The position numbers were made by a program, and so were the translations under genes. A stretch of DNA of 61,706 nt, counting the filler, from Sluysia triapertura (lineage: Eukaryota): assembly GCA_046118255.1 (NCBI GenBank). It is 5 parts of 5 records of this genome, joined end to end, with 100 filler letters (N's around TTAATTAATTAA, not from the genome) between each part and the next. Parts side by side here need not be neighbours in the genome. Positions count along the whole stretch, not along the records: positions 36,608 to 49,322 come from JBJNIA010087577.1; 4 more parts are not named here. The stretch is one strand, 5' to 3'. The notes beneath the pieces are model-generated. The model did not search any database and had not been told where the DNA came from. It saw only the letters and a list, made by a program, of their open reading frames with translations. Below, piece by piece: positions 1-61,706 of the stretch; the first letter of the stretch is position 1; each line of letters starts with the position of its first letter.

Positions 1-14580: not shown

Positions 14581-15249
14581 TTCATTATCTGATATTCCTT
14601 TATTATATAAAACTCAATGTTTATAATATGTTTCTTAATATAATAAAATACATTTTCGAAGATATATTCGATTTTGTTTTTGTTTGAGATCAAAGTTTAA
14701 AATCATTCTTTGTTACGTTTACTATATTATTGTTCTGTAACTGCAACTTATTTAATTTCAATAAATTCGTACAATAAATTTGAGCAATTTAAAAATAAAA
14801 TCATTTTGATCCAACTGAATCTCTTCTAGAATTACTTCCATGTTTGCTTAATTCTAGATAAATGTGGTAATTTCGATAAATGATTTAATTAATCTAAGAT
14901 ACTTTAACGTAAAAAATTTAGAATCCCTTTTTCTTCTATATGTTCTAAATCCGTTGAATCAAGAGCTAGTTATTATATTATATATAATTGTAATATGTAA
15001 TTGAACGAAATAAGTATAAAATCAAAGCATCACATTGAATGTTTTAACATGTAATTTGTAAAGGAAATTGATTTGTTTTAATAATAAAAAATTTGTGAAA
15101 TTATGGAGACAAAGATTCATGAATTTATGTATTTAAATGTTATTTAATATGTTCTTACGATTAAGCAACGAAATATGTTCCCGTACACATGTAATGATGA
15201 AGCAGAATTAGTAATTAAAATCATACATTGTTACAAGATAAATTTAACG

Positions 15250-15255
15250 ATAACG

Positions 15256-15319
<64 letters not shown>

Positions 15320-15350
15320 CCATCACCATCATCATCATCATTATCATCAC
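15250..15350. repeat. (AAT)n-(CAT)n compound microsatellite
   Basis: Read directly; it produces the poly-I and poly-N/H ORFs in the track. Confidence 0.95.
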
Positions 15351-15983
15351 GATATTAATGTTGATGATAGTCATTGCATTATTGTCATTACAATTAAATT
15401 AATATTATCAATTATTTTAGTTTATTATTATTATAATTATTTTTTGGAATATTAAATCGAATGATTTCTTTAACAGTACTTCTTTTGCACTAGATATTAT
15501 TTGTGAGAGACATGTATACTGTGAAGCAAAATGTTATGTGAAGTATATGATGTTGTTATATATAAAATAGATGTGATGTGTTTTATGTGATGTCCTGTAC
15601 TACCACAAACTTAATTAAAAGTAATAATTGGAAATTCTTATTCAAATTTTACTATTTTACTAATGCAAATATCCGTTTTATTTTATTAAATTCATTTTTA
15701 ATGAAACATATTCTTCTAAAAAGAAATATTTTCTAGAACAATAGTTAAATCGATTAATTTTAAATTATTTTCAAGATATTAAACCAAACTAAAAAGTGTA
15801 ATTTTTGAAGATAATTTAATACTTTTGAAAATTATTTTTATTTTTAAATGATAAAATATCGAACTTATCTAAAAATATTTTCTTCGTCTGAGATAGGATT
15901 AATAAATATTTGTATCTGATTTTATTTAACGGTAAACAAAATAAAATATATTATTTTATCATTAAAAATACTAAATTGTTTAC

Positions 15984-16231
15984 CTTTATTAATTGACTTT
16001 GATGAATCTGTAATTTCATTTTGATTGGTTAATTCAATTTTAGTTTGTTGTGCAACTGAATTATCAGTGTTTGGTGCTGTCAAAGTAGTGCCAGCAGTCA
16101 TGACACAATTTGAAGAATTTGATAGGTTGTTTTGATGTTCACCATTATTTGTTATTTTAATATCGGCACATTTTATACATAAAAACGTCAATTTTCGCAT
16201 AGTAACTTTATCACCAGCTTGAAATTGGCAT
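15984..16231 (-). CDS. Internal exon of an actin-binding LIM protein (abLIM/UNC-115-like): second half of a LIM domain plus low-complexity linker
   Basis: Acceptor TTTTAG and donor GTAAAC bound a 248-nt open exon. CQFQAGDKVTMRKLTFLCIKCA matches the abLIM LIM2 pattern F.xGDxVTxxxxxxLCxxC. Confidence 0.62.
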
Positions 16232-17199
16232 CTAAAATTTTAATAACAGAGTTATAATACAAATTAAAAAAAAGATGTATTAATTGGCAAGTTATTTATT
16301 TGAATTTTAAATAATGATTCAATAATAATTCATAATTCATATTTTAACAAACAAATCTATGAACGTTTTTTATTAAAATGATTTATTTTCTTTTTGGAAA
16401 AAGTTTTGACTCATTTTAAAATGTACTTTTACTCTATGCATGACTTTCATTTTTTTTCTTTTCAATTCGAAATTCATATTTTAAATTTGCCAGAATAAGA
16501 TTATTCTGTTTAGTACAATTTTACATAGAGTAATTTTCATTGATTATCAAAGAATTCCCTAATATTTTTGTAAATATTTAATAAAAAGTTATCACAAAAG
16601 ATTTTCATAAAACAGAATACAAAGTATACGATATATTGCATGAAATTACAAAAGAAACATGAATTTCACTTATCTGCTTTCAGTGTATTAATAAAGAAAA
16701 TATAAAATCAGCTAAAAGAAAATGTCAAAGCACTGGAAGGAACCGGCAAGTATACTTTTGTAATTTATTATAAAACTAAATAATATTTTGTAATTAAGTT
16801 AATTACTTTGAAATCTTAATTATGATTTCATTTTTAAATGTATTTAATAATAATAAATGCAATTTTATATTGCTATTTCATTCATAATAATGTTTAGTTT
16901 TTATGATTTTTTAATTAAATAAGTCATATTATAAAACAATTCATTTGTTATATGGAAGATTAGAAATTATAAACATATTGAGAATGGATGACATGAATTC
17001 ACGTTTTTATATTTTTCAACAGTTGGAGCCGGTTAATTCATGCTATTTCTTTGTTATTAACGTTACGAAGAAATGTTGCTATAATCTAACATGTGATGGT
17101 GTGTGCATTATACAGTTGAATAATAAAGAACCGTTATATTCAATTCAGAGTCATATTTAATTTAAAACGTTTGAAAATTTTAGTGAGAATTTTTATTCA

Positions 17200-18908
17200 G
17201 TGAGAAATAAACAGTTCAAAATGGAGAATGAATCTTTTGAATTTATAGAGGAATTTTGTGTAGATGCGTTGTCAGGTGTAGAAAATGATGTCGAAGGTGG
17301 AAATAAGATAAGTGCTAATAATGACAATGATGATTTCGTTGTTAGTGGCTGTAGAAAGAAAAGAAATTCAGATTCCAGTGAACGTGATGAAGATGTGCGA
17401 ATAACTGAAGAAATACGTCGATGGCCTAAGGAAGACAAAATTCCGGTCCTTGAGAAACTCAGAAGTAAAACAAGTTCTTGCGAATCATTCTTCCATTGAT
17501 GAAGTCACAAGTTTATTTTTTGGAAATAATTTTTTGATTGTCGTGAAACTCAAATCGTCATCAAAATGAAAATAAATCGAAAGCAACATGCCAGAACTAT
17601 AAAATAGCTATATATACAAAAAGTGAAAATATTTTTCGCTATTATTATTCTTTTTGGACACTTTTTCAAAACTTATGAATCAGAACAGATTTGAGCAAAT
17701 TTTACAATCACTTCATTTCGATAATAATGAATTACAACATGGTTCCAAATTCGACCCGTAATATCTTATTTTACAAAAAAATTTAAACATATTTATAAAC
17801 CAAACCAAGAAATATGTTTGATGAAGCTATGATTCCATGGCGCGGAAGATTAAGATTTAGGACATAATCCAGGTAAGATTGTGAGGTGGTGTGTGAAAGC
17901 ACTACCGGATATATTGGAAATATTGAAATCTATTCTAGACAGAGGAAACATTTGGATCAAACAATTTTTTTGTATTAGAGCCATATCTTGCACAATGGCA
18001 CCACATGTACCAAGATAATTAAGAAAGTAAGAATAAGTGGATCCAAAATCAGAAGAACTAACATTGAAACGATATGAAAAACATTTAAAGAAATGGTGAG
18101 ATTCTGCTCTTTTCACGGAAGGATAAAAGATTAGTTCATATACTTTCAACAATTCATGAAGCTCGAAATTATACTGTAAAAATTAAGCCTATTTGTATCG
18201 ACAAGTACAATGCTTTCATGAAAGGAGTGAATAGAACAGATCAATATTTATCATATTATTCAATACTCCGTAAAACACTCAAGTGGTCAAATAAGGTTGT
18301 TCACTGTTCAATTCATTAACAGTATGAATTGAATCATCCATCAGGACGATTGTTTGGGAATATGCGACTGTATATTATAGAGAAAATCGTCAACAGTAGG
18401 AAAAAATCCATGTAAGACATGCCATGTTTATAAGGCAAACAACAAGAGGAGCAAAACTCGGTACTTGTTTTCAAGCATGTCACACAAAAATACTAGAAGT
18501 AAAATTATATGTTCTCATAAAATTTAATAATGTATTATACTTAATAAATGTGTTTCGAAATTATCACTTTTAATTTATATAATTTCAACAAAATAAGCAA
18601 GAATTCAGGCTCTACGCTTTTCATCACATACCATTTTCAACTTTTATTTCTTTAAAAATATGAAAAAAGGGACAAAGTATTTGTCATATAGAAATAAATC
18701 TATTTTATTTTTACTTTTAATTTAAATTATGCATTTTTGTTTCGAAAATCATAAACACTACAAATATAAAAATTAATTGTAAATTATAAATATGTTATTA
18801 TTTAATATAATAACCATATTGTATGTAGGTTTTTCCCAATGCCAAGAATTTCTAACAAAAAATGATTATGTAATTGATACGAAATAAATTTATACGGCAT
18901 CGAAAAGG
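17200..18908 (+). mobile_element. Decayed piggyBac (PGBD4-like) transposon
   Basis: Acidic N-terminus; PNQEIC/DEAMIPWRGRLRF..NPGK; KPICIDKYNAFMKGVNRTDQYLSYYSILRKTLKW; C-terminal TCHVYKANNKRSKTRY. Probable right end GGCATCGAAAAGG|TTA at about 18908. Left TIR not found. Confidence 0.85.
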
Positions 18909-20505
18909 TTATATATATATATATATATAATCATAATCAAAATTAATAAGGTACAAAATTATTTTAAAGGAAACATGATGTTGATAATTATTTATTTTAT
19001 TAATTTAAAAAATAATTTATTTCCATGTTAAATAGGTTTCATTAACTGGCAAAAATATAAAAGATTTTCCTTCTAATTCCTTAATTCAATACATCAAATA
19101 AATTATACAACCATACCTAATTTGATTTACATCAAATTTATTCAGTAAATAAGAATACTTTAAGTATTAAGAACAAAATACAAAATATGATAAGCAACAT
19201 TTAAAATTCATTTCAAGTAGAAATAAAATAATACACTAACAATTGAACCAAAATTAAATTAAAATTAATAGACTGGATTCAATAAATATAATTATTTTAT
19301 TCCTCTCAGATGCTATTTTATGAACAATATATTAATTTTTATATATTTACATTTCAACTTAAAAACTTTAACTATTTTTATAACAAAATTGTATCTGGAC
19401 AAATATTTTATTTTAGCTTTGTCTAAGAAAATTGATATAACTGAAGATTACAAAGTAATAAAAAGAAATATATCGATTTTATTAAATTTCTTTTCATTAC
19501 ATTGAAATAAATTTTATAAAGATTTTAAATACGATAATTTTAAAACTGTTTTGGTCACCAAACACATATGTACATAGTGCGTGTATGTATCCGACTTACC
19601 ACAGAAATTATCCTTTAAATATTTCATTTTGCAAATATATTTTAGTGATTAATCATTATTTTATTGTTTTTATAAATCAATTATTATTTAGACAATTTCA
19701 AATTTACAATGAATATAGATACCTATTAAAAGCCTTCTATTATGAAAAGTTTCATATGCCACAAAATTTAACTAGGTATATAATGAGAATATTATATTAT
19801 TGAATTACCTAATTTCAATATAGAAGATTAACCATTTATCGTGAATAAAGACTAAGACAAATCAAAATCAAAAAATTATAAGAGCATATGCAATAAAAAA
19901 TTTAATGGTTTATTATTACTTTATTTAAAATGAGATTTAATTTAGATTTTATTCTTTTTATTCTCGTTTTATGTTTTTCAATAAATTATAACTTTTATAG
20001 AAATTAATCATATCATATGGAAGAAATTTCAAATCTGAATTGAAAGTAGTATCCAGAACTTGCTCTTTTGAAAACACAATTCCCTATCTTTTTGGCAAGA
20101 AAAAAAATAAGTATTCCAATGAAATTTATTCTTAAATTAAAAATGGAAATTGGTTATTTAGACCGCACATAATTTAATTTAATTTTATCAGTTTAATTAA
20201 TTGAATTAATTATTTTACTTAAAAAATACCAATAATTTTCATCAATCGATTTAATATATTATTAATGTTATTTACGAAACAATATTTATAATTGAATAAT
20301 CGATTTAGAATTGATCCAGAATAACGAATTGATTTAATGTTAAATAAAATATTAATTTGAAGTCAGATATTAATACTAATATTTTACACTATTACAATTT
20401 TCAAATTATTTGTAAGTTAATGAAAATATGTAAATTATGTTGAAAGAATTAATGTCACAATGTTCGATGTATGATTGATTTAATATTTGGAAATTTGTAC
20501 AAATT

Positions 20506-20763
20506 ATGTTTCCCGAAAATAAGACCTACTGTGATGTTTCAGGATGACTTTAATTTAAGGCCTATCTTAAAATAAGCCGATTAAGATATCTAATAAAAGT
20601 TAATTAATGACTTGAGACGGCGTTCAATGCATTCTTTAGCATATACTTCTGCATTTAAATTACAATACATTCTGAAATACTTTCATTGTTAAATCATTCT
20701 AGTTCACTTTCTGATTCTGAATGATTTTAACAAAATTCTGATTGTGATTCACTTTCAAACAAT
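20506..20763 (+). mobile_element. Left part of a pogo/Tigger-like non-autonomous element
   Basis: TGTTTCCCGAAAATAAGACC terminus with a second AAAATAAGCC subrepeat; 20655-20763 is homologous to 24168-24270. Confidence 0.55.
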
Positions 20764-21689
20764 CATCTATTTATTGTTTGAATTTATTTTAATTATATTT
20801 AAAAATAAAAATTTATATTTTGCACAGTAGAATTATTAGTTTTAGTTAATTTTATATGTTCATATCTGTTTGTTTACATTAACCTTAACTCAGAGTTTAC
20901 TCTTGTGAGATCGAAATGCAATTAATCATGTTGGGGTGTTCAACACTTATCAGATTTTTTCCTTCTTATCGCATACATACACGCACATACTCAAACATAA
21001 ACTCAAATTCATCTTATCACACGTACATGAAATCATAACAATTACTATATGAGACATAAAATAATAAAATAAAATAAAAAATCTTAACTATATGCAAAAT
21101 CAATAGTACATATTAGGAAGTTAAATAACACGCCACTCGTTTCGTTATTAGTGAAACTGTGTCACTGTCATTGTCCTTTTGTTGTAAGACAGTCATTCCG
21201 ATATTACATGTCGTTGTAAGATTTTAATATGTAGTTTCGAATTTTCACTATTGTTTTTGCCGGGGTTGTGATTTTGGTGTGGGTCGGTGTGATTTCTTTA
21301 TGATTTTATTCTAAATTTGTGTGTTAAAATTTATGTACAAAAATAGACAAACAAGAATGAACAATTTGGGTGTGGTTGGCTTTGTTTATAAAATAAGTGT
21401 AAGAAAAATAAATACACACGAACTCAATTTAAACTTAGTTTCTTTTAGCACAAGTACACACGATATAATTCAGACATACATACTTTGATTATTTATAAGT
21501 ATAATACTATATGTTGATTTGCGTACATTTATGTAAATCATAATCATTGGAGACATCTAATTAATAATTCACATATGGCTCATTTGTGCGAGCGTGTATT
21601 TTTATAATGAAATTTGCTGCAAGCATTTAGTTGCACACCTGTTAAAGAGACTATTATTATTCTCATGAGGTAGTTATTCAATGATGAAT

Positions 21690-22500
21690 GACGTATCACG
21701 CAAAATATGCTACTATGGACACCGAAGACGAAGATAGTATGAATAAAGGTGACAGGTTAGAACCTGAAGATTTTGACGATTTGGATTTACGAATCAATAA
21801 TGATTTTGAAGGTCATAGTTATAATGTGGCTTAAGGTATGAAGAAGTTTTACCGTACAAATGCCGTTAATAATGATTCACCATTGATGAGAATTAATTCC
21901 GACTATGGAATGGTCGATTCAAGCATGTCTATGTACTCTCTGTCAAGTGATGACGATGACCGCGATAAGTTTAACGATATCGATAAGGAAAATGAAGTTG
22001 CATTAGAATACCAAATTTTAAATTGTTGTATAGAATCTATGGACGAACTGGAGCTGAGTGTCAAAGATTACCAGGCTTACATTTCAAAAAAATTGGGAAA
22101 TTTTTAGATTCAAGCGTAAATTTTATTCACATAATGTATCAGTATTTGGTGTACTACCAACTACCAAAGGAGTTCACTAAATGTATTTTTGATAGAAATC
22201 TTCGTTCAAAGCTCATAATTGAAGTCAAGCCAAGTAAAAGAGAGTATTATTCAAACTCTTATTCATTATAAATACGACACAATTAAGAACGAAATACCTT
22301 ATGGTATTCCAGTTATGAATGTGATATATTTTTTGATAAGTTGGTTAAATGTCGGAACTGATTTCTTAATGATTACCTACCTCATTCCAAGCCTAACACG
22401 CGTACCAAATTTAAAAATAACTAAGGAAATTCAAAATCTCTGAAGTGCAAAGTTTTGATCATGTGGACGGCTTGGTCTCATCAGAGCTTGCAATTCGACT
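21690..22500 (+). mobile_element. Decayed gag-like region of an LTR retrotransposon
   Basis: Chain of frameshifted ORFs (21838-22443) ending in KF*SCGRLGLIRAC, a decayed CX2CX4HX4C knuckle. Possible LTR TG..CA at 20929-21573 followed by TATGGCTC; purine tract AAGAGAGGGAA at about 23181. Confidence 0.5.
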
Positions 22501-23314
22501 GGAACTGATTGACGTTATGGTAATATTGTATAACTGTTTCATTATATTAATATTCTTCAGGGAAGGTCAACACAAGGTTTAACAACATTCACTCTAATTA
22601 AAAAGATTTTTCCTGCAAATGTTAACTTTACTATCATAAATTTTGGTGACTACATGTTTAGCTTGATTTTTAATTCTGTTCATTATTATATTAAAAAGTG
22701 CCTTAAGCACAAGTTAAAAACCTTTTCTGAACTTGGCCAAACTCATATTTTCTGCCCTGACTTCACTAAAATAGATACTAAAATAAATCTAGTTTGGCTT
22801 TAGAACACCTATTATTCTTGAAAATTACTTTAATGATTTTAATTATCATTTGAATATTATATTCTATCAAATTTATAACTATAGTATACTTTGTCCAGTG
22901 TTTATACATCAATAAACCTGTTATTATTTTAATGGTTCTGATATAACTTCAATGAATTTATAACTCTTAGAATTTTAATTGTCCTACTTAGTAACTGTAC
23001 AATCAAAATAATATATTCCAACATTTGTATAATATAAGATATTGAATGAAATTTTCAATTAGAACTAAATTTTTTTAGTATTAAACACATTTAATTAAGC
23101 GTTTATAACACATTTGAACACATTTATGATTAATTAAATTTATAATTAGATTTGTATATTTATAATCCATACAACAGATTAAGAGAGGGAATTATAAAAC
23201 ATTTGTTCCAAGATTGTTAATTTTAAAAAAATGAAAAGGTAACATAAATTAAAACAAAATCAAATAAATGAATTACGAAAGAAGAAAATTCAGCAAAAAT
23301 GAAATTACATATAT

Positions 23315-23414
23315 NNNNNNNNNNNNNNNNNNNNNNNNNNNNNNNNNNNNNNNNNNNNTTAATTAATTAANNNNNNNNNNNNNNNNNNNNNNNNNNNNNN
23401 NNNNNNNNNNNNNN
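23315..23414. other. Artificial contig-joining linker
   Basis: 44N-TTAATTAATTAA-44N. Confidence 0.97.
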
Positions 23415-24167
23415 TTTGTAACGATAAAATTTACAACTTTAATTCGAATTTTGAAAAGATATTAATCGTAATAATAATAATAATTCATGATGGTTAAATG
23501 AGATGAAAATGTTTATTTTTTGAATGAGTTTAATAGTTCGTTTAGTAGTTTGTGTATGTGTATATGGTTTTTAAATGATGAGTTGTGTTGGATTTTGTGA
23601 GATGAGTTATAGTGAATGTTTTGTGATGAATTGTGATTGATACCGAATGCCGAGTTCCCTACAATTATATTATTTAAATATTTTTGGTTAACGTAACAAA
23701 GAGTGATCACGATTACTACAAAATTCTTTCGTAACAATAACTTTAAAGAAACACTTTATAGTGATTTCTAAAGGTAAGACACTTAGTATTTAATAATTAC
23801 GTGGGACGTTTCCCACAAAACTATGTTAATAATAATAAAGAAAAATCAAATTTAATAACTGATATTAAATTAAAACAAAATTTATCACTTATCTTATTTT
23901 AATATCATAAAAATTAACAATGAAAAAATTAACAATGAAGCATGGATCTTCATACCATTGTGTCATAGTTGTTATTGTATTGTAAAATTTAGAAATCTTT
24001 ATTTTATACTCTTTCATCATCAAATCAATTCACGACCAAACAGTCTCTCACACAAATCATCCAAAATTCTTTCAGAATCAGACCGACAATAACAGCTTTG
24101 ACAACTTAAGTCGGTGTTCAATTCATTCTTTAACATAAATTTCAGTATTTAAAGCACAATTAGCTTT

Positions 24168-24622
24168 AAATTACAAAGCATTCTCAGATACCTTCATTGT
24201 CAAGGCATACTGGTTCATTTTCTGACTGTGACTGACTATAATTCTGATTGTGATCCACTTTCAGACAATTCTTCAAGTAAGATTTAAATAGAAATTATCA
24301 AAAATTTCTCCTTTGCTGAACAATAAACATGAGAAATTCTTTAAAAAAATGAAATTCACTTAAATGAAAACTCCGCAGAAACTTCGGAATCCAGTGACTT
24401 GCAAGACATTCCAGAGTGTGACGATATGGTTAGTGGTTTTTAAACATAAAACGCGTAATTCATTAGTAAATGTAGATCGGTTTTCATGTATTTTGTATAT
24501 TAAGAAATTTCATAATTCTCTACTTTGTAACTTTGATTTTCGATAGACAAAGGACATCCCAAAAAATAAGACTTAGTATCATATTTTAGAGTGAAAATTA
24601 ATATTTTCGCAGAAACATGGTA
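24168..24622 (+). mobile_element. Right part of the same pogo/Tigger-like family
   Basis: Ends TTTTCGCAGAAACATGG|TA, the reverse complement of the 20506 terminus type. Contains an AAAATAAGAC subrepeat and the shared internal block. Confidence 0.55.
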
Positions 24623-26777
24623 TGTACGGAAAAATTATCTATGGATATAATAAAACAGTGTTTAAAATGGACCACTAAATATTAGTTGACGAAAATCCAA
24701 TTAATACTTAATGTTTATATAAAATAAAACAATTTTAAGCATTTAATTCCAAGTAAACTGAATTACACACGAAATAATACAAAAATATGACTAGACTCAA
24801 AAGGAAATCTTGAATATAAACAATTTGAAAATTCAACAGGAAACTGAATACACAAATTTAAAATACGAATATATAAATAAAGAAATTATTAATAAAAATA
24901 GTCATATAACAATTTCTTAATATTAAATGATCTAATACGATCAGAATAAAAGACAAAAATAATCGATTTACAATACATATAAAAGGCAATATAAATATAA
25001 AGAATGTTTTTGTACTTTACATTTATTTTATTTTTAATAAAACTGTTAATAAATTATGGATCAATATAAAAATTTAAAAATTTAATTTGCATGATGATAT
25101 TAATGATGATAAAAGTAATGTTTTTCGGTTTTACGAATAATTAATAAAAAATGTTAATTATTTTTTATTTCAAAATAAAATAAAAAGACATCACACAAAA
25201 AATATAGATATTAGTAGCCTTTAAATGCAATTTAAATGGCGAAAACTATTAATGTAACTAATGGTGTTTTTATTAAAGTTATAATAACTAAATGCTTAAC
25301 TTACTTTCACAGTATTTAATAGGAATTTTTTTAGAAAGTGTACGTTTCAATTTATATAATTTATTTAGTTTCAGGACCAATGAAATTTAATTTATTAAGC
25401 AATGCAATATAAAGTTACTTTTTATTTTAAAATAATTTATAATTATGTAAATAAATAATTTAAGATTTTGTATTTTGTATAGATATCAGTGAGGGATTTT
25501 ATTCAATACTACTTATATTAACACATTATGAGCAAGCGGGTATTAGTGTCCACTTATGAACTTGGCGAATATTTGTCATCTGAAAAGTATTTTTTAAAAG
25601 TGGGTTAAGGTACTAGTAATTGTTGTCTACTCTTCGGGATATTTAAATAAATACGAATATTATCTTGCCAGCTACGCACTCTAGTAGTTAGGCTACTATG
25701 TTAAGGTTTTAAAACTATTTTCGAAAGAACAAATTTAATTTTATAAATGTGATTGTGAGATCTAGGGCAATAATAATATATCCCAAACTCGGAGCATAAC
25801 TGATATTAGATTGTTTACTAGGTATAAATTTCTTGTCCGTAGTTATGTCATGTGATAGAATCAGTCTCACATTCAAAAAATATTTTGCGCATAAATTATG
25901 AACAAAAAGAGGATGTTTCAGTTAAAGTCGAAGTATATTTTAATATATTCATGGTTGCCATTAGAGCCCTTGACATTCACGTAATATTGATTTAAATGGA
26001 TTAGTTTAACTTAAGTTTCACATCTTTCAGAAATTTATTACGACTATGTCTATTTAACTTTTTCAAAACAATGACATATTAATACAAAATAAACTCGTTT
26101 TATAGTGTTTCATCCTCCATTCAGGACAGAGAAAATAAAGCACAGGTGCATCTTTATTATGTATAATGAATAATGAATTAAATGGTTTACTAATCGCATT
26201 GACATATTACTTATGTTGCAGACATAATGTTTTTGCAAACTTAGTTTTAATCGGGCATTAGTACAATTTTCGGACAGTAAAAGTACAACCTCAATTATTA
26301 TCTTTACTTTTGAATTTTTTTATAATCAGAAGATAAACGAACAGTATCTCTTAAAACTACAATCCAGTTTGAATTTCCTTAATATACGTTGAATTCGAAT
26401 TTTCATCATAAGGATGGTTTGAAACTGTCTAACAAAAAAATATGAACCACAGCAATTTTCAATATCTTTTCTTTCTATTCTGCAAACTGAATAAAGGAAA
26501 AGTGACATATAAGATCTTATTTGAACAAAGTAGTTTTAAAAATAATAAAATTAACATAATAATGATTTCTTTTAAAAGCATATTACTAATTTTTAATAAA
26601 ATAAATTTAATATTCAAAAGATTAAATTTTATCACCATAAAAGAGATGCAAGGTTGAAAGGAACCTATAAATTGTTATGAGGATGTTTTAAAACTTTCGA
26701 ATAATTTTATGATGTAAAAGGAAAAAATGAAAAGTAACATTTATAACATTAAGTTGAAAACAAATGATATAATAATA

Positions 26778-27408
26778 ATCGATTAAATAATCTTTGCAAT
26801 CAGTTGAATAAATTATGTAAAAAAGAATTTAAATTAAAATCAGCTTAAAATATAAAACAAATATAAAACTAAATTAACCGATTTATTCCTATTATAACAT
26901 CTATTCATGTAACCAAGCATTTTTTGGTAAAAAAATCCACAGTGTTTACCACTAATTTCCAGAGTACAACCGGAAAAATGTGGAGGTGATAGAAGATTTA
27001 AACTTACGCTCTAAATGAAAGAGCAAATATTAACAAAAGTGGATCTTGCCTTATATGTGTCTGAAACTTTTGGTATGGTTTACCATACATTAAACTGATT
27101 GATTTAGTAGAATAACCTTCAAATGTTTTTTGGATTGTTTTTTCCCTCTCATCAGCTGAAACTGTAATTTTTCTTATGCTCGGTGTAATAATGGTTGAAA
27201 AGTTTAGTGTTGCCTTATGGATGGTGGTTTTTTTTCGGAGTTTACATTGTTGTTATGTGGAAATAACATGTATTGTCTACTTTATAAATTTTTTTAACGA
27301 TGTTTTTATTTTTTAAGGTTAATTTATTTAATTTAAATTCTTTTCTACATAATTTATTTAAGTGGTAGCAAAGATTATTTAATTATTGCAAAGATAATTT
27401 AATTGATC
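26778..27408. repeat. Imperfect inverted repeat of about 80 bp around a 440-bp core (MITE/foldback-like)
   Basis: 26782-26859 aligns with the reverse complement of 27301-27384 (AAATAATCTTTGC...AATAAATTATGTA.AAAAGAATTTAAATTAAA). Confidence 0.7.
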
Positions 27409-28260
27409 CAAAAATCCTAAAAAATTTAATACTACTATTTTTATTAAGTGATGTAATTACTATCTTTAGCAATCTTGTCATTTTTATTTTTACTAACTTC
27501 TTAACTTCTTTTCTCATAGCATTATAATCAATTGAGCAATCGCCGATGAAGGCAGTTTTTTAATTGTTTGAAATTAGACTAAGTTCAAAATATTGATTTA
27601 TGCTTATTAGATTTTTACTATTCAAAAGTAAAAATTAATGAAAAAATTACTTATATATTCAAAGCATTATTTGATGTTAAAAGTTTTATAAATATTATTG
27701 TATTGAATTTTAAATTAAATATATGAAATATGATTTGAAATATATGTTACACTAGAAAAGTTTGTTAAGATCGTTATAAAAGGGATTTGTTAAGTTTAAT
27801 TTAGAAATTTCTTTATAAACTTTATTACATACAAAATTAATCAAATAAAAACAAAATTTTATTGCCAATATATACATATATATATACTTTGTAATGAATT
27901 AGCAATCATAGGTCAATATTTTTATCTGAGAATGAATATGTACCACTCATTAAAATTTATTTCTGTATCGTTTAAAAATTTACTATTGATTATCTTTTTC
28001 GATTACACTTGTTTTTAATTTTTTTGACTATTCTTGTTATTGCATATGTCTAAACCGTAATTATAAATTATAAATTATACTGAATTTTGTGCATCTCTAT
28101 TTTTAACTTTTTTGTTTGACCTTTTATTGTGATGCCTTTTTAATTCGCTAGCTTTGTGAGTAGAAATTTGATAATAATTATGATGACATTGATTGGATAT
28201 CCAATCAAAATAAGAATTAATGTAGGTATAACAGTAAAATAGACTAACATACCAAAACAA

Positions 28261-28326
28261 CTGTCATAAGTCGACAGTTAACAAGATAGGCTGAATGATT
28301 TAAATTAAACTGTCGACTGGTGACAG
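28261..28326. repeat. 19-bp inverted repeat hairpin
   Basis: CTGTCATAAGTCGACAGTT ... AACTGTCGACTGGTGACAG, 17/19 complementary. Confidence 0.85.
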
Positions 28327-29234
28327 ACTATGGAATGAAAATGATAATTAAGTGTTAGCTATTGAATGCTAATGATACTGTAAATGAAGATAATAATGAT
28401 AATAATAAGTAATAATAATGTTAATAAAAATGACTAAAATAATAATAAAAATGGAGATAAAAATAATAATAATAATGATTTTAGTATTAATAATAAATAA
28501 AGTAAAATAATAATAATAATGATTAAAATTTCCGCTTAAACACTTTTAAATTCCTTCCTTACATGATCTTTTTGTGATATTTACATACAATGTAGTTTAC
28601 AATGTACAATGTATAATGTACAATGTGTTATGATAATGTGTGTCGGTCGAATTTTATTACATTATATTTATGATATTTTTAACTGCAATATTAATATTGA
28701 ACATTATAATTAATCGATTTTTTTATTGATCTATGTTTTATCAATTTATTAATTTTTTGGATTTTTATTTTTATTTAAAAGGTAATTTGTATTGTTTGTT
28801 AATAAAATAATTAAAATAATTTCTTGAAAACGATTTTGTTTTTATTCCTGTTCTAGATCAATAAGAGCACTATATATATGCATCAGTTTCACAACAAAAA
28901 CAAAGTAAAAAAGTTGATTTTTATAACCTTAGCACAACGTTTAGAGCTGACATTTGAATTCACTTTTGAAGGCATAAATTTTTTGTTTCAAACATCTTCC
29001 GATTCAATTGACACAATCATTTTATATTAACTGGACGTTAGTTTATTTATTTAAGGTTGATAAGTTAGTATCTCACTAAAACTAAACGTAAAATCGCTTT
29101 CTAATAACATTTTGAACTGCTTAATGGTGTTGGGATTGCCCAACTGTGGATCTGAAGACGAATGAAAACATAAAATAATAAAATGAAATAAATACTGATA
29201 CAGAATGATGAATTGAACATGATAAACATCGTTG

Positions 29235-29380
29235 AAATAAGAATTTTGAAAGTAAAAACATCTATTATAATTTTAACAGCTAAAGAATACCTTGACATTC
29301 CAAAGCCTATATAAGGTGTTGAGACATTGTGGAAGCTTGAAAAGGACTTGGAAAACCTTTGAAGTCATTAGAGTACCTTT
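29235..29380 (+). repeat. Dispersed repeat, homologous to 41075-41225 (minus strand)
   Basis: Shared AAAACATCTAT..TTTTA...CTAAAGAA.ACCTT.A.ATTCCAAAG block. Confidence 0.65.
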
Positions 29381-32300
29381 GAACTTGTTAATTTTGAGAT
29401 CATCTAAGATTCTAATAACCTTTAACTATTCTGGAAACCTTGATAAGCATCAAAGATCTTCGGGTAAAATGATTGAGAAATAAAATCTTTGTTCAAAATA
29501 ATAAAGTTAAGTTCATTATAGCAATAATTAACATGAAGAAGTAGAAAAAGGAATCAGAGAGGTGAAGGTGAAAACATCTAGAGCTTCCTGTATGCCTTAT
29601 TAACTACTAAATAAAACCTTTAAACATAGAATAAGATTAAGTCTATAAATACATTAGTTAATTAAAAGTCTTAATTAACTTAATTAAGAAAAGTACGTTT
29701 TTGTGAATAACTTTTGAATGCGGAATGCTGTGTAAATTTGAAACTGTGTATATTTGTTTTGAAAAGACTTTTCGATGAAGGTATGGTTTGACCGAGTTCA
29801 TGCAAGGAATGCCTTAATATTGAGCAAAGACAAATTTTAATTAATTGTTAAGTCAATGACTAAAGTCCGAAAATCTAAATCTAAATATCAACTTGTAAAT
29901 CTAAATATCAATTTGTAAATAGAATTAAAAATATGTGCAATAAAGATTAAAATTTAACTTTACAGTTTGTTTTGTATAAATCAATATTTGTAATAAATTC
30001 TAAAAATAGAATTCGTAATAGAATTTTGTATAAATTATTAATATTTTTGTATACATTATTAATATTAATTTTTGTAGTATTATTATTATGACTGTATTAT
30101 TTATTATTGTTATTGTTTATTATTGTTATTATTTTCATTATTTCTTTAAATATATTAAATTTCAAAAAGTAGGTCAAGGTAACCAAATTTTATATAAAAA
30201 CATTGCATAAATTTTAAAATCACACAATTTTCTAAACAATACGATCGACTTAGTTGGAAATAGTTTTCTTTTTAAGAAGGCGGATTCTTTACTTGCATCG
30301 AAATTATTTAAAAGGAAATTTCAAAGAGGCTAATTTTTGTACCAAAATCATTAGAGAGAACGTACGAAAATTTCGAGGACAATTTTACGAATACCTTTGT
30401 CGAAGGAGTTATTTTCGAAAAATATTGTCTATTAAATACGTTAGTACAACTTATTATAAGTTTTTTGCACTTTTAATCGTTTGTAAAATTCATTTTTAAT
30501 ATATTTTTCTTTCAAAACCCCCTCTTTTAAGAAGGAGGAAATCATACAAATATATATTGATTATAACATAATCTAGTAAAATTTTATTTATATTTTGTTA
30601 AATTGTATAATTTTTATTTTTTCATTAATAAACCTTCTTATTCGAATTATAATTTTATTTAATAATTTTTAAGGTCCCCGATTTTATTCGGAGATAACAT
30701 ATTACATTAAAATTTTGAAAATAATCGAATAAAGTAATTAAGGTATGCCGTTTTTACACGGTCGCAAACTACACGTAAAATACTTTTGAAGTTTTGTTAA
30801 TTTTCAGTTAATTAAATAACCAATTTGCTAACATAAAAATACAGATTTATGCATTATTAAATTTTCATTGTTAAGTTTCTGCTAAGAAACAATCTGTTTG
30901 AGAACCTCCATAATTTCTTCTAAGATACTGCCTGCAACTTAGCCTTTAAGTGTGTAAGTCTAAGATTGTAGGGAACTCACGTTAAGAATACATAAGATTT
31001 ACCTTCTTCATATTCACTTTTTAACAAAGTCAAATGTAGGATTATGTTCTTTGAACCATTTATGAAATTGTGTGTTTCAAATTTTTCTATTGTGTTCTTC
31101 AAAAAATAAAATTACTCTCCAAACTGAATTAGTTATTAAACCTACTTACTGTTATATATATACTATTCATTCAATAAACAATGATGGTTTATTTCCGTTT
31201 AAAAAACAATAATATTCATTTAAACAATAATTACTTATTATTATAATATTATTGTCAATATACGCACAGCTATTATTTGACCTTTATTATTTGATGCACA
31301 ATTATTATATATACTTATCGAGTTTTTAGTTTATTACTTGACGTTTATTATTCGATAATATACAATTATTATATACATTTATCAATTTTTATTAAACATT
31401 TTTGAACATTCATTTGGAATTTTATTTTTGAACTTTATTTGAATATTTCAAATTTTATAAAAGTAATTTTTATTTTTTATTTTTTAACTGTAATTTTTGA
31501 AATAATTTTTAAATTGTAATTTTATTTAAATTAAGAAATTAAGAAAAATTAACATGATCAGAAAAAAGCTTTAATTTTAAAAAATTTTAAAGATTTTGTT
31601 TTAATAAAATTATTAATTTTGTTTTAATTCGGTCAGGGCCGAATTGACACTATATAAGGCAATAAATTTTAAGACACAATGCACAATTTCATTTTACACA
31701 ATTTCATTTTGCAGTTCAATTTCATTTCGACAAATTCTTTTCAAAAGTTTTTAGTGCACAATTTCATTTATTAGTTTTATTCCAACAATTTCTAACAGTT
31801 GCAACGATTTCATTGAAGACGCATTCGCGAGTTACAACGATTAAACAATTTTAAAGATTTTGATCACGTTAGTTTAATTGCTTTTAAGGAAGGTACTGTG
31901 AAGTTTCATAAGTAATATATACGTAAATTTCTGTGCATAATTATTGGATCTTTTCACAGATCTATAAGCAAAATCATTATCGTTAAATTCTCTTAGTAAG
32001 AAAATTAACGAATAAATTACAAAACTTTCTTTTGATTTTGTTATTATAAATTACACAGTTTAATTGTAAAATCTCTTGTTCTGTTTCATGCTTTCAACCG
32101 CTAGAATTTACTTCTAGCTATGTAAAATCATCTTCAAAGATTCAGTATAAAGGAATAAACGCAAAATCTATTTATAAATTTAATTATTATTAAACTATTT
32201 TTGAAATTTAATTGCCTCCAGAAGATCAAGCATTTTTAGAGTCCTTTAGCATACATTATATTCTTTGAGACTTACTTTTAGCTGGTAAGCCCAGTACGTT

Positions 32301-33756
32301 GGTGAACTCACTTTAAGCTTTAATTTTTATTCTATTACTTTACCTTTCTCATATTATTATTAAATTATTATTCGATTTGTTATTTAGATTTTTTATTTTA
32401 TAATAATAATAATTATTCTAATTTATATTAGTTTTTCAATCATGTTAGAACAAGATTTAATAATAATAATAATCATAATGTTGAGGTAAAGGTCTAAAGT
32501 GCCATTTAGAATGATGATAGCATGATTTAGTTGTTTATTTATTGTAACACAAATCAAAATTATAATTAAGATTAAGTTTTACTTTGAATTTTAAGATTCG
32601 AATTTTAATTTAGTAAGAGTTTTAAATTTAATTTGATTAAAGACGCGACAATAATTCTTGAATAGTATTCAAATATAAATCAGTTAAGGTTTTTTTATAA
32701 TGAAATTACTAAAAGCAATAACTCACCTTTCAAGAATTCTTTCGATTTACACCAAAAATATCTAGACAAATATAAGTTCAAGTACGACGACGATAAAGTT
32801 CGTATTATGATTCATAACAGTGATAATCTTCCAAAACTACATAATTGACATAGCTTCGCGGCTAATGAAATCTGTAGGTTGATCTTTGAATTGCAAGAAT
32901 CAACATCATTCCTAATATATTCGCTATTTCGGCTATATGTTCCGAATATTTGATATTTTCTTACGTAAAACATTTACCTGAGGATATTTCTTAAACATTG
33001 ATTTAGTGATACGGTTTTGTTGTCAGAATCAAAAATTTATATTTAGCTTTATTAGTTTTGGATGGTCGAGGGTTTTGTAGGTTTTCAGTAATAGGTAGGT
33101 ATATTTTTGTTGATTGAATTAAGAAATTAGCTTTAACTTCGTTTGTTGCAGACGGTGGAAGATTATGATCATTTATGTGATTTTTAATTAAGAACGAAAT
33201 TGACAGAATGAAGAATGGACTGTAAGTTAGAACAGTATTTATGTTGTATAGAGAGTGTTTAGGATATCTATTACAAACATATTGCAAAACGTTACATTTA
33301 AAATGGTTAATGAAAGCAAAAGGTGCGTGTGAGTGACAACCGTAGCAAAAAAATAATACAAGAATGTTTAAGTGTATAATGAGTACGGTGAATAACTAAA
33401 ACGAATTTTCGATACATAATTTAAATTGTGAGAGTTACATTTATAATTTTCGTGAAAATTATTCAAACAAATTAATCAAAATTAATAAAACAAATTATTC
33501 AAAACACATATTATTTGACTATGAAATACTTTATTTATAATAAAAGTAAAGTACTTTATTTTTCTTGACAATTTTTATGAAAAAACACTTCTTTACTCTT
33601 CATAGCCTTCTTAAGGGCTGTTAAATTAATTAATTAAACTTGTGAATATTAAGAGATACTGTTTCGGATTTCTGAATAACATCAAAATTTTCAGGCGAGA
33701 AGTATTCACGATTAAAGGAAATTGTCTCTTGAATTGACATGCATTTATGTGAAATT

Positions 33757-34215
33757 TCATATCGCGATTAAAGTGAAATAACAACCAAAGAGGTTTATTT
33801 GAATGGATAACTTTTGTCGGCCATAGTTCTGTTTAAATCGTATAAACATTACTGGATCATCTTTGGCATACTCAAAAGCAAATTCATCTGATTCTACAAA
33901 ATCTCTAAATTCAATTGTTTCACAAATTTTGTATGACAAATTTATCATGGCTGTTAATACAGATTCCTACTCAAATGAGACGGCAATCCTACGAAATGAT
34001 CGATCACTGATTAATGTATTAACTTCGTATTCAATAGGTTTAGAGGATATCACGCATTTTGACATATTCAAATTCATACTGACCAAAACTATATAAGATG
34101 GTATTTTTTGAGCTGAAGTTATCGGTATAAAAAAACTAGTTGATTCCGACTTCCAAATATCAAACAAGTATATAATGAATCTGTATGTCGAAGTAAGGTT
34201 AACGCCATGTTGCAA
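33757..34215 (-). pseudogene. Intronless relic ending in an F5/8 type C (discoidin)-like motif
   Basis: Two ORFs in the same frame separated by one TAG. C-terminal DPVMFIRFK...LSIQINLFGC resembles the discoidin end motif LRxELxGC. Confidence 0.4.
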
Positions 34216-35842
34216 TTCTTTTTTTAAACCAAAAAATATGGATTATATTTTTTTCAATTAATAATTATTTATTTTTTATTTATTGGAAACTTAATTAAAA
34301 TTTTAATTAAGATTCAATAAACTATGTATGTATAACATAAAATATAATGTAATTTTTACTTCAAAATTCCATATAGTATCCTATCATGAAGCTGGTGTGT
34401 TAATATTTAAACAACGCTGCTAACTGTACATATATGTGACACAATATTTTCTTTATAATAACGTTTTTTAAAAATTTATTAGAATTTCTTGAAGCAAAAA
34501 TTATTTTAATAGGAATAATAATTTAGGAATATCATCAGAAACACAGTTATAATTATATTTCTAATTTAATATTATATCGATATAATAAAAATTCGATAAA
34601 TATTTAATCTGATCTATATTTAATTCACGAACAAAACATAACAAAATAAAACTTTATTTGGATAAGGAATTATTAAATGATTGATTATAACTTTGCATAA
34701 TTGTAAAATATAAAATGCTTCTTGAATTATGTAATTTTACAACTACATCTTTATTATTGTAATTATTTTGACACAGTTCACTTTTAGTGCGTTCATAAAT
34801 GTAAACATTGGCATCTTTAAGTTTATCGTGGATTGTTGAAAGCGTCCAATAAACGCAAACATTAAAAAATTATGCTACAGTTTCTTTACAAAAATAAATG
34901 TTATTTATTGAATTGAATTTCTTTTCATTTGGAACGAGAATTCCGTAAATATTCATTTTCAAATGAATAAAAACAATTAAAAAATGACAAGAATAAAACA
35001 ATAAAAATATTATTATTATTATTATTATATGTCAAAGGTTTTGAAAGTAAGTAATTTTTATGTGTGAGTAAAGAAAAGCTGAAGAAGTGAGAAAGGACAA
35101 TGTTAATGTTATTTTGCGTTTTAGTTATAACGAGTAATTATTGATATAATTGGAATAAATTATATACTTGGCAACTGATAAGGTGTGTTGGGAAGTTTTT
35201 CTTATTTATTTTTATTTTGTGTGAGTAGAGGGTATAAAATTTAACTTATGGAATTGACCACTACCAGTGTCTATCCTATTACAAATCTTATTTAATGACT
35301 CAGAAAAAGTGTGGAAATTACTTAATTTACGCAGAAATAAAGCATAAGTTGTATAATTTATAAGAATAAGTAAGTTATAAATAAGTATTATTGAGGACTT
35401 AAGATAAAACATTATGTTAATAAAATAAGTGTATAAAATATTTACATCAAAATAAAAGAAAGAATATAAGATTAAAATATGACTGTACTTGTTAATTGAT
35501 TTAATTAAAAATTCCTTAATTTAATAATTTCGCGAAAAAATGTCGGACGAAAATATCGTAAACGAAGCAGTAATTATAATTGTTTTTATATCATTTTCAT
35601 TACGGTATTAATATTTTTATTAATAAAACCGATTAATAAATTAAATAAAATCAAAATAATCAAAAAATCTATTAGAAAAAATAACATTAAATATATTAAA
35701 AATCCATTAATTTTATCCAAATAAAATCCATTATCAAAAATTTATGACATTATTGCTATTTATTTTATCATTGTTCCATTAATTGCTTTTAGAGTGAAAT
35801 GATTTTTATTCAAAATTATTATTATTGTTAGACTTCATAAAA

Positions 35843-35923
35843 TGGACTCACCGGGAATCGAACTCAGGACCTTCTTGCTTCACAACTGTGGAGTTCGATG
35901 TTCTACCACTGAGCTATCATTAC
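35843..35923 (-). pseudogene. tRNA-Ala-like Pol III unit (tRNA pseudogene or SINE head)
   Basis: A box TAGCTCAGTGGTAGA, variable loop AGGTC, B box GAGTTCGATTCC, 3' acceptor TGAGTCC-A. The partner copy at 36500 starts GGGCTGA, which would give G3:U70. The anticodon arm is degenerate, with about 9 extra nt. Confidence 0.75.
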
Positions 35924-36008
35924 CGTCTAACAATTTTGTTTTATGATAGTCAGTTATACTACCATCATTCTATGGAAGTTTAGGCCTGTAACCCAATATT
36001 ATTATTTA

Positions 36009-36057
<49 letters not shown>

Positions 36058-36430
36058 GTGTTGAGGAGGAAGCAGATAGAAGCAGAAGCATATTTTAATT
36101 AACTCAATAACTCGACATATTAAATTTAATTGATTTTGATCTGTTTCATTGATTTTATTATTTACATTTGTTGACTCTATTATTTATTTTCTTGAAATTA
36201 CTTATGTAAATATTATTATTATTATATAAATATAAATTTATTTAGCTAAAATATATAAATTAAAATATAAATCGATTAGTAAAAATATAAATTGGTTAAA
36301 AATATAAAATATATTGATGAAATATATTAAAGTATAAATTTGTTTTAATTGTCTATAGTGATTATAAATATTTAAAATAAATTAAAATATAAATTTATTT
36401 TAATTGTCCAATTACAAAAATAAACAAAAT

Positions 36431-36507
36431 TGTTGGGGTATAAGGCCTAAAAGTGCCATTTGGGAAAATTGAATATGATAAAAATGAAATTGTTAGATGG
36501 GGCTGAT
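36431..36507 (+). repeat. Second copy of the TGTTGGGGT-leader/tRNA module, cut by the contig end
   Basis: Aligns to the reverse complement of 35916-35998; a third, leader-only copy is at 32479-32528. Confidence 0.75.
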
Positions 36508-36607
36508 NNNNNNNNNNNNNNNNNNNNNNNNNNNNNNNNNNNNNNNNNNNNTTAATTAATTAANNNNNNNNNNNNNNNNNNNNNNNNNNNNNNNNNNNNN
36601 NNNNNNN
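36508..36607. other. Artificial contig-joining linker
   Basis: 44N-TTAATTAATTAA-44N. Confidence 0.97.
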
Positions 36608-38408
36608 TCTTTTCTTATGATTCATTACAAAAGGGTCAGTTAAAAATTCGAATTGGAGTACATTCCGGTTAGTTGTCATTTTGTGTTCTTTATTATTTAT
36701 TAAATTGTAATTATGTGAAATATTATTTGAAATATTACACGAAACTTGAGCCTTTTCTTAATGGATCTTATTTTATTAGAATTACATTAGACTTCTTTAG
36801 ATGGACTGTGATGATTTCTGATTATTCTACTGCTGAACACAGCTCAGTTTACTTATTTATACTATTAGCTTTATTTGGAACTTTAAATTTTATCACATTA
36901 TAAATAAATAAATAACTTACAAATTATTTTAAAGATCTTGCGTCAAATAAAATATTCGGATATAATTATGGATGTGTTTTGAATTAAATACGAAAATTTG
37001 AAGTAATTGTCAAAAGAATTTGAGCCACAGTTCTTGAATTAATTTGAGTTAGTCCACACATTTATGATTAATTAAATAACCAAACAATTTAACAACAATT
37101 GAAGTACTCAAATGTATCGATATATAAGGTTAAAACTAAAATCTAATTTCAATTTCTAATATTTTTTGCACGGTTACTTTATTAAATTTTATTATTTATG
37201 TCGTCTCTGACATAAATTCAAATATTTAGATACAAAGATATTTTGTCCTTATTTAAAATAGGCCTTGAAAAATGTATTTACATTAAATTATCCCAATGAA
37301 AATGTCTTAATACATTGTCTCATGAATTCTTTGTTTCATATTCACCATATAGTCTAAGTGTGGTTTGAATAGGGTTCCTGAATGTTTCATCATTTCAAGA
37401 AACATTTTTAAGGATCAATACAAAGTGAAGGAATAATCTAACTGTTCAGATGCATTTCCTGAATTATTGGATCGCTGGTACAATAAAACCTTTGCTAAAT
37501 ATGTTAAAAATAAAACAAAACGAATTTTAAAAAATTCAAATATAAAAATGCATTTACATAATATTTTATTTATGCGTGATAGAAGTGAAAATGTTGTGTT
37601 ATTATGTGATTTATATGGTTTATTACTATTAGATAAGTTAGATTTATCATATTTAATTTCAATTGTAATGTACATAAAATTCACAATACCTAATTTTAGT
37701 AATTCACAGTCGCTAGAAATATTTATTTGCCTCTTACTTAAGCTCTTATTACTCATAGATATATTTAATTTTAGTCAAGTTTAATTTTAATTTAGTTAAA
37801 ATCAAATAATCGTGTTTTAAATGTGTGTATACGATGGATACAAATGTTCAATTCTAAATTCGCTTTAAATCTTTCGTAGGTAAAATTATTTCTTATTTCT
37901 TTTTCTTATTCTTTTTAAATTACAATAAAAAGGGGAAAATTATCTAAGAAAAAAAATGAGCTAAAAATTTAACTGACCACAATTTAAAAGAAAAAATTTA
38001 TTTTAGAGTTTATAAATTTTATATATTGAACTGTTCAAATGTTATATAGTTTAAGTTTGTGTCGTGCAAAGTGTGAAGTCTTAATGTTGCAATTTTAGGT
38101 ACAATTTGAATCACCAAACGTGATATCAAATTTATTATTTATATTAGTTTTGAAATATTTTATATATTCCAGTTTAAGGCAACGTTTTTTTTGACTTAAA
38201 ATATTTTAATTCATCACATTTTTATTATCAACAAATGTATTTTTATTTGATTTATTTTAGTTATTTGAAAGGTCATTGTACTATTAAAAAAACTGAGCCT
38301 TGCAAGATAATAAAAATAGTATATTATTTTAATTTTATTTTGAATAATTGTGATAAAAAGTGTTAAATATTATCATTTTTAGTTTTGTAACATCAATTTT
38401 GAATATAG

Positions 38409-38507
38409 GTAAAGTAGCAACAGGAGTTGTCGGATATAAGATGCCTAGATATTGCTTATTTGGAGATACCTTAAAGATTGCAGAATTAATGGAATCAAGT
38501 GGTGAAG
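38409..38507 (+). CDS. Guanylate cyclase catalytic-domain exon (receptor GC-like)
   Basis: 99-nt phase 1-1 exon between TATAG and GTTAGT, encoding (G)[32 protein letters not shown]. Confidence 0.9.
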
Positions 38508-40740
38508 GTTAGTATTCGATTTTGTAATGAAATATTAAATTGTCATTTATTATTCAATTAGGTATTAAACATAAATGAAATATAATTTAATCATTCATAG
38601 ATCAATGTGCGATTCATTTTAATTTTGTTAATTTTAGTAATAGTTAATTCACAATTAACTTTGCAGAGTACTGATACATAAAAATTACACAAATATATAA
38701 ACCACAGGTGACGTAACTAAAGCTGCCGTATCTCTAATATAATTAATATAATGTATAAAATTAATGTAATTACGCTTAAATTAAATAATAACTAATTTCA
38801 GTCTTTTAATAAATCAATGTCGTTATTGATTCTCACACCAATTATTGTGAAATATGTAAGGAAATCAACTCGCTTAAATAGCATTTTTCTGATCCTCGTT
38901 TATTTAATCTAATATTAATATTAATCTAAATTAAAATTATTATAAAATTAGAATAACCAGCAAAATTATTAGTTGTAAAGTAATTCAACATTGTCAAGAG
39001 ACAAATTTATTATCCGACTTGAATAAGCTCTTCTTCGGCTAATATTAACAGTGAGATATAATGTATAATTAGCGATTAAAGAAGCTCAACCAATAGAACA
39101 GAATAAATACAAGGAAAGACCCTATCAACTTCACATAAGCGGAATACTATGAATTATATATTATACAAAAATCCTGTAAGCGCATCACTCAAGCAGTATT
39201 AGCAGTATACTATAGGCAAGCTCTAAATTTAAGATTATTTTGTAAATGATTTTCATTAAGAGAAAACATGTGCAATTAATAATATAAATTTAATCTTAAA
39301 CTATTATTGAAGTTACTGCTTTAGTTGCTTTTGTGGATGACGAGTGTTGTGAAAATAGATGATTAAATATGTTTAAACGATTTAAACTCAACTTCAAATA
39401 ATATTTAATAATTACGTTAATGAAATTATTTATTTTTACTTTAGTAATAAATATATAAATTATGAATATTTCGTAATTAAACTTTGGATAAATTCTTATT
39501 TTTTTTATTAACTTGTTAGACATAAAAATCAACAAAAAAGACTTTATTTTTCTAGAATTTACAACATTTAAGTATGAATTTAAATTTTTACCAAAGTTTA
39601 TTGTTTTCTGAGTGCACCTTGCCAACTGTTATTATTTGTTTCTTTAATATTACGATCGTTCTTGTGATGAATTGGATTTGAAGTCAATTCACTTATCAGG
39701 TAGTGAATTCTACTCAGATGTCCGAATGAATTTGAGCCCAAGCCAAAATTGTTTTTAATTCGACAACATTGTGTGCAGACATACATTGTTTATCATATCT
39801 GGAACATTCCGCATTCAGTATTGTGATATAAGGTCAAACAGCGGTTTTAAAAAACAATAATGATCATTATTTGCTGGAACAACTTTACATGTTTGAAATT
39901 TCATTACTCTTGTGGATGGTGTTGACAACTTGACTAAATTGTTCGTTCTAACAGTATCGATGTCTACTGTTATAAAATACAGATCAATTTTTATGTTACA
40001 ATTACAAAGAACACAAACACAAACTTAATATTTTGAATTCTAATCAATATTTTGAATTTATATTTAGTCAATTTTTAATTGGAAAATTTGATAATATTTA
40101 TAAAATTAATTGGAAATTTAATTTACGAAAGTAAGTATTATTATATTTTAATTAAGATTTTAATTATTTATCACAGTCATCACATCAAAATTTTAAATAT
40201 TTTTATTTTATCAATTTTGTTTCGTTAATATCAAGGTCATTGGACCTCATATAAATACTACTAACTTTTAACATAAATAACAACAATTTTTTTATAAATC
40301 TTTACAATTGATTTTTGATATAAAATTCTTAACCACGCTAATAGCAGCGATAATTTTCGACGATCAGTAATATTGATAGCAAATCCAAAGAAGACATTCT
40401 AATTTAACGTTTCTGTATACATCGTTAGTTTTTGTTTATAAGATTTTCCTCGCAGTTTATCACACTGAATTTTTAAAATATAACTTAAATTCTAATACAA
40501 CATAAAATAACTATCATTTAACGATAGCTGATTAAAATCAATTTCTAAATTATTCGATTTAACTGATTATTCATTGCAATAATCCTTATTAAAATTTTTT
40601 ATATATATTATATATTTGTAATTTATTTGTTGTAATAATTTTCTTTTGTACATATACGTTTGCTGATTGTATAAATTTTAATAAACTTATTAAAAAACAT
40701 TTATTTTGATATTCTTTGTATTTGAAATTACAAAAAGAAA

Positions 40741-40839
40741 AGGTTCCACATAAGAACCTCATTAAACTATTGATAATATATTTAAAGGTTCAATTTAAGA
40801 ACCTAATTAAAATCATTAACTGGTTCGAAGTAAGAACCA
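40741..40839 (+). repeat. Array of three (A/T)GGTTC-N4-TAA-GAACC(T/A) hairpins
   Basis: Copies at 40741-40759, 40786-40804 and 40821-40839, each followed by xATTAAA. Confidence 0.85.
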
Positions 40840-40974
40840 AATTAAAATCTTAATAAATTAAAATAAAGTGAATTCCAATAAAATCCTCCATTTAGGACAT
40901 AGGCATTTTGTAACATCATAATCTAATTACTTTAACTAATTTCGCATAAAAAATCCAACGGTTGGCCATATTAA

Positions 40975-41001
40975 GTAAGTCCAATACGTTGGTGGACTCA
41001 C
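40975..41001 (+). other. 27-bp dispersed motif GTAAG...ACTCAC (PBS-like or palindromic site)
   Basis: Copies at 40975 (+), 32285 (+), 30954 (+) and 46103-46129 (-). Confidence 0.65.
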
Positions 41002-42274
41002 GCTAATTTCTGCTTATTTATTCTGTGATACACCTCACACATTTTCTTACAAAAGATTCATAAAATTTTATAAGAACTTAAATAGCCTCAAAGTTCACAA
41101 TTTTTGAAGATAATTTCAAGTTTCTTCAAAGATGTCAAAATATTCCAAAAATCTTTGGAATATTTAAGGTTTTCTTTAGTTCTAAAATGATTATAGATGT
41201 TTTCATCATTGTTCTTATTAATTGAACCAAATTTTTATGGTGATAGCCATCGTTTTTCCTCAAAGAACACAGTCTTCAATTATATCTTCGTTTATTTCTT
41301 CACTCGCACTAAATTATAATAAGCTGATTTCCTTCCATTCGTTTGACCACATCTATTAATGTTTTAACTATCTGTTTTCGATGTTAAACTTCCAACTATT
41401 CATTGTAGCATCTCGTTTCTTAACGATATACAAACCAAATTATAATAAATTAACATTACGCAAATTTAATGTAAATTTTACTGAGATATGTTGTCTGGAA
41501 ATATTGGTATCACACTGCATTGTCACCAGTTCGAAGTGCCACTTATTTTAAGGCGTTATTCACTAGATATTCCCAGTGGATTTGTTTAAGGAAATTTGGA
41601 GTCCACTTAAAATTTTACTAAAATAGTTCGTCGCTTTCACAATATGTAATTAGTTGAAATATAATATCATCGGTCTTATTTATCGTGTCATGTGTAGTGT
41701 TGGGTTTAGTCAAAAGTGAAACTACAACTTATAGAATAAGAATAAAACAAATTTGTATGATGGATTATATTTGTTAATTAGATATTATGATAAAATATAG
41801 AAAATAATCAGTACCCTTTTTATTCTACTAACTTTACTAATTTTAATAATCAGTTATTGTCTTCCCGTTTCAGATTCTAAGTTGTTGGTTAAAATGTTTT
41901 ATTTTTATAGTAGATTTATTTTGACTTAATAATTTGGTGCACATGAAAACGTAATTATTTTATTTCGATTAATAATACTAACAAATTATTGTTAAACTAA
42001 TTATTTTATTTTAAGCTTTTTTCAAAAAAACAGTAATAAATGTTAATCGAAAAAAATAACCATGAACATATTTTAAACTTAATGTATATTTTCTCAATCA
42101 TTTTATTTACTTATCTTAAATTAAGATTATATCTTTAGTCATTATTTTTACAAAATAAATGTAGTTTATTTATATAGTTCATGGTTCTTATTTTTAGATA
42201 TTACTTTAAATATATTAATTCAATCGAAATTTTTCATGTTATTTATGGTATAACATTTTAATTTTACTTGTAAA

Positions 42275-43041
42275 ATGGATAAAGAATTGCAGGATATATA
42301 TAATGAATACATTAAATGGGACAAAGTGAGAATATTTTGATTAAATTTTAGCTTCCTTAGAATCCAGAAACAAGAAAAGAAATTGAGTCTATTAAATCAA
42401 ATGATGAATTACGAAAACTTTTAATAAAGCGACTTGTTTTTGGTACTGCTGGTATTCGAGGTGAAATGGGTTCTGGATATAATCGAATGAACGATTTAGT
42501 GATAATCCAAATCACCCAAGGTTTATTAGAAACTTGTAAACGTACAGGTAGTTCTAAAGGTGTTGTTATAGGCTATGATGCTAGAAGAAATAGTGAAAAG
42601 TATTTTAATGTTTATTGATATTTACATATTTTACGAATAGATGGGCAAAAATTGTAGCAAATATTTTTCATCGCGGTGGTAGAAAAGTTTATCTTTTTTC
42701 TGAAACAGTTCCTACTCCTTTTGTTGCTTTTTCTATTCGACACTTTAAAACTTTGTGTGGAATAATGATAACTGCATCCCATAATCCTAAGAATGACAAT
42801 GGATATAAAGTTTAGTTTGACTTAAATGTATTACTTTGATGTTTCAGGTGTATTGGGAAAACGGTAGTCAAATAATACCACCTCGTGATTCAGAGATAGC
42901 TAAAGATATTAAAAATAATTGTGAGCCTAGGGATAGTTCTTGGGATTATAAAAATGTGCAAAGTGAGGTTTTAGATCCATTAGAAGAAGTTGAAAAAATT
43001 TATTACGAAATGCAATATAAATTGCTCCATTGTCCGGATGT
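42275..43041 (+). CDS. PGM2: Phosphoglucomutase-2/phosphopentomutase, 5' exons 1-4 (42275-42325, 42361-42599, 42641-42809, 42848 to about 43041)
   Basis: The spliced frame is open: MDKELQ..KWDK|[59 protein letters not shown]|[14 protein letters not shown] introns of 35, 41 and 38 nt. 3' exons not found. Confidence 0.93.
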
Positions 43042-43059
43042 GTTAGTTATTTATTTACC

Positions 43060-43088
43060 TTAGGTCATTTTGTAAATAAATATTATTA

Positions 43089-43155
<67 letters not shown>

Positions 43156-43173
43156 TTAGGTCATTTTGTAAAT
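43060..43173. repeat. (TAT)n(TATT)n microsatellite flanked by an 18-bp direct repeat
   Basis: TTAGGTCATTTTGTAAAT at 43060-43077 and 43156-43173. Confidence 0.9.
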
Positions 43174-43569
43174 CAAAAAAAAGTTTTCATTGTAAGAAAG
43201 TGTCACTTTCTTGTTGGTACTCAAATAAAATAATTCTTTTTCTTACGTAAAAATATATTGAGTTCATGGTATTATTGAAGAAACTATAAGTTGAGTATGG
43301 ATGATAGTAAATCCATTTTAACAGAAGCTTCTGGGTGAAACTTATTATATGGCCTAATAAATTATTAACACTACATTTGATGAAAATTCTCTAATTAAAC
43401 AGAACTCACTTGAAAATATCACGCATTATATTAAAATTTCACAAAACACTGATAATTCAGTGTACGTGCATTATGAAATAATGCATATTAAATCATAAAA
43501 TCCGAGGATGCGGATTAAGGAAAAGGAAATATTCTGATCTGTAACCCAGAAAGTCTCATGTTTACTTTA

Positions 43570-43665
43570 CTAAATTTCGCATTGTCCTAAAACTTTTAAA
43601 AACAACTGCAAGAACCTAACAACATTCACGAATCACCTAAGAAACAAGCACAGTGTTTGTCCACA
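43570..43665 (+). mobile_element. BED zinc-finger remnant (hAT transposase N-terminus)
   Basis: SHCPKTFKNNCKNLTTFTNHLRNKHS. Confidence 0.5.
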
Positions 43666-43924
43666 ATAATTTTTGATAAGCTCCTGTGTGACCTCGTATT
43701 TAACAAGGCATATACTTTAAATGAGTGTGTATTGAAACACATCACTTTAAAATAAACTATTTTCAGTAATGTGAAAGCTTTCTTTCAAGCATTTATAACT
43801 GATTTATAACACTTGATACACATTGGTAAAATTTGACCATATTTTGGACAATTAATTCAGGTAATCACTGGTTATTACTCGTAAATAATATTTTTGAATA
43901 TTATTTTATTGTACCTTTATTTCT

Positions 43925-43970
43925 ATGATAGGCAATCCGTGACTTGCGAGCCACATGTCTTGTCTCTATA
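43925..43970 (+). mobile_element. hAT-Charlie-like terminal remnant
   Basis: GGCAATCCGTGACTTGCGAGCCACATGT resembles Charlie-type subterminal sequence. Confidence 0.4.
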
Positions 43971-45270
43971 GTATAGAGTCTATATTTTTACCTCTGATTT
44001 AGAAGTCATTAGTTATGAAATTAGAAAGCAAAAATTATATTAATACTTTCTTTTTGCTTTCTTATATAAACTATTTATATACATATTATGTATTATTTTA
44101 TTGATATTTAAATATTTTGTAACTTGTATTACTATGTAATAAAAAAATTTAATGTGATATTCTGTATTAGTCTATGTTGTCCACTCCTTTCTGCACCAAG
44201 ACTCGAACACTGAAATGCTTTCAGATTTCTTTATAATAAGTGACTTAATTTTTCTAATTCACTTATTCGTATACAGTTTGAATCGTTTAATTATCGTTTA
44301 ATTATTTACACAAAATAGATATACATATTATAGATCATTTACGATATCAACGGAATCATAAATCGAAGTTTTTAATGAACTTAACATTAATGTGAGAATA
44401 GCACTGTATAATTAATTTTATTAGGAGAAAGTTTGCCCTTGTAACTGTTAAACCGAAGAATCATATCCTTGTTTACCGCAAGAAGATCTCAGTATTATCT
44501 TTCAACAATTTTGGGACCTAATTTACCAAAGTAAACTATCTAGAATTAAGAACATACTGAGCAAATAAAATAAGATAAGAAGTTTTTCGAAGATACCTGA
44601 TTATAAAATGTTTATTGGAGTAGGTACACGTGACCAAATATAAAGTGAAGAACATATTTTTAATCATTTTAATTACTGCTCTGTACGGTCATTTATCCAC
44701 CTTCTTTCTAGGCATTCTCATTTTAAAGGAAAATAACAGTTATAATTTTTTATTTCTGTGATTATTGATCTGGACGAGAATAATGTGTCTTAATGCTTGT
44801 ATTTCATACATTTTATAAGCTTTTGGTTATCTTTGTTTAATCATCGGCAGAAGAAATTTCAATAAAACCTTCATAAATTTGGTGTTAACGTATATTTAGA
44901 GTGGTGTAGATATATTTCTGAAATTCGAACTATTTAATCTAGAACAAAATATGTGGTGATGTTACAAAATCTAAGAAATTTACGACCACTATTAAAAAAG
45001 AGTTTTCGCAATTCAAAAACGCAAAAGCTACAAGATTATTTTCTTATTTTATTTAGTGATTGTAATAGGCTTAATCTTTTCGGACTTAGTATTTGCTTGT
45101 ATTTTGTATTTGCATCTTGATAAATTATACTATTATTACTTAGATTCATTTAATTTTTTATTTTATCTGCTTGTTTATTAAAAGCAAAATGTATTTCAAC
45201 GTATTTAATTCCGCAGTTCTTATTTCGTTAATTACACTTTATATAAATAGTTGTTATTGGCTTGACTTAA

Positions 45271-45479
45271 CCCCTATCACTCCAATCGCTTTAATACTGC
45301 CAAGCTAAAGCCAGCGTTCTACTTTCTTGTACTCCTTTCTTGTGTTTAGTCAACATTCTTACTAATAAAAAACTACCTCATAAAATATACGCAGCGTCTT
45401 TTTTAATCACTTCAAACTTAACAGAATTTGTTTGGAGTTGGTTACCAATCACTCTGTAAAATTCTTGGAATGACAAGGG
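45271..45479. mobile_element. 209-bp piggyBac-type MITE
   Basis: TTAA|CCCCTATCACTCCAA ... TTGGAATGACAAGGG|TTAA; TIRs match 12/15; TTAA TSD. Confidence 0.8.
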
Positions 45480-46231
45480 TTAATTCATTTCATAGATATT
45501 TGTGTTTATTTTTGAGATATTTTCTTGTAGATTCAAAATATAAACTACTTAGTTTATATGAAAAATCATAGAATTTCTATGAAATTTCAGATAATATCCC
45601 TAATTTACATTCATTTTTATAAATATTTTAATATGATGTTAAAAGCTTATCAATAAAAGCTTATTGATTATTCAAATACGAAATGTATTTTTCTAGATTT
45701 AAATTATGATGAATAATTTTACTAGGTATTTTATTTGGGTTCACTTTTAATCAGTGTTTCATATCCTATTTGGAAGAAGCCGACATAGGATTTAGTAGAA
45801 TGCAAATTAAGTTTAATATAGAGGGTCTCTAATTTCTTTCAAAAAGATATTAGCGAGCTGTAACTGATGTTTTATTTTTCCATGTAATCAGTTACCTTTT
45901 CAACAATCGTAAATTTTTGTACAAACGTTATTCTTAAAGTAACTATTAGTATGAGAGGTATTTTTTCTTTATTAATACTTCAAAACTAAGTTTCTCTTTA
46001 ATATCAATAAATTCACTCCAAACAAATTATTAAATAATTAAATGTATTATTACAGTGCTGGGTTTTTATAAATACTTTTGCAAAAATATTTTTATCTGAA
46101 GAGGAGTTCACCTAACAGATACGACTTATATCTGGCCGAAAGCGATCTATTAGGGTTCTAATGTACTAAATGAATTTACTAATCGAAGCGTTACACTACG
46201 CTTAACAAAAAACATAAATTAAACAAATTGA

Positions 46232-46556
46232 ACTATCCAGATTATGGTCTAGTTTCTAAATCAATTAAGCTAGCCGGTTATGGTCTAGTGTAAACGTTAA
46301 TATATTTTGGAGATATTAAACTTTAAACTAGCCTTATTAAGGTCTAGTAAATCTATCAATAATTTAGTTAAATTTATAAAACAAAGTAAAACTACAAAAG
46401 TATATTATGTAAATGGTCAGTAAAATATACAAACGTTAACGCAAAATAAAAGTATAATAAAGATAGTGAATTTATAAAGTCACTGAAGAAAGAGACCTTT
46501 CTTAGCAACTATGTAAAGTTTAAAAATTAGATTGAACAAGCCTATTAAGGTCTTGT
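46232..46556 (-). repeat. Array of four bulged hairpins with compensatory changes
   Basis: Copies at 46232-46253, 46269-46289, 46327-46348 and 46536-46556. Confidence 0.8.
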
Positions 46557-47488
46557 ATATGATTATATGATTTTAAGTTTATTTTTTATACTTATTTACA
46601 TGGTAAGGATATAAAAACTTAATATAAAACAAATTACTTGATTTCATATAAATTGTTAAAATTATTCCAATGCTATAATTAACTTTCTCAAAAGAATTTT
46701 TTTGTGTGTAATTAAATTAAGTCCATAACTATTTATAGTCCAATCAGTCACTTTTGTAATACGTGTTTATTTTTTATTCTTTTACTTTATTTAAACAAAT
46801 GAAATATTTTATAATTTTATTTTGAAATAGATTTATCATTTAATTTTTTATGTTATATTTTAAGTTAGAAATTATTTTATAAATTCTTTTTTTGCATAAA
46901 ATTAAAATAGATTATAAAATTTAAATTATTCTGTATTTTATAAATTTTGAATTCTAATTTTGTAAAATTAAATATAATATTTATAAAATTAAATATACAA
47001 ATAAAAAATAATGAAAAGGTGAAAATTATTTACTCCTTAATTGTTCATGATAAAAATAAATATCGTTCTTACAACAGGAATACAATACAATGAAAGAGAC
47101 TCGCGCATAACAATTTAATTCGATTAATTAGGGTGAGTTGTAATGATAGCGGATCACCGAGTTTACACGTTACCACCAATTTCGATTATAAATTAATCAA
47201 TAATGTCAAAATATCGTTATTGGCACATCGATAGGACTGCTATATATTCTTGGTTGAATTGAAATATTTTCAGAAATTAAACTAATCTACGTGAATATTT
47301 ACTCCTTTATCTTTTTTGTGTGTGTTCTATTTGTGTTGCTCTTTTATAAAATTATTCTGATACATTAATATACAGAGTTTATTATACCATAAAATTTACA
47401 CAGTAGAACATAAAATTTATTACATTGTATAGAAATTATATTCCCGTAATTTCAAGTTACTATTTATATATTAATATATTTTAGTATA

Positions 47489-47864
47489 CAATTTATTATA
47501 GATGCGACATTACATACAATGTTATCATTTCATGTAATTTTACTGCATATTCTTTAATTTAGTCATTTATTTATTCAGGCGATAATTTATTTCAATAATT
47601 TTAATAAATTAATAGTAGTATAACAATAATTTAATTCATAGTATAATTCATTTGGTAGTATAAACAACAATAATAATAGTGGTATAATTTAATATATATT
47701 AATGTTTTAATATGCAATTTATTATACGTATGATATTACATACAAAATTATTATTTCACACACATTCTTTAATTTAGCTTTATAATTTATCAGACACTTA
47801 TTAATTCAGACGATAATTTATTCCAAGCATTTTATTCATATAATAGTATTATAACAATAATTTA
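47489..47864. repeat. Diverged direct repeat pair of about 150 bp
   Basis: 47489-47635 versus 47715-47864 (CAATTTATTATA...ATTCAG.CGATAATTTATT...TATAACAATAATTTAA). Confidence 0.75.
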
Positions 47865-49322
47865 AATCAATCTCAAACATAATTCAAACATATAATTTAA
47901 TTACGCTGATGAATTTATGAATTATATAGGCTCAAGTTTAAATTTAATAATCGTTCTTTGAAAAACTTAGCTTAATTTTGGATACTCTCTCGTGTGAATA
48001 AATTTAAATATAGTAATGTACTTGCAAAGAATGTAAACAATTAAACTCTTCGATGCGAACTTTATCAATATGTATTCTCAATTTTCAACAATAATTTAAA
48101 CTTATACAAAATGAAGAATTTTAAAGTCCCTTAATGATTATCTTATCTTAACAACTCTTTATTTTCTTGCTTTGTAAATAATCTTTATGTTTAATTTATA
48201 TTAAAGCGTGACCTGGAATAGAAACGCAGATAAACTTATCTTTGATTTGAAGTGAATTTTAATCTATTCAACAAATACAATTGAATTCTTTTGTTACTAA
48301 AATTTTCTTTTATTATATGCAAGTTTAATTTATATTCTCCTTTTTAACTCTACCATCAAAAGAAAACAAAAAAAATAACTAAATTAAATTCAATAAAATT
48401 TTATTTATTACAAGATTTTGTATTGGTAAATATGTATGTATTTTTTTATAATAAAAACAATCAAATGACAGTATTGCTATTTTAACAAAATTAACCACAA
48501 AAAGTTTTATTTACAAAAAATTTATGATTACGTAAAATTTAAATATAATATTAGTAATTAACACGATTAATTTATTATTTTAGTGCAATTATCCAAATAA
48601 CAATAAGGATTACTCGCAAATATTAAAGTAATTGCCATATATATATCCTTCAATTCTTGTAACAAGCCATATATATCCTCCTACTCTTTCTTTAAAAATT
48701 TGTAAGTCTCAATTTTAATTAAATCTTGTTCTTCTGCTCCTTGTGCGTATTGTAATATTTTTATGCAGTATTTATATCGGAAATTCCATTAATATAAATT
48801 CTATTAATTGCTAGTTATATAAATTCAACATATATAAAATTAATAATATTTTATAATTTACCTACGTCAAATATTTACACTATTAAATTTTGTAAATTCA
48901 TTTAACTTGTCTATCGTTATAATGTCAATGATTTAATTTTTACATAAGCACTATAATATTAATACACTAAACTTAATAAATAATAACAATCACTGTTTAC
49001 ACTATTAAATATTTACACTATCAATATTTACACTATTAAATTTTTTATTCATTCGTAATTTAAATGTANNNNNNNNNNNNNNNNNNNNNNNNNNNNNNNN
49101 NNNNNNNNNNNNNNNNNNNNNNNNNNNNNNNNNNNNNNNNNNNNNNNNNNNNNNNNNNNNNNNNNNNNNNNNNNNNNNNNNNNNNNNNNNNNNNNNNNTA
49201 AAGTGCCAATTTTCACTATACAATATTACCTGACCATATTAAAGGTTACTGTAATAAATCTATAATATATTATCGCATTTCGATTATAACTAAACATGCA
49301 AAATATCTGCATTCATAAATTA

Positions 49323-49422
49323 NNNNNNNNNNNNNNNNNNNNNNNNNNNNNNNNNNNNNNNNNNNNTTAATTAATTAANNNNNNNNNNNNNNNNNNNNNN
49401 NNNNNNNNNNNNNNNNNNNNNN
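49323..49422. other. Artificial contig-joining linker (a separate plain 130-N gap lies at 49069-49198)
   Basis: 44N-TTAATTAATTAA-44N. Confidence 0.97.
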
Positions 49423-50261
49423 CTTGTTATACAAATACTATCACTTTTAAATAATAATCTTAGTTTCATAAAAGGAGACAACAAGTCTATGAGTTGTTTA
49501 CCTCACTTTGAAATCGTATTAATTCGTTCTGTAAAAACAGTTACTTGTTATTGTACCTTTAACATTGAAAAGGAAGAACACGAACATACTCTAAACTTTA
49601 TTAAATCTATCGAAAATAATGGCGTTGATGACAACGCACCAACTTATCAAACAGCCCTCACTACAGGGTCGTGCATGAAAAAAGTTTAAGAAGCCCTGAT
49701 GTAGAGGATTTTTTCTGGATTATGAAAAATTTATACCAACAAGTATTTATGGTTTTTAAGAGAATATTTCCCGAATCAACGTGCTTTTTTAAACTTATTT
49801 TATAAAACACTGTGTAATTGCACTTTTCTTTGATAATATAAGTTTCACAAATATTGAGGAATTTTTGTACTTTGAAAAATAGAAAATCATCCAGATATTA
49901 CTGCTAGAGATATCCATATTTAAACTAAACATAAAAAGGTTGATTTTAATGTTTTCTTGTTCTAAATAACAAATTTAAGTATAATTAATTTAATATATTA
50001 AATGACAACGAACTTTGTATTTCACAAATAAAATTACTTATACTGAATTATAGAATTGTTCAAGTGATGATTATTCAAAAAAACTAGATTTTCAATGGAA
50101 CTGTTATTTAGCATTTTTGTTCAACAATTAGCATGTAATATTATACTGTATTTAGTTGATTGTTAAATATTGATGTCTATTTTTAGCAAAACGATATTGA
50201 ATTTTGCATAAATTTCGGTTTATGTATTTTAAACGTTTGAGTGGTAAGGAATTTTCTTAGA

Positions 50262-50307
50262 TATGTGCTAAAAGCGCGATAGCTCTTCGCCGCACTCAAA
50301 CGGTTAA
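50262..50307 (+). mobile_element. Probable piggyBac-type right terminus
   Basis: GC-rich GCGATAGCTCTTCGCCGCACTCAAACGG|TTAA; partner end not seen. Confidence 0.4.
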
Positions 50308-50435
50308 CGATACAGTAAAAAATTAAGTGTGTTTGTTTGATTTTGTATATCCCATTTTTGCTAATAATATAGTTCATTGGATTCTAACAATTCTTTATCA
50401 TAATTGTTAATAATAATTATTATTATTATATTTAG

Positions 50436-53400
50436 TTTGGAGCTTTAACACCTTTAGAACCCAGATTAGGTAAAAAACTTATAGAACCGCTCACTAATTT
50501 AATACACAGGTTTGTTTTATTCACTTATTGAATTATAAAAATTAAAATCAAAAATAAAAGATTCAAAAGACTAATTGCAAACTAATATAAATTATTATAT
50601 TGAATTTAATTACTTATATTAAATTAAATTCATAATATGAACAATTTATTAAATAGAATAGTTATTATAGAATAAATATCTAATTAATTGAAATTTACAG
50701 TATAATAAAATTGGAATTACTGAAATATATATATATTAACTGTAGAATTTATTAATACTGAAATAATTATTATGCAATTATATTTATATAAGTAAATTAA
50801 TATAAATTAACATATATAGTATTGGAATTTATTATTGCAAATAGTATATAAGGACTAACAAATTGCATTATATCACACATATTATCAAGTTTATATTGAA
50901 GAATATTAAAGACTCGTAACAATTATCAAAGATGTGTAATAATTTCATTGAAGACTTTTGTTAAGTGTTTTGAATTGAAACTTTAATTATATTTGATTTA
51001 ATTGAATAAAATAATATTTAAAAATCACTATTTACTTGTGGTACTTTTAACTTTGTCAAACATATTTTTATATAGTTTTGTGTTTAATAAAATTTGTGTC
51101 TTAAATAAGTCTTTATTTCGTTTAAACTTAGAAAATGAGAAAGTTTGAAATTTTAAATTTATAAAATAACTATATAGCACTTCCATCTCGTAGATCTGAG
51201 ACGAGTAGGGACTTCAACCTTCAGATTAATATTAAAGAATAGAATATAAGTAATAAAGTAAAATTGTAAATAAAATAAAAGTTAGAAGTAAACTAAAAGA
51301 AAAAAATCAGATTAACAAGTTATAACATTAAAATATTTATAACATTATTATAATTATAATTATTATTATTATTATAGTACTTCTGCCATGTCATTACTGT
51401 ACGAATGTATTAATACAGTTATAGCAGGTTATTTATAATAAATACTTATACAGTTTTTGTTTGTTTCTATTCAAACATCTTGTCTAATAGTTGAATTAAT
51501 AATGAAGTGTAATTTGAATTATTTTTAATTGCAGTCTTGATCTCTATATCTTCAGGAATTCCCAATCATTCTGCCTCAATACAGGTAAGTTAAACTAATA
51601 TCATTATGAATCATTTATATCTTATTGATGCATATCGAATAAACAAAATGTGCAACACAACGATATAAATGCATATTTATGATATTTTATTGCACTTATT
51701 AACGAAGATTTTTAATAAATTAATTTTACAAACACAAACAAACAATGATAACTCTGCAGAGACCGTTTGCAATTTTTAAGTTTTAATATAAAATTCACAC
51801 AATTTTATAACGTTATTAAGTCGCATTTAAGTGAAATTAGCGCTTTCTCAGTTAAAATAAAACACATTTATGTGTTAATTCATAAATAATTAAAAATCTT
51901 CGTTCTTCAATATATGGTGTGTCAATTTTTTTGAAAACATCATTTTGAATCTGTATAAATATTGAAGCAAATGAAACAAAATGTGTTCTCTCATAGAAAT
52001 TTGTTACTGTCATAAGACTTGTTTATGGATCGAAATGCAGCATATTAAAATACCATCATAATTCAGATGGTACAAAGAAAGATCGAAAAAAAATAAGTTG
52101 TATAATTATTATGGAAATTTATTATTATTAAAAATTTACATAAACGTAGATTATAATTACTTATTAGTTTTAGATGTTTCATGATAAAATTCATATTCGA
52201 CATTGAACATTGTTATAAAATTTCAAAAAAATATAAAGATTCTTTAAGCCTTAGAACAATTGAAAAGTGGTTTCAAAAATTTTGATAAGATAGACCTTCA
52301 AAACTGGAAAAGAATACATTAAAAGTATAAAAAACAAAAAATAAGAGACAAATATAAAAGGATTCGCAGAATATAAAATGGAACTTGGAGTCGCTTGTAA
52401 TTATCGTAAAGTTATACTTCATACCTTTGTGACACAAATGTTAAAGTTGATAAGGTTTTGTATAAGCAATGTGCAAATCATTTCATGTGGACTTCAGTCC
52501 ATTGGATACATATAAATCTACAATGTTTCAGATCCTAAACAGAAGTAGCTACAGAATATTCTATGGATATTTTGAATTAGTTCATTTGAATGTAATTCAT
52601 TTCATTTTTACAAATGATTTCACTATACTGACGCATCCTATATATATAGTTCCCCGCTTACAATAATCAAAATTAACAATTTATTTATTTTTTTAAAAGG
52701 AAGAGGTTTTATGTATTATTAATGGGATTTAGTTCGATAATAAAAAACCTTAAATTGATATTTTAGATTTAACTATAATTGAATGGTTGTTTCGATGATT
52801 TTGGTTTGCTTTTTAATTTTAAGCTTTTTTTGCTTTTATTTAGTTTTTGTACTTAAATTTAAACCGTAAAAAATATATTTTTTATTTTTATTTCGAATAA
52901 TACACAAATGACAATTTTGAATAAAAACATTTATTATAATTATGCATTATAATAATTATCCAATTATTATAATTATAATTATCCAATGACAAATGAACGA
53001 TTATAAATATAAAATTAAAAGACTTATAACATAAAATTCGGTACTACGCATGATTGGTGTTGATATGTAATAAGATGCTTTTTGTGCAAACATTGCCATT
53101 TTACATCCATACTATGATAATAAAATAAAAGTTGCATTAAAACCAATTATTACTGATTGGCAGCTGTGATCGACAAGTAAAGAATTTTAGTGTGTTTTTT
53201 AGGGAATAATGAACGAAAATTTAATACTTTTTGTATGTGGGTTTAAGATTTCATTAAATCCTTAACGCGCACTTTTTTTCTGCAAGTTAAGTCAGCTCAA
53301 GTTGATTGGTTAAGGGTTTAAATAAATTAAATTATACGTTAAAATTGAAATTTAGGATAACAAATAAATTTTAAAATTCTAGCCGCCTTAGGGCCATGTA

Positions 53401-56400
53401 ACACTGAAATTATACTTATAGGCATTTGACCCTATTAACAAAAGATAACAAGCAAAATTCCTAATATTAAAAATCAGTGAACAATCAACAGTAAATAGCT
53501 AACGACTAAATAATAAACGATGACTTACTGCATGCTTCACAAAAATGATGTAGAACAAGTTAATTTACTGCCACAACTACATGTTGACTTTTCATCAATT
53601 TTGGATACCATAGTTTGATAAGAATTTCGTTAAGCGTTTATTTATTTATTAAGGGCAAGATCTTAAAATAATTTTACAGTTCATAATTTGGTTGTAATTT
53701 AATAACTTCTTTAAATCCGTTTTTGCTGTTTTGAACAAAATAGTATACAAGTTTTATCGTATTTTCGAGAACTTTACCAGTTAAACACATAGAATGTTGA
53801 TGAAATTTTAAGTGGCGTTGTAACATCTAATTTCCAGCAGAAATAAAATGTTATAGTAAGCCTCAAACTTTATATTACCTAGCTTCGGCTAAATTTTATC
53901 AATCAAAATTTTTAATACTTATTACTTTCTTTTGAAATATCTTGAACATTATTGCAATTAAATAATGGAAAGGAAAAATAAATCTAACATTACAACTCTT
54001 TGAATTCTGTTTTAGATTGCCACCGCAATAACATATGTGGCCAAATACTAAATGCACGAATAGCTGAACCGAAATTGTTTATATATACATGAGATTAGCT
54101 GGATCTTTTAAACAAAACAATATTTGTAATTGGAAAACAACTCAATTGATGATAATATTGACACTGGCGATGCAAATCGAATTGCATTTGATCCGGTATG
54201 CTTACTTGACCAATTTTCATGAATCATTTTGATCAAAAAGAGGTCACGAATATTACGATCTTTCATTTTATGAATGATATTTTCGTCTAGTTTAGATTTA
54301 GTTTTAGTAATTCAGCAAGAGTATAACGATTTTTATGATTAAATAAGGATAGGTTAATAAAACAATGGATAATATTTTAATAATAAAGACAGTAAGTAAT
54401 AAAAATAACAAATATACATAATGATGAAATAAAATAATACTAGAATAATAGTAATGAAAACAATAACAATAATAGCATAATGGTAAAATAATAATATTTG
54501 AATTTTGTAAATTTTTTATGTTGATATCGAAGAGTTTGTTGCATGTTACTCATCTGAAAGAATTTGTTAATATGAGAGTGTGAAAGTAAGTGATTGTAAA
54601 AATATTGCAATTGAGTTTTGATTGTGTTGTACGAGTGAGTGTGGGAATGAACTTACCATATTGGGATTTATGCACATTTAATTGGGCCTTATTTTTCTTA
54701 TTATTTTCTTATATTTTCTATATAATTTCTCGCATGTAAATTATTTTATGACAGTTTAATTATAACCAATTATTAACTTTATTCTTTGGAGATACAGCTT
54801 TAAAACTTATTATCTCATAATATACTCATAAAATATATACAAATTCTGATTCTAAAATAAAGAGAATTGTTTTGATATTCATATTATTGTTAAATTTTAA
54901 AATTTTAGTTATTATTAGTAAGGGTACATAGGGCATAGAGGCAAACAAATCTACAAAAAATGTCAAATTGAAAGTGATAATGATACAATAATAGTGGTCA
55001 AAATTTGTATGAAAGATTTAAGCCTCACCGAACAACCTAATTCTATACTTCGATAGATATAAAGCCGTTGAACTTTGGCTATCACAATCAATACCTTGCG
55101 TCAATTACATTTAAGATATAACTTAGTGTCCAATTTTAAGAAAAATCCAATGATTTTTATTTTTTACATCTGCCTGAGTTCATTTTATTGTTTCTTATAT
55201 ACTATTTAAAGTTGTGTTATGGCTAATTAATGTGCTTGTTTCTTTCACAATAACTATTCTATTGATAATTTCTCCATCTGTATGGTCCATTTAGTTTCTT
55301 TCATTCTTTTATTTTGCAGTTATTTGTCAGTTTGTCTTTTCTAATATTCATTTCTATAAAATCATAGATTTTTTCTTACTTCAGTTGTTACCGTTTGATT
55401 TATACTTTTTGCGTTGTTATTAAAGTTTGGCAAGTTCGTATCTGTGTTTCGCGTTCCGTTTTTATTTTCAAACATTTATTTTGATTTTAGGACACTGTAA
55501 AATGTTTATATTTTTTTATTTTTATGATTTTATTTTAAGTTAATTAAGATGTTTTTAGATTTATTTTATTTTAATTTATAATTATAATTATAAATAATTT
55601 GAAGATTATAATGAAAATAAAACTAATATATCTATTAGTATGTCATTAATACTTGAAACACCGACAATACATTTATGTGAATTGTAAATGATATAGTTTA
55701 CAAGTTGGTGTTTTGGTAAATGAATAAATCATAAGTTATTCAACGTTTTTTTGTATTTGATATTTTTATTAAAGTGACTAAGCTTGTCAAATTGTAATAT
55801 AAAAATCAATAAAAATGTAATTTTCAATAAATCAAAAAAACATAAGTTGGTTTAAAATATTCTGCAGTGAACTCTACTCATACACGACACATCATATACA
55901 CAAGCAATCACAAATTAACATTTCATACACAAACAAAACACTAAACATATTATCTGATTTATACAAAAAACACGCAATCATAATGTACAGTTATCATGAA
56001 GTATAGTTATTGTTATCATAAATTCAATTGTAATAATAATTTCATATAATAATTCTTATAATAATATCACAATGCCATCAACATCATCATATAAAATATA
56101 TAATAATTACATTATAAATTTAATTCTATTATTGTTATTATGATTTCTGTTATTTTCACAATCTTTTTATTCTTTTTGTTTGCATGAATTTGTATATATT
56201 TATGTATGTGTTGTTATTATTTTTATTGCTTCTAATTTTCTTTCTGACTCTCTTTCTTCAACTTTCTGGTATTGAAATTATTGAATATATTATTCACGTA
56301 GAACGATAACACAATTTGCTACTTTTATAATTACTATAACCATTATTACTGCTGCTACATTATAAAATGTTGGAAAATAACTACAATTTCAAAATTTAAT

Positions 56401-59400
56401 AATTACCTTTATTATCATTATTATTACAAAGATTATTATTTTTTTGTATTTTTATAAGTTTTATAAATTTTATGATTTTGATATAAATATTAAATGTACA
56501 ACTCAATATTGCGATGGAATAACTAGTTTTAATTTGTACTACATTATTAATAATAAAACAATTTTAATACCTCTTGATATGTCAAAATATAAATATTCCA
56601 TTTTAATTGCTAATAATATTGTCTACATTGATCGACAAACAATTGTATTTCGAAGTTATTTACCAGCTGTTGTATGCATTTGTATTTGCAATGCTACTAT
56701 TGCATGTCTGAGTAATGTCATAGTATTAAATTTAGGATAATCTTTTGAATTTAAAAGTGAACCTCTTGCTACATTTTTAATTTATATATTCTTATTACAA
56801 TTTTCAACTTGTATTCAACCACTGAAAGAAATTAACCATGCTTTATTAAAATTTATTTAACATTCTTATGGTTGGTCGCAAAATATTGTATCAATTGAGA
56901 TGGTATCAAATGATATAAATTCCAGAGCATTCGTCGTTTTGACGTTTGGTATTTGATGTCATATTTTTATTCTTGTTCTATAATAAAATTTTCCAAAATT
57001 TTGTTGTTCTAATGTTACTAAAATTCAGTTTTGCTTCAAAATTTATTAATTAATATTGAAAGTTGCTATTTAATTTTAAAAGGTTTAATTTGCTTAGATA
57101 ATTTAAAATATAACTTGTTAGTAAAGTTAAATAAAACTTTAATTCGAAAAAAGCCCTCCAAATTTACATTAAAAAATTAAAATCAAAAATAAAATGGAGT
57201 TCAGTTAATATATAATTGAACGTGTGTCATATTTAATTAACAAATCAATAAGAATACGAATCAAACAACAGTATTGGAAAAACAAAATTCTAAACTTTAT
57301 TAAAATTGATTTGAATAAATGAATACTAACAAACACAAGCCAGGACGTGATTAGAAAATAAATGTACATGAATGTATCTGTAAACCTTACAATTACCAAG
57401 AAAATATTATAGCTTTTGTAAATTTAATATGATTGGAATTAGATGTTTTTGCGAATGTATTTAAGATTGAAGTGTTTATGAAGTGTAATTTTGTCATTTT
57501 ATTGAATCTAAGGATGAGACACATTTATATAGTAAGTAAATTGAATATAATTAGATAAATTTCATTCATGAATCTTATTAAAATCGTGGTAATGTAGAGA
57601 TTGTCGAGTTTTATCTTAAGTTTTTTAACCTTTTTTAAAGCTAAATACATTGTCACCTAAAAGAAAACTTCGGCTCGGGTTTATTTCAACTTGAATACAG
57701 AGTATTTCATGATTTTATCCTTTGTATTTTAACTTGGTGTTTTTTTTTATATTTTTATTCTCCGTTTCTGATTTTAGTTTTTATATAAATGGAAATCAAA
57801 CTTTGCCTAAAAAAATAAATACGCATAAAGTGCAATCATAAACATAAAAATAGATAAGAACTTGTATTATTTACATCCTTTAGCGAACTGCTAGTTTCAT
57901 TTGATGCATAATTGACACGCTTAGCGAATCTGCATTCAATATAGTAAATAAATGCATAACTTTTACTTGTCATTTGCATTTTTTAACAGTTTCTTTATCA
58001 ACATTAATAGATCTTTGTAATTAAATCCCATTATCCTTATATATTTGAAATGTTGATGACAAACATGTGAAACATGTGCTTTGAATCGCTTTCTGAACAC
58101 AATAGGAGATCCATCTATGGTTATAATAGATATTTTCCACAATTCAACATTAAGCTTGCACACACTTAAATACATGGAACTCAAAAAATTGTCATCAGTT
58201 TAGTTTCATTAAACAAATTAGATCCACTTAGATATTGATGTCCATAAAGTGTCAATATAACTGTTGAAACGTTTTAGTTGTACCACAATAAAATTTAATG
58301 TCATATAATTCGGTAATAATCTTTTTAATTCAATCTTATGGTATGCAAAAATCAACTGCACATTTCAATTTATTATTTGTAAATGGAAATTTGTAATCAA
58401 ATTCTTTTTGACTTTAAGTGTACTTTTGTGTCTGGTCTTTCATTCTTCTTACATGATCTTTGCATAAATTCAAATATTATTTAGTATTTGGATGTCTGGT
58501 ATAGGAATGTTTAAAATGATGTTATAAATTGTGTGCATGATTTCTAAATTTACTGAATTTTATTGTGGTGAAATATTTAATATTGTTTAAATATAATCTA
58601 CTTGAGTTTTTGATCATACGTATGCCTACAGCAGGCGAAGTTTGGTCATCCGTTAAAATCTGCAAAAGATCGACTAATTCGTCAAGCAATACTTCTGTGA
58701 AAAAACCAATGTAAGGCATTGCCCATCGTATTTGCACAATACCTGCTCTCTAGCAAAAATGTGCAAAAAAAAATCGGCGCTCCAGTGACAGACTGCGAAA
58801 GGCGTAAAAGTATGCTGCCCGCATTCAATGTAAAAGTATTCAATAATACTAACAGTGACATGCAAACTTTGTTTAGATTGTAGTAACATTCGATTATTTT
58901 GCGACATTTAAATCTTAATCGATATTTCACATATTATTATTGATTAAAAAAGTTTGTTGAATTTTTAAAGATATTTCGCCACTTCATACATTTGGATAAT
59001 TTGTGTATGTTGAAAATCGCACAATTTTATAAAATAGTGATTTCATTAAATCGACATCAATTAACTCATTTGTTTAATAATCATACAGTATTTAATAAAT
59101 TTCTAAAGAAATAAGATTGTTAAAGTAAATCGGAAAGGTATTCTTTAAATTGTAGGTTTTATAAATAAATTAAAAGATTATTAAAAATAATAAATAAACT
59201 CGATAAATAATTGATAAACTTCAAAATTGATTCGACATTAAAAATTATACTTGGCCTCTTTTATTTTGTTTTATCATATAGTTCATTTCATTATTAAAAA
59301 ATAAATTTTGATATTTTAATTTCAATGGAGAATTATCGGGAATAGAGAATTACGGTTCTACGATCTTCCATCAGAGACAAATCATAACTAATAACGTTTA

Positions 59401-60594
59401 AAAAGAAAATCATAGATGATACTTTCATTAAGTTAATGAAAGAATTACGCGAACAAAGTCGAAGTTTTATAGCACATTTTACTTTTAATACTATCTATTT
59501 GAATATACTTTTGTTGTTTCACAAATGAATATAAAAGTAAAATATATTAAAAAGCTATTTAATATATTTTTCGTTAAATATAACAAAATATTTTATTAAT
59601 TTATTACTTATTCCAGTCTTAAAAAGTTTGGGGTTCAGGTACAGTGACTCAATAAAATGACATATTAAGTAAGTTTGTTTTATCAGCTTTTATTGTGACT
59701 TCATAATAGCAGATCTATCGGATAAAAAGCAAATATTAAAGCAGATGGATTATTTTCAGAAAATAAGTAGGGTTTTAGTGGTTTTTAATTGCGGGTAAAT
59801 GGATTATCAAATTGAAATGATGAAATGGTAATCAGAATGATTGTCAATATTCAGAAGTGTTGTTGATTCATGGAAATATTTTGTTTAAATAATTGAAGCT
59901 AATCTAAAGATCACTTTGATGCAATTAAAGTTTTGTGAATAAATAATTATTTAATCGTTTGCTCTATATTATTCAAGAGGTGTCATGTACAAGACAGAAA
60001 ATGGTAACCTTGTGGAAAACATGAAAGAATCAAGGTATTCAGTGAAATTCCTGTTTTGCATAGTTTTGCATCAATGGAATTTTAAAAAATTAACAAAATT
60101 AACCTTATTGGGTCTGTTGGAAATCAAGAATCCTACATAAAGGTTGGGTAAAAGAATGCTTTATATGCATAAGTAACTTATCACTTTGTTAATCTAAAAT
60201 AGAAGTATTATGATGAGGATGGATTTAGAATTCATGAATGTTTTTCTACGTTATTTGTGAAGAAACGAACTATTAGTTACCAATAAATTTGCCAGAAATT
60301 GTTCCGATCATGTTAAGTAAACTTTGTTTCAATGTTATTGATTTTAATTGTTTTTTCTTTATGAAAAATTTTAAATTAGGTTATTTTTACTTTGACCTTG
60401 ACTATTGAAATATTTAAATACATTGTAAAATTAAAATATAATAAAGTATTGATTTTGAAAATTTGGTTATCTCATTTTTTGTAAATATAGTTCTATCAAA
60501 TTTTAATACGTAAAAATGAGTTGATTATTTTCATTTTATATTTAGCTTTGTGTGCAAAAATTAAGAATTCTTATTGAAGATTCTGATCAAAATT
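50436..60594 (+). CDS. AP3D1: AP-3 complex subunit delta, four internal exons (50436-50509, 51378-51427, 51535-51584, 60546-60594)
   Basis: Spliced FGALTPLEPRLGKKLIEPLTNLIH|STSAMSLLYECINTVIA|VLISISSGIPNHSASIQ|LCVQKLRILIEDSDQN. Exons are 74/50/50/49 nt with consistent phases; GT-AG introns are 868, 107 and 8961 nt. Confidence 0.96.
51913..52760 (+). mobile_element. Heavily decayed mariner transposon in an AP3D1 intron
   Basis: Start TA|TATGGTGTGTCAA; HTH fragments DKIHIRH and YKDSLSLRTIEKWFQKF; ILTHPIY..SP resembles the HPPYSPDL motif. Confidence 0.6.
53540..54240 (-). pseudogene. Decayed tandem WSC-domain-like relic
   Basis: YKYCFV*KDP ... FVHLVFGHICYCGGNL and a second STCSCGSKL. Confidence 0.4.
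56480..56830 (+). pseudogene. Decayed LRR-like relic
   Basis: KCTTQYCDG...IPLDMSK..ILIANNIVYIDRQT...LSNVIVLNLG. Confidence 0.3.
59990..60270 (+). pseudogene. Decayed C-type-lectin-like relic
   Basis: Single frame PYWVCW...KECFIC...GWI*NS*MFFYVICEE, with several stops. Confidence 0.35.
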
Positions 60595-61706
60595 GTTAGT
60601 CAGATATTGTAAAATTAGATATTTTTTTTATCAGGCGTTATATTAAGTACTTCAGTTTTATATTAGAATTATTTATAAACTTAAACTTTGTGTTGGTTAA
60701 ATTTCTTTGCTTATTTTACTGATTTTTAAGAGAAATATTGTGGATAATCGCAATATAATGAAATTCTAACTCTTTGTTCATGTACTTTATCATGTTACAC
60801 ATATACAAAGCTTCAATTTACAACAGAAAATATATATATATAAATCAATACTAAGAATAGAATATAAACCAATGAAATGAATTTACTTCTGCAGCATTTA
60901 AAACTGGCTGTGTAAATTGATGCATCCAAATTGAAATACGATAAACAATTGCATAATTCGATATTTTTAGCATCATTGAAATTTTTTTGTATACAAATTT
61001 AACTTAATTACATTATTTTAATGTAAACAAAACAATTAAACCAAAATTGTAAAATCTGCACTTATTTTAGAAGGAAAACTAAAATTAAATCTTAACAACA
61101 ATAGGGAACACCATGGTAGTATTTAATTTGCATTAAATAGTATATATAAATGCTTGCCGCATTCAACCGTAACCGAATTTGGCAAAACCAAGAACTTTGC
61201 TTAGTATTTTCCAGACTACAATCCATTAATTTCTATTCGACTATTGTTTGGTTTCTTTTCTGCTGTTAGTGTATTCATTAGTGAGATCTTCGGACAATTG
61301 AAAAATTGCTTTCCGATTATATTTCTATCACAACTTTCTTTGAATAAAATATATATCGAACTAAACTTGTCAATTCGCATGCACACTCCTTTTTTACTTT
61401 TTAGTTTCTGTTCATAATTTTGTAGGAAAAATGTGTCCATAAATGAGACAACTTAAGCTCCTTGAAAATGCAAAGTAAATACGCGTCTCTAGTTCAGTGC
61501 AAGATTTTATAAAACTCGTCAATTTAGAAATCCAGATGCATTATTAACATTACCAAACATAAGAAATTTATAATATAGTGTGAGGTGGCAATCCACCAAT
61601 GTAGCGATCCATTATCTTTTCTTATTTAGTACCATAAGCAGCAATTTTTCGATTGTTCTATCTAGTTCAATATCTGAATAAATATGCAGTCTACTGCTAC
61701 TTTGGC

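Follow-up and report, generated by a model that had tools for sequence, protein, structure and literature searches.

A high-copy dispersed repeat of Sluysia triapertura with a row of single-bulge hairpins, possibly the RNA module of a non-autonomous mobile element

Background

Within a 61,706-nt stretch of Sluysia triapertura DNA made of five joined parts (the window), an earlier note had described four short stem-loops with a bulged A, which it took for repeated protein-binding structures (of Gag/nucleocapsid or ssDNA-binding type) and compared with the MS2 coat-binding hairpin. This raises the question of what kind of sequence carries such an array, on which strand it would act, and whether the shape of the hairpins rather than their letters has been kept.

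The window is 77% A+T and has almost no long reading frames. A phosphoglucomutase-2 (PGM2) gene (gene region 42275-43173) is represented by three exons at 42361-43040 (Pfam PGM_PMM_I) with introns of about 40 nt, covering residues 1 to about 225 of about 600; its best named relatives are arthropod proteins (50-51%) and its exons are read in the standard code, with no need of a ciliate code. Because of its genes, the window is regarded as animal DNA. The array lies 3 kb behind the last recognisable PGM2 exon and is not demonstrably intronic. Right after this exon, an 18-nt duplication (43060-43077 and 43156-43173) surrounds a TAT/TTAT microsatellite, like a short retro-insertion. Further relics and repeats in the window include a reverse transcriptase (8484-8675, E 0.0013), a leucine-rich repeat (14106-14396, E 1e-10), a piggyBac-type transposase (18089-18316, E 5e-5), a 160-nt repeat in two copies 71% alike (20610-20763 and 24104-24269), a MITE-like pair of inverted 80-nt arms (26782-26857 and 27304-27383; 84% alike) on either side of about 450 nt, and, at 47463-47869, a segment of about 226 nt that was duplicated in tandem long ago (77% alike). 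A weak QRICH1-domain match on the minus strand (44055-44231, E 0.0012, below the curated cut-off) is possibly the relic of a tyrosine-recombinase-derived gene.

Results

Four copies of one bulged hairpin

The four hairpins were found with the sequences previously described, on the minus strand of 46232-46556, with their 5' ends at 46556, 46348, 46289 and 46253, that is, four bulged hairpins within 325 nt. Their constant core consists of the bulged A, two C-G pairs and an A/U-rich loop of 6-7 nt. A geometry scan without G-U pairs (5-bp stem, bulged A, CC, 4-9 nt, GG), whose pattern was set post hoc, returned five sites in the whole window, four of them the array hairpins, and among 5000 dinucleotide shuffles of the 325-nt stretch 4943 contained no site, 56 contained one, a single shuffle contained two and none contained three or more. 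Column identity among the four hairpins is 83%, therefore they are copies of one unit. A plain minisatellite, the alternative that the earlier note had named, is disfavoured, given that no tandem array occurs at the site and that the spacings are 36, 59, 208 and about 50.

Paired positions had been said to co-vary, and double changes do occur in two of the eight pairs, each confined to one copy, with 3 of the 32 cells non-pairing; the covariation score of 0.208, however, was equalled or exceeded in 35 of 500 shuffles, and covariation on the four hairpins alone is thus suggestive, not significant. The proposed CCA/TGG variant is present in the copy at 46253 alone; the copy at 46289 has A.C there. 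The TAA loop start said to be invariant is shared by all four hairpins but differs in the fifth hairpin described below.

Run across the window, a covariance model built from the four hairpins recovered these alone, the next best score being 14 bits (E 1.5). The conserved block at 46095-46154, which is probably the '27-bp motif' mentioned earlier, likewise occurs once in the window, and no second array was found there. Rfam searches gave no match at E<=1 in the window and three chance matches on 45950-46850 (E 0.57-2.3). Exact motif scans, two each on viral and on metagenome contigs, yielded a single match, in one of the metagenome scans: a 12-bp tandem repeat of bacterial origin, unrelated to the array and located ahead of a gene that probably encodes a regulator. 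Phage records matched at chance level only. The bacterial repeat (1487-1550 of its contig) lies between probable acyl-CoA-dehydrogenase-like and GntR-type regulator genes, labelled by eye, and perhaps represents multiplied operator sites.

The array is part of a high-copy dispersed repeat

Other copies were sought in contigs of one public DNA run that contains the stretch; this run may be the source sample, and hence not independent, and may include contigs of other organisms. Over the region 45400-47400, 1,019 contig pieces were aligned at a likeness filter of 80%, of which 75 were at least 99% alike, 146 were 95-99%, 295 were 90-95% and 503 were below 90%. Summed contig depth reached 1295-5289 in bins of 46070-46404, 164-460 in 46405-46605 and 75-248 in 46606-46739. 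Relative to a single-copy reference, an exact and unique 700-nt contig over 45400-46093 with a depth of 17.4, these values correspond to ratios of about 260-710 at the block, 120-540 at hairpins 3 and 4, 12-38 at 46485-46594 and 6-10 at 46721, all of them rough ratios rather than copy numbers. The pieces gather on three of the hairpins and on the block, and cover falls from the block end, which is the 3' end on the minus strand, towards the TATA end. The largest number of distinct contigs at one place was 78, sharing one letter at 46120, and the longest contig pieces extend to 46738 and 46776.

Loose ends of contigs cluster at 46095 (16 of them), 46154 and 46316, and joints between conserved units skip 34-123 nt, a pattern of conserved islands and variable spacers. 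The spacers had been called largely unrelated; this is so within the studied copy, but the array as a whole forms a single member of a repeat family. To the left of 46095, the letters of the loose ends look by eye like the A/T-run flank of the studied copy, and homology may extend about 30 nt further to the left. Taken together, the array belongs to a high-copy dispersed repeat of about 0.7 kb, from 46095 to about 46776, of which the studied genomic copy is decayed. Its parts, from the TATA end to the block, are as follows.

46095..46776, minus strand: high-copy dispersed non-coding repeat, one decayed copy (depth, loose ends; left edge about 46095, longest pieces to 46776)
46730..46737, minus strand: word TATAAATA, which resembles a TATA box, is putative in function and precedes the first hairpin by about 120 nt
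46587..46611, minus strand: hairpin 0, a fifth bulged-A/CC-GG hairpin, decayed in the studied copy (majority letters of other copies)
46536..46556, minus strand: hairpin 1 (RNA fold -7.6 on minus, -7.7 on plus; z -3.4 and -2.7)
46478..46510, minus strand: extra hairpin of 14 bp that differs in shape from the others and contains U.G/G.U pairs in tandem on minus (folding)
46412..46421, minus strand: half site, a 5' arm with A-CC and no matching 3' arm (sequence)
46327..46348, minus strand: hairpin 2, all 8 of 8 pairs Watson-Crick
46269..46289, minus strand: hairpin 3, outer pair imperfect in the studied genomic copy only (majority letters, folding)
46232..46253, minus strand: hairpin 4, one G.A mismatch below the bulge (sequence, folding)
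46186..46203, strand unassigned: small spacer hairpin, perfect 6-bp (folding)
46095..46154, minus strand: conserved 60-nt end block (contig depth, folding)
46111-46154, minus strand: outer stem of the block, 9-10 bp, with a U.G pair on minus (folding)
46135-46143, minus strand: inner 3-bp mini-hairpin of the block (drawn after seeing the majority differences)
46097-46110, minus strand: 4-bp hairpin of the block (folding)

The right arm of the small hairpin at 46186-46203 was also found in the joint letters of another copy, and the half site is a possible sixth hairpin, since lost, which the letters of other contigs do not support. The TATA-like word is common here (0.79/kb in the window). About 440 nt upstream of it, a CpG-rich patch (47100-47260) contains CCAAT and ATTGG words that face each other at 47176 and 47219. 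Contig cover is scant or missing over parts of 47075-47400, an observation that was kept out of the evidence. On the other side of the repeat, a second high-copy repeat occupies 45400-45483 and continues further left, with a depth of 2420 and 23 loose ends at 45483; next to this edge, an acceptor-like word on the minus strand (45462-45455) is followed by a Cys-containing reading with no Pfam match, and a CCCH finger considered at 45390-45460 was unsupported by protein or domain searches.

Letters of the other copies

Majority letters that differ from the studied copy were analysed at 40 of 262 positions, each in more than about half of the depth and unphased. Twenty-one of these 40 lie within 46095-46611, seven of them at positions paired in the drawn stems, and none falls within 46724-46740, around the TATA-like word. 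Five majority letters create a Watson-Crick pair that is absent from the studied copy (46141, 46289, 46590, 46594 and 46595). The letter at 46289, in hairpin 3, is present in 1866 of a depth of 2019 and in 49 contigs. Those at 46590, 46594 and 46595, found in 88-96% of the depth and in 6-7 contigs, each give Watson-Crick pairing where the studied copy has a mismatch or wobble, and they reveal hairpin 0, with the geometry of hairpins 1-4; their joint share is at least 0.77 of the depth. Both hairpin 0 and the mini-hairpin of the block were drawn after the differences had been seen.

The lower stem of hairpin 0 is unrelated to those of hairpins 1-4, and we regard it as the strongest sign that shape, rather than lower-stem sequence, may have been kept. 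Among the differences analysed, hairpins 1, 2 and 4 carry no majority substitution, against four in the 37-nt spacer 46290-46326. In the long stem of the block, the differences at 46120 and 46145 break one pair. Stems that are perfect in the majority of the family indicate an ancestral structure; they do not by themselves demonstrate ongoing selection. As for the proposal of repeated protein-binding structures, the high-copy family and a fifth hairpin that keeps the core speak for sites of kept shape in a mobile-type element, while the binding and the selection are what we infer.

Which strand is functional

RNA folding was strong on both strands for hairpins 1 and 2 (z -2.7 to -3.4), better on plus for hairpin 3 and weak for hairpin 4. 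The block folds to -15.5 kcal/mol on minus (z -1.88) versus -11.7 on plus (z +0.16), and the extra hairpin at 46478-46510 to -12.3 kcal/mol on minus (z -3.67) versus -8.0 on plus. Three minus-strand G.U pairs (46116/46149, 46481/46507 and 46482/46506) show no majority change among the differences analysed and, together with these better folds and the upstream TATA-like word, lean towards the minus strand. Leads for the plus strand are the DNA folding of hairpins 1-4, equal or slightly better on plus in four of four, one G.T pair in hairpin 3, and a C-GAA-G triloop formed by the plus strand of the block once 46141 carries the majority letter; C:G-closed d(GNA) loops are especially stable (PMC3201870). 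One copy had been said to pair better on plus; this copy is the one at 46269-46289. Of the two G.T pairs that it forms on plus only, one occurs in the studied genomic copy alone. Strand bias over 80-nt windows did not exceed background (sd 4.1 kcal/mol), and overall we estimate the minus strand to be somewhat the more probable of the two.

Searches for a known carrier class

Neither a tRNA head nor an A-box plus B-box pair was detected near the element, and T5-T6 runs occur inside its minus strand; because of these features, the element does not qualify as a standard Pol III SINE. Neither a poly(A) tail nor one of short repeats follows the block, and no target-site duplication rose above chance, the longest (9 nt) being reached in 72 of 300 random zones; in an old copy both may be eroded. 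Terminal inverted repeats were at chance level. TA-CAGTG and CACTG-TA words at 46051-46062 and 44398-44408, which resemble Tc1/mariner ends, point in opposite, outward directions, and a search for partner ends gave none.

Helitron1 elements have 5'-TC and CTRR-3' ends, an AT site and a hairpin apart from the CTRR (PMC13085455, in excerpt). The studied copy reads A|TC at 46094/46095, but 16 records diverge exactly there, and CTAG occurs within the stems and is missing from hairpins 0 and 1. HINE and Helentron elements insert in TT without duplication, with which the T-rich letters to the left of 46095 on plus may be compared, and the 60-nt conserved structured end is a feature common to stringent LINE/SINE tails and Helentron-type right ends. 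The element was not filed under SINE, HINE or LTR because a defining feature of each was absent from the studied, decayed copy.

Several other identities were tried and rejected. The block of the studied copy resembles the 5' end of U2 snRNA; three majority differences move away from U2, and there is no Rfam match. A hammerhead reading of 46096-46158, made by eye, leaves stems I and III unformed, and the majority letter at 46141 breaks its GAAA. A telomerase-template word at 46150-46157 lies within a stem, at the edge of conservation. A putative cargo gene in 45483-46050 showed no stop-codon depletion (55-142 of 200 shuffles were as good) and no protein match in searches of single frames, the widest of which covered one minus frame only, and one tested frame was probably not the best.

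Discussion

A possible RNA module and its alternatives

The best explanation we can offer, possible but held with less than even confidence, is that the array and the block form the minus-strand RNA module of a non-autonomous mobile repeat, made of protein-docking hairpins and a 3' recognition structure. The minus strand would be transcribed from the upstream TATA-like word, and the five hairpins would dock several copies of one protein on the element RNA, binding through the bulged A and the CC/GG pairs, a read-out of shape that would leave the lower stem free to change. The 60-nt end block could then serve as the 3' signal for the reverse transcriptase of a partner retroelement, with mobilisation by target-primed reverse transcription and 5' truncation. 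Stringent LINEs and their partner SINEs are mobilised via a 3' stem-loop bound by ORF2, and UnaL2 requires one bulged nucleotide (both from excerpts of PMC4176376). The fall of cover from the minus-strand 3' end is as 5' truncation would give, although the 80% likeness filter acting on long divergent spacers could give it too. Against this module stand the TATA region, common to several contigs although a transcript from that promoter would not carry it, the lack of a tail, of an above-chance target-site duplication and of a Pol III head, the block-stem pair broken by 46120 and 46145, and the absence of strand bias in the 80-nt windows. A bolder formulation, which we think unlikely, sees hundreds of copies of a natural array of operators: on an RNA of about 600 nt, five bulged-A hairpins of exchangeable stems would load one specific protein multivalently, in the manner of engineered MS2-loop cassettes, and would be joined to the conserved end. 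Such an element or scaffold RNA would stand for a class that is new and non-autonomous in the former case, without a Pol III head, Helentron or LTR ends.

On the plus strand, the same features could belong to a non-autonomous rolling-circle element of Helentron/Helitron2 type, whose single-stranded DNA hairpins would show a bulged T to an HUH transposase and whose terminus would be the block. We consider this doubtful, if somewhat less so than the operator array. The 60-nt conserved end has the size that defines Helentron and HINE right ends (PMC4067079 and PMC7492417, in excerpt), IS608 TnpA binds a single-T-bulge hairpin on one strand (excerpts of PMC2924686), and the T-rich letters before 46095, the triloop of the block, the plus-only G.T pair kept in hairpin 3 and the DNA folds agree with it. 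However, none of 33 words from 46084-46159 had a 12-nt inverted partner in 46600-48200 better than in shuffles, the best being matched by 11 of 40, although the far end of the element may be lost; the TAGACC word of the block and hairpins runs in the same direction rather than inverted; Helitron ends, as far as the excerpts of PMC13085455 describe them, have one hairpin each and no internal array; and the three G.U pairs favour minus, with no RepHel relic found nearby. Closest to the earlier note, and quite unlikely in our view, is a 5' module of an LTR-type or gene-capturing cassette, in which a promoter and a leader with packaging-type hairpins would precede an exchangeable cargo after the block. 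The order of TATA, hairpin array, block, 600 nt of single-copy DNA and another high-copy block, which ends at 45483 and carries an acceptor-like word, fits such a cassette. The packaging signal of an LTR element lies behind an LTR (TG...CA, with a 4-6-nt duplication) and a tRNA primer-binding site, and retroviral zinc knuckles prefer exposed G. None of 12 TGG sites is like a primer-binding site, the five TG...CA pairs with flanking repeats all have merely 4-nt repeats, 12 frames of 43200-46050 and 46800-49050 gave no Pfam match to gag/pol or their relics, the putative cargo lacks stop-codon depletion and protein matches as given above, and the loops are almost G-free; the Gag/nucleocapsid part of the original proposal is thus not borne out.

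Two further readings dispense with mobility or with function. The repeat could be a host multi-copy non-coding RNA gene family of about 600 nt, transcribed by Pol II, that would scaffold or sequester an RNA-binding protein and of which most pieces would be retro-pseudogenes; the TATA region in few contigs against abundant 3' parts, and five same-shape sites beside other conserved hairpins, would suit it, but the lack of an Rfam match, the varying spacer length, the units skipped between copies and the repeat-rich context speak against it, and we consider it very unlikely. Equally improbable to us is a quasi-palindromic unit without current function, duplicated in an old repeat, with arm changes made by hairpin-templated repair. 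The 83% identity of the four units and their non-significant covariation are in keeping with it, and the bacterial repeat, unrelated as it is, imitates the hairpin owing to the self-complementary CTAG. Hairpin-templated repair tends to erase a bulge, yet the bulge is present at all five sites; moreover, the arms of hairpins 1 and 0 are complementary without being direct repeats, the units are conserved against varying spacers, and no tandem array was detected.

Novelty and meaning

Rfam gave no match to five single-bulge hairpins in a row that share one shape and leave the lower stem free, and no description was found in literature searches of titles and of passages of PMC11410931 and PMC13085455; the element family could be contained in the sub-terminal repeat tables of PMC4067079 and PMC7492417 or in the repeat libraries on which PMC11410931 is based. 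Structured ends of non-autonomous elements are already known; the array of five same-shape hairpins belongs to an apparently undescribed high-copy structured repeat. If the protein-docking RNA module is real, hundreds of natural variants would provide a ready covariation data set and a defined bait with which to find the protein that binds; a further orthogonal pair of RNA tag and protein, a new one, might also come of it. Should it be a rolling-circle end or an ordinary retroposon body, it would interest mainly repeat specialists.

Comparison with known systems

Excerpts of PMC4176376 describe the 3' tails of LINEs and SINEs (ZfL2-1/-2, UnaL2) as structured ends of dispersed repeats, in which stem shape and bulge matter and the end is the most abundant part, as it is here; unlike them, the element has five hairpins upstream of its end, and no repeat tail, duplication, Pol III head or partner LINE was found with it. 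With HINE and DINE-1 non-autonomous Helentrons (PMC4067079 and PMC7492417, in part) it shares its non-coding nature, high copy number, stem-loop end of about 60 nt, variable repeated interior and T-rich flank, but it lacks a pair like the 11-15-bp sub-terminal inverted repeats given there, and its interior consists of bulged hairpins and unrelated spacers instead of tandem satellite monomers. The sub-terminal imperfect palindromes of IS608 (IS200/IS605), with one hairpin per end and a Y1 transposase (PMC2924686, in part), differ from five same-direction hairpins without a transposase, whereas the plus-strand unit resembles them as a short DNA hairpin with a single bulged T and a strand-specific shape. 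The MS2 operator needs a four-base ANYA loop (part of PMC10380284), and the loops here measure 6-7 nt if the upper stem is taken as CC/GG and 4-5 nt if it is taken as three pairs, with UAAU and UAAC as the 4-nt readings, so that the MS2 geometry first proposed holds for the single-bulged-A stem on minus and, with no ANYA loop, is a loose analogy of shape only. Unlike leviviral operators, the array lies in an animal nuclear repeat without a coat gene; like the MS2 operator and that of Qbeta, which also has a bulged A (PMC10380284 and PMC11724954, both in part), each of its units is a short hairpin in which one bulged A on the 5' side lies beneath a short upper stem and the stem letters are exchangeable.
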